Shown piece by piece: positions 1-64,000 of a stretch of DNA of 64,000 bases. The stretch spans positions 64,033 through 128,032 of the forward strand of contig CAZREB010000014.1 in the NCBI GenBank assembly GCA_964599095.1, written 5' to 3'. Source of the stretch: an uncultured Bordetella sp. Its GTDB lineage: Bacteria > Pseudomonadota > Gammaproteobacteria > Burkholderiales > SG8-39. The notes below the pieces were generated by a model. That model did no database searches, was not told the DNA's origin, and saw nothing but the letters and a program-made list of their open reading frames with translations. The first letter of the stretch is position 1; each line of letters begins with the position of its first letter. A program made the translations under genes and the position numbers.

Positions 1-2
1 CC

Positions 3-179
3 GAATGGCTGGGCGTTGCGCTTAACGAATCCGAAAATTCTAAGGGCAGTAGAACGATTTCCGCCGCCTCGAGCGAAGTGACGGTGGTAACGATTCCTAC
101 CAATGAAGAAGCCGTAATTGCCGGCCACACCGCGCAGCTGCTCGCCGCGCATTTGTCGATCCCGCCTGTCGCGGCGTGA
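3..179 (+). CDS. ackA: acetate kinase, C-terminal fragment (5' end lies outside the window)
   Basis: Frame-3 translation reads ...SSEVTVVTIPTNEEAVIAGHTAQLLAAHL...*. V-x-V-IPTNEE-x-IA is the conserved acetate/propionate kinase C-terminus. Stop TGA at 177-179. It is absent from the ORF track because there is no start codon in the window. Confidence 0.6.
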   Translation, partial: EWLGVALNESENSKGSRTISAASSEVTVVTIPTNEEAVIAGHTAQLLAAHLSIPPVAA

Positions 180-218
180 CGGCCGAATGATTCAACAATC
201 GAAAATACGGAGAGATCC

Positions 219-2006
219 ATGCAACGTGCCCTGAAGAAGGCAGTAGCGAGAACCCGGCCTCGCTCGCCGGCTTTTCAGACGGAACCGCCGCCCTCCCGCC
301 GGCAGGAATGCGTCGAGCCCGCCGTACAAATGCGGATAGCGGACGATGTCCTGAGCTACCAGCAGGACTTGTGGCAGCGCGGCGTTCTTTTTCTGGACAT
401 CCTGCGCGAACGCGCCAACAACATGCTCGACCATGAACAGGCCGGACTGCCGCCATTGCTCGACTTTCCCTACGAAATGGTTCTCGATGCGCGCACCTTC
501 GACAAACCTGCGAACTACGCGCTGCTGCGGATAGTCGCGACCGGCGACCCGTGCTTCGATGCCTGCGCCGACGAATCGAAACCGCCCGTGATCGTGGTGG
601 ATCCGCGCGCGGGGCATGGTCCCGGTATTGGCGGATTTAAACGCGACTCGGAAGTGGGAATTGCGTTGCACGAGGGCCATCCCGCGTATTTCGTGATTTT
701 TTATCCGCGCCCTTGTCCGGGGCAAACCCTCGCCGACGTGCATCACGCGCTGCGTCGCTTCGTGGCGGAGGTGGCGAGGCGTCACCCCGGAAAGCCGCCG
801 GTGTTGTACGGCAACTGCCAGGGCGGGTGGGCGGTGGCACTGCTCGCGGCCGATTGCGTCGGCCTCGCCGGGCCGGTGGTCATGAACGGCTCACCGCTTT
901 CCTACTGGGCGGGCGAATCCGGCGCGAATCCGATGCGCCTCGCCGGCGGACTGCTCGGCGGCACATGGCTTTCGCACCTGACCGCAGACCTGTCCGCAGG
1001 CGTGTTCGACGGCGCCTGGCTTGCGCAGAACTTCGAGAGCCTGAATCCCGCAAATGCGCTGTGGGACAAGAACTACGCGGTGCTGGCCGATCCCGAAGGC
1101 GAACGCGAGCGATTTCTGAAATTCGAGCGTTGGTGGGGCGGATTCTATTTCCTCGGCCGCGAGGAAATCGTGTCGATCGTGGAGAATCTGTTCGTCGGAA
1201 ACAAGCTCGAGCAGGGTGTGATGCGCATCTGCGAATGCTGCTTCGCCGACCTGAAGCGCATCCGCAATCCCATCGTGGTTTTTGCATCTTCGGGCGACAA
1301 CATCACGCCCCCGCACCAGGCGCTCAACTGGGTACCGGAGGTCTACCCGAGCACCGACGATCTCAAACGCGCCGGTCAACGGATCGTGTACCTCCTCAAT
1401 CCACATGTTGGCCATCTCGGCATATTCGTCTCGGCGGCGGTGGCGCGATTCGAACACCGCGCGATCCTCGAGAATTTGGCGGAGATCGAGGCACTCGAGC
1501 CGGGGCTGTATGAGATGAAGATTCTCAACCCGACCGGCAATCCGGAGTGCCGCAAAGACCAGTACCACGTACATTTCGAGGCACGCCGCGTCGAGGACAT
1601 CCGCTTCGTCTATCCCCGCGATTCGTTCGAGCGTGTCAAGGCGGTGTCCGAATGGAATGAATGGGCTTATTCGAACTTCGTCAGCCCGTGGATGCGCGCC
1701 TTCGCGACGCCGATTTCGGCCGAATTGTCGAAGTGGCTGCACCCGATGCGAACGTCCCGCTACGCTTTCTCGGAGCGGTTTTCGCCGTGGATGGCAGCAA
1801 TTCCCGCGCAGGCGGCGCTGGTGCGCGAAGATCGCCGTCCGGCGGAGGCGGACAATCCGTATCTGAAGATCGAGCAGGCCGTAGGCAGGCAGATTTCCAG
1901 TTCGCTCGGCCTCTGGAGGTCCGTCGCGGACCAGTCGAATGAAAGCCTGTTCGCGCTCATATACGGATCGTCGCCGGGCGCCGGACCAGGTGCCGGAAGT
2001 GGATGA
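219..2006 (+). CDS. DUF3141-family alpha/beta-hydrolase-like protein (family often linked to PHA/acetate metabolism)
   Basis: 595-aa ORF with N-terminal WQRGVLFLDILRERANN and a GNCQGGWA nucleophile-elbow-like motif, both as remembered for DUF3141. ATG 330 (MRIADD...) is an alternative start. Confidence 0.65.
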   Translation: MQRALKKAVARTRPRSPAFQTEPPPSRRQECVEPAVQMRIADDVLSYQQDLWQRGVLFLDILRERANNMLDHEQAGLPPLLDFPYEMVLDARTFDKPANYALLRIVATGDPCFDACADESKPPVIVVDPRAGHGPGIGGFKRDSEVGIALHEGHPAYFVIFYPRPCPGQTLADVHHALRRFVAEVARRHPGKPPVLYGNCQGGWAVALLAADCVGLAGPVVMNGSPLSYWAGESGANPMRLAGGLLGGTWLSHLTADLSAGVFDGAWLAQNFESLNPANALWDKNYAVLADPEGERERFLKFERWWGGFYFLGREEIVSIVENLFVGNKLEQGVMRICECCFADLKRIRNPIVVFASSGDNITPPHQALNWVPEVYPSTDDLKRAGQRIVYLLNPHVGHLGIFVSAAVARFEHRAILENLAEIEALEPGLYEMKILNPTGNPECRKDQYHVHFEARRVEDIRFVYPRDSFERVKAVSEWNEWAYSNFVSPWMRAFATPISAELSKWLHPMRTSRYAFSERFSPWMAAIPAQAALVREDRRPAEADNPYLKIEQAVGRQISSSLGLWRSVADQSNESLFALIYGSSPGAGPGAGSG

Positions 2007-2098
2007 TGGCCTTACCGTCGGGAGCGTATTTTCATGGTTGACATGGATCAATATTCGCGTGCTTTACTCAGGTATCCTTCTGGACAGGTAACGGATCA

Positions 2099-2530
2099 GT
2101 GACCGCGCTGAAGATTCCCATGCGATCGAGAGCTACCCGCCATATCCTCTGGAAACGCCGTTGGACGCTGATTGCGTCCTGGGCGGTGTTCTGGTTGCTG
2201 TCTGCCTTGGCGCCGTTTTGCAGCGGCTGGGCCGCGGCAATTGGTGCGGCGAGCAGTCATGCTGCGCATCACGCCGTGACGGTATCGGCCGACGATGATC
2301 ACGAACCGGCGCAAGACAAAGAACAATGCTGTCAAACCGACGTCGAAGCGTCCGCGCTTGAATCGAAATCGGAGCTCGCTTCTTCAATCGAGGGTGAGCT
2401 CCGACCGTGCGCGATCGTCGCACGGTCGATCGTCACGTTGGTGTCGACGTGCGATAGAAGTTACCGTGTCGAACCACCGTCGTGGCCTCCCCGACAGGTG
2501 TTCCAGGATACCCGCAGGCTCCGGATTTAA
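2099..2530 (+). CDS. small membrane-anchored Cys/His protein, paralog of 5956-6429 (CzcI/DUF2946-like class?)
   Basis: 143-aa ORF with one N-terminal TM containing VFWLLSALAPFC. The C-terminus PPSWPP...TRRLRI* is shared with the 5956-6429 product (APPSS...TRRLRI*). Confidence 0.4.
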   Translation: MTALKIPMRSRATRHILWKRRWTLIASWAVFWLLSALAPFCSGWAAAIGAASSHAAHHAVTVSADDDHEPAQDKEQCCQTDVEASALESKSELASSIEGELRPCAIVARSIVTLVSTCDRSYRVEPPSWPPRQVFQDTRRLRI

Positions 2531-2714
2531 CCCCTCGCTGTTTGCTTTCGGCGGGCGCCTCGTGGCGCGCCCTTCGCCGCTGCCGGTTGTGCCGGTGGTG
2601 GCTGACGACGAAACGGCATTCGATCTTCAGCGAGGGAATCATGAATTCATTCGAAAGTTTGCGACGCGTCCGCGCTATCGCGGCTCGGCTGCGGGCGTGG
2701 TTCGGGCTCGTCCC

Positions 2715-3152
2715 GTGAGAGTCAGCGAAATCGCCAGGCTGGTCGGCGTGAAGCCGCACGTGGTGCGCTATTACGTGCGTGCGGGTTTGCTCGAGCCGCG
2801 GCGCACTGCCGGAAACGGCTACAAGAAGTTTTTGTACGAAGACGTGACGCGACTGCGATGCATCAGGGCGGCTCGCAGCGTGGGGATGTCGATCACCGAA
2901 ATCAGCGGCCTTCTGGATAAGGTGCGTAATGGTGGCAACCTGCACGCGGAGATGCGTGATCTGGTTTTGCGCAAGCACGCCGAATTGACGGCTCGCCACA
3001 AAGCGCTCGGCCAGACGCTCGAGCAGCTGTGCCGGCTGAGGGCGCTTTGCGAGGCGCGCGATCCCGTGTGCCGGGACCTGGACTCGCTGTGTGAAGTCTT
3101 GGAGCAGTCCGATCGATGCGCGCCGGAAGCTCTGAGTATTTCCGGGTTCTAG
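2715..3152 (+). CDS. MerR-family transcriptional regulator (effector unknown, Cys-rich C-terminus)
   Basis: GTG start gives MRVSEIARLVGVKPHVVRYYVRAGLL, the canonical MerR wHTH N-terminus. The C-terminal coiled coil carries five Cys. Confidence 0.8.
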   Translation: MRVSEIARLVGVKPHVVRYYVRAGLLEPRRTAGNGYKKFLYEDVTRLRCIRAARSVGMSITEISGLLDKVRNGGNLHAEMRDLVLRKHAELTARHKALGQTLEQLCRLRALCEARDPVCRDLDSLCEVLEQSDRCAPEALSISGF

Positions 3153-3169
3153 CCGCGTTAGGGCGGGCC

Positions 3170-3200
3170 TTGACCTGACACTTGCACACAGGTTTGAAAT
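3170..3200 (+). promoter_or_regulatory. putative MerR-type promoter upstream of the cytochrome-porin gene
   Basis: TTGACC (3170-3175), a 19-nt spacer containing the dyad ACCTG-N11-CAGGT, then TGAAAT (3195-3200). A 19-bp spacer is the hallmark of MerR-activated promoters. A GGGAGG RBS precedes ATG 3229. Confidence 0.4.
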
Positions 3201-3228
3201 CAGTCCCAATCGAAATCAGGGAGGGGTC

Positions 3229-4581
3229 ATGCGAATCGACGAGCGCATCGGTTGGAGAACGGCAGGCGCGGTGATCGCGACTGTCATTGCGTGGATCATG
3301 GCGATTCCCGGCGCACAAGCCGTGCCCAGCATGGGCCGGCAAACCGGCTACGAGTGCGCCAAATGTCACACCGTGTTTCCCGAACTGACGCCGTTCGGCC
3401 GGCAATTCAAGCTCGGCGCGTTCGCCATGAGTTCGGCAAAATGGGACGAAAAGCCTTTGGTCGAAAGAATACCGGTTTCCGGGCTCGTGCAACTCTCGAG
3501 AACCAGCACGAAGAATACCAGCGCGGGCGGCGCGACGCCGGGGACGGACTTCGTGCGCGATCGAGAGACGGTCCTCCAGGGCGCGGGGCTCTACTACGGC
3601 GGCAAGATTACCGAGAAGTCCGGTGCCCTGATCCAGTACAACTATGACGGGATCGAGGAAAGATGGGGCATGGAAATGTTCGATGCCCGCTACGCCGACG
3701 GCACCTCTCTGGCGGGAAAGGAGTTGACCTACGGCGTTACGCTCAACAACAACCCGACAGTGTCGGACATCTATAACAGCACCTCGGCGTGGGGATTTCC
3801 GCATACGGGATCCGCGGCACGGCAGATGCCCGCAGCTACGATGATCGACATGACGCTCGCCAGCCAGGTGGGCGGGATAGGAATCTACGGCCTGTGGGAT
3901 GATTTGGTCTACGCCGAAGTCGCCGCCTACAGGACAGCGCGCCGCAGCGCCTTCCGGTTCATGGGGGCGGGCGTGCCGAAAGAGACGGTGCTGGATGGCA
4001 CGGCACCGTACTGGCGCCTTGCGTTGCAAGGGGAATCCGGGCCAAGCAGTTTTTCCGCCGGCGCCTACGGCATGGTCGCCAAGGTTCTCACCGATCGGGA
4101 CAACGCTTCACTGGGGAGCGACAGATTCCGCGATTTCGGAATCGACGGCTTTTACCAATATATCAAAGGCGACCATACCTTGTCGGCAAGTGCTACCCGA
4201 ATTCGCGAGAAGCAGACCTGGGGCACTTCGTTCGCCCAGGGCCTCGTCTCCAACCCAAGCGGCACCCTCAATACTTTTCGAGCAAGCCTTCACTACTACT
4301 ATATGCGCAAGTGGGGAGGGGGAGTGCAATACTTCCGTACGACCGGCAGTTCTGACACCCTGCGCTACAACACGGGCGACGCCGTGATGGGAAGCGCCAA
4401 CGACAGCCCTAACAGCAAGGGCTATATTGCCGAGATCAATTACCTTCCGATACAAAACATCAAGCTCGCCCTCAGGTATACCGCCTACCAGCAGTTCAAC
4501 GGAGCGTCGACCGACTATATGCCGGGCAGGAACGCATCCGACAACAACAACCTGTTTTTGCTAGGCTGGATATTGTTTTGA
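3229..4581 (+). CDS. Cyc2-like fused monoheme cytochrome c / outer-membrane beta-barrel porin
   Basis: Signal peptide (..PGAQA/VPS). A single CAKCH heme motif lies about 12 residues after the predicted cleavage site, in the context GRQTGYECAKCHTVFPELTPFGRQFKLGA. About 400 aa of alternating Gly/Tyr/Ser/Thr-rich sequence follow, ending ...LLGWILF* (terminal aromatic residue typical of OMPs). Confidence 0.65.
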   Translation: MRIDERIGWRTAGAVIATVIAWIMAIPGAQAVPSMGRQTGYECAKCHTVFPELTPFGRQFKLGAFAMSSAKWDEKPLVERIPVSGLVQLSRTSTKNTSAGGATPGTDFVRDRETVLQGAGLYYGGKITEKSGALIQYNYDGIEERWGMEMFDARYADGTSLAGKELTYGVTLNNNPTVSDIYNSTSAWGFPHTGSAARQMPAATMIDMTLASQVGGIGIYGLWDDLVYAEVAAYRTARRSAFRFMGAGVPKETVLDGTAPYWRLALQGESGPSSFSAGAYGMVAKVLTDRDNASLGSDRFRDFGIDGFYQYIKGDHTLSASATRIREKQTWGTSFAQGLVSNPSGTLNTFRASLHYYYMRKWGGGVQYFRTTGSSDTLRYNTGDAVMGSANDSPNSKGYIAEINYLPIQNIKLALRYTAYQQFNGASTDYMPGRNASDNNNLFLLGWILF

Positions 4582-4639
4582 CGATCGATCTTCGTCGATA
4601 TCGGAATTCAAACGGCAGGCGTCTGGAGGGAAAGCAACC

Positions 4640-4987
4640 ATGAATCTGCGACAGTTGAGGCACGGGCTCGGAAATGCGGCCGCGGCGGCGATCTTACTCG
4701 GCGGCTCGAATCACGCCGCGGCGCTCGATGCCGACGGGGTTCAGGCGCTGATGAGAAAAAGCGATTGCTTCAAATGCCACGCGGTAGACAAGAAGAAGGA
4801 CGGCCCGATGTACCGGGAAATCGCGGCCAAGCTCAAGGCCAAGCCGGATTCCGAACAGAAGCTTTACACTCATCTCACAACCAATCCCAAAGTGGAAGTC
4901 GACGGCAAGAAGGAAGATCACGTCGCCCTCAAGACCAAGAACGACGCGGACATCAAAGACGTGATCAAGTGGATTCTGTCCCGTTGA
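4640..4987 (+). CDS. periplasmic class I monoheme cytochrome c (c551/c552-like)
   Basis: 115 aa with a signal peptide. CFKCHAVDKKKDGPMYREIAAK resembles C-x-x-CH-x-(ID/VD)-x-K-x-VGP-x-Y-x-x-(V/I)A-x-K of cytochrome c551. Confidence 0.8.
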   Translation: MNLRQLRHGLGNAAAAAILLGGSNHAAALDADGVQALMRKSDCFKCHAVDKKKDGPMYREIAAKLKAKPDSEQKLYTHLTTNPKVEVDGKKEDHVALKTKNDADIKDVIKWILSR

Positions 4988-5240
4988 CCATTTCGCCCCG
5001 GTAAGGCCGCCCGCGAGAATCGCTACGAGGGGTCTGCGGGGTCCGGTCCTCAGGCGGCGATGTGCTGGCATTGTGTCCGGACAGCCCCGCCTTGAGTTCG
5101 AGCAGGCCGCCGCCCGCCAGATTGGGCAATCGCTCACGTTGTGGCGGAGTACTGTGGACCAGTGGAACGAGGCCGTGTTCAATCTCAGGTACGGTCATCC
5201 GCCGGGCGACGGGTCACGCGAATGGGGCGTACGGTAACAA

Positions 5241-5849
5241 GTGGCATCGAACATCCCTTCGATTTCTTTGAACCGCAAGGCAGGCGCGGACGGTCTTCTC
5301 GTCTGGCTCGTCCGCATCGCGTACCGGCCGGCGCTGCATCGGCTGATCTCGCGCCTCGCGCCGGTCGCGGAGCGTCGTTGGTATCCGCCACTGGTCGGCG
5401 CCATGACGTTTGCGGCGACACTTTCGATGACCGTGCCGACCGTGCCGCTGCTGTGCGCCCTCGTCGCGCTGAAGCGACGGCGCTGGCGGGCGATAACGAT
5501 CTGGGCCGTGCTGGGCAGCGCCCTCGCGGGCGCTCTGTTCGTCCATATACTGGGGCATCTTGGCACGCGTTTCATACAGGCGCGGCTTCCGGAACTGGCA
5601 GCCTCGTCGCATTGGCAGCATATGGTGGAATGGATCCTGCATCACGGTTGGTGGCTGCTCACGTCGATCGCCGCGTCTCCCATCGCTCAGACTCCGGCAT
5701 TGTTTCTCGCAGCGCTGGTAGGAATGCCGGCCACGTCGGTTTTTTCCGCACTGCTTGTGGGAAAGGCGGCAAAATACGGATTGATGGCCGGGTTGACGGC
5801 CCGCGCAACCGGAGCAGTCGTGGATACGCGTGAGGGCGAATCCCCGTAA
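5241..5849 (+). CDS. integral membrane protein (YqaA/DedA-like?)
   Basis: 202-aa ORF with 4-5 hydrophobic segments and no diagnostic catalytic motif. The start is uncertain. Confidence 0.45.
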   Translation: MASNIPSISLNRKAGADGLLVWLVRIAYRPALHRLISRLAPVAERRWYPPLVGAMTFAATLSMTVPTVPLLCALVALKRRRWRAITIWAVLGSALAGALFVHILGHLGTRFIQARLPELAASSHWQHMVEWILHHGWWLLTSIAASPIAQTPALFLAALVGMPATSVFSALLVGKAAKYGLMAGLTARATGAVVDTREGESP

Positions 5850-5955
5850 GTAGCGTGCGAACCTTGCGCAAACGGCGCCGGGCGCGATGGACAGTGGCGG
5901 GCATCGAGATGCGGACTTGATTTCGATCAATCGATGCGCCCGATCAACGGCTAGA

Positions 5956-6429
5956 ATGCCCGGTATGTCAGTTGCAGTTCAAATTGGCGCGGCGACTCGC
6001 CTAGGCGCTTGGTTGCGAATCAGCGGAGTGGCGCGCGCGGGGCTGATCGTGGGCTGGCTGGTCTTCTGGCTGAATGCGGCGCTGTTTCCGTGCTGTGACG
6101 CGATGGCGGCGATCCTGAGCGGACATGCGGAGGGCGGGATGCGGCCGTCCTCGAGCGCGTCTTCATCGCCACATCCGGAATACGAAAATTCCGAATCCTC
6201 GGATCAATGCCCAGATGCGCCATGTGGCGAGAAGCTAGGCTCGGTGCCCGTCCCGGCGGGCAAGTTCGAAGTGAACCCGCCGGATCGTTCGCCGGCAGTC
6301 CGTATTGCCGCCGATTTGGCAGTCGCCATGCCCGTCGAGCACGTGTTTCGCGCGCCGAAAATCGGGGTTTCGCGCGCGCCCCCGTCTTCGCTGCGACACT
6401 ACCTGCGCACCCGCCGCCTGCGGATTTAG
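5956..6429 (+). CDS. small membrane-anchored Cys/His protein, paralog of 2099-2530
   Basis: TM segment LVFWLNAALFPCCDAM and His/Cys/acidic-rich middle (SSPHPEYENSESSDQCPDAPCGE). The C-terminus ...LRHYLRTRRLRI* has its last six residues identical to the 2099-2530 product. Upstream ATG 5887 is an alternative start. Confidence 0.4.
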   Translation: MPGMSVAVQIGAATRLGAWLRISGVARAGLIVGWLVFWLNAALFPCCDAMAAILSGHAEGGMRPSSSASSSPHPEYENSESSDQCPDAPCGEKLGSVPVPAGKFEVNPPDRSPAVRIAADLAVAMPVEHVFRAPKIGVSRAPPSSLRHYLRTRRLRI

Positions 6430-6586
6430 CCGCAGTTCCCATGGGATCTCAAAACCGCAACGCACTCGCGGTCCCAGGAGCCATCCGCTCGTTTCCTGCA
6501 ACCGGCCGCTTGTTCCAGTCTCGACTGACGGCGGATCGGTTCGAATCAATGATCAACCCGTTTGCAATCCAAAGGAAAATGCCATC

Positions 6587-7024
6587 ATGAAAACCTCGAT
6601 ACTGATTTCCGCAATTCTCGCCGCTACTTTGGCGGCGCCGATCGTTTCGGCGCAGGTGAAACCCGCGCCGGCGATGCCGTCGATGAATGCGGACGGCGAT
6701 AAACAGATGTCCGTGATGCAGGAGAACATGAAGAAGATGCAGCAACAGATGGAGAAGATCGGCGCGGCGAAGGACCCAAAGGAACGGCAAAAGCTCATGC
6801 AGGAGCATATGCAAACCATGACCGAAAGCATGAAGGCGATGCGCGGCATGGGCGGTCCGATGATGATGGACGACCGCAAAGGCGGCGGTATGATGGGCGG
6901 CATGAAGGACGGCGACATGAAGAAGCGCCAGGAAATGACCGAAAAGCGCATGGACATGATGCAGATGATGATGGAGCAGATGATGCAGCGCGAGCAGGCG
7001 AAGGATTCGATGCCGCATATGTGA
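6587..7024 (+). CDS. Met-rich periplasmic protein (putative Cu(I)/Ag(I)-binding)
   Basis: Signal peptide MKTSILISAILAATLAAPIVSA. Methionine content is extreme: MQENMKKMQQQMEK, GMGGPMMMDD, GGMMGGMKDGDMKK, MDMMQMMMEQMMQ. Confidence 0.7.
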   Translation: MKTSILISAILAATLAAPIVSAQVKPAPAMPSMNADGDKQMSVMQENMKKMQQQMEKIGAAKDPKERQKLMQEHMQTMTESMKAMRGMGGPMMMDDRKGGGMMGGMKDGDMKKRQEMTEKRMDMMQMMMEQMMQREQAKDSMPHM

Positions 7025-7162
7025 GCGGGAATCGCCGCCCTTTTGCATTGAACTCGCCTGGCTGATCTTCATGGCTGCGGTCGGCGAATGACTGCCCTTA
7101 GCGGATCCACGGGCGGCCGTCGGCTGCCTGCGGCCAGTCGCGCGACGGTCGCAAAGTGCCGA

Positions 7163-9076
7163 ATGAGGAGATACAGATCGGTGAAATCCTGTCCCTGGAT
7201 CGGGCGTGCTGCGTTTTTGGCATTGCTGTTTGGGCTGACGCATCTTCCGCCCGCCACTGGGCAGACGGACTCCGCAGAGCACGAATCCCATCATCCGGAA
7301 AAGGTCGCCGGACCCCATGCGGGGGGGGCTTCAGTCGGCGCGTCACCCGCCGATTCCGCCTCAGACCTTTCGGTCGCCGGGCCGGCCCGGGACGTCGGGG
7401 CGATGGGGGGCATGCAAAAAATGATGGAAGGAATGATGGGCGGAGGCAAGAGCGAGACTTATCCGCGCATGATGAGTCTTCCCGGCTCGACGCCCGAAAC
7501 GCGCTCCGAAGTGGAGCGTTCGGCCGAGAAGAGCATTCACGAAGGGACTGTTCTGCTGCGGGAAGCCCGCGAGCGCCTGGAGAAAGCGATCGAAGCCGGC
7601 GACCACGAAGGCGCGACAGGCGCGTTGCAGCAGACGCGCGACGCGATCGCGCGTTTGGAAAGCGGCGTTTCCTCGCACAGGGCGATACGCGAAGGCATTG
7701 CGCCGAAGGACCTCGCCCTGCGGTGGTACAAGCGCAATTTGGACCTGGCCGCAGCCGATCGCGCCGCTCCTGCGCATGGAATCTTCGGGTTGTCCTGGAT
7801 TCATTACCTGATGATGTCGATCCTCGTCGCGTCCGCCCTTATGACGCTCTGGATCTATCTGCATCGGGCGCGCCGCGTATCGGCCCTTCTCGAAAGACTG
7901 GCGAGCGGCCCGAAGGGAGGAGTCCCCGCGCGAGAATTTGCCGAGTCCGCGGTGGCGCCGAGCGCGACTGCGCAGGGCGTCCATCCGGACGCGGCTCCTT
8001 CCAGGTCGAATTCCTGGAGCGGCTTGCTGCAGGTGAAGCGGATTTTTCAGGAAACACCCCGGGTCAAGACATTCCGGCTCGCCGATCCCGCCGGCGGGCG
8101 GCTGCCGTTCAATTACCTGCCGGGGCAGTTCCTGACGCTCACCGTCGCGCCGAACGGGCAGGCGATCAAGCGTTCCTACACGATCGCGTCGTCCCCGACG
8201 CACCGGGATTACTGCGAAGTGACGGTGCGCCACGAAGATCGCGGAGCCGTTTCGGGTTATCTTCACGAACGCATCCGCGAGGGAGACGCGCTTCGGGTAA
8301 CGGCGCCATCCGGGAAGTTCACTTTCGACGGAAAGACCGGTCGCAGCATCGTGCTGATCGCGGGAGGCGTGGGCGTCACGCCGATGATGAGCGTGGTGCG
8401 CTACCTGACCGACCGCTCCTGGCCCGGCGATGTTTACCTCGTATACGGCTGCAAGGCCGACGACGATGTCATCTACCGCGAGGAGATCGAATATCTAGCG
8501 CGGCGGTACCCGAATTTCCATGTGACTCTGATTGCAGAGCGCGCGGGGCCAACGGGATGGAGTCATCGCGTCGGACGCATCACGCCGGGATTGCTAACGG
8601 AGTCGGTGCCCGACATTGCGTCGCGTCATGTGCACCTTTGCGGACCGGCGCCGATGATGGAAGCCGTCAGGCCGATGCTCGCATCGCTTGGGGTACCGGC
8701 GTCCGAGATCGAGACCGAGGTATTCATCGGCAAGGAGCGGCCGCAGCCGCTGCCGTCGCCCGGACCCCAGGCCGGAGCCGTGCAGGACGCGGATCTGCGG
8801 ACGGGGCCGTTGAGTGTCGCGAAGGCCACCTTCGAACGCTCGCGGAAGACGGCAGCGCTTCCACCAGGCAGGACCATACTCGAAGCCGCGGAAGACATTG
8901 GCGTGAACATCGAGTACTCATGCCGGGTGGGAACCTGTGGAACGTGCAAGGTGAAGCTGCTTGCCGGGACCGTGACAATGGATAGCGAGGAGGCTCTCGA
9001 ACCCGCCGACAAGGCGCTGCATCTGATCCTGGCGTGCCAGGCAAAGGCCACGAGCGATGTGTCGATCGACGCATAG
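7163..9076 (+). CDS. membrane-anchored FNR-like FAD/NAD(P)H oxidoreductase with C-terminal [2Fe-2S] ferredoxin domain and N-terminal periplasmic Met-rich domain
   Basis: Signal-like N-terminus, Met-rich stretch MGGMQKMMEGMMGGG, helical region, then a single TM (WIHYLMMSILVASALMTLWIYL) followed by HRARR (positive-inside rule). FAD motif RSYTIAS, NAD motif LIAGGVGVTPMMS, LCGPAPMM, then plant-type ferredoxin CRVGTCGTCKV...LACQ. Upstream ATG 7088 is an alternative start. Confidence 0.8.
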   Translation: MRRYRSVKSCPWIGRAAFLALLFGLTHLPPATGQTDSAEHESHHPEKVAGPHAGGASVGASPADSASDLSVAGPARDVGAMGGMQKMMEGMMGGGKSETYPRMMSLPGSTPETRSEVERSAEKSIHEGTVLLREARERLEKAIEAGDHEGATGALQQTRDAIARLESGVSSHRAIREGIAPKDLALRWYKRNLDLAAADRAAPAHGIFGLSWIHYLMMSILVASALMTLWIYLHRARRVSALLERLASGPKGGVPAREFAESAVAPSATAQGVHPDAAPSRSNSWSGLLQVKRIFQETPRVKTFRLADPAGGRLPFNYLPGQFLTLTVAPNGQAIKRSYTIASSPTHRDYCEVTVRHEDRGAVSGYLHERIREGDALRVTAPSGKFTFDGKTGRSIVLIAGGVGVTPMMSVVRYLTDRSWPGDVYLVYGCKADDDVIYREEIEYLARRYPNFHVTLIAERAGPTGWSHRVGRITPGLLTESVPDIASRHVHLCGPAPMMEAVRPMLASLGVPASEIETEVFIGKERPQPLPSPGPQAGAVQDADLRTGPLSVAKATFERSRKTAALPPGRTILEAAEDIGVNIEYSCRVGTCGTCKVKLLAGTVTMDSEEALEPADKALHLILACQAKATSDVSIDA

Positions 9077-9114
9077 CGGCCGGCGGCGCCTCGCCAGGTA
9101 TCCCGGGATTGCAA

Positions 9115-9867
9115 ATGCAGCCTGATCGGTCCGCGGTCACGGGATGGATCCTGCTCCTGCTGGCATTGTGGACGGGTTTTCTTATGCATCAATCTCCTCG
9201 GTTCCCCGGCAGTCCGTGGGGCGGGGTGTTCGGAGTGTCCGCGGCGGTCCTGCTGCTGGTGCCGCTCGGATATTCCGCTCTGAAGCGTCTGGAGTGGTTG
9301 AAGGAGCGGATTGGCGCTCGGCTGTCTCTCGCAAGAGGGCTGGCCTGGCATGTGAACGCCAGCATCGGCGGGGCGTTTCTCGCCGTTTTGCATTCCGGAC
9401 ACCGGTTCGACAGTTGGCTGGGAATTTCTTTGATGGCGGCGATGCTGCTTGCGATACTGAGCGGCTACGCCGGCCGATATTTCCTCGGTTTTCTAACGCA
9501 AGACCTGAAGGCGCGCGAGGACGCGCTCGAAGCCCTGCAATCCGACTACGACCGGCTCGCGGCCGAGATCGCCGTACATCCCGCCCGGGAATTCGAGGGT
9601 ACCGGGACTTTCGGCCTGCGCAGCCGGATTGCCGAGGCGATCGGCCGTCCGTCCGCGCCGAAAAGACAGGAGGACCCCGGACGGCGCGTGTTCGAGATTG
9701 CCGAGGCCATGGTCGACACCGAATATGCAATCGTCGCCGACGAGACCCTGAAGCGCAAATTGCGGATTTGGCTCGCAGTTCACATCGCGGTCTCGGTTTC
9801 CTTTTATGGACTGCTTGCGCTGCATGTCTGGGGCGGGATCCAGTTCGGTCTGCGGTGGTTCTCATAG
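9115..9867 (+). CDS. five-TM membrane protein with two intramembrane His pairs (putative di-heme b, ferric-reductase/NOX-like)
   Basis: Predicted TM3 is WHVNASIGGAFLAVLH and TM5 is VHIAVSVSFYGLLALH. Each has two His exactly 14 positions apart, the geometry of bis-His di-heme transmembrane domains. The start lies 38 nt after the reductase gene. Confidence 0.5.
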   Translation: MQPDRSAVTGWILLLLALWTGFLMHQSPRFPGSPWGGVFGVSAAVLLLVPLGYSALKRLEWLKERIGARLSLARGLAWHVNASIGGAFLAVLHSGHRFDSWLGISLMAAMLLAILSGYAGRYFLGFLTQDLKAREDALEALQSDYDRLAAEIAVHPAREFEGTGTFGLRSRIAEAIGRPSAPKRQEDPGRRVFEIAEAMVDTEYAIVADETLKRKLRIWLAVHIAVSVSFYGLLALHVWGGIQFGLRWFS

Positions 9868-9868
9868 C

Positions 9869-10612
9869 GTGGGCGGACGGCGGCTTATCGTGGTCTTGCT
9901 AGCATTTGGCGCACTCTCGTTGGCCGCTGGATCGGACTTGGCCGGGGAGGATTCGCTCATGCGCGCGGTTTGGCGAAGGGCCGTCATGCCCGGTGCGTTG
10001 TCCGGATCTCACGCTTTCCTTGCCGACGACTGCGCTGCCTGCCACGTTCCGGTAAATGGGGTCGATCCTGCGCGTTGCGTCGCATGTCATGCCGACAATG
10101 GTGCACTTCTGCAGCGGCAGCCGACGGCGTTTCATGCCGACATTCAGGCCTGCTCGGGGTGCCACGTCGAGCACCAGGGCACCGTGCGAATGCCGACGAC
10201 CATGAATCACGCGCATCTGGCACGCACCGGTTTGCAGCTGGCTGCCGCCGAATCGCAGGAAGAGCGCGCGCGGTTGCTCGTCCCTGGGCGCGCCGGTGCG
10301 GGAGAATCGCTGCTGAAATGCGCTAGCTGTCACGCGACCAAAGACCGCCATCAAGGCTATTTCGGCGCCGACTGCGGCCAGTGCCATGCGACCGCGGTGT
10401 GGACGATTTCCGATTTCCGCCATCCGTCGCCGCGATCGACCGAATGCGCCCAGTGCCACAAACCGCCGCCGAGTCACGCCATGATGCATTTCTCGATGGT
10501 CTCCGCGGCGGTTGCGCGCCAACCGAAGGCCGAGGCGGGCCAGTGCTACCTCTGCCACCAAACGACTTCCTGGAACGATATCAAAGGCGTCGGCTGGTTC
10601 AAGCATCACTAG
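9869..10612 (+). CDS. periplasmic heptaheme c-type cytochrome (c3/c7-like)
   Basis: Seven CxxCH motifs: CAACH, CVACH, CSGCH, CASCH, CGQCH, CAQCH, CYLCH. GTG 9869 gives the signal-like N-terminus VGGRRLIVVLLAFGALSLAAG, 1 nt after the upstream stop. Confidence 0.8.
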   Translation: MGGRRLIVVLLAFGALSLAAGSDLAGEDSLMRAVWRRAVMPGALSGSHAFLADDCAACHVPVNGVDPARCVACHADNGALLQRQPTAFHADIQACSGCHVEHQGTVRMPTTMNHAHLARTGLQLAAAESQEERARLLVPGRAGAGESLLKCASCHATKDRHQGYFGADCGQCHATAVWTISDFRHPSPRSTECAQCHKPPPSHAMMHFSMVSAAVARQPKAEAGQCYLCHQTTSWNDIKGVGWFKHH

Positions 10613-10639
10613 TCGAGCCGCTTAGAGGAGGGAAAACGC

Positions 10640-12127
10640 ATGCTCGAGTATCGGAATACCAACGAAAAGCCAATTGGAACATCGCAAATGGCAAACGGGC
10701 AACAGGGCGAAAATTCACCCCTTGGCCAGTCCCGCGGGATGCGGCTTTCATTCCTTGGGGCAGCCGGAACGGTGACAGGATCGCGGTACCTGGTGCAGAT
10801 CGACGACCGCAAGATACTGGTGGATTGCGGCCTTTTTCAAGGTTACAAGCCGCTGCGATTGCGCAATTGGGCGCCGTTTCCCTTTCCTCCGCCCGAGATC
10901 GATGCGGTCGTCCTGACGCACGCGCACCTCGACCACAGCGGCTACCTGCCCGCGCTGGTGCGCGATGGTTTTCGCGGGCCGATCTTTTGCAGCGGAGGAA
11001 CTCGCGAACTCGCGCAGATCCTCCTCCCGGACAGCGGGCGCCTGCAGGAGGAGGAAGCGCAGTACGCGAATCGGAAGCGCTATTCGAAGCATCACCCGGC
11101 ATTGCCGCTGTATTGCGAGGACGACGCGAGGAAGGCGCTCGAACGCTTCCGGGCCATTGAATTCGGCCAGCCCTTGGAATTTGCCCCGGGTGTGCACGTC
11201 GAGTTGCACCCGGCCGGGCACATGATTGGAGCGTCATGCGTCAAGATCTCGGGCAGGGCCGAGACGATTCTTTTCTCCGGCGACGTCGGCAGGCCGAACG
11301 ACGCGATCCTCTCGGCCCCAACGACAGGACTCGAAGCGGACTATCTGGCGGTCGAGTCGACCTATGGAAACAGGTCGCACCCGAAGGAGGATGCGGAGGC
11401 GGTTCTTGCGGAAATCATCAATCGCACCGCGGCGCGCGGCGGGGTCGTGGTCATCCCGGCGTTCGCAGTCGGCCGCGCCCAGGCCTTGATGTATTTCTTG
11501 TGGCGGCTCAAGTCGGGCGGGAGAATTCCCGATCTTCCCGTTTTTCTGAACAGTCCGATGGCGACCGACGCGACCGCGGTCTACCATCGCCACCGTACGG
11601 AGCATCGCCTCTCCCCGGAGCAATGCAAGGGGATGTGCACCGTCGCGAAGATCGTGCGCTCGGTAGAAGAATCGCGTGCGCTGAACAGGATTAGGCAGCC
11701 GGCCGTGATCGTCTCGGCAAGCGGGATGGCCACTGGAGGCAGGGTGCTGCATCACCTGAAGGCATTCGCGCCCGACCCCAGGAACACAATTCTCTTTGCC
11801 GGCTATCAGGCCGGCGGTACCCGCGGAGCCCGCCTTGTGGCCGGCGAGCGCGAGATCCGAATCCATGGCGACGATGTGCAGGTGCGCGCGGAGGTGCTCA
11901 ATATCGACAGTCTTTCCGCTCACGCCGACGCCGACGAAATAATCACTTGGCTGCGCACGTTCGGGAAGCCGCCGCGGCAAACGTTCGTCACGCACGGCGA
12001 GCCCGCCGCCGCCGACGCGCTGCGTCGGAGGATCGAGCGCGAAATGGGCTGGAAGGCCGGGATTCCCGAGCATTTGGAGAACGTTGATCTCGAATTGAAA
12101 ACGCCCGGGACGGGAGCTGGGAAATGA
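10640..12127 (+). CDS. MBL-fold / beta-CASP family hydrolase (RNA-metabolising metallo-beta-lactamase type)
   Basis: FLGAAGTVTGSRYLV, VLTHAHLDHSGYLPAL (HxHxDH) and the C-terminal beta-CASP motif ...SAHAD.... A strong RBS (GAGGAGGG) sits 7 nt before the ATG. Confidence 0.8.
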   Translation: MLEYRNTNEKPIGTSQMANGQQGENSPLGQSRGMRLSFLGAAGTVTGSRYLVQIDDRKILVDCGLFQGYKPLRLRNWAPFPFPPPEIDAVVLTHAHLDHSGYLPALVRDGFRGPIFCSGGTRELAQILLPDSGRLQEEEAQYANRKRYSKHHPALPLYCEDDARKALERFRAIEFGQPLEFAPGVHVELHPAGHMIGASCVKISGRAETILFSGDVGRPNDAILSAPTTGLEADYLAVESTYGNRSHPKEDAEAVLAEIINRTAARGGVVVIPAFAVGRAQALMYFLWRLKSGGRIPDLPVFLNSPMATDATAVYHRHRTEHRLSPEQCKGMCTVAKIVRSVEESRALNRIRQPAVIVSASGMATGGRVLHHLKAFAPDPRNTILFAGYQAGGTRGARLVAGEREIRIHGDDVQVRAEVLNIDSLSAHADADEIITWLRTFGKPPRQTFVTHGEPAAADALRRRIEREMGWKAGIPEHLENVDLELKTPGTGAGK

Positions 12128-13641
12128 ATGGCCAACTGTCCCATCTCCTTCGCTTGAGACGTGTGGGCATCGACACGTATCAGGAATCGGTCGTCTACAT
12201 GCATCGCGATTGCCATGTATGCCGGTCCGAGGGTTTCGCTGCCCAGTCGCGCGTGCTTCTGCGCAGCAACGGCGTCGAGTTGATTGCGACCCTCAACGTT
12301 GTCGAGTCGTCCATCGTTTCGCCGGGCGAGGCGGGACTTTCGGAAAGCGCGTGGCGCAAGTTCGGCGCGCGCGAAGGAACTGCTCTGGAGGTCGGACCCG
12401 TGCCGCCGATCGAATCGTTGGCGCGGGTGCGGGGCAAGCTGCACGGCGAGCGCCTCAGCGACCCGGATCTGCGGGCTATCGTCGCGGATATCGCCGCTGG
12501 ACGCTACGCCGACATCCAGCTCGCGGCATTCGTATCCGCCTGCGCCGGCGGGCGTCTCGACCGCGAGGAGATCGTCGGGCTCACGAAGGCGATGATCGAT
12601 TCGGGAGACAGGCTGATTTGGCCGCGCGGTGCGAAGATCGCGGATAAGCACTGCGTAGGCGGCCTTCCGGGCAACCGGACCACGTTGATCGTGGTCCCGA
12701 TCCTCGCCGCTGCCGGCCTGACGATGCCCAAGACGTCATCCCGGGCGATCACGTCGCCCGCCGGGACGGCGGACACGATGGAAACGCTTGCCCCCGTCGA
12801 TCTCGACCTGGCGTCGATCCGCCGCGTGGTGGAGCGGGAGGGGGGCTGCATCGTATGGGGTGGCGCGGTGGGACTGAGCCCCGCGGACGATGCCCTCATT
12901 CGAGTGGAGCGGCCGCTCGACCTGGACAGCGAAGCGCAACTCGTCGCCTCGGTCATTTCGAAGAAGGTCGCGGCCGGATCGACCCACGCAGTCATCGACA
13001 TACCAGTAGGCCCGACAGCCAAGGTTCGCTCGGCCATCGCGGCGCGTGCGTTGGGAGAGACGCTCGAGTACGTGGCCGCCCGGGTTGGACTTCTGGCAAA
13101 GATCGTCGTCACCGACGGAATGCAGCCTGTCGGTCGTGGGATCGGTCCGGCACTCGAGGCGCGTGACGTGCTGCAGGTGCTGCGCGGCGAACATGCCGCG
13201 CCTGAAGATTTGCGGGAGCGCGCCCTTGCACTGGCGGGCGCCTTGTTCGAGCACCTGGAAGCCGCGCCTTTCGGCAAAGGCATCGTGCGTGCGAGGCAAG
13301 TTCTGGAAAGTGGTGCGGCATGGCGCAAGTTCGAGGCCATCTGCGAGGCGCAAGGTGGACTGCGCGAGTTGCCGCACGCGGCGCATACGCGGCCCTGGCT
13401 CGCAGTGCACGGAGGTAAGGTAGCGGCCATCGATAATCGCAGCCTCGCGCGGGCAGGAAAACTCGCCGGGGCGCCGCGGGACCCGGAAGCCGGTATCGAC
13501 CTCCACGTTCGTCTCGGCACGCGAATCGCGAGAGGTGAGCCCCTGTTCACGCTACATGCCAATTCCCCGGGGGAACTCGACTACGCGCTTGCTTACGTCG
13601 AGGCGCATCGGACGCTGATTCGTGTGGAGCCGGACTCGTGA
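12124..13641 (+). CDS. thymidine phosphorylase family protein, archaeal AMP-phosphorylase-like subtype with N-terminal extension
   Basis: 505 aa with DKHCVGGLPGNRTT, TSSRAITSPAGTADTME and S-x-ISKK motifs of pyrimidine-nucleoside phosphorylases. The start ATG overlaps the upstream stop (ATGA). Confidence 0.85.
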   Translation: MNGQLSHLLRLRRVGIDTYQESVVYMHRDCHVCRSEGFAAQSRVLLRSNGVELIATLNVVESSIVSPGEAGLSESAWRKFGAREGTALEVGPVPPIESLARVRGKLHGERLSDPDLRAIVADIAAGRYADIQLAAFVSACAGGRLDREEIVGLTKAMIDSGDRLIWPRGAKIADKHCVGGLPGNRTTLIVVPILAAAGLTMPKTSSRAITSPAGTADTMETLAPVDLDLASIRRVVEREGGCIVWGGAVGLSPADDALIRVERPLDLDSEAQLVASVISKKVAAGSTHAVIDIPVGPTAKVRSAIAARALGETLEYVAARVGLLAKIVVTDGMQPVGRGIGPALEARDVLQVLRGEHAAPEDLRERALALAGALFEHLEAAPFGKGIVRARQVLESGAAWRKFEAICEAQGGLRELPHAAHTRPWLAVHGGKVAAIDNRSLARAGKLAGAPRDPEAGIDLHVRLGTRIARGEPLFTLHANSPGELDYALAYVEAHRTLIRVEPDS

Positions 13642-14564
13642 CGCCGGTCGTATTCGCACTGCCCGGCAACGAGGCCATGGCCGATGCGCTTGCTGCCCGC
13701 CTGGCCGCCGAGCGGGGCGCTTGCACAGTACGGCGCTTTCCGGACGACGAATCCTATGTGCGGGTCGAAACCGCGGTTTCCCGTCGCGACGCGATCCTGG
13801 TATGCACGCTCGACAGGCCGGATGGTCGAATCGCCCAGCTCCTGCTCCTGGCATCGGCTGCGAGGGAGTCGGGCGCCATGCGGGTGGGGTTGGTTGCGCC
13901 GTATCTCGCGTACATGCGCCAGGACGCCCGGTTCTCTCCGGGGGAGTGCGTGAGCGCGAAGGTGTTTGCGCGATGGATCGGGTCGCACTTCGACTGGCTG
14001 GTCACCGTCGATCCGCATCTGCATCGCTTCGCAAACCTGGTGGAGCTATACCCGATCCCGACGCGCGCCGCCCATGCCGCACCGGCGATCGCCGCGTGGC
14101 TGTGTGAAAACGTCCCCGCGCCAGTGCTGGTCGGCCCGGACATGGAGAGCGCGCAATGGGTTGAAGAGGTAGCGCGCCTTGCCGGTGCGCCGAGCATCGT
14201 GCTCGCCAAGCGGCGCCGTGGCGACCGCGAGGTGGAGGTGTCGATCCCGGACCCGGCAATGCTCGTTGGCCGCACCCCGGTTTTGGTCGACGATATTGTC
14301 TCGACGGCGCACACGATGATCGCGGCGGTGCGCCACCTGCGCGTGGCAGGCCTCGCGCCACCGGTTTGCATTGCGGTGCATGGAATCTTTGCCGGCGATG
14401 CGCTCCATGCGCTGCAGGCCGCCGGCGCTGGCCGCGTCGTGAGTTGCGACACCATTCCTCACTCAACGAACGCCATTGCCCTCGACGAGGTTCTTTGGTC
14501 TTGCATTGCGGACCTGCTTGCCAACGGCCCGCCTCCGAACCTTGACGACAAGGCGACGGGGTGA
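13638..14564 (+). CDS. ribose-phosphate pyrophosphokinase (PRPP synthetase) family protein
   Basis: RFPDDESYVR, APYLAYMRQD, VDPHLH and PRPP-binding loop VLVDDIVSTAHTM. The GTG start overlaps the upstream stop (GTGA). Confidence 0.85.
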   Translation: MTPVVFALPGNEAMADALAARLAAERGACTVRRFPDDESYVRVETAVSRRDAILVCTLDRPDGRIAQLLLLASAARESGAMRVGLVAPYLAYMRQDARFSPGECVSAKVFARWIGSHFDWLVTVDPHLHRFANLVELYPIPTRAAHAAPAIAAWLCENVPAPVLVGPDMESAQWVEEVARLAGAPSIVLAKRRRGDREVEVSIPDPAMLVGRTPVLVDDIVSTAHTMIAAVRHLRVAGLAPPVCIAVHGIFAGDALHALQAAGAGRVVSCDTIPHSTNAIALDEVLWSCIADLLANGPPPNLDDKATG

Positions 14565-15358
14565 GTGCGCGCGAGGCGATGCGCGTCGTCGTTGCCGCGA
14601 TAGGGATCGGCGGCTTGCTCTGGGCACAGGACACGATGGCGGCCACGATCCCGCCGGTGCACGTGCCCGTGGACTGGATTCTCGAGTGGCTGTCGCACGT
14701 CCTGGTGGGCGCGATCGCCGCGATTGCCGGAGTGCTTGCACACCGCGCCTGGTCCCGGCGCCGGTGGCGGCCCGCGCCGGCCGCGGTGACGGTCGAGTCA
14801 ATCCTGGCGGTCGACTTGGTGAATTCGACCTGGCTGGCGACGCATCATGGGGAAGAACTGGCGATGCGCGCGCGCAACGTCCTCGAGCGGCGTGCGCTTG
14901 CGGCAGGCAATTCGAATGGCGTTTCCTTCGTGGAGAACACGGGAGACGGGTGCATGATGGCGTTTCCGTCGGTGATCGCGGCCACGCGCGCGGCTGGCGA
15001 ATTGCTGCTGGGGCTGCGAAGCCGCCCGCCTGAGATGGCGCCGGGCCCGGGGCTCGAAGTCCGGTCTGCGATTACCTATGGGCAGATCCTGCTCGATTCG
15101 CGCGGGTCACGCCACGGTGCGGTGATTAACGAGGCCTTTCGGCTCATGAGCGTCGCGGGAGATGCATTCGTGGATGTCGGCGGGGAAGAACGCCTGGCCG
15201 AAATCCCCGACCGCAACCGGATTTTCCTCAGCGAGGACGCGGCCAATGAAATCGGATCGACGCAATTCAAATTGCGGAAAGTCGGTGTTTGCCGCCTCAA
15301 GGGGTTCAGCGGATTCCATCGGGTGTACGAGTTGCTGTGGACTCATGAAACACGCTAA
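14561..15358 (+). CDS. membrane-anchored class III nucleotidyl cyclase
   Basis: Two N-terminal hydrophobic segments. The cyclase homology domain has metal Asp residues in LAVDLVNST and ENTGDGCMMAF, and the N..R pair in VINEAFRL. Glu/Asn replace the canonical adenine-specifying Lys (VENTGDG). The GTG start overlaps the upstream stop. Confidence 0.7.
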   Translation: MSAREAMRVVVAAIGIGGLLWAQDTMAATIPPVHVPVDWILEWLSHVLVGAIAAIAGVLAHRAWSRRRWRPAPAAVTVESILAVDLVNSTWLATHHGEELAMRARNVLERRALAAGNSNGVSFVENTGDGCMMAFPSVIAATRAAGELLLGLRSRPPEMAPGPGLEVRSAITYGQILLDSRGSRHGAVINEAFRLMSVAGDAFVDVGGEERLAEIPDRNRIFLSEDAANEIGSTQFKLRKVGVCRLKGFSGFHRVYELLWTHETR

Positions 15359-15427
15359 GTTCGGGTTAATGGCCGCCGAGAAGACATTGGGCCGCCTTGC
15401 CTGTCCGTATCGCGCAGGCGGCAATTC

Positions 15428-15829
15428 ATGAAGACGCCGTTGGCGATTATATTGGTCGCCACGATGGTTGCTGCTGCCGGGACTGGAGGTTACCTTGTCG
15501 CCACGCGCGAATTGCGTTCGCCTGACGTTCCGGAGGCGCACCAAAAGAAATCAGGCGAACCGGGCGCCGCGCTTCACAAGGGGCGAGGCGTGGTCACAGG
15601 GGTAAGCGCTCCAGACGGCTATCTCGAGCTCAAGCACGAGCCGATTCCTTCGATGAAATGGGACGTGATGCAGACGGGATTTGCGGTCACGGACACGAAG
15701 CTGCTGGAAGGGCTGAAGAAAGGCGACATCGTCGAGTTCGAGATGCGCGGCCTGCCGAACAAGGACGGCGACTTCGTGATCGAGAAGGTGGCACCGCTTA
15801 CCGGCGGGAATGCGCGCAGTACGCCTTGA
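15428..15829 (+). CDS. CusF/SilF-like periplasmic Cu(I)/Ag(I)-binding protein
   Basis: GRGVVTGVSAPDGYLELKHEPIPSMKWDVMQTGFAVTDTKLLEGLKKGDIVEFEM follows the CusF fold pattern (G-x-V-x-x-I... H-x-P-I-x-x-L-x-W-P-x-M-T-M-x-F). Confidence 0.7.
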   Translation: MKTPLAIILVATMVAAAGTGGYLVATRELRSPDVPEAHQKKSGEPGAALHKGRGVVTGVSAPDGYLELKHEPIPSMKWDVMQTGFAVTDTKLLEGLKKGDIVEFEMRGLPNKDGDFVIEKVAPLTGGNARSTP

Positions 15830-15991
15830 CTTCAGATTCGGGCGCTTGCCGCAACCGCGAGTCGGCGCCGATGATGCTCACGCGAAAGCAAGGTGCTTTG
15901 CGAACTGCAGCCTCTGGATGGTTCCGGATATGAGCGAAGAACACTTCGCGGAGTCTTAGTCAACCAACTTGCGCCGCGCGCGAGTGGACTA

Positions 15992-16651
15992 TTACCGCCA
16001 GAGCCGCGGCTTTTGATGGGCAAATCGCGCGACGACCGCTGCCGATCCGCCGATCAGAAACCCGGCCACGACATCGGCAGGAAAGTGAGCGCCCGCGGCG
16101 ATGCGCGACCACCCGATCCATCCGGCGTACGACAGCAAGGCGGCCCGGAATCCTCGTGCGCGGAAGGGCCAGAGTATTGCGACCACCAACATTGCATTGG
16201 CCGCATGGCCGCTCGGAAACGAGTACACGAGCTCCGGTTCTCCGACAATTCGCGCGATTTTCGGGAGAGCCACGAGCGGGCGCGGAAAATCCGCGACCAC
16301 TTTCAGGAGAAAAACCGCAAGCCACGCGAGCAGGATTGCAACGAGGACGCCCGATGCTCGAGCGCGAATTGTCGACGCCGCGGTTTCGGCGCCAAGCGGA
16401 GTCCTCATGCCCTTGGACCAAACATGGATAACGGTTAGTACCAGTAGCGCACCCCAACGACTGCCAAACACATCGCCCAACCATACCAGCGAAACCAGAG
16501 AATCGGGCGTCGCCTGATTGATGGCAGCGAACCAGGCCGCATTCAGGCCGTTCCAGTCGTAGAGAAGACGCTTCAATGCCGGCGCAGCAATCTCAACCCG
16601 TTGAACACCACCAGCAGGCTCGCGCCCATGTCGGCGAAAACCGCCATCCAC
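15992..16651 (-). CDS. PAP2-family phosphatase (PbrB/undecaprenyl-pyrophosphatase-like)
   Basis: PAP2 motifs PSGHAANA and SRIAAGAHFPADVVAG. The longest ORF starts at ATG 16651 but overlaps the ATPase 3' end by 79 nt. TTG 16576 would overlap the ATPase stop as TTGA, which looks like translational coupling. Confidence 0.75.
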   Translation of the reverse strand: MDGGFRRHGREPAGGVQRVEIAAPALKRLLYDWNGLNAAWFAAINQATPDSLVSLVWLGDVFGSRWGALLVLTVIHVWSKGMRTPLGAETAASTIRARASGVLVAILLAWLAVFLLKVVADFPRPLVALPKIARIVGEPELVYSFPSGHAANAMLVVAILWPFRARGFRAALLSYAGWIGWSRIAAGAHFPADVVAGFLIGGSAAVVARFAHQKPRLWR

Positions 16652-18741
16652 ATCGTCGCGTGGCCGGCAAAGGTCAATACGAGGAACACAAGCTTTATGC
16701 CGAGCGCAAGCGCTATGTTCTGCCGGAGAATTGCGGCGGTTGAGCGCGAAAGGCGAACGAACGCGGGGATCTTGCGAAGATCGTCATCCATCAGCGCCAC
16801 GTCCGCCGTTTCGATGGCAGTGTCCGTGCCGGCGGCGCCCATCGCGAATCCGATATCCGCGCGGGCAAGCGCGGGCGAGTCATTTATGCCGTCGCCCACC
16901 ATGCCCACCTGCCCGCCGCCGGGTTGGTTCAAAAGCCCCTCGATGATCGAGAGTTTGTCTGCCGGCAGAAGGTCGCCCCTGGCCTCGTCGATTCCGACTT
17001 CGCGCGCAATCGATCGAGCCGTATGCACGTTGTCGCCGGTGAGCATCAGCGTCCGGACGCCTAGCGAATGCAGGTCGGCGATTGCCTGACGGCTCGTTTC
17101 GCGAACCGTATCGGCCACGCCGAATATCGCCAGCACTTTTTCGCCGTCCATTAGCAGGACCGCAGTTTTTCCGTCGCCTTCCAGCCGCGCGAGCCTGGTT
17201 TCGATTTCTCCGGAACAGAGCCCCTTTTCTTCGACCAGCCGGTGATTGCCCAGCCAGTACGCGGTGCCGTCGATGCTGCCCTGAACGCCGCGGCCAGGGA
17301 GCGCCGAGAAGTCGTCCACGATTCGCAATTGCATCGACGCCGCGGCTTTGGCGATGGACCGGGATACCGGGTGATCCGAGCGCGCCGCGAGACTGGCCGC
17401 GATTTGGCGGGCCGCCTCCGAATCCGCGGCGAGCGCGATGAAATCCGTCTGCGCCGGCTCGCCACGGGTGATCGTTCCGGTCTTGTCCATGGCAAGGGTC
17501 GTCAGCTTTCGCCCGCCTTCGAGGTACGCGCCCCCTTTGATCAGGATGCCCCTGCGGGCGGCCGCGGCCAGCCCGCTGACGATTGTGACCGGCGTGGAGA
17601 TCACGAGCGCGCACGGGCAGGCGATCACCAGCAGCACGAGGGCTTTGTAAATCCAGTCGAGCCAGGCGCCGCCGCCGATGAGCGGCGGCACGACCGCCAC
17701 CAGGATGCTAATGGCGAAAATCGCCGGCGTGTAGATCCGGGAAAACCGATCGACGAATCGCTGCGTCGGTGCCCGGCTGCCTTGCGCCGTCTCGACCGCC
17801 TGAATGATCCTGGAGAGCGTCGAATTGCCCGCGGATGCGCTCACGCGGTACTCGATCGAGCCCGATTGGTTGATCGTTCCGGCGAAAACATCGTCTCCTT
17901 CGGCCTTCTCTATCGGCAGGCTTTCGCCGGTGATCGGCGCCTGGTTCACCGTCGAACTGCCTTTGGTCACCCGGCCATCCAGCGCGATCCGCTCACCCGG
18001 TCGCGCGCGAACGATGGCACCCACCTTCACCCCCGCCGCTGGCATCTCGAGCCAGCCGCCATCCGGCCCCTGTATGGTCGCCGTCTCTGGCGCGAGTTCC
18101 ATCAGCCCGCGAATGGCATTGCGAGCGCGGTCGAGCGACCCGGCTTCGATCACTTCGGCGAGAGCGAAAAGGACCATCACCATGGCCGCCTCAGGCCAGT
18201 GGCCGATGAGAATCGCGCCGGTCACCGCGATCGCCATCAGCGCATTGATGTTCAGGTCTCGATTGCGGAGCGCGATCAGCCCCTTCTTGTACGTAGGCAA
18301 CCCTCCAAGAACAATTGCGATGAGCGCAAGTGAAACGACGGGCCAATCGTTGCCGCCATTGATCCAGTACACGGCCTCCGCGAGCGATGCGGCGACTCCG
18401 GCAGTCGCCATGCGCCCCCAGCGCTTGATCGACGATTGCGCGTGTCCTGCGACTGCCGGAGTGGCCGTCCTGCCGGCCGATTCTCCGTCGCCGTCGAGGC
18501 GTCGGGCCCGCATTCCGATCGCCGCCAGCGCCTCATCGACCTGTTCATGCGAGCCGAACCGGTAACCGACCACAAGCGTGCGCTGAATCAGATTGAAATC
18601 CAGAGTCTCGACGCTGGGCATTGCGGACAACTTGCTGCGAATCACGCCCTCTTCGGTCGGGCAATCCATGTTTTCGATGAAATAGAAAGCCTTGCGACCG
18701 GCAGCCTCGGGTGGAATCGCGTGCGATTTGGGATTGTTCAT
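16573..18741 (-). CDS. heavy-metal P1B-type ATPase (Zn/Cd/Pb class, CadA/ZntA/PbrA-like)
   Basis: N-terminal HMA variant ENMDCPTEE, CPC in ACPCALVISTP, phosphorylation site DKTGTIT, SDHPVS and GDGINDSPAL. Start taken at MNNPKSH (18741); the ORF-track start 18849 would run through the promoter. Confidence 0.9.
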   Translation of the reverse strand: MNNPKSHAIPPEAAGRKAFYFIENMDCPTEEGVIRSKLSAMPSVETLDFNLIQRTLVVGYRFGSHEQVDEALAAIGMRARRLDGDGESAGRTATPAVAGHAQSSIKRWGRMATAGVAASLAEAVYWINGGNDWPVVSLALIAIVLGGLPTYKKGLIALRNRDLNINALMAIAVTGAILIGHWPEAAMVMVLFALAEVIEAGSLDRARNAIRGLMELAPETATIQGPDGGWLEMPAAGVKVGAIVRARPGERIALDGRVTKGSSTVNQAPITGESLPIEKAEGDDVFAGTINQSGSIEYRVSASAGNSTLSRIIQAVETAQGSRAPTQRFVDRFSRIYTPAIFAISILVAVVPPLIGGGAWLDWIYKALVLLVIACPCALVISTPVTIVSGLAAAARRGILIKGGAYLEGGRKLTTLAMDKTGTITRGEPAQTDFIALAADSEAARQIAASLAARSDHPVSRSIAKAAASMQLRIVDDFSALPGRGVQGSIDGTAYWLGNHRLVEEKGLCSGEIETRLARLEGDGKTAVLLMDGEKVLAIFGVADTVRETSRQAIADLHSLGVRTLMLTGDNVHTARSIAREVGIDEARGDLLPADKLSIIEGLLNQPGGGQVGMVGDGINDSPALARADIGFAMGAAGTDTAIETADVALMDDDLRKIPAFVRLSRSTAAILRQNIALALGIKLVFLVLTFAGHATMWMAVFADMGASLLVVFNGLRLLRRH

Positions 18742-18775
18742 GGTGTGAAAGCGACCTCCGGATTCGATTCCCGCG

Positions 18776-18806
18776 ATTGAACATCCTGTAGTGGCTACAG
18801 AGTCAA
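18776..18806 (-). promoter_or_regulatory. MerR-type (CadR/PbrR/ZntR-like) promoter-operator of the ATPase, divergent from the regulator gene
   Basis: The minus strand reads TTGACT-ctgtagccactacaggatg-TTCAAT. The spacer is 19 bp and contains the palindrome CTGTAG-N3-CTACAG (18786-18800). Confidence 0.75.
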
Positions 18807-18847
18807 GCGCTAAAATGGTGCTCGTGAGCAAATTCTGCGCGAATACC

Positions 18848-19330
18848 ATGAAGATCGGTGAACTGGCAATTTCTACCCGTACCCCGGTCGAAACGATCCG
18901 GTTCTACGAACGCGAGGGACTGATGCTTTCCCCGTCGCGCAGCGGCGGCAATTTCCGCATCTACTCCGGCGAGCACATTGAACGCCTCACTTTCATCCGC
19001 CGCTGCAGATCGCTGGACATGACGCTCGATGAAGTGCGGGCCTTGCTGCTGCTCAAGGATTCGCCCGCGGGGGATTGCGGTGACGTGAGCGCGGTTCTGG
19101 ACGCGCACATAGGCCACGTGGATGCGCGCATCATGGAGCTCGAGGTCCTCAGCGGGCAGCTCGCGCGTCTTCGAGCGCGGTGCCTGGAGGCGCGCCGGGC
19201 GGAGGACTGCGGGATCCTGAAAGAACTATCCCGTGCGCCGAGTGCTTCGCGCGTGCAGCCGGCCGGGCATGTCGGCGGTGCTCATCGCCATTCTGCCAAC
19301 CGCAAGAGCCCCGCTTCGGGCAAACGATGA
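18848..19330 (+). CDS. MerR-family metal-responsive regulator (CadR/PbrR/ZntR subgroup)
   Basis: MKIGELAISTRTPVETIRFYEREGLM wHTH. Cys residues at the dimerisation helix (DCGDV, RARCLE, EDCGIL) are typical of CadR/PbrR. It is divergent from the ATPase. Confidence 0.85.
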   Translation: MKIGELAISTRTPVETIRFYEREGLMLSPSRSGGNFRIYSGEHIERLTFIRRCRSLDMTLDEVRALLLLKDSPAGDCGDVSAVLDAHIGHVDARIMELEVLSGQLARLRARCLEARRAEDCGILKELSRAPSASRVQPAGHVGGAHRHSANRKSPASGKR

Positions 19331-19350
19331 ATTGCGGCTATAATCGGTTC

Positions 19351-19689
19351 ATGTTCGTCAAACGAATTCTCTTGCGCATCCTCATCGCGGTGTTCGCGCT
19401 GAACGCTTCCGGTCTGGCGTTTGGCGCCGGGCAACTGGCGTCCTGCCTGGCGCACGATATCGAACTGGCTGCGGTGCCCGCCGGCGTGGTGGACTCCGAG
19501 CACTCGCTGCCGAACTGCAAGCACGGCTGCGGAAGCCATTGCGCGCAGCACCTTGCCGGTTTGCCCGCGGGATATTCCGATTCGTCGATGCTGGCTCTGC
19601 CGCGCCAGCCGTTGCCGGAAGTCGCGGGCCTGGCCCCGACCGGCACGCCTTCCGCGCTTTTCCGTCCTCCCCGACTTCCCTCTCTCTGA
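19351..19689 (+). CDS. CzcI-like small periplasmic Cys/His protein
   Basis: Signal peptide MFVKRILLRILIAVFALNASGLAFG, His/Cys cluster HSLPNCKHGCGSHCAQH and Pro-rich tail FRPPRLPSL, immediately upstream of czcC. ATG 19327 is an alternative start. Confidence 0.5.
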   Translation: MFVKRILLRILIAVFALNASGLAFGAGQLASCLAHDIELAAVPAGVVDSEHSLPNCKHGCGSHCAQHLAGLPAGYSDSSMLALPRQPLPEVAGLAPTGTPSALFRPPRLPSL

Positions 19690-19743
19690 CCGGTTGATCC
19701 GTCGCCGCGGCGCCGCAGCGCCGCCCGTGAGAGAGGGTTCGTC

Positions 19744-21051
19744 ATGTTTCGTGCATTGCGCGCATCCCCGATGCGCTGCGCCGGCATTTTCCGGCGATCG
19801 GGACTATTGATCTTCCTTTTCGCGTCGCAGGCCGCTGCGCAAACGCTGACGCTGGAGGCGGCTATGCGGATAGCCGCAGCGGCCAACCCGGCGCTGCGCG
19901 CAGCGGCTGCCGAAATGTACGCGGCGCAAGGTCAGGCGACCGAGAGCGGCTACGCGCTTTGGAACAATCCTTCGGTATCGCTTGACGGAACGCGCCGTGC
20001 GCTGCCGCAGGCGGGCGCACCCGAGCAGCGCGTGCGCGAGTGGGGTTTCGGTCTCGCGCAGACTTTCGAAGTTGCCGGCCAGCAGGGATTTCGGCGACAA
20101 GCCGCGAACGCCGAGTTGGAGGCGGTGCGGGCGAACGTGGCTGAATTTCGCAGCCAGCTCGCCGCGGACGTGGCCGACCGGTTCATCCGGCTGCTCGCAG
20201 TGCAGTTGCGAATCGCCGCCGAACACGAAAACCTGAGGCTCGTCGAGGAGGCGGCGGCCGCGATCGGCAAACGCGTGGCGGCGGGAGAAACGAGCAAGCT
20301 GCAAGGCAACGTGTCGAGCGTCGAAGCCGAGCGCGCGCGCAACCAGCTTGCGCAGCTCGATGAAGCGATGATCCAGGCGCGCGCCGACCTGGCCTCGCTT
20401 CTGCAGCTTCCGCCGAATGCGCATCCGGTGGCCGCGGGTTCCCTGACGAGCGCGGCGCGTTACGGGCGCGAGTCGCTGCTCGAATCGGCGCGGCGCCGCC
20501 GTGTGCTCGCCGTGCTCGCACTGCGGGAGAACGCCGCACAAAACCGGCTGGCGCTCGAGCGTGCCGCAGCCAGGCCCGACGTGACCCTTGGCGTCAATAT
20601 GGGCCGCGAAGGGTTGCCCGGTTTGCGCGAAAGCACGCTGGGCGTGGCGGTATCGGTGCCGCTGCCGCTGTTTCGCAAAAACGAGTCGGGCATCGGACGG
20701 GCGCTCACAGGCCTGGAACAGGCGCGGGTCGAGCGCGAGCGCGTGACGCGGGAAGTGCGCGCCGCCGTCCTCGCCCAGTGGGACCGCGTCGAGAACCTGC
20801 GCGCCCGCGAGGCGCGCCTTGCGGCGAAGGTGCTCCCGCTGCTGGAGGACAACCTGCGCCTGTCCAAGCGGGCATTCGAGGAAGGCGAAATCGGGCTGTC
20901 CGACCTGCTGCTCGTCAACCGGCAGGTCGTGGACGCCCGCAGGGAGATGCTCGAGGCCCAGACCGACCTGCGGCTCGCGCAAGTCGCGCTCGAACGCTCC
21001 GCCGGCTGGGATTTCGAGTCTGCCGGAACTAAAAAGGATGGGACGCAATGA
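19744..21051 (+). CDS. czcC: outer-membrane efflux protein, CzcC/TolC family
   Basis: 435 aa with a two-repeat coiled-coil OEP pattern. It overlaps the downstream adaptor gene (ATGA) in the czcCBA order. Confidence 0.8.
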   Translation: MFRALRASPMRCAGIFRRSGLLIFLFASQAAAQTLTLEAAMRIAAAANPALRAAAAEMYAAQGQATESGYALWNNPSVSLDGTRRALPQAGAPEQRVREWGFGLAQTFEVAGQQGFRRQAANAELEAVRANVAEFRSQLAADVADRFIRLLAVQLRIAAEHENLRLVEEAAAAIGKRVAAGETSKLQGNVSSVEAERARNQLAQLDEAMIQARADLASLLQLPPNAHPVAAGSLTSAARYGRESLLESARRRRVLAVLALRENAAQNRLALERAAARPDVTLGVNMGREGLPGLRESTLGVAVSVPLPLFRKNESGIGRALTGLEQARVERERVTREVRAAVLAQWDRVENLRAREARLAAKVLPLLEDNLRLSKRAFEEGEIGLSDLLLVNRQVVDARREMLEAQTDLRLAQVALERSAGWDFESAGTKKDGTQ

Positions 21052-22217
21052 AAATCGAACGATGGCTCGTGCTCGCCGGCGTGACGGCTCTACTTTTCGG
21101 CTGCGGCAAGACGCCTTCGCCCGCGGCGGCGCCTGATCCGGTCCCAGCCGCCAAGGCCGACATCCGCGGGTCCGAAGAAATCCTCAAACTGTCGGCCGAA
21201 GAGGTCGGGCGCGCCGGAATCCGAATCGAGATCCTAGCCGAGACACGGATTCGGGATCAGCTTGCAGTCACGGCCACGGTGCGCGCGAACGAAGATCGCT
21301 ACGCGCACGTCGCGCCGCGCGTGCCGGGCCGGCTCGTGCGCGTGTACGCGAAGCTGGGCGACACGGTCAAGGCCGGCCAGGCGCTGGCGTTGCTCGACAG
21401 CGTGGAGGTCGGCGAATCCCACGCCGCATATCTGCAGGCTCTCAGCGAAGCGAACGTGGCGCGCGCGGCGTTCGATCGCGCGGAGCGTTTGCATCGTGAG
21501 GAGGTCATCCCCGCCAAAGAGTACCAGCGCACCCGTGCCGACAACGAAAAGGCCCAGGCAGCGCTGCGCGCGGCGGCCGACCGGCTGCGGCTTCTAGGTA
21601 CGCTGCCCGGCGGCGAGATCGGCGAGCCTGCGGTTTCGACCTTTCCGCTGTCGGCGCCGAACGCCGGCACGGTCGTCGAGAAGCACGCGGTCCTGGGTGA
21701 GCTTGCCAAGCCCGATGCTTCGCTCTTCACGATCGCGGACCTTTCGGTAGTGTGGGTCGAAGCGGACGTTGCCGAAAAGGATCTCGCGCGCGTTACGCTT
21801 GGGGCGGATGCGGCGATCAGCGTCGGTGCTTATCCCGGCGAATCTTTCAAGGGCCGGGTGGCATATATCGGCCAGTTGCTCGACAAGGACACCCGTACGG
21901 CACGCTCACGCATCGAGGTGGCGAACCCCGCGCGCCGGCTGTTGCCGGGCATGTTCGCCGGCGCCGTCATTTACGGCGGCGAGAGCGCGAAAGCGCTCGC
22001 GGTGCCCGAGTCGGCGCTCACGCTGATCCAGGGAATGCCGGTAGTGTTCGTCGAAGAGGCCGGAGGATTCGAAGCGCGCCCGGTGGAGATCGGCGAACGA
22101 ACGGGTGGGAGGGCTATCGTCACGTCGGGCCTGAAGGCTGGCGAGCGCGTGGTGGTCGCGGGCGCCTACGCGCTCAAGGCGCGCAAGCTCAAATCGCAAA
22201 TCGGCGATTCGCACTGA
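21048..22217 (+). CDS. czcB: RND efflux periplasmic adaptor (membrane fusion protein), CzcB family
   Basis: Lipoprotein-like N-terminus (LLFGC), hairpin/lipoyl/beta-barrel pattern, and position between the OEP and RND pump genes. Confidence 0.85.
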   Translation: MKIERWLVLAGVTALLFGCGKTPSPAAAPDPVPAAKADIRGSEEILKLSAEEVGRAGIRIEILAETRIRDQLAVTATVRANEDRYAHVAPRVPGRLVRVYAKLGDTVKAGQALALLDSVEVGESHAAYLQALSEANVARAAFDRAERLHREEVIPAKEYQRTRADNEKAQAALRAAADRLRLLGTLPGGEIGEPAVSTFPLSAPNAGTVVEKHAVLGELAKPDASLFTIADLSVVWVEADVAEKDLARVTLGADAAISVGAYPGESFKGRVAYIGQLLDKDTRTARSRIEVANPARRLLPGMFAGAVIYGGESAKALAVPESALTLIQGMPVVFVEEAGGFEARPVEIGERTGGRAIVTSGLKAGERVVVAGAYALKARKLKSQIGDSH

Positions 22218-22226
22218 GGAGCGGAC

Positions 22227-25200
22227 ATGCTGAATGCCATCGTGTCCGCTTCGCTTCGATACAGGGTCTTGGTGCTGGTTGCGTTCGCAGGCATCGTCCT
22301 CCTCGGGGTGCGTGCGCTAGGGACGGTGCCGCTCGATGCCTACCCGGATGTGACGCCCAACCAGGTCACCGTCTACACCGAGTCGCCCGGCCTCGCCCCC
22401 GAGGACGTCGAGCGTTTGCTCACGACGCCGATCGAGACGTCGCTCGCGGGCCTGCCGGGCGTGGAGGTGATCCGCTCTGTGTCCCTCTTCGGCCTCTCGT
22501 ACGTGGCCGTCTATTTCAAGGACGAAGTGGATATCTGGTTCGCGCGGCGCCTCGTGGGCGAGCGGCTCGTGGAGGCGAAAGCGCGCTTGCCCGAAGGCTA
22601 TGGCGAGCCCGCGCTCGGGCCCAACAGCTCGGGCCTGGGCCAGGTGTTCTGGTACACGCTCGAATCGACAGATCCTAAGCTCGACGCGATGGGGCTGCGC
22701 ACGCTGCACGACTGGACCGTGCGGCTCGCGCTTCGCACCGCGCCCGGTGTCGACGACGTGACGTCCTGGGGTGGTTACGAAAAGCAGTTCCAGGTGCAGA
22801 TCGACCCCACTCTCCTGGTCAAGTACGCCCTTTCATTCAAGGAGGTGATCGAGGCGCTCGCCGCGAACAACCGCCAGGTTGGCGGCCAGTTCCTCGACGC
22901 GGGGGCAGAACAGTATCTGGTCCGCGGCCTCGGCCTGGTGAGCAGCACGCGGGATATCGGCAACATCGTCGTGGCCGCGCGCGAGGGGGTGCCCATCTAC
23001 GTGCGCGACGTCGCCCGGGTGGTCGAAGGACCCGCGCCGCGATTCGGGGCGATCACGCGAGACGGCAAGGAAGTCACGCTGGGAATCGTGCTCGCCCGCA
23101 TCGGGGAGAATGCGAAGAACGTCGCGGAAGCGGTCAAGAAGAAGCTCGAGACCGTGAAACAGGCGCTGCCGAAATCGGTGTCGATCAATCCGGTCTACGA
23201 CCGCACGGAGATCGTTCAGAAGGCGCTCGACACGTCGAGCCGAACCCTCGTCGAGGGCGCGATCCTCGTCGCGGTGGTCCTGTACCTGTTTCTCGGCGAA
23301 CTGCGTTCCGCAGCGGTGGTCGTCGCAGCCTTGCCGCTGGCGATGCTGATCGCCTTCATCCTGATGCAGTACTTCGGATTCTCGGCCAACCTCATGTCGC
23401 TCGCCGGCCTGGCCATCGGCATAGGCATGATGGTGGACGGGGCCGTGGTGGTCGTGGAGAACGCGTTCCGCCACCTGTCACAGCCGCACCACGGCGCGTC
23501 GCGCGCGGACGTCGTCGGGCGCGCCGCGCGCGAGGTGGCGCAGCCCGTGGTGTTCGCGATCCTGATCATCATCGTCGTGTTCCTGCCGCTCTTTTCGCTG
23601 ACCGGACTCGAAGGCAAGCTCTTCAAGCCCATGGCGTACACGATCTCGTTCGCCATGGCCGGCTCGCTCGTCCTGAGCCTTACACTGGTACCTGTCCTGT
23701 CTTCGCTGATGCTCAAGGCCGGCCCCGAAGTGGAACCCTGGCTCCTGCGGACGGCCAAAAGAACCTACGCGCCGATGCTCGACTGGGGGTTGGGCCATCG
23801 CAAGACGGTGGCGGCAGCCGCACTCGCGTTGCTCGGCGTCTCGCTCGCGGTATTCCCTTTCCTCGGAAAGGAGTTCATGCCTACGCTGCAGGAAGGCGAG
23901 ATCATGTTCCGCGTGACCGGGATTCCCGCCTCTTCGCTCGATGAGTCGGTCCGGCTTTCGCGCCAGTTGAACGACGTCCTGAAGAAAAAATTCCCACAGG
24001 TCAGATCGGTACTCGCCAACATCGGCCGCGCGGAGCGCGCGGAGATCGAAGGCGTCCACTACATGGAACTCCTCGTTTCGGTCGCGCCCGAGGCCGATTG
24101 GCCCCGGCGCATGGCAATGTCCGAACTTGCGCGCGAAATGCAGGAGGCGCTCGAGAGGGACGCGCCTGGCGTCGTGTTTTCGGCCACGCAGCCGATCCAG
24201 ATGCGCGTGGAGGAACTGATCTCCGGCGTGCGAGCGACGCTCGCGCTCAAGGTGTACGGACCGGAGCTGGCGACACTTGATCGCCTCGCGGCGCGATTGA
24301 AGCAGTCGTTGTCGAAGGTCGAGGGCGTTTCCGACCTTTCCGTCGAAGCCAATCAGGGCAAGCCGCAGATTGTCATCCGGGTCGATCGCGATGCGGCCGC
24401 CAGGCTGGGCGTCAGCGTCGACGAAGTGCTCGAACTCGTCCAGTCCGGAATCGGCGGCAAGCCCGTGACCGCCCTGATCGACGGCACGCGCCGGTTCGAC
24501 ATTGCGGTGCGGTTCCAGGAGGAATTCCGCGGCAGCATCGGAGCCATTCGCAATCTTCCGGTCCGCACCCGCGCAGGTGCGCTGGTGCCGCTTTCGCGCC
24601 TGGCAAGCGTCGAAGCCGACGAGGGCTATACGTTCGTTCGGCGGGAGGCGCTGCAGCGGTACGCCGTCATCCAGATGGACGTGCGGGGCCGGGACGTGGA
24701 CGGATTCGTGCGCGAGGCCGCGGCCAGGCTGAAGGCGGATGTTCCTCTGCCCGAGGGGTACTGGATCGAATGGGGCGGCGCGTTCGAGAACCAGCAGCGC
24801 GCGCTCGCCCGACTGGCGCTCATCGTGCCGGTGACGATCGGCCTGATCTTCCTGCTGCTCTACACGGCGTTCAATTCGCTCGTCTACGCCGGGCTGATCA
24901 TCGCGAACGTGCCGTTCGCCATCATCGGCGGCGTGTTCGCCCTGGCCGCCGGCGGGTTCTACGTGTCGGTCCCCTCGGCGATCGGCTTCATCGCGGTGTT
25001 CGGAGTGGCGATGCTCAACGGAATCGTTTTGGTTTCGTTCATCCACGAACAGCGCGTTTCGCGCGACCTCGCGCTGCGCGAAGCCGTGCGCGAAGGGACG
25101 TTGCTGCGCCTCAGGCCGGTGCTGATGACCGCGAGCGTGGCGATCCTGGGCCTGCTCCCGATGCTGTTTGCAGGCGGCGTCGGCGCCGAAACGCAGCGGC

Positions 25201-25328
25201 CCCTGGCGGCGGTCGTGATCGGCGGACTGATCTCCTCGACCGCGCTTACGCTTCTCGTGCTTCCGGTGATGTACGATTGGGTGGAAGAGTGGAGGCAAAA
25301 GCGTTCCGCCCGGAACGCCGGTGATTGA
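22227..25328 (+). CDS. czcA: heavy-metal efflux RND pump, CzcA/CusA (HME-RND) family
   Basis: 1033 aa with 12 TM and two large loops. GIGMMVDGAVVVVENAF is the HME-RND TM4 signature. Confidence 0.9.
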   Translation: MLNAIVSASLRYRVLVLVAFAGIVLLGVRALGTVPLDAYPDVTPNQVTVYTESPGLAPEDVERLLTTPIETSLAGLPGVEVIRSVSLFGLSYVAVYFKDEVDIWFARRLVGERLVEAKARLPEGYGEPALGPNSSGLGQVFWYTLESTDPKLDAMGLRTLHDWTVRLALRTAPGVDDVTSWGGYEKQFQVQIDPTLLVKYALSFKEVIEALAANNRQVGGQFLDAGAEQYLVRGLGLVSSTRDIGNIVVAAREGVPIYVRDVARVVEGPAPRFGAITRDGKEVTLGIVLARIGENAKNVAEAVKKKLETVKQALPKSVSINPVYDRTEIVQKALDTSSRTLVEGAILVAVVLYLFLGELRSAAVVVAALPLAMLIAFILMQYFGFSANLMSLAGLAIGIGMMVDGAVVVVENAFRHLSQPHHGASRADVVGRAAREVAQPVVFAILIIIVVFLPLFSLTGLEGKLFKPMAYTISFAMAGSLVLSLTLVPVLSSLMLKAGPEVEPWLLRTAKRTYAPMLDWGLGHRKTVAAAALALLGVSLAVFPFLGKEFMPTLQEGEIMFRVTGIPASSLDESVRLSRQLNDVLKKKFPQVRSVLANIGRAERAEIEGVHYMELLVSVAPEADWPRRMAMSELAREMQEALERDAPGVVFSATQPIQMRVEELISGVRATLALKVYGPELATLDRLAARLKQSLSKVEGVSDLSVEANQGKPQIVIRVDRDAAARLGVSVDEVLELVQSGIGGKPVTALIDGTRRFDIAVRFQEEFRGSIGAIRNLPVRTRAGALVPLSRLASVEADEGYTFVRREALQRYAVIQMDVRGRDVDGFVREAAARLKADVPLPEGYWIEWGGAFENQQRALARLALIVPVTIGLIFLLLYTAFNSLVYAGLIIANVPFAIIGGVFALAAGGFYVSVPSAIGFIAVFGVAMLNGIVLVSFIHEQRVSRDLALREAVREGTLLRLRPVLMTASVAILGLLPMLFAGGVGAETQRPLAAVVIGGLISSTALTLLVLPVMYDWVEEWRQKRSARNAGD

Positions 25329-25418
25329 CGTTTTCCAGAACAGGAAATTAAATCGGCAGGAATGCCGCGCGGATATTGAATCTCATGAAATGAAAGTTTC
25401 TCTTTCTGGCAGCCATCG

Positions 25419-26165
25419 ATGAGCGGCGAGGCGCGCGAACTCGACCTGGCGCTGATGATGGCCGACCTGTGCGGCTACACCGCGCTCACCGAAACCCATG
25501 GCGCGCTGCAGGCGTCCGAGACCGTGTTGCGATTCGTGCGCCTCGTCGAGGCCAGCCTCGAACCGGGCGTGCGGATCGTGGACTGCATCGGCGACGCGGT
25601 CTTTTGCGCCGGGAAGGACGCGCTTGCTGTCGTGCGCACCGCGTTGCGACTGGTCAACGCCGTGCAGCACGAGTCCGGTTTTCCGCGGATCAGCACCGGC
25701 ATCCACTCAGGGGCCGTAGTCGAGCGCGAGGGGAGGCTGTTCGGCGCGCCGATCAACTTGACCGCCCGTCTCACTTCGCTGGCCGAGGGCGACCAGATCC
25801 TGTGTACCGAGCCGATAGTGCGCGCGCTCGCGGCGGTCGAAGGCGTCGGCTGCCGGGCGATCGGCGAGCAGCACTTCAGGAACGTCGCCCATCCGGTGCC
25901 GATCTTCGAACTGGTGCCGGTCCAAACGAGCCGGGCGGGATCCAGCGTCGATCCGGTCTGCCGGATGCAGGTGGGGGTCGAAACCGCGGCGGCGACGGTC
26001 GATCATGCAGGGGTGTCCTACTACTTCTGTTCGGAGCACTGCGCGCACGCGTTCTCGGATGCGCCGGGACTGTACGTCGGAGTGAAGGATGCCGAAGGTA
26101 CCCGCCCGGGTGGACCGGCCGATCAATCGGCGGGGGATTCTTCGCAGCAGCCTCGACGGGATTGA
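25419..26165 (+). CDS. class III nucleotidyl cyclase fused to a C-terminal TRASH/YHS metal-binding domain
   Basis: Minimal cyclase domain (MMADLCGYT, VDCIGDAVF, PINLTARL), then DPVCRMQV-x-YYFCSEHC. This gives C-x22-C-x3-C, the TRASH/YHS spacing. Confidence 0.75.
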   Translation: MSGEARELDLALMMADLCGYTALTETHGALQASETVLRFVRLVEASLEPGVRIVDCIGDAVFCAGKDALAVVRTALRLVNAVQHESGFPRISTGIHSGAVVEREGRLFGAPINLTARLTSLAEGDQILCTEPIVRALAAVEGVGCRAIGEQHFRNVAHPVPIFELVPVQTSRAGSSVDPVCRMQVGVETAAATVDHAGVSYYFCSEHCAHAFSDAPGLYVGVKDAEGTRPGGPADQSAGDSSQQPRRD

Positions 26166-26350
26166 ATTGGCGGGCATGGCACTGAACCATAGCTGCAGAA
26201 GACGCAGCAGTCGCCGGGCCTGGGTTTGAGCCGGGTCGCGCATCCTCCGCAGACATGAAAGAAAAGGCAGGCGTCGGTCGGCATTTTCTCGGTGCTTTGG
26301 TAGCCGCAACTCGGGCAGGTCAGTGTCGATTCGAGGATGGTTTGATTCAT
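26123..26350 (-). CDS. GDCCVxC-domain protein (mer-associated small Cys-rich protein)
   Basis: 75 aa with CPSCG, CGGC and the GDCCVFCSYG motif. The start overlaps the merP stop (ATGA). Confidence 0.7.
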   Translation of the reverse strand: MNQTILESTLTCPSCGYQSTEKMPTDACLFFHVCGGCATRLKPRPGDCCVFCSYGSVPCPPIQSRRGCCEESPAD

Positions 26351-26625
26351 TGCAGCGGCTTTGGCGCAGAAGGATAGCCGGCGTTTTCGGTCGCGCGCGT
26401 GAGCTGCTCCAGGGAGGTCTTGGTGTCATCGAATGTGACGACGGCGACCGGCGGCTCGAGCGTTACTTTCGCGTCGATCACGCCGGCGACCTTGCGCAGC
26501 GCAAGACGCACGGTAAGGGGGCAGGTCGAGCAGTTCATCCCTTTTACGTCGAGCTGGACCGTACGCTGCCCGGCCTGCGCAGGGAACGCGGCCAAAGCGA
26601 GGCTAAGAAAAAAGGCGCGGACCAT
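26347..26625 (-). CDS. merP: periplasmic mercury-binding protein MerP
   Basis: Signal peptide followed by an HMA fold with GMNCSTCP (the MerP GMxCxxC motif). Confidence 0.85.
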   Translation of the reverse strand: MVRAFFLSLALAAFPAQAGQRTVQLDVKGMNCSTCPLTVRLALRKVAGVIDAKVTLEPPVAVVTFDDTKTSLEQLTRATENAGYPSAPKPLQ

Positions 26626-26989
26626 AGAACGGGAAAAGCACAATGGCCTTGGCCGCGACAAGCGCGACCCAGAATGCAATGCGCTGGCGCCGCAGCACCG
26701 GCGCGGTTGCGCAGGCGGCGTCGGGGGTGCAGCGGCGCGGCGCCACGTACAGGCGCCAAAAAGCAAAGCCAAATGCGCCGAGCGCGAGGACAAGGAATAC
26801 CGGATAAAGAGGCTCGAGCGCGCGCAATCCGCTCGCCCAGGCGCCCCCGAGGCCCAGCGCCACGAGGACCAGCGGCCCTACACAGCAGGCCGACGCCCCG
26901 AGCGCCGCACCCATTCCGGCGAGGATCGGCGCAAGCGCGGAACGGGGTGCGTCCGGATCGGTCGCGGACACGGCGGGGTAAGAGTCCAT
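26603..26989 (-). CDS. merT: mercuric ion transporter MerT
   Basis: First TM carries the vicinal Cys pair GASACCVGPLVLVALG. A second Cys pair region (RRCTPDAAC) lies on the cytoplasmic loop. Three TM in total. Confidence 0.85.
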   Translation of the reverse strand: MDSYPAVSATDPDAPRSALAPILAGMGAALGASACCVGPLVLVALGLGGAWASGLRALEPLYPVFLVLALGAFGFAFWRLYVAPRRCTPDAACATAPVLRRQRIAFWVALVAAKAIVLFPFYGPRLFS

Positions 26990-26995
26990 GTGAAG

Positions 26996-27027
26996 ATGAT
27001 ACAGTCCGTACCCAGCTACGGAGTCAA
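26996..27027 (-). promoter_or_regulatory. mer operator/promoter (PmerT), divergent from merR
   Basis: The minus strand reads TTGACT-CCGTAgctgggTACGGActg-TATCAT. The dyad TCCGTA-N6-TACGGA between -35 and -10, with a 19-20 bp spacer, closely resembles the Tn501/Tn21 merO. Confidence 0.75.
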
Positions 27028-27039
27028 GGCGATTTTCGA

Positions 27040-27486
27040 ATGGAACCTCTGACCATCGGCGCTTTGGCCAAACAGGCCGGGGTGCACGTCGAAACCATCC
27101 GCTACTACCAGCGGCGCGGGTTGCTCGACGAGCCGGCCCGCCCGGCCGGCGGCATTCGCAGATACGGTGCGGACACTGCCGCGCGGATCGGCTTCATCAA
27201 GCGCGCGCAGGACATCGGCTTTTCGCTCGACGAGATCAAGGACCTCCTCAGGCTGGAACGGACCCCGGATTGCCGCGACGCGCGAAACATCGCCGAACGC
27301 AAGCTCTCGACCGTGCAGACGCGGATCGCGGACCTGCGTCGCGTGCGTCGCGTTCTCGCGACGCTGATCGCCGAATGCGACGCCGGGGGCGAGCGCCGCT
27401 GTCCGATCATCGATTGCCTCGCGGATACCAGCACGCAATCTCCGCCGGCGAACAAGACCAAGGTGCCGGTCAGACGCAATCGATGA
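27040..27486 (+). CDS. merR: Hg(II)-responsive transcriptional regulator MerR
   Basis: LTIGALAKQAGVHVETIRYYQRRGLL plus the three Hg-ligand Cys positions (TPDCRD; ECDAGGERRCPIID). Only the last 148 codons of ORF 26323-27486 are used. Confidence 0.9.
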   Translation: MEPLTIGALAKQAGVHVETIRYYQRRGLLDEPARPAGGIRRYGADTAARIGFIKRAQDIGFSLDEIKDLLRLERTPDCRDARNIAERKLSTVQTRIADLRRVRRVLATLIAECDAGGERRCPIIDCLADTSTQSPPANKTKVPVRRNR

Positions 27487-27528
27487 GGCGGGCCAAGATC
27501 GCCGGGTCCGGCTGAATTCGGACGCCGT

Positions 27529-28854
27529 TCAGAGTGTTGCAGGTTCGCCGATCACGAACACCGGCGCGAATCCGCCGCCGGGCGTGCGGAAGTTGGTCGT
27601 CTGTCCCTGGTACAGCCGCGCGGCGAGCATTTGTATCCTTCCGGCGTAGGCATAGGCGCGAACGTCGACTTTCAGGTCGCTGAGGACACCGTCGACCTCG
27701 ACCAGCCGCTCGCTCGGCGGCACCAGGGCCTGCGCCACGTAGTCGCCCGCCAGGATCGCCTGCCACACACGCTTGGTCAGCTTGTCGCCGCGATAGGCCG
27801 CTTTCCCGCCATATCCTGCCGCGGGCTTGAAGAAGCGCGCTCGCCGGGTCGCCCAGAGTTCGCCTGCGCGATCGGCGGTGACGCGCTCGGTCCGCGGGAC
27901 ACCGGCCGCAAGCACCGCGCGAATTGGCTCGGGCACGCCCAGTGAGGCAAGGGTAGCCGGATCGCTCAGCGTCACGAGATTGTGCTTGTTGGCGTACAGC
28001 GCGTGGGCGCGCGGGTGGGGCGTAAGCACGACGGCCCCCGATTCGTAGGCCGCGCGCAAGGCGGCGTGCGACGGATCCGAAAGGTAGAAATCGGTGAGGC
28101 GGTTATAGACCAGGTCCAGCGCCTTGCCCTGGTGCCACAACCGGCCGTCGCGCCACTCGAGCGCGCGGGCGTCCGCGACCACGGCCTCGATGCCGGCGTG
28201 CCCGAACAATCGTTCGAACAGCAGGAACTCCGGATAGAGATATTGCGCGGCAGGATCGTCGTCGACGATCGCGACGCGGGTGAGCGGGGCGGTGCCTCGC
28301 TGCAGGCGCCACTCCTGCATGAACATTTCCGTGAAAGTCCTGTCGAGCGCGGCGATATCGGTTGCGGTATCGACGCAGGCGTCCAGCAACTCGCGGCAGC
28401 ACGCGTGCTGCGCGCGCACAAGGGCGGCGTTCAGCAGCGCACCGCCGGAATTCGTGTTGATCTCGATCAGCCGCGGGCCGTCCGCGGTCAGGTGGAAATC
28501 GAAGCCCGTAAACGCGCCGCGCGGGCCGAAATCGAGGCGTGCCGAGTCCAGCGCGTTCGCGATGGCCGCATCGCGATACGTCGGGGTCGCGACCACGCGC
28601 TCGACGGCGGCCACGATCGCCGCCATGCGTTTGAATTGCGTTGCCGAGATGAAAACCGCGAACGACGAGAACAGGTTCGGTCGCGTGCGCGCGATCTCAG
28701 TGGCCAGCCCCGCGAGGAACGGCTCGTCCTCGAGTTCGCGGCGCAGGCGTTCGGTGTCGAGGCTGCGGCAGGCGCAGCCGCGGTTGAGGCTGTCGGCGCT
28801 GAACCCGCAAGCGGAAGAGCCGGACTCGGGTGCCGCGGTCAGCGGGCCGTTCAT
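27529..28854 (-). CDS. ATP-grasp-like ligase (glutathionylspermidine-synthase/YgiC-like?), last gene of the ars operon
   Basis: 441 aa starting MNGPLTAAP. GFDFHLTADGPRLIEINTNSGG (E-x-N Mg site, resembles the R-x-DF...G-x-x-KLLE-x-NADTP block of GspS-type ligases) and FFKPAAGYGGKAAY (Lys/Gly-rich ATP loop). The ATG overlaps the acr3 stop (ATGA at 28851-28854). The N-terminal 328 aa of track ORF 27529-29838 are an out-of-frame shadow of acr3. Confidence 0.55.
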   Translation of the reverse strand: MNGPLTAAPESGSSACGFSADSLNRGCACRSLDTERLRRELEDEPFLAGLATEIARTRPNLFSSFAVFISATQFKRMAAIVAAVERVVATPTYRDAAIANALDSARLDFGPRGAFTGFDFHLTADGPRLIEINTNSGGALLNAALVRAQHACCRELLDACVDTATDIAALDRTFTEMFMQEWRLQRGTAPLTRVAIVDDDPAAQYLYPEFLLFERLFGHAGIEAVVADARALEWRDGRLWHQGKALDLVYNRLTDFYLSDPSHAALRAAYESGAVVLTPHPRAHALYANKHNLVTLSDPATLASLGVPEPIRAVLAAGVPRTERVTADRAGELWATRRARFFKPAAGYGGKAAYRGDKLTKRVWQAILAGDYVAQALVPPSERLVEVDGVLSDLKVDVRAYAYAGRIQMLAARLYQGQTTNFRTPGGGFAPVFVIGEPATL

Positions 28855-29924
28855 CGGGCAATCCCCCGCTCGTACCAGACCTTGCTGCCGTTGACGAGGC
28901 GCACCACCAGCAGCATCACCGGCACCTCGATCAGCACGCCGACCACGGTGGCGAGCGCCGCGCCCGACTGGAAGCCGAACAGGCTGATTGCGGCAGCGAC
29001 CGCCAGCTCGAAAAAGTTGCTCGCGCCGATCAGCGCCGACGGGCAGGCGACGTCGTGCGACTCGCCTGCGAGGCGGTTGAGCCAGTAGGCCAGCGCCGAG
29101 TTGAAGAAGACCTGGACCAGGATCGGCACCGCCAGCATTGCGATCACCATCGGCTGCTCCAGGATCGCGTTTCCCTGGAAGCCGAACAGCAGCACAAGCG
29201 TTGCAAGCAGCGCGGCCACCGACCACGGGCCGATGCGGGTCATCGCAGCGTCGAAGGCAGTCTTCCCACGCTTCAGCAGCGACTTGCGCCACCACTGCGA
29301 CAGGATCACAGGGATCGCGATGTACAGCACCACCGAAGTGAGCAGCGTGTCCCACGGCACCGTAATCGACGAAAGCCCGAGGAGCAGCGCCACGATGGGC
29401 GCGAACGCGAACACCATGATCGTGTCGTTCAGCGCGACCTGCGAAAGCGTGAACAGCGGGTCGCCGTGCGTCAGCCGGCTCCAGACGAACACCATCGCGG
29501 TGCAGGGCGCGGCCGCCAGCAGGATCAGGCCTGCGATGTAGCTGTCGAGTTGGTCGGCAGGCAGGTGTTGCGCGAAGACGTGGCGGATGAAGATCCATCC
29601 CAGCAGCGCCATCGAGAACGGCTTGACCGCCCAGTTGACGAACAGCGTCACGCCGATCCCGCGCCAGTGGCGCCTGACCTGGGCGAGCGCGCCGAAGTCG
29701 ACCTTCAGCAGCATCGGGATGATCATGACCCAGATCAAGAGGCCGACCGGCAGGTTGACCTGCGCGAATTCCATGCGCCCGACGGCCTGCACCGGACCCG
29801 GCAGCAACTGGCCCAGGACGATCCCGGCGACGATGCACAGGAAGACCCAGAGCGTAAGGTAGCGCTCGAAGACGTTGAGCGGCGCCGGTGCGGCAGCGGG
29901 GGCGGGTAGGACGTCGGCGGTCAT
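28851..29924 (-). CDS. acr3: arsenite efflux permease, ACR3 family
   Basis: LNVFERYLTLWVFLCIVAGI N-terminus, conserved AAAPCTAMVFVW (essential Cys motif) and 10 TM. Confidence 0.9.
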   Translation of the reverse strand: MTADVLPAPAAAPAPLNVFERYLTLWVFLCIVAGIVLGQLLPGPVQAVGRMEFAQVNLPVGLLIWVMIIPMLLKVDFGALAQVRRHWRGIGVTLFVNWAVKPFSMALLGWIFIRHVFAQHLPADQLDSYIAGLILLAAAPCTAMVFVWSRLTHGDPLFTLSQVALNDTIMVFAFAPIVALLLGLSSITVPWDTLLTSVVLYIAIPVILSQWWRKSLLKRGKTAFDAAMTRIGPWSVAALLATLVLLFGFQGNAILEQPMVIAMLAVPILVQVFFNSALAYWLNRLAGESHDVACPSALIGASNFFELAVAAAISLFGFQSGAALATVVGVLIEVPVMLLVVRLVNGSKVWYERGIAR

Positions 29925-29934
29925 CGGCGGGTCC

Positions 29935-30438
29935 TCAACTGCGGCCGATTTCCGCCAACGCGGCTTGCAGCGCGGGGCGATCGATGGTGTCCAGCGGCAG
30001 CGCCAGCAACTGGAGCATCCGGTAACCGATGGCCTGTCGCGTCAGCTCGAAGGCGCGGCGCTTGCCTTCGTCGCCGCCCTCGGCGTTCGAAGGATCGGCA
30101 TAGCCCCAGTGGACCTTGACCGGTTGTCCCCGGCCGCCGAAGAACACTGGGCAGGGTTCCGCGGCGGCGCTGTCGCAAACCGTGATGACGATGGACAGCG
30201 GCGGGCCGCCGGCGGCGCAGAACTCGTCCCAGCTCTTGCTGCGGCAACCGCTCGTTTCGATCCCGGCGTTCCGCAACGCTTCGATCGCGAACGGGTTGAC
30301 GCGTCCGCTCGGCGCGCTGCCGGCGCTGTGCGCCGCGACGTCGCGCCCCAGCCTTGCCGCCCAGTGGTTGAGCATGCCTTCGGCCAGCACGCTTCGCGCC
30401 GAGTTGTGGGTGCACAGGATCAGGACGTGGATGGTCAT
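29935..30438 (-). CDS. arsC: arsenate reductase, LMW-PTPase (thioredoxin-coupled) type
   Basis: MTIHVLILCTHNSARS (CX5R P-loop) and the downstream Cys pair VCDSAAAEPC. Start taken at the internal ATG 30438. Confidence 0.85.
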   Translation of the reverse strand: MTIHVLILCTHNSARSVLAEGMLNHWAARLGRDVAAHSAGSAPSGRVNPFAIEALRNAGIETSGCRSKSWDEFCAAGGPPLSIVITVCDSAAAEPCPVFFGGRGQPVKVHWGYADPSNAEGGDEGKRRAFELTRQAIGYRMLQLLALPLDTIDRPALQAALAEIGRS

Positions 30439-30466
30439 GGGTGGCCGGCAGCAAGCCGCCTCCCGG

Positions 30467-30793
30467 TCAGTTCGCAGTGCGCTCGGGGAGGGGCGCAATG
30501 TCGCAAGCGGCCCCGTTGCAGCAATGCGCGGTCAGATAAGCCAGCAAATTGTTCATCTGGCCGATGGATGCCCGGTAGATGAGGTTGCGGCCGTCGCGCT
30601 CCTGCGTAACCAGGTCCGCGTGCATCAGCTCCTTCAGGTGGAAGGAAAGCGTCGAAGCCGGCACGTCGAGCATCGCCGACAGCGCGCCCGGCGTCATGCC
30701 TTGCGGCCCGGCGCCGATCAGCGCGCGGAAGACCCGCAGGCGCATGGACTGGGCAAGCGCCGCCAAGGAGGCAACCGCATTCTTCTCTTTCAT
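30467..30793 (-). CDS. arsR: ArsR/SmtB-family arsenite-responsive repressor
   Basis: wHTH LSAMLDVPASTLSFHLKELMHADLV and the C-terminal Cys cluster HCCNGAAC (AfArsR-type As(III) site). Confidence 0.85.
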   Translation of the reverse strand: MKEKNAVASLAALAQSMRLRVFRALIGAGPQGMTPGALSAMLDVPASTLSFHLKELMHADLVTQERDGRNLIYRASIGQMNNLLAYLTAHCCNGAACDIAPLPERTAN

Positions 30794-30799
30794 ATTTCG

Positions 30800-30828
30800 A
30801 TGATAATAGAAATATATTGAACCGTCAA
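30800..30828 (-). promoter_or_regulatory. putative sigma70 promoter of the ars operon, possibly giving a leaderless arsR mRNA
   Basis: The minus strand reads TTGACG-17 nt-TATCAT-cgaaat-ATG, inside the only strongly AT-rich patch of the region. No Shine-Dalgarno fits between the -10 and the ATG. Confidence 0.45.
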
Positions 30829-30844
30829 CAGGTCTTGGGGCCTT

Positions 30845-32425
30845 TCAAGCCGCGACGCGGAAGGTATCCCGGCCCGCCGCCTTCGCCTCGTACAGCGCCT
30901 TGTCAGCGCGGCGCACGAGCTCGTCGGCATCGATGTCGGCCGCGCTCGCGAAGCTCAGGCCGATGCTGACCGTGATGCGGATCTCGGCTTTCCCGACGAT
31001 CACCGGCACGCGCATCGCGGCGAGGATCTTTTCGGCAACCCGGAGCGCGTCCCTGCGGCCGCCGAGGTCGTCGAGAAGGACCACGAACTCGTCGCCGCCC
31101 AGCCGGGCGACCGTGTCGGACTCGCGCACGTTCTGCTGCAACCGGTGAGCGAATTCCCGGAGCAACGTGTCTCCCGCAATGTGGCCGCGGCTGTCGTTGA
31201 TCGCCTTGAACTTGTCGATGTCCAGGTACATGAGTGCGATCAGCGATCCGCTGCGCCGGCTGCGCACTGCGGCTTGCTGCAACCGGTCGAGGAACAGCGC
31301 CCGCGAGGCAACCCCGGTGAGCGAATCGTGGTTGACCGCATGCACGAGCGCGGCCGCCGTTTCATGCTTCGACTTGAGCAGTTCGTTGAATTCGCGCGCT
31401 ACGTCGCCGATCTCGTCCTGTGTCCCGACGGGCAGCAGGAGCCCTTTGCCTGGCTGCCCGCGGATCCAGCGGGCGGCATTGCGCAGGTGAATCAGCGGAC
31501 CGAGCAGCCGGAACACGCCCAGCCACACCAGCGGCGCGAGCACCAGGGCGAGCGAAAACGTGACGATGGCAATGCGCTTTTGCGCCGCCGCGATCGGCGC
31601 GAAAGCTTCCTCGACCGGGAGCGCGGCGACCAGCGCCCAGGGCACCGACGCGAGATGCTTGAATCCGAAGACCGCGTGCAGCCCCCGGCTGTTCACGTCT
31701 TCCTCCCAGCCGTCCTCGCCCGCCACCAGCCGGTCGAGATACCGGGTGCTTCCGGCCGCCGGCCCCTTGGTCATGATGCGTTCGGCGTCGCGCGAAAGCA
31801 CGATGGTCCGGTCGTTGCCGATGAGCGCGAACATGCCGGTCTTGCCGACCTTGGCCTGACGCAACTCCCCGAGAAAATTGGGCTTCAGCAGGTTGAGCTG
31901 GCCGCCCAGCACGGCGATCACGTTTCCGCCCGCGTCGAGGACGGGCGCGGTGATCATGACGTTCGGCTGCTTGTTGGCCTTGGCAAGGTAGGGCTCCGAG
32001 ATCACGCCCTTGCGGCGGTGGATCGTCTGCTGGAAGTACTCCCGGTCGGCCGCCGTAAGCCCGGCCGGAATCGGCACGAAGGGCATTCGGGCGGTGACCG
32101 CGCCGTCGGCGGCAAACCCGAACAGGTCGTCGAACATTTCGCCCAGCGTCGGCAGGTCCTCCAGCAACGCCTGCATCCGCTCGGGCTGTGCTCGTCCGCC
32201 AAGGCGTTGCGCAAGATGCTTGGCCGCTGCATTCAGCGCGCGGACCCGGAGCCGGAACTTCTCGTCGATGCCCTCGGCCTCCTGGCGCGCGATCGTGAAC
32301 TGTTGCGCGCCGATGACCTCTCGAAGGTCCTCCTTGACCAGGTACATGCTTACGGCCGACAGCACAGCGATCGTGTTGGCGAAGATGAGGGTGGCGAAGA
32401 GCGTCGATTTTGTCTTTATGTTCAC
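30845..32425 (-). CDS. sensor diguanylate cyclase (Cache-like periplasmic domain, HAMP, GGDEF)
   Basis: Two TM flank a periplasmic domain of about 270 aa. HAMP region, then DSLTGV...RLGGDEFVV...GRD (GGDEF with active-site GGDEF intact). Confidence 0.85.
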   Translation of the reverse strand: MNIKTKSTLFATLIFANTIAVLSAVSMYLVKEDLREVIGAQQFTIARQEAEGIDEKFRLRVRALNAAAKHLAQRLGGRAQPERMQALLEDLPTLGEMFDDLFGFAADGAVTARMPFVPIPAGLTAADREYFQQTIHRRKGVISEPYLAKANKQPNVMITAPVLDAGGNVIAVLGGQLNLLKPNFLGELRQAKVGKTGMFALIGNDRTIVLSRDAERIMTKGPAAGSTRYLDRLVAGEDGWEEDVNSRGLHAVFGFKHLASVPWALVAALPVEEAFAPIAAAQKRIAIVTFSLALVLAPLVWLGVFRLLGPLIHLRNAARWIRGQPGKGLLLPVGTQDEIGDVAREFNELLKSKHETAAALVHAVNHDSLTGVASRALFLDRLQQAAVRSRRSGSLIALMYLDIDKFKAINDSRGHIAGDTLLREFAHRLQQNVRESDTVARLGGDEFVVLLDDLGGRRDALRVAEKILAAMRVPVIVGKAEIRITVSIGLSFASAADIDADELVRRADKALYEAKAAGRDTFRVAA

Positions 32426-32644
32426 TAACTGATGCCCTGTGCGGAGGCGCGGCTGCCGGGTTGTCTGACTTCAACGCGCCAAGAATTTCGGCGTTTCGTC
32501 AGGGACTTGCGTCTACCCGATCTTGGACCTGCCCAGCCGCGCGATCGGGATCCGTACGAAAATCGAATTGTGGAACATTCAAGTTACCGGATCGAACTCT
32601 GGCGCGGTTCTCCTGCCAATGAATATAAGCGTTCCAGTATATCA

Positions 32645-33832
32645 CTAGCGCCGCGACCACCATAGGGCGAGCGGGCCCAGCAGGATGCCGGCGCCCATCA
32701 CCATGAAGGCGGCGAGCCAGCCGGACGCGCTGGATGCGCCGCCGGCCGCGTCGATCGCGGCGCCGACCGCCCAGCCGCCGGCGGCCGAAAGCCCGAAACC
32801 GACGGTCGAATGCAGCGCGAGCGTCGCGCCGCGATAGCGCTGCTCGGCTGCGGCGGACATTCCGGACGTCAACGCACCGGAGTCGGCCGGCAGCGTGAAT
32901 GCATAGCAAAGAAGTAATCCCAGCGACAGCCACGGCGACAGCCCTGCGGTAAGGCCGAGCGCCGCCGCGACTAGTCCGGAGGCGAGCATCACGATCGTGA
33001 TTGCGCGATGCCGGCCGTATTTCAGCGCCGCCTCGTTGCCCAGGATGCTGGCCGGCAGCGAAAGGACGGTGAAGACCACGCTGACCGTGATCGCATCGAA
33101 CGGCGCCGAACCGCCGGCGCGCGCTGCGACGAATCCCCAGAACGCAACGATCCATGTGCGCATGCCGTAGAGCTCGAAGCAGTGCGCGCCGTAGCCGAGG
33201 ATGTAGCCGAGCGCCGTCCGATTGCGCAGCACCGGGCGGAAATCGAGCAGCGCGCCCTGGCGGGGAGGCGGCGGAACCGGACGCAAGGACAGCGCGGCTG
33301 CCGCCATTGCGGCCGGCCCGATGCCGGTGACCAGGAAAGCCGCACGCCAGCCCCAGTGTTCGGCGACGACCTGCGAGACGAGGAAGGACAAGCCGACCCC
33401 GACCGAAAAACTCGCGGTGTAGAGCGTGACGCTGCGCGAGGTGTCGCCCGGATCGAGCCGGTCGGTCAGCGCCTTGAGTCCCGGCATGTAAGCCCCGGCG
33501 AACCCGATCCCGGCGAGTCCCCAGATGATGATTGCGGATACCAGCCCTTGCGCCACCCAGCCGAACAACAGGGTCGCGATCCCGCTGACCAGCGAACCCC
33601 AGAACAGGATCCATCTCGCGTCCACGCGGTCGGTCAAGGTGGTCAGCACCGGGACCGCAAACATGTATCCGGCCGCATAACTGGCCGCCATCAGCCCGCC
33701 TTCCGAATAACTCAGTCCCCATTCCGGGATCAGCCAGCCGGGCATCACGGCAGGCAGGACCACGTGCGGCAGGAGCGAGCCGAGTTGCGCGGCGCTCATC
33801 GTGGCGACCAGGGCGCGGCCCTTCATTGGCAA
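32645..33832 (-). CDS. MFS transporter
   Basis: 395 aa with about 12 TM and the MFS loop motif LTDRVDARW between TM2 and TM3. Confidence 0.75.
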   Translation of the reverse strand: MPMKGRALVATMSAAQLGSLLPHVVLPAVMPGWLIPEWGLSYSEGGLMAASYAAGYMFAVPVLTTLTDRVDARWILFWGSLVSGIATLLFGWVAQGLVSAIIIWGLAGIGFAGAYMPGLKALTDRLDPGDTSRSVTLYTASFSVGVGLSFLVSQVVAEHWGWRAAFLVTGIGPAAMAAAALSLRPVPPPPRQGALLDFRPVLRNRTALGYILGYGAHCFELYGMRTWIVAFWGFVAARAGGSAPFDAITVSVVFTVLSLPASILGNEAALKYGRHRAITIVMLASGLVAAALGLTAGLSPWLSLGLLLCYAFTLPADSGALTSGMSAAAEQRYRGATLALHSTVGFGLSAAGGWAVGAAIDAAGGASSASGWLAAFMVMGAGILLGPLALWWSRR

Positions 33833-34043
33833 TTCTCGATCTTCACTTGGGATCGGCCGGTCGGGATCGCGTCGGGGTCGGGACTCCGACTATACCGGCG
33901 CCTTGCAGGCCGGCCGCCGCCGGTTCGCACGCCGCCCCGATCCGAGCGCAATTTGTTGATCTTGCGCGGGGTTTTGGTTTGACCCGGACCCGCCAGGCAC
34001 GGTAAAATCGCACGCTTTGCCTGTACGGATTCCGGATTTCAAA

Positions 34044-34835
34044 ATGCGGCGCGAGAAAGCACCCGAAGGAACGCCGCGCGGTCGGCTGGTCGCGGGGAAC
34101 TGGAAAATGCACGGCAGCCGTGCGACCAACCCGGCGCTGCTGGATGCGTTGCATGGCGCGGCCGGCCAGCTTGGCAGCGTCGAGTGCGCCGTCTGCGTCC
34201 CGTTTCCTTTCCTCGCCGATGCGTCTGCCCGGTTGACCGGCTCGAAGGTGGTCCTCGGCGCGCAGAACGTGAGCGAGTTCGCCTCGGGCGCCTACACCGG
34301 TGAAGTGTCCGCGGCGATGCTTGCCGAATTCGGCTGCGGATTCGTGCTGGTCGGGCATTCTGAACGGCGCGCGATGTTCGGCGAAACCGACGCACAGGTC
34401 GCAAAGAAGTTCGTCGCCGCCCGGAAAGCGGGGCTGACGCCGATCGTGTGCGTAGGCGAAACACTGGGCGAGCGCGAAGCGTCGCGCACCGAAGAGGTGG
34501 TGGCGAGGCAGCTCGGTGCGGTCGTGGAGCTTGCGGGCGTTGCCGCTCTGGCGAAGGCCGTGCTTGCGTATGAGCCGGTCTGGGCGATTGGCACCGGCCG
34601 CACCGCGACGCCCGAGCAGGCGCAGGCGGTGCATGCGTTTCTGCGTGCGAGAGTCGCGTCGAAGGACCGGGATGTTGCGGCGGGCCTGCGCATTCTGTAC
34701 GGCGGCAGCGTGAAGCCCGGCAATGCGGGCGAAATATTTGCGAAAGACGATGTTGACGGGGGGCTGATCGGCGGCGCCTCGCTTGTGGCGGAAGATTTTC
34801 TCGCGATCTGCAAAGCTGCAGCAGCGAAGAGGTAG
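34044..34835 (+). CDS. tpiA: triosephosphate isomerase
   Basis: VAGNWKMHG, VGHSERR and AYEPVWAIGTG motifs. ATG 34017 is an alternative start. Confidence 0.9.
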   Translation: MRREKAPEGTPRGRLVAGNWKMHGSRATNPALLDALHGAAGQLGSVECAVCVPFPFLADASARLTGSKVVLGAQNVSEFASGAYTGEVSAAMLAEFGCGFVLVGHSERRAMFGETDAQVAKKFVAARKAGLTPIVCVGETLGEREASRTEEVVARQLGAVVELAGVAALAKAVLAYEPVWAIGTGRTATPEQAQAVHAFLRARVASKDRDVAAGLRILYGGSVKPGNAGEIFAKDDVDGGLIGGASLVAEDFLAICKAAAAKR

Positions 34836-34838
34836 CGA

Positions 34839-35243
34839 ATGGAAACCTGGACGAAATTCATCATCGTGGTTCATGTACTTGTGGCGCTCGCCGTGATCGG
34901 GCTGGTGCTGCTCCAGCACGGCAAGGGCGCCGACATGGGATCGGGCTTCGGCGGCGGATCGTCAGGCAGCCTGTTCGGCGCTTCGGGCTCGGCGAATTTC
35001 CTGTCGCGTGCGACAGCCATCCTCGCGACGGTGTTCTTCCTCACGAGCCTGGGCCTGGGCTACCTCGCCACACACAAACCCAAGGCCGGCAGCGGGGTCA
35101 TGGATGCGGTGAAGACCGAACCGGCTGCGCCGGCCGCGGACAAGAAGGGCGCGGACGCTCCGAAGGCACCCGCCGCCAAGGACGCGCCCAAGGAGCCCGG
35201 CAAGGACGCCACCGGCAGCAAGGGAAAGGAAGTGCCGAACTAA
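34839..35243 (+). CDS. secG: preprotein translocase subunit SecG
   Basis: [35 protein letters not shown] is the SecG signature. The C-terminus is Ala/Pro/Lys-rich. Confidence 0.85.
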
Positions 35244-35323
35244 GTGCAAGCGCGGCGAAACTTTCGCAAAACCTGATGCCACGTTTCGGTGGCCGCGAGT
35301 TTTTGGGGGATAATTGCCGCACC

Positions 35324-35411
35324 GCCCACGTGGTGAAATTGGTAGACACGCCAGCTTGAGGGGCTGGTGGCCTAAACAGCCGTAGCAGTTCGAGTCTGCT
35401 CGTGGGCACCA
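35324..35411 (+). tRNA. tRNA-Leu (anticodon GAG), long variable arm, encoded CCA
   Basis: Acceptor stem GCCCACG/CGTGGGC. Anticodon stem CCAGC/GCTGG with loop TTGAGGG. Variable arm GGCCTAAACAGCC. T-arm GCAGTTCGAGTCTGC. Confidence 0.9.
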
Positions 35412-35418
35412 TAAGCAA

Positions 35419-35446
35419 GCGGAGCCGGTAACAGTCCCGGCTCCGC
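35419..35446 (+). other. GC-rich hairpin just after tRNA-Leu (10-bp stem, 8-nt loop), no U-tract
   Basis: GCGGAGCCGG (35419-35428) pairs with CCGGCTCCGC (35437-35446). Only two T follow, so this is not a canonical intrinsic terminator. Confidence 0.3.
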
Positions 35447-35516
35447 GGTTCGAACAAACCGAATTCGGGAACGAGAAAAAAACAACTCCGGGCCTGGCCT
35501 GCCGGACCAAAAGCGA

Positions 35517-35873
35517 ATGCTCGCTGAGTACTTTCCGATCCTCCTGTTCATCTTCGTCGCCATCGGCGTCGGCGTAGTGCCCATGGTGCTGGGCAAGCTG
35601 GTCGGCCCCTCGCGACCGGACCCGGAGAAGCTGTCGCCCTACGAGTGCGGCTTCGAGGCGTTCGAGGACGCGCGCATGAAGTTCGACGTGCGCTACTACC
35701 TCGTCGCAATCCTGTTCATCCTGTTCGACCTGGAAATCGCGTTCCTCTTCCCGTGGGCCGTGGTGCTGAACGAGATCGGCCTGTTCGGGTTCGTCTCGAT
35801 GATGGTGTTCCTCGCCATCCTCGTCGTCGGCTTCGTCTACGAGTGGATGAAAGGAGCCCTGGAATGGGAATAG
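35517..35873 (+). CDS. nuoA: NADH-quinone oxidoreductase subunit A
   Basis: 118 aa, 3 TM, YECGF motif, first gene of the nuo cluster. Confidence 0.9.
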
Positions 35874-36340
35874 AAGGCGTCCTCAACGAGGGATTCGTCA
35901 CCACGACGGCCGACAAGGTGATCAACTGGACGCGCACCGGCTCGCTCTGGCCGATGACCTTCGGCCTCGCCTGCTGCGCGGTGGAAATGATGCATGCGGG
36001 CGCCGCACGCTACGACCTCGACCGCTTCGGGATCGTTTTCCGCCCGAGCCCCCGGCAATCCGACCTGATGATCGTCGCCGGGACGCTGTGCAACAAGATG
36101 GCGCCGGCGCTGCGCAAAGTGTACGACCAGATGGCCGAGCCGCGCTGGGTGCTCTCGATGGGCTCGTGCGCCAACGGCGGCGGCTATTACCACTATTCGT
36201 ATTCGGTGGTTCGCGGCTGCGACCGCATCGTCCCGGTGGACGTTTACGTCCCCGGATGCCCGCCGACCGCGGAAGCCCTGCTGTACGGGCTGGTGCAATT
36301 GCAGAACAAGATAAAACGCACCAATACAATTGCGCGCTGA
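35864..36340 (+). CDS. nuoB: NADH-quinone oxidoreductase subunit B
   Basis: [27 protein letters not shown] and VPGCPP (N2 cluster ligands). Internal ATG 35864 has an RBS and overlaps the nuoA end. Confidence 0.9.
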
Positions 36341-36341
36341 A

Positions 36342-36950
36342 ATGACGCCCAAGCTGCAGCGCCTGCACGACGCGCTCCAATCGACCCTCGGCACACGGAT
36401 CGCGTCGCTGAAGGAAGCGCTCGGCGAACTGACGCTCGAAGTGAAGGCGGCGGACTACCGCGCGGTCGCGCAGCAACTGCGCGATTCGGGCGACCTTGCC
36501 TTCGAGGAACTCATCGACCTGTGCGGCGTCGACTACTCGACCTATGGCGACCGTCCGCCCGAGGACGGTGCCGGCACGCGCTTTGCGGTTGTGAGCCACC
36601 TGCTGTCCGTCAGCCACAACTGGCGGCTGCGCCTGCGGGTGTTCTGCCCGGATGCGGATTTCCCGATGGTCGACTCGCTGATCGAGGTCTGGCCTTCGTG
36701 CAACTGGTACGAGCGCGAGGCGTTCGACCTCTTCGGCATCGTCTTTGACGGCCATCCCGACCTGCGGCGCATCCTCACCGACTACGGCTTCATCGGGCAC
36801 CCGTTCCGCAAGGATTTCCCGATCTCGGGCTATGTCGAGATGCGTTACGACCCCGATCAGAAGCGCGTGATCTACCAGCCGGTGACGATCGAGCCGCGCG
36901 AGGTCACCCCGCGCATCGTGCGCGAAGAGCACTACGCGGAAGGCAAGTAG
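36342..36950 (+). CDS. nuoC: NADH-quinone oxidoreductase subunit C
   Basis: [24 protein letters not shown] signature. It is separate from nuoD, not fused. Confidence 0.9.
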
Positions 36951-36955
36951 CGCGC

Positions 36956-38209
36956 ATGGCCGAGATCCGCAATTACACGCTCAACTTCGGGCCCCAGCAC
37001 CCGGCGGCGCACGGCGTGCTGCGCCTGGTGCTCGAACTCGACGGCGAGGTGATCCAGCGCGCCGACCCGCACATCGGCCTCTTGCACCGCGCGACCGAAA
37101 AGCTGGCCGAGCACAAGACGTTCCTGCAGTCGGTGCCGTACATGGACCGGCTCGACTACGTGTCGATGATGTCGAACGAGCACGCGTACGTCATGGCGAT
37201 CGAGAAGCTCGCCGGCATCGAGGTGCCGGTGCGCGCCCAGTACATCCGCGTGATGTTCGACGAGATCACGCGGATCCTGAACCACCTGCTCTGGCTCGGC
37301 GCGCACGGCCTGGACATCGGCGCGATGACGGTGTTCCTCTACTGCTTCCGCGAGCGCGAAGACCTGATGGACGCCTACGAAGCGGTGTCGGGCGCGCGTA
37401 TGCACGCGGCTTACTACCGGCCGGGCGGTGTCTATCGCGACCTGCCCGACTCGATGCCGCAGTACACCGCAATGAAGGTGCACAACGAGCGCGAAATCCG
37501 CAAGATGAACGAGAATCGCAGCGGGACGCTGCTCGACTTCATCGACGACTTCACGAAGCGCTTTCCGGCGTGCGTCGACGACTACGAGACGCTGCTCACC
37601 GAGAACCGCATCTGGAAGCAGCGCACGGTCGGCGTCGGCGTGGTTTCTCCCGAGCGCGCCAAGGCCCTGGGGTTCACCGGAGCGATGCTTCGCGGCTCGG
37701 GCGTCGAGTGGGACCTGCGCAAGAAGCAGCCCTACGAGGTCTACGACAAGCTCGACTTCGACATTCCCGTCGGCGTCAACGGCGATTGCTACGACCGCTA
37801 CCTCGTCCGGATGGAGGAGTTCCGGCAGTCGAACCGGATCATCAAGCAGTGCGTCGATTGGCTGCGCGCAAACCCGGGGCCGGTGATCGTGGACAACCAC
37901 AAGGTCGCGCCGCCCCCGCGCGCCGGCATGAAGCAGAACATGGAAGAACTGATCCACCACTTCAAGCTGTTCACCGAAGGCATGCACGTGCCGGCCGGCG
38001 AGGCGTACGCGGCGGTCGAGCACCCGAAGGGCGAGTTCGGCATCTACCTGGTATCGGACGGGGCGAACAAGCCGTATCGCCTCAAGATCCGCGCGCCCGG
38101 TTATGCGCACCTTGCGGCGCTCGACGAGATGGCCCGCGGCCACATGATCGCCGATGCGGTCGCCATCATCGGGACGCAGGACATCGTGTTCGGGGAGATC
38201 GATCGTTGA
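36956..38209 (+). CDS. nuoD: NADH-quinone oxidoreductase subunit D
   Basis: [15 protein letters not shown] and the [15 protein letters not shown]-terminus. Confidence 0.95.
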
Positions 38210-38210
38210 A

Positions 38211-38293
38211 AAATCGGGGACAGACCACGTTTTTCCTGATGGGTCTTCATTCACAATTCGGCTGCGTCGAAAAGCGTGGTCTGTCCCCGATTT
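38211..38293. repeat. REP/MITE-like perfect 19-bp inverted repeat in the nuoD-nuoE spacer
   Basis: AAATCGGGGACAGACCACG (38211-38229) and its exact reverse complement CGTGGTCTGTCCCCGATTT (38275-38293), separated by 45 nt. Confidence 0.8.
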
Positions 38294-38303
38294 CGGTGCG
38301 CTG

Positions 38304-38783
38304 ATGCTTTCGCCTGAATCGCTCGGGAAGATCGACCGCGAGGTCGCCAAGTATCCCGCCGACCAGAAGCAGTCGGCGGTAATGGCCGCGCTCGTCATCG
38401 CGCAGGACGAAAAGGGCTGGCTGGCGACCGAGACGATGGATTTCGTGGCCCGGTACCTCGGCATGCCGCCGGTCGCCGTTTACGAGGTGGCGACGTTTTA
38501 CAACATGTACAACCTCGCACCGACCGGCAAGTTCAAGCTCACGATCTGCACTTGCCTGCCGTGCGGCCTGCAGGGCTCGCTCGCGGCCGCCGACCACCTC
38601 AAGCAGCGCCTCGGGATCGACTTCAACGAGACCACGGCCGACGGCAGGTTCACGCTCAAGGAAGGCGAGTGCATGGGCGCCTGCGCGATGGCGCCGGTGG
38701 TGCTCGTCAACAACAAGCGCATGTGCGATTACATGTCCAACGACAAGCTCGACAAGCTGGTCGAGGATCTGAGGAAGGCATGA
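38304..38783 (+). CDS. nuoE: NADH-quinone oxidoreductase subunit E
   Basis: [20 protein letters not shown] and CMGACAMAP ([2Fe-2S] ligands). Start at internal ATG 38304, after the repeat. Confidence 0.9.
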
Positions 38784-38784
38784 C

Positions 38785-40140
38785 ATGCTGAACTACGGTC
38801 CGGATTCGATCCTGATGGCCGGCATCGACGGCGCGAACTGGCGCCTCGCCGACTACGAGAAGCGCGACGGCTATGCGGCGCTCAAGAAGATCATCTCTGC
38901 GAAGATGAAGCCCGAAGACGTGATCGCCGAGGTCAAGAAATCCGGCCTGCGCGGCCGCGGCGGGGCGGGATTCCCGACCGGCCTCAAGTGGAGCTTCATG
39001 CCGCGCTCGTTTCCAGGCGCCAAGTACCTGGTCTGCAATTCGGACGAGGGCGAGCCCGGCACCTGCAAGGACCGCGACCTGCTGCGTTACAACCCGCACT
39101 CGGTGATCGAGGGCATGATCATCGGCGCCTATTCGATGGGGGCGACGGCTGGCTACAACTACATCCACGGCGAAGTCTGGGAAGTCTACGAGCAGTTCGA
39201 GGCGGCGCTCGAGGAAGCCCGCGCCGCGGGATACCTGGGCAGGAACATCCTCGGCTCGGAATTCAGCTTCGAGCTGTACGCGCACCCGGGCTACGGCGCC
39301 TACATCTGCGGCGAAGAGACCGCGTTGCTCGAATCGCTCGAGGGAAAAAAGGGCCAGCCGCGCTTCAAGCCGCCTTTCCCGGCGAGCTTCGGCCTGTACG
39401 GCAAGCCCACGACGATCAACAACACCGAGACGTTCGCCGCGGTCCCCTGGATCATGCGCAACGGCGGCGATGCGTTCCTCGCACTGGGCCGGCCGAACAA
39501 CGGCGGCACCAAGCTCTTCTCGGTAACCGGACACGTGAACCGGCCGGGCAACTACGAGGTCAGGCTGGGCACGCCGTTCGCAAAGCTCCTCGAAATGGCC
39601 GGCGGCGTGCGCAACGGCCACAAGCTGAAGGCGGTGATCCCGGGCGGCTCGTCGATGCCCGTGCTCCCTGCCGACGTGATGATGGCCACCGACATGGACT
39701 ACGACTCGATCGCGAAGGCCGGCTCGATGCTCGGCTCGGGCGCGGTCATCGTCATGGACGAGACCACCTGCATGGTGCGGGCGCTCGAGCGACTTTCGTA
39801 TTTCTACTACGAGGAGTCGTGCGGGCAGTGCACGCCCTGCCGCGAAGGCACCGGGTGGCTCTATCGCGTGGTAAATCGCATCGAGAACGGCGCCGGGCGC
39901 CCCGAGGACCTCGCCCTGCTCGACAATGTCTCGGACAACATCGCCGGACGCACGATCTGCGCGCTTGGCGATGCGGCGGCACTGCCGGTCAAGAGCTTCC
40001 TGAAGCATTTCCGCAGCGAGTTCGAGTACCACATCGAGAACAGGCGCTGCCTCGTGGGCGGTCCGCAGTCCGAGCCGAAATGGGGAAGATCCGGCGCCCA
40101 TCGGCCGGTGCAGGCTCCCGACATAGCCAAGGCGGCATAG
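38785..40140 (+). CDS. nuoF: NADH-quinone oxidoreductase subunit F
   Basis: [16 protein letters not shown] (FMN/NADH site) and [12 protein letters not shown] (N3 cluster), plus a C-terminal tail of about 25 aa. Confidence 0.95.
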
Positions 40141-40146
40141 GACACC

Positions 40147-42402
40147 ATGCTCAAGGTCGAAGTCGACGGCAGGCAAGTGGAAGTCCAGCACGGCGCCACC
40201 GTGATGGATGCGGCCAATGCGCTCGGCATCTACGTGCCGCATTTCTGCTACCACAAGAAGCTCTCGATCGCCGCCAACTGCCGCATGTGCCTCGTGGAGG
40301 TGGAGAAGGCGCCCAAACCGCTGCCGGCCTGCGCCACGCCTTGCACCGACGGCATGAAGGTCAAGACCCACTCGCCGGGCGCGCAGAAGGCGCAGAACGG
40401 CGTGATGGAGTTCCTGCTGATCAACCACCCGCTCGACTGCCCGATCTGCGACCAGGGGGGCGAGTGCCAGCTGCAGGACCTCGCGGTCGGCTACGGCAAG
40501 GGAAGCTCGCGCTACCAGGAAGAAAAGCGCGTCGTCCTGCACAAGGACATCGGACCGCTGGTGGCGGCCGAGGAAATGAGCCGCTGCATCCAGTGCACGC
40601 GCTGCGTGCGTTTCGGCCAGGAGATCGCGGGCGTCATGGAACTCGGCATGATCGGCCGCGGCGAGCATTCGGAAATCGTCGCCTTCGTCGGCAAGACGGT
40701 CGATTCGGAGTTGTCGGGCAACATGATCGACCTGTGCCCGGTCGGCGCATTGACTTCCAAGCCCTTCCGCTATTCGGCGCGCACCTGGGAACTGGCACGC
40801 CGCAAGAGCGTGTCCCCGCACGACGGCCTGGGTTCCAACCTCGTCGTGCAGGTCAAGCAGAACAAGGTCATGCGCGTGCTGCCGCTCGAGAACGAGGACG
40901 TGAACGAGTGCTGGCTGTCGGACAAGGACCGCTTCTCGTACGAAGGGCTGAATTCGCCCGAGCGGCTGACGCAGCCGATGGTCAAGCGCGACGGCCTCTG
41001 GGAGAAGACCGACTGGCAGACCGCGCTCGAACAGGTGGCCGCCGGGCTCAAGGCCGCCGGCAGCGACGTCGGCCTGCTGGCCTCGCCCCATTCGACGCTC
41101 GAGGAACTCCATCTCGCGCAGAAGCTGGTGCGCGGCCTGGGCAGCGAGAAGATCGACTTCCGCCTGCGGCAATCGGATTTCTCGGCCGACGGCAGGCTCG
41201 AAGGCGCCCCGTGGCTCGGCATGCAGGTGAAGGAACTCGGCAGCCTCGACCGCGTGCTGGTGGTCGGCTCGTTCCTGACCAAGGACCACCCGCTGATCGC
41301 CAGCCGGCTGCGCCAGGCGGCCAAGCGCGGCCTCAGGATCAGCGTCCTGCATTCGACGGACGACGACCTGCTGATGAAGGTCGCCAACAAGCAGGTGGTT
41401 TCCCCGGCGGACCTGCCCGGTGCCTTGGCCAAAGTCATGGACGGCCCGATCGGCGAGAGCCTCAAATCGGGCAAGAATGTCGCCATCCTGCTGGGCAACA
41501 TGGCGCAGCAGCATCCCCAGGCGGCGCAGTTGCACGCAATTGCCCAATCGATCGCGGCGACCATCGGGGCAAAGGTCGGATTCCTGGGCGAGGCCGCCAA
41601 CAGTGTCGGGGGCTATGTCGCCAGGGCCAACGGGTCGGTGAATGCCGCCGCGATCATCGCCGCGCCACCCAAGGCCTTCGTCGTGCTGAATGCCGAGGTC
41701 GAACTCGACTGCGCGGACGGGCGCGCGGCGCGCGCCGCCATGGACAAGGCGGGATTCGTCGTGGTCCTGACGCCCTTCCTGCACGGCGCGATCAATTATG
41801 CCGATGTCATCCTGCCGGTCTCGCCGTTTACCGAGACACCCGGGACCTTCATCAGCACCGAAGGCCGCGTGCAGACGTTCAATGCGACGGTCAGGCCGCT
41901 GGGCGAATCGCGCCCGGGCTGGAAAGTGCTGCGCGTGCTGGGCGGACTGCTGGGCCTCGACGGGTTCGGGCACGAAACGGCCGAGGAGGTGCGCGTCGAG
42001 TGCATCAAGGGCCGCGACGTCGCAACGCTCCTTTCGAACAGGACGGGCGTGGCCGTGCAGGCCGCGGCGCCGGCCGCCGCCGGGCTGCAGCGCGTCGCCG
42101 ACGTGCCGATCTACTTCGCCGATTCGCTGGTGCGGCGCTCGGAGCCGCTGCAGAAAGCGGCCGATTCCAGGCCGCCGCGCGCGCGCATGAATGCCGGGAC
42201 CCTGGCGGGCGCCGGGCTGGCCGATGGTGACCGGGTGCGCATCCGCATGGGCAGCGGGGCGGCCGAGTTGACGGTGGCTGCCGACGAGCGCGTCGCGGAC
42301 GGGTGCGTGCGGATCGCCGCCGCGCATCCGAGCACAGCCGGGCTCGGCGCGATGTTCGGCGCCGTCAGCCTCGAGAAGATCCCGGTGAAGGCGGCCGCCT
42401 GA
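40147..42402 (+). CDS. nuoG: NADH-quinone oxidoreductase subunit G
   Basis: N-terminal [2Fe-2S] [18 protein letters not shown], then [14 protein letters not shown] and [10 protein letters not shown] clusters. Confidence 0.95.
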
Positions 42403-43481
42403 TGCTCGACGCGCTCCTCTCGTACTCCGAGGCGCGCCTCGGCCCGCTGTGGGGCCCGGCCGTCTACGAGCTCGTGACGTCGCTTTTCTTCATCGTCTGC
42501 ATCGTGGTGCCGCTGATGCTTTCGATCGCGTACCTGACGCTTTGGGAAAGGAAGCTGATCGGCTGGATGCAGATCCGCATCGGCCCGAACCGCGTCGGGC
42601 CGTTCGGGCTGCTGCAGCCGATCGCCGACGGGGTCAAGCTGCTGTTCAAGGAGATCATCTCCCCCACGCAGGCGAGCACTCAGCTTTTCTTCCTTGCGCC
42701 GATCATGTCGCTGATGCCTGCGCTGGCGGCCTGGGCGGTGGTGCCGTTCGCGCCCGAGCTGGTGCTGGCCGACATCAACGCCGGCCTGCTCTACGTGATG
42801 GCGCTGTCGTCGCTCGGCGTCTACGGCGTGATCATCGCCGGCTGGGCCTCGAATTCGAAGTACGCGTTCCTCGGCGCGATGCGCTCGGCCGCGCAGATGG
42901 TGTCGTACGAGATCGCGATGGGCTTCGCGCTCGTCGTCGTCCTGATGGTCTCGGGCAGCCTGAACCTGTCGGATATCGTCAACGGGCAGGGCAAGGGCCT
43001 GTTCGCGTCGAAAGGCCTCAACTTCCTCTCGTGGAACTGGCTGCCTCTGATGCCGATCCTGGTCGTGTACTTCGTCGCCGGCGTGGCCGAAACCAACCGC
43101 GCGCCGTTCGACGTGGTGGAGGGCGAGTCCGAGATCGTGGCCGGCCACATGGTCGAGTACTCGGGCATGGCCTTTGCGATGTTCTTCCTCGCCGAATACG
43201 CCAACATGTGGCTGATCTCCGCGCTCACGGTGGTCATGTTCTTCGGCGGCTGGAACTCGCCGATCGACAGCACCGTGTTCCACTGGATCCCGCCGATCGG
43301 CTGGCTGGCGATCAAGATGTTCTTCGTCGTGTCCCTGTTCCTCTGGTTCAGGGCCACCTTCCCGCGATACCGCTACGACCAGATCATGCGCCTGGGCTGG
43401 AAGATCTTCATCCCGGTGACGCTCGTCTGGCTGGTCGTGATCGGCGCGTGGATGCAGACCCCCTGGTCGCTATGGAAATGA
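42402..43481 (+). CDS. nuoH: NADH-quinone oxidoreductase subunit H
   Basis: [29 protein letters not shown] and ETNRAPFD motifs. The ATG shares one base with the nuoG stop (TGATG). Confidence 0.95.
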
Positions 43482-43502
43482 ACCGCGAAAAGAGGACGGA
43501 CC

Positions 43503-43991
43503 ATGCAACGCATGCTTGAGTTCTTCCGCTCGTTCCTGCTGCTTGAGCTCCTGCGCGGCATGATGCTGACCGGGCGGCACCTCTTCGCCCGCAAGATCAC
43601 CGTGCAGTTCCCCGAGGAAAAGACGCCGATCAGCCCGCGCTTCCGGGGCCTGCATGCGCTGCGCCGCTATCCCAACGGCGAGGAACGCTGCATCGCCTGC
43701 AAGCTGTGCGAGGCGGTCTGCCCGGCGATGGCGATCCACATCGAGTCTGAGCAACGCGCCGACGGCACCCGCCGCACGACCCGATACGACATCGACCTCA
43801 CCAAGTGCATCTTTTGCGGTTTCTGCGAGGAGGCCTGCCCGGTGGATGCGATCGTCGAGACCCGCATCCTCGAATACCACGGCGAAAAGCGCGGCGACCT
43901 CTACTACACCAAGCCGATGCTGCTCGCGGTCGGCGCGAGGTACGAACACCAGATCGCGAAGGACCGCGAGGCCGACTCGGGCTATCGTTAG
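43503..43991 (+). CDS. nuoI: NADH-quinone oxidoreductase subunit I
   Basis: Two 4Fe-4S motifs: [12 protein letters not shown] and [12 protein letters not shown]. Confidence 0.95.
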
Positions 43992-43994
43992 ACC

Positions 43995-44597
43995 ATGATT
44001 TTCGAAACCGCCATTTTCTATTTTTTCGCTGCGATCCTGCTCGTCGCCTCGATAGCGGTGGTCACTGCGCGCAACCCGGTCCACGCGGCGCTTTTCCTGG
44101 TGCTCGCCTTCTTCACCGCCTCGGCGATCTGGATGCTGCTGCGCGCCGAATTCCTCGCCATTACCCTGGTCCTCGTCTATGTCGGCGCAGTGATGGTCCT
44201 GTTCCTGTTCGTGGTGATGATGCTCGACATCAACCTCGACCGCCTGCGCGAGGGCTTCTGGAGCTACCTGCCGCTCGGGGCCACGGTCGGCATCCTGATG
44301 GTGGCCGAGATGGTGCTGGTGCTCGGCGGACGCTATTTCGACTTCCTGCTGCCCAAGCCCCGGGACTACAGCCTGTCGTACAACAACACCAAGGAACTCG
44401 GCCGATTGCTCTACACCGAGTACATGTACGCTTTCGAGATCGCCGCAGTCGTCTTGCTGGTCGCGATCGTCGCGGCGATTGCGCTGACGCTGCGCCGCCG
44501 CAAGGACACTAAAGGCCAGGACCCCGCGGCCCAAGTGCGCGTCAAGCGGGCCGACCGGGTCCGGATCGTCTCGATGCCCGCGGAGAACGACAAGTGA
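43995..44597 (+). CDS. nuoJ: NADH-quinone oxidoreductase subunit J
   Basis: 200 aa, 5 [18 protein letters not shown] motif, and cluster position. Confidence 0.9.
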
Positions 44598-44902
44598 CGC
44601 TGACCCTGTCGCATTTCCTCGTCCTCGGGGCGCTGCTCTTCGCGATCAGCGTGGTCGGGATCTTCCTCAATCGCAAGAACGTGATCATCCTGCTGATGGC
44701 CATCGAGCTGATGCTGCTCGCGGTCAACCTCAATTTCGTCGCGTTCTCGCATTACCTCGGGGATCCGGCGGGGCAGGTGTTCGTCTTCTTCATCCTGACG
44801 GTGGCGGCAGCCGAATCGGCCATCGGCCTGGCGATCCTGGTGGTGCTGTTCCGCAACCTGAACACCATCAACGTCGACGACCTCGACTCGCTCAAGGGCT
44901 GA
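44594..44902 (+). CDS. nuoK: NADH-quinone oxidoreductase subunit K
   Basis: 102 aa, 3 [16 protein letters not shown] and [11 protein letters not shown]. It overlaps nuoJ (GTGA). Confidence 0.95.
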
Positions 44903-44909
44903 TCCGGGG

Positions 44910-46856
44910 ATGAAGACGATTTACCTCATCGTTCCGTTCGCCCCGCTGGCCGGCGCGATCATCGCCGGGCTCTGGGGCCGCGCGATCGGCCGTGCCGGCG
45001 CGCATTCGGTGACGATCCTGTCGGTGCTCGTGTCGTTCCTCTGCTCGGTGGTGATCTTCCAGGACGTCATGGCCGGCAACACCTTCAACGGCACCGTCTA
45101 TACATGGATCACCAGCGGGGAGACCAGGCTCGAGATCGGCTTCCTGATCGACCGGTTGACCGCGATCATGATGATTGTGGTGACGTTCGTGTCGCTGATG
45201 GTGCACGTCTACACGATCGGCTACATGGCCGAGGACCCGGGCTACCAGAGATTCTTTTCCTACATCTCGCTGTTCACCTTCTCGATGCTGATGCTGGTGA
45301 TGGCGAACAACTTCCTGCAGCTGTTCTTCGGCTGGGAGGCCGTCGGCCTGGTGTCGTACCTGCTGATCGGCTTCTGGTACACGCGCCCGACCGCCATCTA
45401 CGCCAACATGAAGGCGTTCCTCGTGAACCGGGTCGGCGACTTCGGATTCATTCTCGGCATCGGTTTGGTGCTCGCCCATTTCGGCACGCTCGACTACAAC
45501 GCGGTGTTCTCGCAGGCGCCGGGCGTGGCCGGCAAGACGATCGAGGTGTTTTCCGGCTCGCCGTGGCTATTGATGAGCGTGATCTGCATCTGCCTTTTTG
45601 TGGGGGCGATGGGCAAGAGCGCGCAGTTCCCGCTGCACGTCTGGCTGCCCGACTCGATGGAAGGCCCGACGCCGATCTCGGCGCTGATCCACGCGGCCAC
45701 GATGGTCACGGCCGGGATCTTCATGGTGGCGCGCATGTCGCCGCTGTTCGAGTTGTCGCAGACGGCGCTTTCGGTGGTGCTGGTGATCGGCGCGATCACC
45801 GGCCTCCTGATGGCGATGGTCGCGATCACACAGTTCGACATCAAACGGGTGGTGGCGTATTCGACACTCTCCCAGCTTGGCTACATGACGATGGCGCTCG
45901 GCGCCTCGGCCTACTCGGTGGCGATCTTCCACCTGATGACCCACGCGTTCTTCAAAGCGGTGCTTTTTCTCGGTGCCGGCTCGGTGATCATCGCGATGCA
46001 TCACGAGCAGGACATGCGCAGGATGGGGGGCCTGAAGAAGTACATGCCGATCACCTACTGGACAGTGTTGATCGGCGCGCTCGCGAATGCGGGATTTCCG
46101 CCTTTCGCCGGGTTTTTCTCGAAGGACACGATCATCGAAGCGCTGCACGCTTCGCACACCCCGGGCGCTACGTTGGCGTATGTGGCGGCCGTGCTGGGCG
46201 TGTTCTTCGGCGGACTCTACTCGATGCGGCTGGTGTTCATGACGTTCCATGGCAAAGAACGCATGGATGCGCATACCAAAGCGCATCTGCACGAGACACC
46301 GTGGGTGGTCACGCTGCCGCTGGTACTGCTCGCGATCCCGTCGGTGGCCGCCGGATGGACGATTGGCACAGTGGTCTACGGCGACTATTTCGGCCCCTCC
46401 ATCCAGGTCCTCGAACAGCACGGCGCGATGGCGGAACTCAAAGAGGAATTCCACGGCGTCTGGTCGATGATGCTGCACGGCCTCACTGCGCTGCCGTTCT
46501 GGCTCGCGGTCGCCGGCGCGGCCACTGCCTGGTATCTCTATATCGCTCGACCGGACTTGCCGAAAGCGGTGGCCGGAAAATTCGGGCTGCTGTACGCGAT
46601 CGTCGAACGCAAGTACGGTTTCGACGAACTCTATGCGTGGCTGCTGGCCGGCGGCGCACGGATCTTGGGGAACGGCCTGTGGAAATTCGGTGACCAGCGA
46701 GTGATCGACGGGCTGGCCGTCAACGGCTCGGCTCGCATCGTCGGCTGGTTCTCCGGGATCGTTCGCCTGTTCCAGACCGGTCTGGTTTATCAGTACGCAT
46801 TCACGATGATCATTGGCGTGTTCGTGCTGCTCACGCTCTGGTTCGCCCGGCCGTAG
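44910..46856 (+). CDS. nuoL: NADH-quinone oxidoreductase subunit L
   Basis: 648 aa antiporter-like subunit with FFGWEAVGLVSYLLIGFW and KSAQFPLHVWLPDSMEGPTP. Confidence 0.95.
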   Translation: MKTIYLIVPFAPLAGAIIAGLWGRAIGRAGAHSVTILSVLVSFLCSVVIFQDVMAGNTFNGTVYTWITSGETRLEIGFLIDRLTAIMMIVVTFVSLMVHVYTIGYMAEDPGYQRFFSYISLFTFSMLMLVMANNFLQLFFGWEAVGLVSYLLIGFWYTRPTAIYANMKAFLVNRVGDFGFILGIGLVLAHFGTLDYNAVFSQAPGVAGKTIEVFSGSPWLLMSVICICLFVGAMGKSAQFPLHVWLPDSMEGPTPISALIHAATMVTAGIFMVARMSPLFELSQTALSVVLVIGAITGLLMAMVAITQFDIKRVVAYSTLSQLGYMTMALGASAYSVAIFHLMTHAFFKAVLFLGAGSVIIAMHHEQDMRRMGGLKKYMPITYWTVLIGALANAGFPPFAGFFSKDTIIEALHASHTPGATLAYVAAVLGVFFGGLYSMRLVFMTFHGKERMDAHTKAHLHETPWVVTLPLVLLAIPSVAAGWTIGTVVYGDYFGPSIQVLEQHGAMAELKEEFHGVWSMMLHGLTALPFWLAVAGAATAWYLYIARPDLPKAVAGKFGLLYAIVERKYGFDELYAWLLAGGARILGNGLWKFGDQRVIDGLAVNGSARIVGWFSGIVRLFQTGLVYQYAFTMIIGVFVLLTLWFARP

Positions 46857-46866
46857 ACGGCAGACA

Positions 46867-48357
46867 ATGACAATGCAAACCTCGTCCCACCTGCTCAGCC
46901 TGGCCATCTGGGTGCCGATCGCGGCGGGCGTGCTGGTGCTCGCAACCGGGAATGACCGGAACGCGGCAATGGCCCGGACGCTCGCGTTCGTCGGCGCGCT
47001 GTTCGGTTTTCTGGTCACGATCCCGCTCTACGCCGGGTTCAACGTCCAGTCGGCCGGCATGCAATTCGTCGAACTCAGCCCGTGGATCGCCCAGTTCAAC
47101 GTCAACTACCACCTCGGAGTGGACGGGATATCGGTGCTGTTCATCTTGTTGAACAGCTTCATCACCGTGCTGGTGGTGATCGCCGGCTGGACGGTCATCG
47201 AGAACCGCGTGGCGCAGTACTTCGCCTCGTTCCTGATGCTGTCGGGGATCATGAACGGGGTGTTCGCGGCGCTCGACGGCGTGTTGTTCTATGTGTTCTT
47301 CGAGGCCACGCTGATCCCGATGTTCATCATCATCGGCGTCTGGGGCGGCCCGAACCGGGTGTACGCGGCGCTCAAGTTCTTCCTCTACACGCTGCTCGGC
47401 TCGCTCTTGATGCTGGTCGCCGTGCTGTACCTGTACAGCAAGTCCGGCGGCAGCTTCTCGATCCTCGACTGGCACAAGCTGCCGCTCGCGCTGCCGGCGC
47501 AGAAGCTGCTCTTTTTCGCCTTCCTTTTGGCCTTTGCGGTCAAGGTGCCGATGTGGCCGGTGCACACCTGGCTGCCGGATGCGCACGTCGAGGCGCCCAC
47601 CGGCGGCTCGGTGGTGCTGGCGGCCATCATGCTGAAGCTCGGTGCGTACGGCTTCATCCGGTTCTCTCTGCCGATCCTGCCCGATGCGAGCCGCGATCTT
47701 GCCTGGTTCATGATCGCGCTGTCGCTGATCGCGGTGGTCTATATCGGGCTGGTGGCGCTGGTGCAGGCCGACATGAAGAAGCTGATTGCCTATTCGTCGA
47801 TCTCGCACATGGGGTTCGTCACCCTGGGCTTCTTCATCTTCAACCCGTACGGCGTCGAAGGCGCGCTGGTGCAGATGATCTCGCACGGATTCATCTCCGC
47901 GGCGATGTTCCTGTGCGTAGGAGTGATGTACGACCGGATGCACAGCCGGCAGATTGCCGACTACGGCGGGGTGGTGAACACGATGCCGAAGTTCGCTTCG
48001 TTCTTCATGCTGTTCGCGATGGCCAACTGCGGCCTGCCGGCTACCAGCGGGTTCGTCGGCGAGTTCATGGTGATCATGGGCGCGATGAAGGCCAGCTTCT
48101 GGATCGCGTTCGCCGCGGCCACCACGCTGGTCTTCGGCGCGGCATATACGCTGTGGATGTACAAGCGGGTCGTTTTCGGCGCGGTTGCCAACGATCACGT
48201 CGCGGCCCTGAAGGACCTCAATGGCCGCGAGTTCTTCGTCCTCTCCGCGCTTGCGGTTGCAGTCCTGTTCATGGGCATCTACCCGCTGCCTTTCACCGAA
48301 GTGATGCACGCTTCGGTGAATGACCTCCTGCGCCACGTGGCGCTTCCCAAGCTATGA
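46867..48357 (+). CDS. nuoM: NADH-quinone oxidoreductase subunit M
   Basis: [24 protein letters not shown] motif. Start at ATG 46867, after the nuoL stop. Confidence 0.95.
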
Positions 48358-49856
48358 CGCCGGTCCCGATTCCCAGCGCCTTCGTGATGCCGGATTTCCT
48401 GCCGGCATTGCCGGAAATCTTCCTGCTCGCCATGGCGTGCGTGGTCATGCTCGCGGACCTGTTCGTCAAGGACGAGCGGCGGACCCCGACCTACCTGCTC
48501 TCGCAGCTCGCGCTCGCGGGCAGTGCGGCGCTCACGTTGATGGTGATGATCGGCACGCAGGGCGCGTTGATGTACACGTTCAGCGGCCTGTTTGTCGCCG
48601 ACCTGATGTCGCATCTGCTCAAACTCGCGGCCTACATCGCAACCTCGGCTGCGCTTGTCTATTCGCGCCAGTACATGCTCGACCGGGGCCTGTTCAAGGG
48701 TGAGTTTTTCGCGTTGCTGCTTTTCTCGCTGCTCGGCGGCATGGTGCTGATGTCGGCCAACAGTTTCCTCACCGTTTACATGGGCCTGGAACTGCTGTCG
48801 CTGTGCCTTTACGCAATGGTGGCGCTGAACCGCGACTCCGCGGCCTCCACAGAGGCGGCGATGAAGTATTTCGTGCTCGGCGCGCTCGCCTCGGGGCTCT
48901 TGTTGTACGGCATGTCGATGATCTATGGCGCCACCGGGACGCTCACCATCACCGACGTCGCCAAGTCGATCGGCAGCGGGGCGCCGGACAAGACGATCCT
49001 CGTCTTCGGCTTGGTGTTCACGGTCTGCGGGCTGGCGTTCAAGCTGGGTGTCGCGCCTTTCCACATGTGGATTCCCGACGTCTACCACGGGGCGCCCACC
49101 GCGGTGACGCTCGTGATCGGCACTGCCCCCAAACTGGCGGCGTTCGCAATGGCGATGCGCCTGCTGGTCAACGGCATGCTCGATCTCGCCGCCGACTGGC
49201 AGCAGATGCTGGCCCTCATGGCGGTGCTGTCGATGGCGATCGGGAACATCACCGCGATTGCGCAGACAAATCTCAAGCGCATGCTCGCGTACTCGACGAT
49301 CTCGCATATGGGCTTCCTGTTGGTCGGGATGCTGTCGGGCGTCGTCGGCGGGAACTGGCGCAACGCGCCGGACGCTTACAGCGCGGCGATGTTCTACGTA
49401 GTGGTCTACGTTCTGATGAGTCTAGGCGCGTTCGGCATGCTGCTTTTCCTGTCGCGCGCCGGGTTCGAGTGCGAGCGGCTCGACGACCTCAAGGGCCTCA
49501 ACCGGCGCAGTCCGTGGTACGCGTTCATCATGCTTGTGCTGATGTTCTCGCTGGCCGGCCTGCCGCCGACCGCGGGATTCTTCGCGAAATATGCGGTGCT
49601 TTCGGCGGCGGTGGCGGCGCACCAGGTGTGGCTCGCGGTCGTGGCGGTGCTGTTCTCGCTGATCGGCGCCTACTTCTACCTGCGAATCGTAAAGCTCATG
49701 TATTTCGACGAACCCGACGAATCCGTGCCCGGCGTGGTCGAAGGCCCGGGCGAGATGCGCCTGCTGCTCTCGGTAAACGGCCTCGCGCTGCTGGCGCTGG
49801 GCATCCTGCCGCAGCCGCTCTTCGCGCTCTGCATGCTCGCCATCAAGTCGCTCTGA
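48354..49856 (+). CDS. nuoN: NADH-quinone oxidoreductase subunit N
   Basis: [21 protein letters not shown] motif. It overlaps the nuoM stop. Confidence 0.95.
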
Positions 49857-49878
49857 CGGGCGATTCGTCGCGGCGGGG

Positions 49879-50415
49879 GTGCGGATGGCCAAGCAGGATC
49901 TGATCGAGCATTTCGTCAGCGGCGAGTCGGTCTTCGCCGGCAGGCTGCTCGACGTCCGCAGGGATACGGTGCGCATGCCCGACGGCACACAGGCGACCCG
50001 GGAGTACATCCGCCATCCGGGCGCGGTCGCGATCCTCCCGTTTACCGGCACCGGCAGCGTCGTCCTCGAGCGGCAGTTCCGCTACCCGCTGGGGCGCGAA
50101 TTCCTCGAGATTCCGGCGGGCAAGATCGAGCCCGGCGAGGCCCAGCTGGAAACCGCCAGGCGCGAGCTCCTCGAGGAGACCGGCTATCTTGCTTCGGAGT
50201 GGCAGCGGCTCACGACCCTCCACAACGCGATCGGCTATTCGGACGAGGCGATCGAGCTCTACGCCGCGCGTGGACTGGAAAAGGGCAGGCAGGACCTCGA
50301 CGAAGAGGAGTTCATCGAGGTCGTCGAGTTGCCGCTGGCCGAGGCGATTGCAATGGTCCGCGACGGCCGGATCACCGACGTGAAGACAATGGTCGCGCTG
50401 CTCTGGATGGCCTGA
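49879..50415 (+). CDS. NUDIX hydrolase (ADP-ribose pyrophosphatase-like)
   Basis: Nudix box GKIEPGEAQLETARRELLEETGY, in the conserved position after nuoN. Confidence 0.85.
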   Translation: MRMAKQDLIEHFVSGESVFAGRLLDVRRDTVRMPDGTQATREYIRHPGAVAILPFTGTGSVVLERQFRYPLGREFLEIPAGKIEPGEAQLETARRELLEETGYLASEWQRLTTLHNAIGYSDEAIELYAARGLEKGRQDLDEEEFIEVVELPLAEAIAMVRDGRITDVKTMVALLWMA

Positions 50416-50479
50416 AAAAGGGGCCAGGCTCAAACCTGACAACGGCGCGCCGTTGTCAGGTTTGAGCCTGGCCCCTTTT
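50416..50479. terminator. bidirectional intrinsic terminator: 64-bp perfect palindrome between convergent genes
   Basis: AAAAGGGGCCAGGCTCAAACCTGACAACGGCG (50416-50447) is followed directly by its exact reverse complement (50448-50479). The A4/T4 flanks give a U-tract in both directions. It overlaps the TauD-family gene stop codon. Confidence 0.8.
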
Positions 50480-51359
50480 AAGCCGCCTGCTCGAGGGTGG
50501 GGGCCGAGTCGGACAGCGTCACGCGGCGCATGTCGCGGGGGTAGAGCCTGTCGTCGTAAGGCCGGCCGCGATGCATGGTGCAGCGGTTGTCCCACACCAC
50601 CAGGTCGTTCACCGTCCAGCGGTGCCGGTAGACGAATTCGCGCTGCGTGGCGTGCTCGATGAGATCGCGGATGAGCGCCATCGCCTCGGGCACCGGCCAG
50701 CCTTCGATCCTGCCGATGTGCGCCGAAAGGAACAGGCACAGGCGGCCTGACCCTGCGTGCCGGCGCACCAGCCGCTGCCGAACCGGCGCGAACTGCCGGC
50801 GCTCCTCTTCGTTGAACCCGCTGAACCCGAGCAGCGCCCGGCTGTAGAGCAGCGAATGCTCGCAGACCAGGTCCCGCACCTTGTCCTGCGTCTTCCCGGG
50901 GAGCGCATCCCAGGCTGCGCGCATGTCGGCGAACTCGGTCTCGCCGCCCTCCGGCGGGATCAGCCGTGCGTGCAGCATCGAATACTTGGCCGGCGTGGCC
51001 TTGAAGCTGCTGTCGCTGTGCCAGAGCCGGTTGCCGAGGTTGAACATTCGCCGCCGGTCGTCGGTGCCGAGAATCCTGCCGTTCTCGTCGAGGTTGGAGA
51101 TGTCGTTCATCAACGGGTCGGCGAGGCGCTGCTTGCCCACGTCGACGGTCGCGCGCGTCTGCTCGATCGGGCCGAAATTCCGGCCGAACGCCATCTGCTG
51201 TTCGTCGTCGATCTGCTGCCCCGGGAAGACGAGCACCGCGTGCCTGTCCATTGCGGCCTCGATCTGCGCAGCTTCGTCGCGGTCCAAAGGCCGGCTCAGG
51301 TCGACCCCCTCCGCGCGCGCGCCGATGAGCGGGTGCAGGGAGGTGATGCGGAGCGCCAT
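50478..51359 (-). CDS. TauD/TfdA-family Fe(II)/2-oxoglutarate-dependent dioxygenase
   Basis: Starts MALRITSLHP. WHSDSSF (H-x-D facial triad), later VVWDNRCTMHRG (distal His plus the 2OG Arg). Only the last 293 codons of ORF 50478-52076 are used. Confidence 0.85.
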   Translation of the reverse strand: MALRITSLHPLIGARAEGVDLSRPLDRDEAAQIEAAMDRHAVLVFPGQQIDDEQQMAFGRNFGPIEQTRATVDVGKQRLADPLMNDISNLDENGRILGTDDRRRMFNLGNRLWHSDSSFKATPAKYSMLHARLIPPEGGETEFADMRAAWDALPGKTQDKVRDLVCEHSLLYSRALLGFSGFNEEERRQFAPVRQRLVRRHAGSGRLCLFLSAHIGRIEGWPVPEAMALIRDLIEHATQREFVYRHRWTVNDLVVWDNRCTMHRGRPYDDRLYPRDMRRVTLSDSAPTLEQAA

Positions 51360-51376
51360 GTCGCCTTGCGCCGGGA

Positions 51377-52342
51377 CTATTGCATGCCGACCCGGCCGGC
51401 GCGGATCACCTCGCCCCAGCGCTTGCGATCGGTTTCGAGCCTGGTTGCGAACGCCGCCGGTCCTTCGTAGTACGGCGTAAAGCCGGCGTCTTGCAGCCGC
51501 TTTTGGAACATCGCGTCCTGCATCGCCTTGCGGATCGATTCGTCCCAGCGCGTGATTGCCTCGGCGGGCATCGCCTTCGGTCCGCAGATTCCGAACCAAC
51601 CGGTGATCTCGAACCCCGGGACGGTATCGGCGATCCGCGGAAGGTCCGGGAACAGCGGGAATTTCGACGGGTCGCCCTGCGCGAGCAGGCGCAACTGGCC
51701 GGCCTGCACCTGGCGGCCGACGTCGCCCAGGTTGGTGATCATGAAGTCGATCCGACCTGCGATCACGTCTACCGCGGCCGGCGCAGAGCCCTTGTAAGCG
51801 ATGTGCTGCATCCTGAGGTTGGCCAGCCGCATCAGCAATTCGCCGGAAAGATGCTGCGCGGAGCCCGGCCCGGGACTTGCAAATGTGATCTGCCCTGGTC
51901 GCGCGCGGGCGGCCGAGACGATGTCGGCCATGTTCTGGTAAGGGCTGGGTGCCGCAACCACAAGGCCGTATGAGGACAACGCCATGTTTGAAATCGGCAC
52001 CAGCTCGACGCCCGGGTCGACCGGCACCGTCGCGCCGGTCAACTGCGGCGTAATCGACATGGAACTCATCGGGCACTGGAAGACCGAGTACCCGTCGGCC
52101 GGCGCCCGAACGACGACTTCGGCGGCAAGGATGCCGTTCAGGCCCGGCCGGTTCTCGACCAGGATCCGCTGCCCGAGCGCCGGCGAAGCGGCGTCGGCGA
52201 TCAAACGAGCGATCAGGTCGCTGGCCCCGCCCGCGGCGTAGCCGACGAGGATGCGCGGCGGTTTTTCGGGAAAGGCCGCCGTCGCGGCGCCGGCGGCGAG
52301 TGCCAGCGCTGCGGCGGTGAGGGACAGGGCAAGCTTGCGCAT
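51377..52342 (-). CDS. Bug-family (TctC-like) tripartite tricarboxylate transporter substrate-binding protein
   Basis: Signal peptide MRKLALSLTAAALALAAGAATA, FPEKPPRILVGYAAGGASD and YKGSAPA motifs typical of Bug proteins. No tctA/tctB genes are adjacent. Confidence 0.85.
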   Translation of the reverse strand: MRKLALSLTAAALALAAGAATAAFPEKPPRILVGYAAGGASDLIARLIADAASPALGQRILVENRPGLNGILAAEVVVRAPADGYSVFQCPMSSMSITPQLTGATVPVDPGVELVPISNMALSSYGLVVAAPSPYQNMADIVSAARARPGQITFASPGPGSAQHLSGELLMRLANLRMQHIAYKGSAPAAVDVIAGRIDFMITNLGDVGRQVQAGQLRLLAQGDPSKFPLFPDLPRIADTVPGFEITGWFGICGPKAMPAEAITRWDESIRKAMQDAMFQKRLQDAGFTPYYEGPAAFATRLETDRKRWGEVIRAGRVGMQ

Positions 52343-52537
52343 GGCTTCGTTCCTCCTCAAGGCGACCGGCAGAAGGCCGGGGTGCGGCCGCACGGCAAGT
52401 CAGGCGCGGCTTCGGCCGGCGGCTCCCTGCGCCGTAAATCCAAAAGATTCAAATCACTGGATTCAATGCCGGCGCGCCTTCCGGGCCGATCGCCATGCGT
52501 ATTTTGACAATCGGCGCGGCGGCGCGGTCCGGCGGCC

Positions 52538-53068
52538 TCAACCCGCCCGTATGACCCCGCAGGCGATCCGGGCGCCTGCATTGCCGGTGGGCTGCGTCCT
52601 GAAGTCGTCCGGGTCCGCATGCACTATCAGGCCGCGCCCGACGATGCTGGCGGGACCGGGGCTGACGGTGATCACATCGACCATCGCGTCCACCTTGGCG
52701 CGGCCTGACTTGTCGGCCTTGAGCGATGGCAGGTCGCCCGCATGTCGCTGGGCGCTGGCATGGCCGGCATGTGGCATCCCGAACGGGTTGAAGTGGCCCT
52801 TGGTGCTCATGCCGTCCCCCGAACTGCAGTCGCCGACCTCGTGGATGTGCAACCCGTGCTCCGAACCGGGCTTGAGGCCCTGGACGTAGATCACCACGTG
52901 GACCTTGCCGTCGACTTCCTCGAACGTAGCTTCGCCGAAGGTCTTGCTTCCCTTGGTCGGCTTCAACTGCGCGTTCGCCCGCTCGGGTTCGGTCGGCACG
53001 CTCTGGCAGGCGGCCAGGAGCGAAAGCGCGCTGGCGATGGCAATGCCGGTCTTGAGTCTAAGTGTCAT
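52538..53068 (-). CDS. sodC: Cu,Zn superoxide dismutase, lipoprotein form
   Basis: Lipobox LLAAC. GLHIHEVGDC, GHFNP, HAGDLP and GNAGARIACGVI motifs. Confidence 0.9.
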   Translation of the reverse strand: MTLRLKTGIAIASALSLLAACQSVPTEPERANAQLKPTKGSKTFGEATFEEVDGKVHVVIYVQGLKPGSEHGLHIHEVGDCSSGDGMSTKGHFNPFGMPHAGHASAQRHAGDLPSLKADKSGRAKVDAMVDVITVSPGPASIVGRGLIVHADPDDFRTQPTGNAGARIACGVIRAG

Positions 53069-53283
53069 TTTTCTGATCCCTCCTCGTTGTGCGAATGTAC
53101 CCGTATCCGCTTCGGCGCGGAAGATGGGCGCACAGACCGTCCATCCGATGCTGCAACGCGCCGCCCGAACGCGCTTGACGCTCCATTGGCGTTGGGATAC
53201 GGTCGCTCGCGTTCGACGCAATATCGCGCAGGCCAATGCAGCCGGCGCGAAAACGAGGCAATCACCTTCCAAGGAGGAGGCAA

Positions 53284-54426
53284 ATGAATCGATTCCAGAC
53301 CCGCACTGGCATGGTCGCCACTGCGGCCGCCGTTGCGGTCGGCGCGCTGGTCGCAACCCTTGCGGTGCCGGGCAAGGTGGCCCATGCGCAGCCGGCGCCC
53401 AAGCCGGTCGTGCTCCGTTTCGCCGCCGACTTCTCGCCGCCGCCGCACCCTGCAGGAATGGCGATGGCCTACTTCCAGGAACGCCTTCCGAAGGTGATCC
53501 CCGGCAGCGAGGCCCGCATCTACTACGCCGGCGCGCTCTACACGATCCCGGAAGCGTTCGAGGCGATGCGCCAGGGCAACCTGGAAATGGCCTGGATGCA
53601 GATCGGCAAGGCGGCGCCGGTCGACCCGTGGATGATGACCATGGGCGGCCCGGGCGTGATGACCACGGTCGGGGCGGTCGATTCGCTGGAAAAGACCAAG
53701 ACTTACCAGATGCTCGTGGAGCGGCTGGCGAAGAACCAGGCGATCAAGGTGTTCGGCGCCGCGCAGATGAGTTTCGGCATGGGGGTCGGCGGCAAGAAGC
53801 GCTACCTGTCGCCGGCCGACTATGCGGGCCGCAAGGTGCGCAGCATGGGCCCCGTGGAGAATTCGGCCCTTTCCGCGTGGAAGGCGAATCCCGTGGTCAT
53901 GTCGTTCGGCGAAGTGCCGACGGCCCTCGAATCGGGCGTCATCGACGGCCTGATGACCAGCATCGGCGGCTGGCTCGCGGTGCGCGAGCAGGCACCGTTC
54001 TATACCACAGGCGGCGCGGGCGTTTTTACCGGGGACTATTACTTCGTGGCTGCGAGCCGGCGCTGGTGGGACCGGCTGCCGCCGCCGACGCAGAAGCTCC
54101 TTGAAGGCCTGATCGCCGACACCATCAGGATCCAGAAGGAATACAACTGGTGCGTCGACAAGCTGACCTATGACAAGTACGGGACCAAGGACCCCTCCAA
54201 GCCCGGTGTCTACTGGCTCAGCCCGCAGGAAGCCACGGCGATGACTTCAGCGGTGGGCGATGCGACCGGGCAGTACGTGAAGAGCAAAGTCCCTGCCGAC
54301 GCGCGTCCGTGGGTCGAGACGTTCGCGAAAGAGGGCAGGGAACTCTCCAAGGCGAATCCCCCGGGGTCGTCCTGGATCGAGAAGATCGACTGCTCCAAGC
54401 ACGCCGCAAAGATCCACATCAAGTAG
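53284..54426 (+). CDS. TRAP transporter substrate-binding protein (DctP family)
   Basis: RBS AGGAGGAGG, signal peptide, 380 aa, followed by the small and large TRAP permease genes. Confidence 0.8.
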   Translation: MNRFQTRTGMVATAAAVAVGALVATLAVPGKVAHAQPAPKPVVLRFAADFSPPPHPAGMAMAYFQERLPKVIPGSEARIYYAGALYTIPEAFEAMRQGNLEMAWMQIGKAAPVDPWMMTMGGPGVMTTVGAVDSLEKTKTYQMLVERLAKNQAIKVFGAAQMSFGMGVGGKKRYLSPADYAGRKVRSMGPVENSALSAWKANPVVMSFGEVPTALESGVIDGLMTSIGGWLAVREQAPFYTTGGAGVFTGDYYFVAASRRWWDRLPPPTQKLLEGLIADTIRIQKEYNWCVDKLTYDKYGTKDPSKPGVYWLSPQEATAMTSAVGDATGQYVKSKVPADARPWVETFAKEGRELSKANPPGSSWIEKIDCSKHAAKIHIK

Positions 54427-54438
54427 CGCGGCCGGCAC

Positions 54439-54987
54439 TTGGAGAAAGCGTATTCGATCTGGCGCGCGTTCCAGGACCGGGTCCTGGCGCGCGCGGCGGC
54501 GCTGGTGCTGCTCGGCTGCACGCTGCTCGCGGTGCTCGAAGTGATCCGGCGCTATGTTTTCGGGGTTTCGTTCGAGTGGCAGCAGGACGCCGTCACGCTG
54601 TTCATCCTCGGATCGGTGTTCGTGTACTTCGGCATCGCGCAGCGCCGCGAGGCGCACCTCAACGTGAACCTCCTGTTCGCCGTCCTCGAGACTTTCGGGC
54701 CCAAGGGCCGCCGGGCGGTGGAGTACGTCAAGGTTTTCGCGACCATCGTCTCGTTCGTGTTCATGGTGGCGGTGGTGTACTGGGGAATCCCGGACGTGCA
54801 TGACAGCATGGAATACGCCAGCCGCAGCGAAAGCCTGGCGTTCCCGATGTGGCCGTTCGTGGCGGCGTTGCTGGTCGGCTTTTCCTTCATGGCGGTCTCG
54901 CTGTTCTTCCAGGTCTATCGCGGCGTGCAGCATCTGCGCGGGATCAGGGTGCTCGACGAACCGGCGGACGAGACCGCGCTGCACTGA
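54439..54987 (+). CDS. TRAP transporter small permease (DctQ family)
   Basis: 182 aa with 4 TM and a TTG start. It lies between the DctP-like and DctM-like genes. Confidence 0.75.
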   Translation: MEKAYSIWRAFQDRVLARAAALVLLGCTLLAVLEVIRRYVFGVSFEWQQDAVTLFILGSVFVYFGIAQRREAHLNVNLLFAVLETFGPKGRRAVEYVKVFATIVSFVFMVAVVYWGIPDVHDSMEYASRSESLAFPMWPFVAALLVGFSFMAVSLFFQVYRGVQHLRGIRVLDEPADETALH

Positions 54988-55023
54988 ACCGCCGCAGCGC
55001 GCAAGAAAACCGGAGGCAAACGA

Positions 55024-56307
55024 ATGGCGATTGTAGGGATCGTGGTCCTGCTGTTGCTCGTGCTGAGCGTGCCGATCGGCATCGCACTCAGCGCCTCGGC
55101 CGCCGCCTACATCATGACCGACCCGCTGCTCGGGCCCGAGGTCGTGTTTCGCGCCTTCTTCAATTTCATCAACCGCTACACGTTGATGGCGATCCCGCTG
55201 TTCATCTACACCGGGTACCTGATGGAGAAGACCGGCCTGATCGCGCAGCTGTTCCGGTTCGCCGATACCCTCGTCGGCTGGCTGCCGGGCGGGTTCGGGA
55301 TCGCAACCGTGCTGGCCTGCGTGTTGTTCGCCGCCATATCGGGTTCGAGCGTCGCGATGGCTGCGGCAATGAGCGTGATCGCAGTGCCGGAGATGCTCAA
55401 GCGCGGCTACCCGCCCTACGTGGCGGCCGGATTGGTGGCCACCAGCGGCGGGATCGCGATCCTGATACCGCCGAGCATCCCGCTGATCCTCTACGGCGTG
55501 GTGACCGAGACCTCGGTGGTGCGCCTGTTCTTCGCGGGCGTGATCCCGGGGCTGCTGCTCGCGCTCGCGAACATCGCCACGATCGTCGTGCTCGCCTACT
55601 ACCTCAAGCTGCCGCGCGGCAGGTTCGACGCGGGCCGGATCCTGCCCGCCACGCTTGGCGCATTGCCCGGCTTCGGCATGCCGGTCGTCATCCTTGGCGG
55701 ACTGTACGGAGGACTGTTCACGCCCACCGAGGCCGCTGCTGCGGCTTGCGGCTACGCCCTGCTTTACGGCTTGATCACGAGGCGCGGCGAGTTCGTCAGG
55801 GAACTGCTGCCCACGACCATGCGCGCGCTGAGCCTGACTGCGGTCGTGCTCTTCCTGGTCGGGAGCGTGGGCGTCTTCCAGTTCCTGGCGGCGAACCTTT
55901 ACTGGCCGCAGACCATCAGCAAGATCATGACCGGCTGGGGCCTGACCCCGATGGGATTCATCCTGGCCTTCATCGCGGTCGAAATGATCCTCGGCTGCTT
56001 CGTCGACGGGGTGGCGATGATCCTGCTGACCGTGCCGGTGCTGTTCCCGGTGGCGATGGCCCTCAAGATCGACCCGGTCCACCTCGCCATCATCCTGACG
56101 CTGACGGTGGAGATGAGCCTGGTGACGCCGCCCGTGGGCCTCAACCTGTTCGCGGTCAGCGGCGTGTCGAAGATCCCGGTGTCGGAAGTCGTGAGGGGGT
56201 CGGTGCCGTTCTTCCTCACCGATGCCCTCGTGCTGGTCGCCGTCGTGGTCTTCCCCGGCCTCGCGACCTGGCTGCCGGATCAGCTGGTGGTGAACGTCTT
56301 CAAATAG
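55024..56307 (+). CDS. TRAP transporter large permease (DctM family)
   Basis: 427 aa with about 12 TM and typical DctM segments (LFAAISGSSVA, IPPSIPLILYG). Confidence 0.9.
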   Translation: MAIVGIVVLLLLVLSVPIGIALSASAAAYIMTDPLLGPEVVFRAFFNFINRYTLMAIPLFIYTGYLMEKTGLIAQLFRFADTLVGWLPGGFGIATVLACVLFAAISGSSVAMAAAMSVIAVPEMLKRGYPPYVAAGLVATSGGIAILIPPSIPLILYGVVTETSVVRLFFAGVIPGLLLALANIATIVVLAYYLKLPRGRFDAGRILPATLGALPGFGMPVVILGGLYGGLFTPTEAAAAACGYALLYGLITRRGEFVRELLPTTMRALSLTAVVLFLVGSVGVFQFLAANLYWPQTISKIMTGWGLTPMGFILAFIAVEMILGCFVDGVAMILLTVPVLFPVAMALKIDPVHLAIILTLTVEMSLVTPPVGLNLFAVSGVSKIPVSEVVRGSVPFFLTDALVLVAVVVFPGLATWLPDQLVVNVFK

Positions 56308-56318
56308 CCTGTACCGGT

Positions 56319-56765
56319 TCAGGCCGCCGGCCGGGAGGCCACGAGGATCTTGCCGTCGGCCTCCACCGTGACCGCGCCTGCCTGGTTCGTGCACACGCAG
56401 GCCATCACGACGATGCCGCCCTTGTGCCTGGGCTTGTCGAGCAGCTCGGTGACGGTCCATTGCGTGGCCAGGCTGTCGCCCGGCCTGACCGGCGCCTTGA
56501 ACCGGCACGCGTGCTCGATGTAGGCGATTGCGGTGCCGGCAAAGTACATCCCGACCGGCGAGGAGACGAGCGCGCTGGTGAAGGGCCCATGCAGGATCCG
56601 CGTGCCGAACATCGACTGTTTCGCAAATTCCTCGTCGACGTGGAGAGGGTTGAAGTCGCCGAAAAGGCCCGCGCCGAGGACCAGGTGAGACTCGGTGACC
56701 GTAAGGCGGGTCCCGAAGGTATCTCCGACCGAAACTTCGTCGTACCACTTGCCGTGAAAGACCAT
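56319..56765 (-). CDS. MaoC-like (R)-specific enoyl-CoA hydratase / hot-dog fold protein
   Basis: 148 aa with GDFNPLHVDEEFA (hydratase 2 motif [YF]-x-x-x-[LVIG]-[ST]-G-D-x-N-P-[LI]-H). Confidence 0.85.
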   Translation of the reverse strand: MVFHGKWYDEVSVGDTFGTRLTVTESHLVLGAGLFGDFNPLHVDEEFAKQSMFGTRILHGPFTSALVSSPVGMYFAGTAIAYIEHACRFKAPVRPGDSLATQWTVTELLDKPRHKGGIVVMACVCTNQAGAVTVEADGKILVASRPAA

Positions 56766-56820
56766 GTTTCCCTCCAGTGCGCGGGATTGTAGACTGGCGC
56801 CAACCCAAAGGAGTGAACGC

Positions 56821-58929
56821 ATGAGGATAGCCGACCAGCGCGCGCAAGCCGTGCGCCAGACCATCGAAGCCGTGCGCGCCATCGAGGCGCAGTACGGACC
56901 CACGCGCGAGGCCCTCGAACGCATCAAGCCGGTACTGATCGGCCTTGCGACCCGCACCGATTTGTTCCCGCCCGAGTCGTTCGGCAATCTGCCGGGACGG
57001 CCTGGCACGATCTTCCACCTCGCCGAGGACCTGGACGGGCGGTTTGCGCTCTACGGGTCCGCCGGGGCGCCCGGCAAGGCGCAGCCGCCGCACAACCACA
57101 CCACCTGGGCCTGCATCGCCGGGGTGTACGGCGACGAGCACAACGTGTTCTACGAGCGCGTGGACGACGGCAAGGTGGAAGGCGAGGGGCGCCTTGCGAA
57201 AACCAGCGAGATGACGGTCGTGAAAGGCAACGCCTGTGCGCTCATGCCCGACGATTTCCATACGATCGAGGTGGTCAACGGCAAGGAGTCGCTCCACCTG
57301 CACCTCTACGGCAAGACCCTCGAAGACCTGCCGGGACGCGTGTTCTTCGGCGCCAGCACCGGCGGGCCGTACAAACGCTTCATGTCCAGGCCCGAGGTGT
57401 TCGCGCCGCGCATTTCACCCGCCGAACTCAAGGGCCTGATCGCCGACGGCGGCGAGCTGGCGATCCTCGATCCGCGCGAGGAGGGCGTGTACTCGAAGAG
57501 CCATCTGTTCCTTGCGGCGTCCTGCCCGCTTTCGAGGCTCGAGCTGATGATCGGCAGGCTCGTGCCGCGCGCGGGCACGCGCATCGTCCTGGCCGACGAT
57601 GACGAGACGCTCGCCCAGCGCGCCGCATCGGTCCTGCGCAGCTTCGGCTATCGCGACATCCACGTGATGGCCGGCGGGCTCGCCGCGTGGAGCGCAGCCG
57701 GTTACGAGCTTTATTCCGGCGTCTTCGTGCCGAGCAAGGCCTTCGGCGAATATATCGAGCACCGCGACGGCACACCGCGCATTACCGCCGGCGAGCTGAA
57801 GTCCAAGCTCGATGCCGGCGAAGACCTGGTGGTCGTCGATTCCCGGCCGATGGGCGAATTCCAGGTCATGAACATCCCCGGCGCGCTCGATTGCCCCGGC
57901 GCGGAGCTGGTCTACCGGGTGCCCGAGCTGGTGAAGAACCCCGACACGCTCGTCGTCGTCAATTGCGCCGGGCGCACCCGCTCCATCATCGGTGCGCAGT
58001 CGCTGATCAATGCGAAGCTGCCCAACAAGGTCGTCGCGCTCAAGAACGGCACCATGGGCTGGCACCTGGCCGGGTTCGCGCTCGAGAGGGGCAACCACAG
58101 GCACGCGCCTGCGCCGGGACCCGCAGCGCTGGCGAAGGCCCGGGCGCTGTCGGCCGGGGTGGCCAGGCGGTTCGGGATCCGGCGGCTGGACCGCGCCGGC
58201 CTCGCCCGCCTCGCCGCGCAGCAGGACCGGACCCTGTACGTATTCGACGTGCGTTCACCGGAGGAATATTCGGAGGGCCACCTGCACGGTGCCGTGAATG
58301 CGCCGGGCGGCCAGCTGGTGCAGGCCACCGACAGCTACATGGCCACGCGCAATGCGCGTGTTGCGTTGGTCGACGCAGAAGGCGTGCGCGCGGTAATGAC
58401 CGCATCATGGCTGCTGCAGATGGGCTGGCCCGAAGTCTACGTCGTGGAAGACGCGGCCGAGATCGAGCCGATCAGCGCGCAGGAACTGCAGGCGCTCGGC
58501 GCGACGGCCCAGGTGATCGATTTCGGCACCAGCATCGAGTATCGCGAAGGGCACATACCGGGCGCCGCCTTTGCGATTCGCTCGAGGCTGGCCGAGCGGC
58601 AGGACAGGTTCGCGCAGTCCGGGATCATCGTGTGCACCTCGCCCGACGGCGAGCTCGCGCGTTTCGCGGCAGCCGATCTGCGGCTCATGGCAAAGGTCCC
58701 GGTCCGGGCCCTCGCCGGCGGGACCGCGGCCTGGCGCGCGGCAGGCCTGCCGCTGGAAACCGGCCAGACCACGATGTGGGAACCGAACGAGGATGTGTAC
58801 TACAAACCCTACGACGGCAAGACCCAGGTGGAGCAGGCGATGCGCGACTACCTGGATTGGGAGGTGGCGCTGATGGAGAAGATCGGGCGCGACAGCGACG
58901 TGCGCTTCGTGGAGTTTCCGCCGGCGTAG
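56821..58929 (+). CDS. cysteine-dioxygenase-like cupin fused to four rhodanese-like domains
   Basis: N-terminal cupin of about 190 aa with PPHNHTTWACIAGVYGDE...H..E...LHLHLYG. Four rhodanese repeats follow; the second has an intact active-site loop VVVNCAGRTRS, while the first has Asp in place of Cys (LADDDET). RBS AGGAG precedes ATG 56821. Confidence 0.75.
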   Translation: MRIADQRAQAVRQTIEAVRAIEAQYGPTREALERIKPVLIGLATRTDLFPPESFGNLPGRPGTIFHLAEDLDGRFALYGSAGAPGKAQPPHNHTTWACIAGVYGDEHNVFYERVDDGKVEGEGRLAKTSEMTVVKGNACALMPDDFHTIEVVNGKESLHLHLYGKTLEDLPGRVFFGASTGGPYKRFMSRPEVFAPRISPAELKGLIADGGELAILDPREEGVYSKSHLFLAASCPLSRLELMIGRLVPRAGTRIVLADDDETLAQRAASVLRSFGYRDIHVMAGGLAAWSAAGYELYSGVFVPSKAFGEYIEHRDGTPRITAGELKSKLDAGEDLVVVDSRPMGEFQVMNIPGALDCPGAELVYRVPELVKNPDTLVVVNCAGRTRSIIGAQSLINAKLPNKVVALKNGTMGWHLAGFALERGNHRHAPAPGPAALAKARALSAGVARRFGIRRLDRAGLARLAAQQDRTLYVFDVRSPEEYSEGHLHGAVNAPGGQLVQATDSYMATRNARVALVDAEGVRAVMTASWLLQMGWPEVYVVEDAAEIEPISAQELQALGATAQVIDFGTSIEYREGHIPGAAFAIRSRLAERQDRFAQSGIIVCTSPDGELARFAAADLRLMAKVPVRALAGGTAAWRAAGLPLETGQTTMWEPNEDVYYKPYDGKTQVEQAMRDYLDWEVALMEKIGRDSDVRFVEFPPA

Positions 58930-59001
58930 CGCGAACGGCCGGGTGGTGGAACACGTCGTGAAGCGGCAAGCGCAACCTGCGGGACGCCGAAGGAGACCCG
59001 A

Positions 59002-59775
59002 ATGGACATGAACGATGCATTGATGCGGCAGCGGCCGGACCGGATGACCCAGGAGGAATGGCGCCTTCGGCTCGAGCTGGCGGCCTGCTACCGCATCGTG
59101 GACTACATGGGCTGGACCGAGCTCATCTACAACCACATCACGATGCGCGTCCCGGGGCCCGAGAGGCACTACCTGATCAACCCCTTCGGCCTCAACTACA
59201 ACGAGGTCACCGCGTCGAACCTCATCAAGGTGGGGCTCGACGGCAGGGCCATCGACCCGTCTCCGCACCCGGTGAACGCCGCCGGCTTCATCATCCACGG
59301 CGCGATCCACGGCGCGCGCGAAGACGCGCACTGCATCATCCACACCCACACGACGGCCGGCATCGCGGTGGCGCTGAAGGAGGGCGGACTCAGGCACGAC
59401 GATTTCTATGGCGCAATGCTCTTCGGGCGCGTCGCCTACCACGACTTCGAGGGCATCAGCGTGCGCCCCGAAGAACAGCCGCGCCTGGTCAGGAGTCTGG
59501 GCGACAAGGACGTGCTGATCCTGCGAAATCACGGTCTCCTCGTGTGCGAGCGCGACATCCCGTCGGCGTTCCGCCTGATGTGGCACCTGCAGCGCGCTTG
59601 CGAGGTCCAGTGCGCCGGCGACGCGATTCCCGGCCCGAACCGGATCCTGTCCGACGAGGTGCGCAGGCAGAGCGCACACGACGCGGCCAATTTCGAGCCG
59701 AAAGGCAAGCTCGAACGCATGGTGATGGCCAGCGTATTGCGCAAGGCGGGCCTCACCCTCGACATGCTGGTCTAG
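59002..59775 (+). CDS. class II aldolase/adducin-family protein
   Basis: 257 aa with the pattern NHITMRV...IHGAIH...IIHTHT (His metal ligands) typical of the class II aldolase/adducin N-terminal domain. Confidence 0.8.
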   Translation: MDMNDALMRQRPDRMTQEEWRLRLELAACYRIVDYMGWTELIYNHITMRVPGPERHYLINPFGLNYNEVTASNLIKVGLDGRAIDPSPHPVNAAGFIIHGAIHGAREDAHCIIHTHTTAGIAVALKEGGLRHDDFYGAMLFGRVAYHDFEGISVRPEEQPRLVRSLGDKDVLILRNHGLLVCERDIPSAFRLMWHLQRACEVQCAGDAIPGPNRILSDEVRRQSAHDAANFEPKGKLERMVMASVLRKAGLTLDMLV

Positions 59776-59804
59776 CTTTCCTTTCCAACGACCCAGGAGT
59801 GACA

Positions 59805-60665
59805 ATGGCTTTTCTTCAGCCGGGCATCTTCGTTCGCCACGATCCGCAGGGCGCAGGCGCGCCCCTCGTGGTCGACGTTTCGCGCAGCGGCCGCGAGTAC
59901 CCGAAGGAGTTCCGCTCGCCGCTGCCCTTTACGGTGCTGCACGACAACGTGTCGATGTATGTCGAGGACCTGTGGGCGGCCGCGCCTTCTGTCGGCGCGA
60001 CCATGCTGTATTGCTGCTTCCCGAACACCTTCATGGACGTCAACCGCAAGGAGGACGACCTCGACCCGGCGGTCATCGACGGCGAGTGGCCGGCGAAGCT
60101 CAACCCCAGCCCGGTGGCGATCCGCGGGCTCGGCCTCATCAAGACCAAGTCGCGCTACGGGGAGCCGATGCAGGAAAAGAAGCTGACCGTGGCCGAGATC
60201 CAGGAGCGCTTCGACCTCTACTACCATCCCTACCACCGCGAGCTGAAGCGCATCGTCGACGAGACCTACGCGAAGCACGGTTTGCTGTGGCAGCTGTCGT
60301 GCCACTGCATGTCGGCGATCGGCGCGCCCACGCACGCGGATGCCGGGCAGCCGCGCGCCGATTTCTGCCTCGGGAACATCGGCTACACGACCTCGTCGAA
60401 GGAGTTCATCGAGTACGTCGCGGCCGAAATCAAGAAACTCGGCTACAGCGTGACGATCAACACCCCGTACGAAGGCAACGAGCTCAACCGGCGGCACGGC
60501 GCGCCGTCCAGGGGGATCGAGAGCATCATGGTCGAGATCAACAAGAAGCTGTTCATGGACACGAAGACGTTCCGCAAGACCGACGGATTCGGACCGCTCA
60601 AGGCAAACCTCGACAAGCTGCTGAAGACGCTCGCCGCAGAGGCGCTCAAACGCTCGCGCGCTTGA
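59805..60665 (+). CDS. N-formylglutamate amidohydrolase (FGase) family protein
   Basis: 286 aa with VVDVSRSGREYP, DVNR and SCHCM blocks as in the FGase/HutG-like family. Only the last third of ORF 59058-60665 is used. Confidence 0.7.
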   Translation: MAFLQPGIFVRHDPQGAGAPLVVDVSRSGREYPKEFRSPLPFTVLHDNVSMYVEDLWAAAPSVGATMLYCCFPNTFMDVNRKEDDLDPAVIDGEWPAKLNPSPVAIRGLGLIKTKSRYGEPMQEKKLTVAEIQERFDLYYHPYHRELKRIVDETYAKHGLLWQLSCHCMSAIGAPTHADAGQPRADFCLGNIGYTTSSKEFIEYVAAEIKKLGYSVTINTPYEGNELNRRHGAPSRGIESIMVEINKKLFMDTKTFRKTDGFGPLKANLDKLLKTLAAEALKRSRA

Positions 60666-61864
60666 AGTCAGGCAGGCGCCGGGCGGTCGCGCAGTTCGCA
60701 CTCGCCCTGTCGGCAACGGTCGCGGCCGGGGCCCAGGCGGACGATTTCTCGGCGTGCGTCGGCAGGCTCCGCGGAGAAGCAATCAGCCGGGGCATCAGCG
60801 GACCGACGTTCGACGTTGCGATGACGGGGGTCGAGCCGGACCCGACCGTGCTCGAGGCGATGGACTCGCAGCCGGAGTTCAAGACCCCGATCTGGGACTA
60901 TCTCGCGGTGCTGGTCGACGACGAGCGCATCGCCGACGGCCGCGAGCAGCTGCAGCGCTGGTCTGCGGTCCTCGACCAGGTGGAAAGCCGGTATGGCGTC
61001 GACCGGCACGTCGTTGTCGCGGTGTGGGGCGTGGAATCGAATTTCGGGCGGCAGGCAGGCGGCCGCCCGCTGGTGCGCTCGCTTGCCACCGGGGCGTGCT
61101 CGGGACGCCGGCAGAAGTTCTTCCGCAACGAATTCATGGCCACGCTGGGGATCCTGCAAAGCGGCGATATGCCCCTCGAAGCGCTGCGGGGATCCTGGGC
61201 AGGTGCGTTCGGGCAGACCCAGTTCATGCCGACGACCTACCAGCGGCTCGCGGTCGATTTCGACGGAGACGGCCGGCGCGATATCGTCGGCTCGGTGCCG
61301 GATGCGCTCGGTTCGACGGCGAATTTCCTCGCCAAGGCCGGATGGGCGCCGGGGGAGCCCTGGGGTTACGAGGTCTCGGTGCCCGCCGGCTATGCGGGAC
61401 CCTCGGGGCGCCGCAACCGGCAGGCGCTGTCGCAATGGAGTGCGCGCGGCGTGAGGACGGTCGACGGCCAGCCGTTGATCGGCACCGGCGCCGCGGCCCT
61501 CCTGCTGCCGGCCGGGGCGGGCGGCCCGGCGTTCCTCGTCTTCGGCAACTTCAACGCGATCTATTCGTACAACGCGGCCGAATCTTATGCGCTGGCCATC
61601 GCTCACTTGTCCGATCGATTGCGGGGCGGCGCTGCGTTCAGGACCGCCTGGCCGACGGACGATGGCGGGCTGTCGCGCGCGCAGAGGAGGCAAATGCAGG
61701 CGCTCCTCAATCAACGCGGATTCGACGTCGGCGAACCGGACGGTGCGATCGGTCCGCGCACGCGGGCGGCGATCCGAGCATTCCAGTCTTCGGCCGGATT
61801 GCCGGAGGACGGACGGCCCGGGATGCGGGTATTGCAGGCGCTGGAGGCGGGCGCTGCCAGGTGA
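60662..61864 (+). CDS. lytic murein transglycosylase (MltB/Slt35-like) with C-terminal peptidoglycan-binding domain
   Basis: VWGVESNFG (catalytic Glu), GAFGQTQFMPTTY, and C-terminal PG_binding_1-like GEPDGAIGPRTRAAIRAFQ. The TTG start is uncertain and overlaps the upstream stop. Confidence 0.8.
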   Translation: MKSGRRRAVAQFALALSATVAAGAQADDFSACVGRLRGEAISRGISGPTFDVAMTGVEPDPTVLEAMDSQPEFKTPIWDYLAVLVDDERIADGREQLQRWSAVLDQVESRYGVDRHVVVAVWGVESNFGRQAGGRPLVRSLATGACSGRRQKFFRNEFMATLGILQSGDMPLEALRGSWAGAFGQTQFMPTTYQRLAVDFDGDGRRDIVGSVPDALGSTANFLAKAGWAPGEPWGYEVSVPAGYAGPSGRRNRQALSQWSARGVRTVDGQPLIGTGAAALLLPAGAGGPAFLVFGNFNAIYSYNAAESYALAIAHLSDRLRGGAAFRTAWPTDDGGLSRAQRRQMQALLNQRGFDVGEPDGAIGPRTRAAIRAFQSSAGLPEDGRPGMRVLQALEAGAAR

Positions 61865-61999
61865 AAGTCCGTTTGGCAGCAGGCCACCGGCACCCGGCGA
61901 CACGCTGGCGACGCGGATCGGGAAGCCCGGCGACCCGGTGTCCTCGCCGGCCTGACAGCGACGGTCAGGCAAGTCGACGTCGTGCCGCGCGGCGGGTAT

Positions 62000-62458
62000 T
62001 CAGTCGGCGCAGACCTTGGCGTGGATTGCGGCGATATTCGAGTTCGGGGGGATCTCATCTACCTTTATCAGCGCCGTCTGGTTCAGCGGACGGACGGCAT
62101 CGCTAAGCCAAGGCGACGGAAAGGCAATCATCGGCCCGCTGTCGCTGCTCAACTGGATGACAGTGCCGCCGAGGTGAGGTTCCGAGTGGGACGAGGATGC
62201 CAGGCGCCTGTATTGGCGGGTGCCGCAGAGGATCTCCCACAGGAATCTCTGCGACCTGGCGCCGGTGCCGTCCGGCTTCCTGAAGTCCTGCAGTTCCCAC
62301 ACCACGCGGGCACTTCCGTCCTTTCGAATCGAAGCCGGATCGAGGTAGTGCACCGCCATCACGGTTTCGGCGTACTTTTCCCAGCCGCCGATCGCCGCCG
62401 TCGCGGCAAGCGCGAGCAGGATGCCCGATGCCAGCCGGGTTCCGTGCGCGAATTTCAT
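62000..62458 (-). CDS. secreted protein, surface-adhesin protein E-like domain
   Basis: Signal peptide. YLDPASIRKDG..VVWEL...S..FLWEILCGTRQYR...HLGGTVI matches the remembered protein-E-like pattern. Confidence 0.5.
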   Translation of the reverse strand: MKFAHGTRLASGILLALAATAAIGGWEKYAETVMAVHYLDPASIRKDGSARVVWELQDFRKPDGTGARSQRFLWEILCGTRQYRRLASSSHSEPHLGGTVIQLSSDSGPMIAFPSPWLSDAVRPLNQTALIKVDEIPPNSNIAAIHAKVCAD

Positions 62459-62480
62459 GTTGCCTGCTCTCTGCGTCCGC

Positions 62481-62556
62481 TGGCGCCCCCGACACGAATC
62501 GAACGTGTGACCTACCCCTTAGGAGGGGGTCGCTCTATCCACTGAGCTACGGGGGC
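62481..62556 (-). tRNA. tRNA-Arg (anticodon CCT), encoded CCA
   Basis: The reverse complement folds as GCCCCCG-TA-GCTC-AGTGGATA-GAGC-G-ACCCC-CTCCTAA-GGGGT-AGGTC-ACACG-TTCGATT-CGTGT-CGGGGGC-G-CCA. Confidence 0.9.
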
Positions 62557-62617
62557 GAAGGGGCAGCATTTTAGCCGAACGCGCTATGATTCCGCAGTCC
62601 ATCCTGCGGAGGTCGCA

Positions 62618-62833
62618 ATGAGGTCCGTCGTGACGGTGCTTTTCCTGGGTGCGGTGGCCGCAACGGCCGGCTGCGGCATCGAATCGGCAAGCACCGCGGC
62701 CACCGCCGCCGCGATCAAGCAAAAGGAGATCGAGGCCGGGCAGAAGGCGAAAGCCGACGCCGAAAAGCAGGTCGGCCAGGCCCTCGAGCGGATGCAGGAG
62801 AACGCGCAAAAGCCGGCCGAAGCCGGGAAGTAG
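62618..62833 (+). CDS. small lipoprotein, Ala/Lys/Glu-rich
   Basis: 71 aa with lipobox ATAGC followed by a helical low-complexity region. Confidence 0.5.
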   Translation: MRSVVTVLFLGAVAATAGCGIESASTAATAAAIKQKEIEAGQKAKADAEKQVGQALERMQENAQKPAEAGK

Positions 62834-62984
62834 CAATACTGCCAAAATTTCCAAGGAGTCCGCGCCGTTATTGGGTCTCCGGGCGAAATACTGCCACTGA
62901 CGCGGCCCGGCCGGTCGCTTCGCATGGCGGCCCGGCGAAACGCCCGCGCCGCGGCCGATGCGCTCGGCTATCATGGCGCCCGCC

Positions 62985-63857
62985 ATGCAACACGCCTTCC
63001 TCAAGAGCGCATTCGCCGCCGCATTGCTGTCCTTTTGCGTGACGCAGGCTGTTGCGCAGGACGACAACTTCACGCCATTCGTCATCAGCGCGGACGAGGT
63101 CGTGCATCGCATGCTGCGCATGGCGGACGTGGGGCCGGGCGACTTCCTGATCGACCTGGGCTCGGGCGACGGGCGCATCCCGATTGCGGCGGCAAAGCGA
63201 TACGGCGCCCGCGGGCTGGGCGTCGATCTCGACCCGCCCCTCGTCGAGCTTGCGCGCAAGAACGCGGCGGCCGAGGGGGTCGCCGACAAGGTGCGCTTCG
63301 AGGTGAAGGACCTGTTCGAGACCGACCTGTCAAAGGCGACGGTGGTGGCCTTCTACCTGCTGCCCGACGTCGCGATGCAGCTGCGACCCAAGCTGCTGAA
63401 GGAGTTGAAGCCCGGCACCCGCATCGTTGCGCACGACTACAACCTCGGCGACTGGCCGGCGGACGAATGGACCTCGATCCGCGTGCCCGACAAGCCGGTG
63501 GCGCCGGTCGGCGTCAGCCAGGTCTTCCTGTGGGTGGTGCCGGGCGACGCGCACGGCCATTGGACGAGCGAAATCGGGGGCGAGCGCATCGCATTCGACA
63601 TCGAGCAGCGCTTCCAGGTGATCAAGGTGCGCGTCAGCGGACAGGCTCCGCGGGCCGGCGACGAGGGCAGGCCGCTCGAGATCCGCGCGGCGCGGCTGCT
63701 CGGCGAGGACATCCACCTCGTCGTCGCCGGCCGTCTTGCGGGGCGCGACGGGATCCATCGCCTGTTCGGGAGGATCCGGGGCGCCCGCATCGAGGGCGAG
63801 ATCCTGACCGGTACCCGGTCGCCCGAGCGCACCGCGTGGAGCGCGACGCGGCAGTGA
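62985..63857 (+). CDS. secreted class I SAM-dependent methyltransferase
   Basis: Signal peptide MQHAFLKSAFAAALLSFCVTQAVAQ, and SAM motif I in FLIDLGSGDGRIPIAAAKRYGARGLGVDLD. ATG 62958 is an alternative start. Confidence 0.7.
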   Translation: MQHAFLKSAFAAALLSFCVTQAVAQDDNFTPFVISADEVVHRMLRMADVGPGDFLIDLGSGDGRIPIAAAKRYGARGLGVDLDPPLVELARKNAAAEGVADKVRFEVKDLFETDLSKATVVAFYLLPDVAMQLRPKLLKELKPGTRIVAHDYNLGDWPADEWTSIRVPDKPVAPVGVSQVFLWVVPGDAHGHWTSEIGGERIAFDIEQRFQVIKVRVSGQAPRAGDEGRPLEIRAARLLGEDIHLVVAGRLAGRDGIHRLFGRIRGARIEGEILTGTRSPERTAWSATRQ

Positions 63858-63882
63858 CGCGCGAAATGTGTAGATGCGGCCG

Positions 63883-64000
63883 ATGAGGCGCCGCGCGCTG
63901 GCGGGATTGGCGCTTTGCTTCCTCGGCCTGGCGACCGCCCGCGCGCAGAGCTGGGCGTGGGACGATGGCACCGTGCCCTTCGTCGTGTCGCCTGAAGAAG
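63883..64000 (+). CDS. N-terminal fragment of a second secreted protein, paralogous to the 62985-63857 N-terminus (3' end outside the window)
   Basis: MRRRALAGLALCFLGLATARAQSWAWDDGTVPFVVSPEE parallels ...AQDDNFTPFVISADEV of the upstream gene. Confidence 0.45.
   Translation, partial: MRRRALAGLALCFLGLATARAQSWAWDDGTVPFVVSPEE

Follow-up and report, generated by a model that had tools for sequence, protein, structure and literature searches.

A putative metal-switched class IIIc nucleotidyl cyclase with an altered base pocket beside a heavy-metal RND efflux operon

Accounts of bacterial metal homeostasis mostly invoke two-component systems and transcription factors that bind metal. The closest described relative of the protein considered here is the M. 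phlei CHD-YHS enzyme (MpAC, 233 aa), a Cu-activated adenylyl cyclase (AC) in which 1–10 µM Cu2+ turns on cAMP synthesis with Mg2+ and for which the YHS domain is required; Zn, Fe, Cr, Co and Ni did not activate it, and the metals tried did not include Ag, Hg or Cd (Linder, 2015; PMC4626032). In the same study all AC-YHS proteins were assigned to class IIIc, with linkers of 8–11 residues between the cyclase homology domain (CHD) and the YHS domain (PMC4626032). Our literature search found no papers on YHS cyclases beyond Linder (2015) and none on GDCCVxC, and the searchable literature yielded no YHS-containing guanylate cyclase.

The gene lies in a stretch of 64,000 nucleotides (the window; Table 1). 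The open reading frame and its fusion of a cyclase to a TRASH/YHS domain, as given in the original prediction, were confirmed, and 688 full-length homologues share its length and architecture; a chance ORF in GC-rich DNA is ruled out by these hundreds of full-length homologues with conserved motifs. Like MpAC, the window protein joins one CHD through a short linker to a C-terminal YHS domain, has the short arm of class IIIc, and carries its proposed metal ligands at the same residue numbers (Asp178, Cys181, Cys204 and Cys208); relatives of both proteins are found in metal-resistance clusters. In contrast, MpAC has all six canonical residues, including the Lys/Asp pair, and makes cAMP, whereas the window protein has Asp55/Arg106 and belongs to a separate clade, with only about 30–40% identity to actinobacterial Lys/Asp members of the family. 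The linkage of the window clade is to cusCBA(F) in Proteobacteria and not to plasmids of actinobacteria or rhizobia. The proposal that the fusion implies direct metal control of cyclic-nucleotide synthesis gains support by analogy with the collinear MpAC, but is less novel than it appeared, the architecture having been published. The fusion is therefore already known from the M. phlei enzyme, and it is the pocket variant that differs; relative to known CHD-YHS cyclases, the base pocket, the phylogenetic placing and the genomic context look new.

Table 1. Coordinates of the cyclase gene, its predicted domains and key codons, and neighbouring genes in the window
Feature	Position (nt)	Strand	Basis or remark
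Outer-membrane factor, heavy-metal RND operon	19744-21051	+	Pfam OEP
Membrane-fusion protein, same RND operon	21048-22217	+	Pfam HlyD_D23
RND pump, same operon	22227-25328	+	Pfam ACR_tran; TIGR00914, CusA/CzcA family
CHD-YHS nucleotidyl cyclase gene	25419..26165	+	248 aa, ATG start; ORF and Pfam
Class IIIc CHD, residues ~6-168	25434..25922	+	Rv1264 alignment, AF2 model, Foldseek, conservation
D16 codon	25464-25466	+	CHD
D55 codon	25581-25583	+	CHD
D59 codon	25593-25595	+	CHD
R106 codon	25734-25736	+	CHD
N113 codon	25755-25757	+	CHD
R117 codon	25767-25769	+	CHD
CHD/YHS linker, residues 169-176	25923..25946	+	Weakly conserved columns, pLDDT dip to 87-90
YHS/TRASH-type metal-binding domain (predicted), residues 177-221	25947..26081	+	Pfam PF04945
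D178 codon, putative ligand	25950-25952	+	YHS domain
C181 codon, putative ligand	25959-25961	+	YHS domain
C204 codon, putative ligand	26028-26030	+	YHS domain
C208 codon, putative ligand	26040-26042	+	YHS domain
C-terminal tail, residues 222-248, and stop	26082..26165	+	Non-conserved, predicted disordered
GDCCVxC gene	26123-26350	-	NCBIfam, 101 bits
merP	about 26347-26625	-	MerP, 98.8 bits
merT	26603-26989	-	MerT, 90 bits
merR	27040-27486	+	TIGR02051, 153.9 bits
c7, membrane-anchored divergent cyclase homologue	14561-15358	+	Glu/Ser pair, D-D-N-R intact
cusF	15419-15829	+	CusF_Ec Pfam match; follows c7

The class III cyclase domain proposed from the letters alone was borne out by Pfam, by phmmer against Rv1264 and by comparison of an AlphaFold2 (AF2) model with known structures. 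The Pfam Guanylate_cyc match (PF00211, residues 10–141) exceeds its cut-off by a small margin (23.9 versus 21.9 bits), and phmmer finds the catalytic domain of Rv1264, the pH-sensing class IIIc adenylyl cyclase of M. tuberculosis (1y10, 1y11), in the PDB with an E-value of 3.5e-17. The AF2 model (pLDDT 91.2) gives 225 Foldseek matches in the PDB at E ≤ 1e-3, of which the top ones are all class III cyclases, including Rv1264 and Ma1120, and the best ones are adenylyl cyclases; Rv1264, the best sequence match, is also the best structural match (1y11; E 1.2e-14, rmsd 1.8 Å, 164 columns). The phmmer alignment runs without gaps over residues 11–113, and the arm (residues 98–113) is equal in length to that of Rv1264, in agreement with class IIIc. 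It pairs Asp16 with Asp222, Asp55 with Lys261, Asp59 with Asp265, Arg106 with Asp312, Asn113 with Asn319 and Arg117 with Arg323. The two metal-ligand aspartates that had been predicted are present (Asp16 and Asp59), and with Asn113 and Arg117 they align to the Rv1264 counterparts that define class III membership and are kept in the clade, the D-D-N-R set being retained in 119–120 of the 120 closest clusters. By alignment and model the catalytic core is complete for a two-metal mechanism, with Asp16 and Asp59 for Mg/Mn and Asn113 and Arg117 for the transition state. Unlike the window protein, Rv1264 carries an autoinhibitory pH-sensor domain at its N-terminus and lacks a YHS domain.

Pfam matches the YHS domain well above threshold (PF04945; 46.5 bits versus a cut-off of 30.3, profile positions 2–45 of 47). 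The predicted C-x22-C-x3-C spacing proved to be Cys181-x22-Cys204-x3-Cys208, with Asp178 ahead of Cys181. This D-C-C-C ligand set is retained in 119–120 of the 120 closest clusters and in 134–139 of 139 family representatives; judged from these alignments, both it and D-D-N-R are kept under purifying selection. The linker of about 8 residues gives a CHD-to-YHS spacing equal to the family median. Beyond the domain, the tail is modelled with a pLDDT of about 50–62, and most homologues end at about residue 220–235 and hence do not have it. The 43-nt overlap with the convergent GDCCVxC ORF noted in the original prediction is exact, and is confined to non-conserved, disordered tail ends; a mis-called stop as its cause was set aside, as P0002 has the same tail.

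It had also been predicted that the base-specifying lysine is replaced. This is so (Asp55, in VDCIGD), but the partner aspartate, which the prediction missed, is also changed, to Arg106. Asp55 aligns without gaps to Lys261 of Rv1264 and to the lysine of 3mr7, and the pocket alignments agree for 3mr7 at positions 55 and 106 and for Ma1120 at position 106. Four of the six canonical adenylyl cyclase residues are kept, both base-specifying ones differ, and in place of the adenine-specifying lysine with aspartate or threonine the pair is Asp55/Arg106. Across the 120 closest clusters the pair is Asp/Arg (92), Asn/Arg (18), Asn/Lys (6), Ser/Arg (2) or Asn/Gln (2), and never Lys/Asp. The pocket co-varies as two subtypes, D-S-R and N-R-R/K/Q. 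At Ser92 of the window protein Rv1264 has Arg298. The family alignment covers 139 of the 150 top-scoring cluster representatives at 50% identity, with 93 Lys/Asp and 32 Glu-x pairs. In the tree a 40-row non-canonical clade stands apart from a 94-row Lys/Asp clade (support 98); the 7-row clade of the window protein (support 100) falls inside the former, and in sister clades Glu is paired with Ser, His, Gly, Ala, Arg or Gln. On this sequence phylogeny the window clade is nested in a Glu-x, guanylate-cyclase-like branch of the CHD-YHS family.

A guanylate-cyclase signature comprises Glu for Lys and a variable second residue (PMC4215837; PMC7384201), as in Cya2 (Glu-Gly), RhGC and sGC (Glu-Cys) and the KDA-to-EGY mutant of Ma1120. 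When Lys/Asp is exchanged for Glu-x in Ma1120, adenylyl cyclase activity falls and guanylyl cyclase activity rises (PMC4215837). The window pocket resembles these enzymes in having an acidic residue for the adenine-binding lysine and a non-acidic, hydrogen-bond-donating residue for the aspartate, but in the clade Asp (Asn in a subclade) stands where the signature has Glu, and Arg, Lys or Gln take the place of Cys, Ser, Gly, His, Thr or Ala, in pairs that are without a characterised example. Canonical adenine recognition is probably not the route to the product, because both Lys and Asp have been exchanged, for Asp55 and Arg106, and because the clade lies in the Glu-x branch. An acceptor at position 55 could meet N1-H/N2-H2 of guanine, and a donor at 106 its O6, a fit that would slightly favour GTP to cGMP over ATP to cAMP as the reaction. 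We hold this preference tentatively, as something short of an even prospect: Asp differs from Glu, and the list of second residues in known guanylate cyclases does not include Arg (PMC4215837). XC_0250 of Xanthomonas campestris, a class III cyclase whose pocket is non-canonical, makes cGMP, and cGMP signalling therefore exists in proteobacteria (An et al., 2013; PMC3770947). It differs from the window protein in having TPR repeats, no metal sensor and another pocket, without an Asn/Arg pair, and the base pair alone therefore cannot give the product; a cGMP receptor, XC_0249, is also linked to it, and we found no counterpart of this receptor for the window cyclase.

Formation of cAMP from ATP is a somewhat weaker but serious prospect. 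The corresponding reading, of a plain Cu-activated adenylyl cyclase like MpAC in which Asp55/Arg106 accepts ATP and cAMP is read by Crp-type regulators, we rate as possible though on balance doubtful. It accords with the architecture, length and ligand numbering shared with MpAC, with the database label of relatives ("adenylate cyclase") and with the adenylyl cyclases that are the best structural neighbours. Rv1900c (Asn/His) and Rv0386 (Gln/Asn), mycobacterial enzymes with non-canonical pairs, are reportedly still mainly adenylyl cyclases. In class III the pair does not strictly predict specificity, which is determined in the course of catalysis (PMC7384201), but both adenine-binding residues are gone in all 120 closest clusters, an acidic residue at the lysine position would be unable to donate to adenine N1, and the clade placement and the Ma1120 exchange point the same way. 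Crp-family genes do lie near the CHD-YHS gene in four loci (L006, L007, L009 and L011); as evidence for a receptor they were downgraded, since the cNMP phosphate-cassette Glu/Arg is kept in only one of five such regulators (L007:14187-14903), and no Crp-family gene with these residues was found on the window's contig. Far less probable is a pocket filled by the long Arg106 that picks a pyrimidine or other nucleotide, giving cCMP, cUMP or another non-canonical product. The co-varying subtypes suggest a re-engineered site, and Asp/Asn55 with Arg/Lys/Gln106 is not a described purine-specific pair (PMC4215837; PMC7384201), whereas the sister Glu-x clades have the standard guanylate-cyclase signature and there is no defence-system context. 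Cyclase-fold pyrimidine cyclases do exist in Pycsar defence systems.

In the window the cyclase gene starts 90 nt after the end of the RND pump gene on the same strand, and no plus-strand terminator or promoter match was found in this gap. The name czcA originally given to the pump gene is right as to the CusA/CzcA family of RND pumps but only approximate as a label (691 bits to ZneA versus 638 to CusA). No merA was found in the mer-like module (26123..27486), and a pbr-like module of a CadR/PbrR regulator and a ZntA-like ATPase also flanks the cyclase gene. The original placing between a czc-like pump and mer genes holds for this genome but is peculiar to it, the conserved partner elsewhere being cusCBA(F). 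Neighbourhoods of relatives were built from conservation-based ORF clustering and purpose-made HMMs, an approach that loses sensitivity in distant taxa, so that linkage figures for distant clades are lower bounds. The same architecture recurs among the homologues together with the link to heavy-metal RND pumps that had been raised for checking: among the 16 relatives whose upstream flank was long enough, 9 have a same-strand pump that ends ≤3 kb upstream. The pump of locus L013 is orthologous to CusA (1480 bits, versus 544 to ZneA), and pumps of the other related loci are 54–91% identical to it. The CHD-YHS gene usually comes last, after cusCBA, often with cusF and c7 between cusA and itself; CusF stands between the pump and the CHD-YHS gene in several loci. 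Distantly related loci contain a multicopper oxidase in at least 13 of 60 cases, and a mycobacterial plasmid copy sits among ArsR and P-type ATPase genes. Plasmid carriage of the window clade was rejected, as the PLSDB copies are all of the Lys/Asp type with ≤40% identity.

Cu(I), or else Ag(I), is the most probable natural ligand, because the relatives' gene ends cusCBA(F) operons and because multicopper oxidases and copper ATPases recur family-wide. Against copper, the gene in the window comes after an RND pump other than Cus and has mer-type genes facing it, and the local context is therefore not copper-specific. That in this organism the protein senses not Cu/Ag but Hg(II), Cd(II), Zn(II) or Pb(II) we consider unlikely, even though the pump is slightly nearer ZneA, the mer-type and pbr-like genes lie close by, GDCCVxC, MerR and CDF genes recur in 6–7 related loci, and a site of Asp and three Cys would chemically suit Hg, Cd or Zn. 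The conserved and presumably ancestral place of the gene is behind cusCBA and cusF, the order in the window looks rearranged, with the c7-cusF...CHD-YHS module split, and MpAC is not activated by Zn2+ (PMC4626032). The c7 protein is a true CHD homologue (hhalign against the CHD-YHS family: probability 97.6%, E 3.8e-12), and its gene adjoins the CHD-YHS gene in seven loci (L006, L012, L017, L021, L023, G011 and G017). Class III cyclases function as dimers, some of them heterodimeric. Together with the odd base pocket, this is consistent with a protein that is no autonomous enzyme, being either a pseudo-cyclase serving as metal-binding adaptor or the partner that supplies cytoplasmic metal input to a heterodimer with c7. 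We regard such a role as improbable, since the metal, Asn and Arg residues are complete in both proteins, whereas obligate cyclase heterodimers usually lose complementary halves. The strictly kept D-D-N-R speaks for catalysis, c7 is absent from most CHD-YHS loci and from four of seven related genomes, and MpAC works alone (PMC4626032).

The reading we favour is that of a class IIIc nucleotidyl cyclase, soluble and cytoplasmic, with a C-terminal YHS sensor that would gate its activity in response to Cu/Ag, and with a leaning towards GTP. This statement as a whole seems to us to have the better of the argument, and the part that concerns a metal-switched cyclase can be held with rather good confidence. 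By analogy with the M. phlei homologue, the protein would form a head-to-tail homodimer that is almost inactive with Mg2+, a soft metal ion on the YHS domain would move the dimer to its active state, and the level of cyclic nucleotide would then report the metal load of the cytoplasm. A wider proposal, which we put forward as a speculative possibility, is that betaproteobacterial Cu/Ag efflux operons carry a hard-wired cGMP (or other non-cAMP) module, consisting of an Asp/Arg YHS-gated cyclase, often with a Glu/Ser c7 and CusF, which may convert cytoplasmic and periplasmic Cu/Ag load into cGMP.

The MpAC precedent shows direct copper control of a cyclase through a YHS domain. The present comparison extends this design, which is common (the ten largest of the 120 closest metagenome clusters hold 9 to 34 member sequences each), is horizontally mobile and is part of cus operons in Proteobacteria, and it reveals a family whose diversification falls on just those residues that select the nucleotide. 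If the product is cAMP, the window protein would be one more ordinary addition to the MpAC family. Should the Asp/Arg and Glu-x forms instead produce cGMP, copper/silver stress would be added, as a physiological trigger, to the very few bacterial cGMP pathways on record, a metal-to-cGMP route being of a kind not described in bacteria, and the family would provide a natural series of pocket variants for purine selection by class III cyclases.

As the original prediction proposed, the window protein is a cyclase homology domain (CHD) fused to a C-terminal TRASH/YHS metal-binding domain (CHD-YHS). Pfam places the YHS domain at residues 177–221 (46.5 bits versus a cut-off of 30.3) and an adenylate/guanylate cyclase catalytic domain at residues 10–141; the weak score of the latter (23.9 bits versus a cut-off of 21.9) is backed by a phmmer match to the Rv1264 catalytic domain (E 3.5e-17), by a confident AlphaFold2 model (mean pLDDT 91.2, pTM 0.85) and by the top Foldseek matches of that model, which are class III cyclases throughout, with active-state Rv1264 first (E 1.2e-14, rmsd 1.8 Å, 164 columns) and Ma1120 next. 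The predicted C-x22-C-x3-C spacing is that of Cys181, Cys204 and Cys208, with Asp178 ahead of them. The 43-nt overlap of the 3′ end with the convergent GDCCVxC gene, which had been predicted exactly, is confined to a tail (residues 222–248) that is missing in most homologues and predicted to be disordered in the AlphaFold2 model.

The CHD-YHS fusion as such is a known, characterised architecture, not a novel one. About 26 "AC-YHS" proteins have been described, each with one class IIIc CHD, an 8–11-residue linker and one C-terminal YHS domain (Linder 2015, PMC4626032). The 233 aa M. phlei enzyme (MpAC) needs Mn2+, or Cu2+ plus Mg2+; 1–10 µM Cu2+ turns it on with Mg2+, the YHS domain being required, and there is no activation by Zn, Fe, Cr, Co or Ni (PMC4626032). 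Its proposed ligands, D178, C181, C204 and C208, carry identical residue numbers in the window protein (PMC4626032). Because metal control has been shown biochemically for this collinear homologue (PMC4626032), the predicted direct control of cyclic-nucleotide synthesis by metal gains support by analogy. The window protein and Rv1264, the class IIIc prototype, have arms of equal length between GIHxG and FG. In contrast, MpAC has all six canonical residues, whereas the window protein differs at both base-specifying ones.

Coordinates and residue assignments of the CHD-YHS gene, its neighbours and related loci (window positions unless prefixed; L-numbers are loci with a CHD-YHS gene in other genomes, G000 is the window's own genome and C14 its contig)
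Feature	Position	Strand	Remarks
CHD-YHS cyclase gene	25419-26165	+	ORF, 248 aa
D16	residue 16		Rv1264 D222; catalytic metal
D55	residue 55		Rv1264 K261; base-specifying, changed
D59	residue 59		Rv1264 D265; catalytic metal
R106	residue 106		Rv1264 D312; base-specifying, changed
N113	residue 113		Rv1264 N319; transition state
R117	residue 117		Rv1264 R323; transition state
C18	25470-25472
C63	25605-25607
C129	25803-25805
GDCCVxC gene	26123-26350	-	NCBIfam NF041374, 101 bits
Outer-membrane factor, membrane-fusion protein, RND pump operon	19744-25328	+	upstream of CHD-YHS
RND pump	22227-25328	+	CusA/CzcA family; ZneA 691 bits, CusA 638 bits
c7-cusF pair	14561-15829
c7	14561-15358	+	also L006:6218-7420, L023:6698-7585, L017:4034-5224, L012:661-1362
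c8	G000 C14:61290-61568		also L012:2064-2348, L016:7710-7961, L023:7685-7987, L017:5209-5520, L070:7733-7999
ETR1_N histidine kinases	L015:10832-12169, L013:10766-12082, L070:1859-3322
Crp/Fnr regulators	L006:11932-12597, L007:12195-12881, L009:51-839, L011:3744-4532		Tyr replaces cNMP-binding Arg

Residues were mapped by alignment to Rv1264, without gaps over residues 11–113 (numbering offset +206), and alignments to 3mr7 (positions 55 and 106) and Ma1120 (position 106) agree (phmmer). The metal-ligand Asp residues are present, as predicted; the reported replacement of the base-specifying Lys stands but was incomplete, since the partner Asp position is also changed. A homologue search with the window protein gave 688 matches, of which the best 120 (clusters) are 59–80% identical to it and 219–258 aa long except P0061 (195 aa) and P0075 (428 aa); where named, they are "adenylate cyclase", "class 3 adenylate cyclase" or "YHS domain-containing protein". 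D16, D59, N113, R117 and the four putative YHS ligands are kept in 119–120 of these 120. The pocket pairs at positions 55/106 are D/R (92), N/R (18), N/K (6), S/R (2) and N/Q (2), and the canonical K/D occurs in none of the 120. Two co-varying subtypes are apparent: D55-S92-R106-C18 (82/120, window protein included) and N55-R92-R/K/Q106-S18 (25/120). The CHD of this clade also has extra conserved cysteines, namely C18, two residues past Asp16 (87/120 clusters), C63, four residues past Asp59 (117/120; Ile, Leu or Val in other clades), and C129 (120/120), which might make up another metal or redox site close to the active centre.

When 1.84 billion representatives were searched exhaustively with HMMER (89 matches at E ≤ 1e-30), the window's clade came back as a single 50%-identity cluster, the next match being 47% identical. 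Of the 150 best-scoring representatives, 139 were aligned, and of these 93 have K/D, 32 have E/x (x being S, R, H, K, G, Q, E, N, A or L) and 12 have D/x or N/x. A maximum-likelihood tree separates two clades (SH-aLRT 98), one of 40 rows (29 E/x, 9 D/x or N/x) that holds the window's 7-row clade (support 100), the other of 94 rows (88 K/D). Taxonomy follows the pocket split, with K/D in Actinomycetota and Myxococcota, E/x in Desulfobacterales, Rokubacteria, Binatia and Bacteroidota, and D/x or N/x in Beta- and Gammaproteobacteria MAGs. In the searchable literature, the proteobacterial clade with its remodelled Asp/Arg (or Asn/Arg, Lys, Gln) pocket and its placement in the guanylate-cyclase-like branch are apparently undescribed.

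In guanylyl cyclases Glu takes the place of the Lys and the second residue varies (C, S, T, H, A or G), the main determinant being the contact of Glu with guanine N1/N2 (PMC4215837, PMC7384201). The E/x pattern matches this published pair, and the E/x branch therefore carries a guanylate-cyclase signature. At position 55 the D/R pocket offers an acceptor and at position 106 a donor, which would fit guanine chemically and would be incompatible with the canonical adenine contacts. Inference from the pocket is limited by Rv1900c (N/H) and Rv0386 (Q/N), which are still mainly adenylyl cyclases. A further counter-example is XC_0250, which makes cGMP with a different pocket again (PMC3770947). Judged from sequence, a preference of the window enzyme for GTP is a tentative reading with somewhat less than an even chance, and a preference for ATP is slightly less likely.

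In the window, CHD-YHS starts 90 nt downstream of the RND operon, a gap with no promoter or plus-strand terminator match. GDCCVxC-merP-merT converges on it from the other side, and merR lies past these genes. The predicted position between czcA and the mer genes thus holds here, but the name czcA is unclear by score and the arrangement is not the rule in relatives; on its bit scores the pump is neither clearly CusA nor clearly ZneA/CzcA type. Its TM4 region reads GIGMMVDGAVVVVEN, where the leading Asp of a CzcA-type DFG motif is absent.

Of the 16 close-clade loci whose upstream flank spans at least 3.5 kb (15 from a sample of 20 GTDB loci, plus the window), nine have a heavy-metal RND pump on the same strand whose gene ends no more than 3 kb upstream of CHD-YHS. 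The relatives' pumps form two groups, 54–57% identical mutually versus 36–38% to the window's pump, and the one tested (L013) is a CusA orthologue (E. coli CusA 1480 bits versus ZneA 544). Among the genes that lie between cusA and CHD-YHS are cusF (Pfam CusF_Ec), c8 and c7. The c7 protein has no Pfam match and, by profile–profile comparison with the CHD-YHS family (hhalign probability 97.6%, E 3.8e-12), is a divergent class III cyclase homologue; it is membrane-anchored at its N terminus, retains D-D-N-R and has a Glu/Ser (guanylate-cyclase-like) pocket. In relatives its gene sits between cusA and cusF or CHD-YHS; it accompanies CHD-YHS in three of seven positive genomes and adjoins it in two (G011, G017). 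Directly 5′ of CHD-YHS in five loci is c8, a conserved protein of ~90 aa with the Cys/His-rich motif HGxHCxCR...FCR...CDH...LPPxDPxD and no family match, which may be a small metal-binding partner. This integration of the clade into cus operons, alongside another Glu/Ser cyclase homologue that is membrane-bound, is apparently undescribed in the searchable literature.

GDCCVxC recurs near CHD-YHS in six loci, and other recurrent neighbours are MerR-type regulators, a CDF transporter, multicopper oxidase, DUF411, DUF302 and patatin. In distant clades, multicopper oxidases occur in 13/60 loci, and P1B ATPases, HMA proteins and AraC regulators are further recurrent neighbours; an M. gilvum plasmid carries a K/D copy amid ArsR/SmtB, P-type ATPase and ars genes. 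Crp-family genes neighbour CHD-YHS at L006, L007, L009 and L011, a single one (L007:14187-14903) keeping the cNMP-binding Glu/Arg; in the window's genome no Crp-family gene is close to CHD-YHS. Two of the four Tyr-type Crp/Fnr regulators (Table) carry a Cys-rich loop, and the type may bind something other than cyclic nucleotide. Three loci have ETR1_N (ethylene-receptor-type, copper-cofactor membrane domain) histidine kinases, each paired with a response regulator. L009 and L011, of which one is assigned to a Thermoanaerobaculaceae MAG and the other to a Nitrosotalea (archaeal) MAG, share order and spacing of Crp, a type IIIA-like P-type ATPase and CHD-YHS, and the four flanking ORFs are equal in length and identical where their sequences were compared, which suggests mis-binning or very recent transfer.

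The window (C14:64033-128032) shares its contig with a metal-resistance island of ~90 kb (C14, ~4.5–91 kb) that has two cusCBA operons, several P1B ATPases, multicopper oxidase, DUF411, patatin and pbr-like, czc-like, mer-like and ars modules; the island's end adjoins what we take, from translations, to be the housekeeping genes tpiA, secG and nuoA. CHD-YHS is present in 5/17 same-genus genomes, 1/7 from other genera of the family and 0/16 from the rest of the order, a patchy distribution of divergent copies (59–71% identity); the gene is accessory and island-borne. The window's c7-cusF pair lies ~10 kb upstream of CHD-YHS, c8 just upstream of the window and both cusCBA operons farther upstream; therefore the pbr-like and czc-like modules appear to have separated the parts of the conserved module cusCBA-[c7]-cusF-[c8]-CHD-YHS in this genome, and the czcA/mer placement of CHD-YHS is a local rearrangement.
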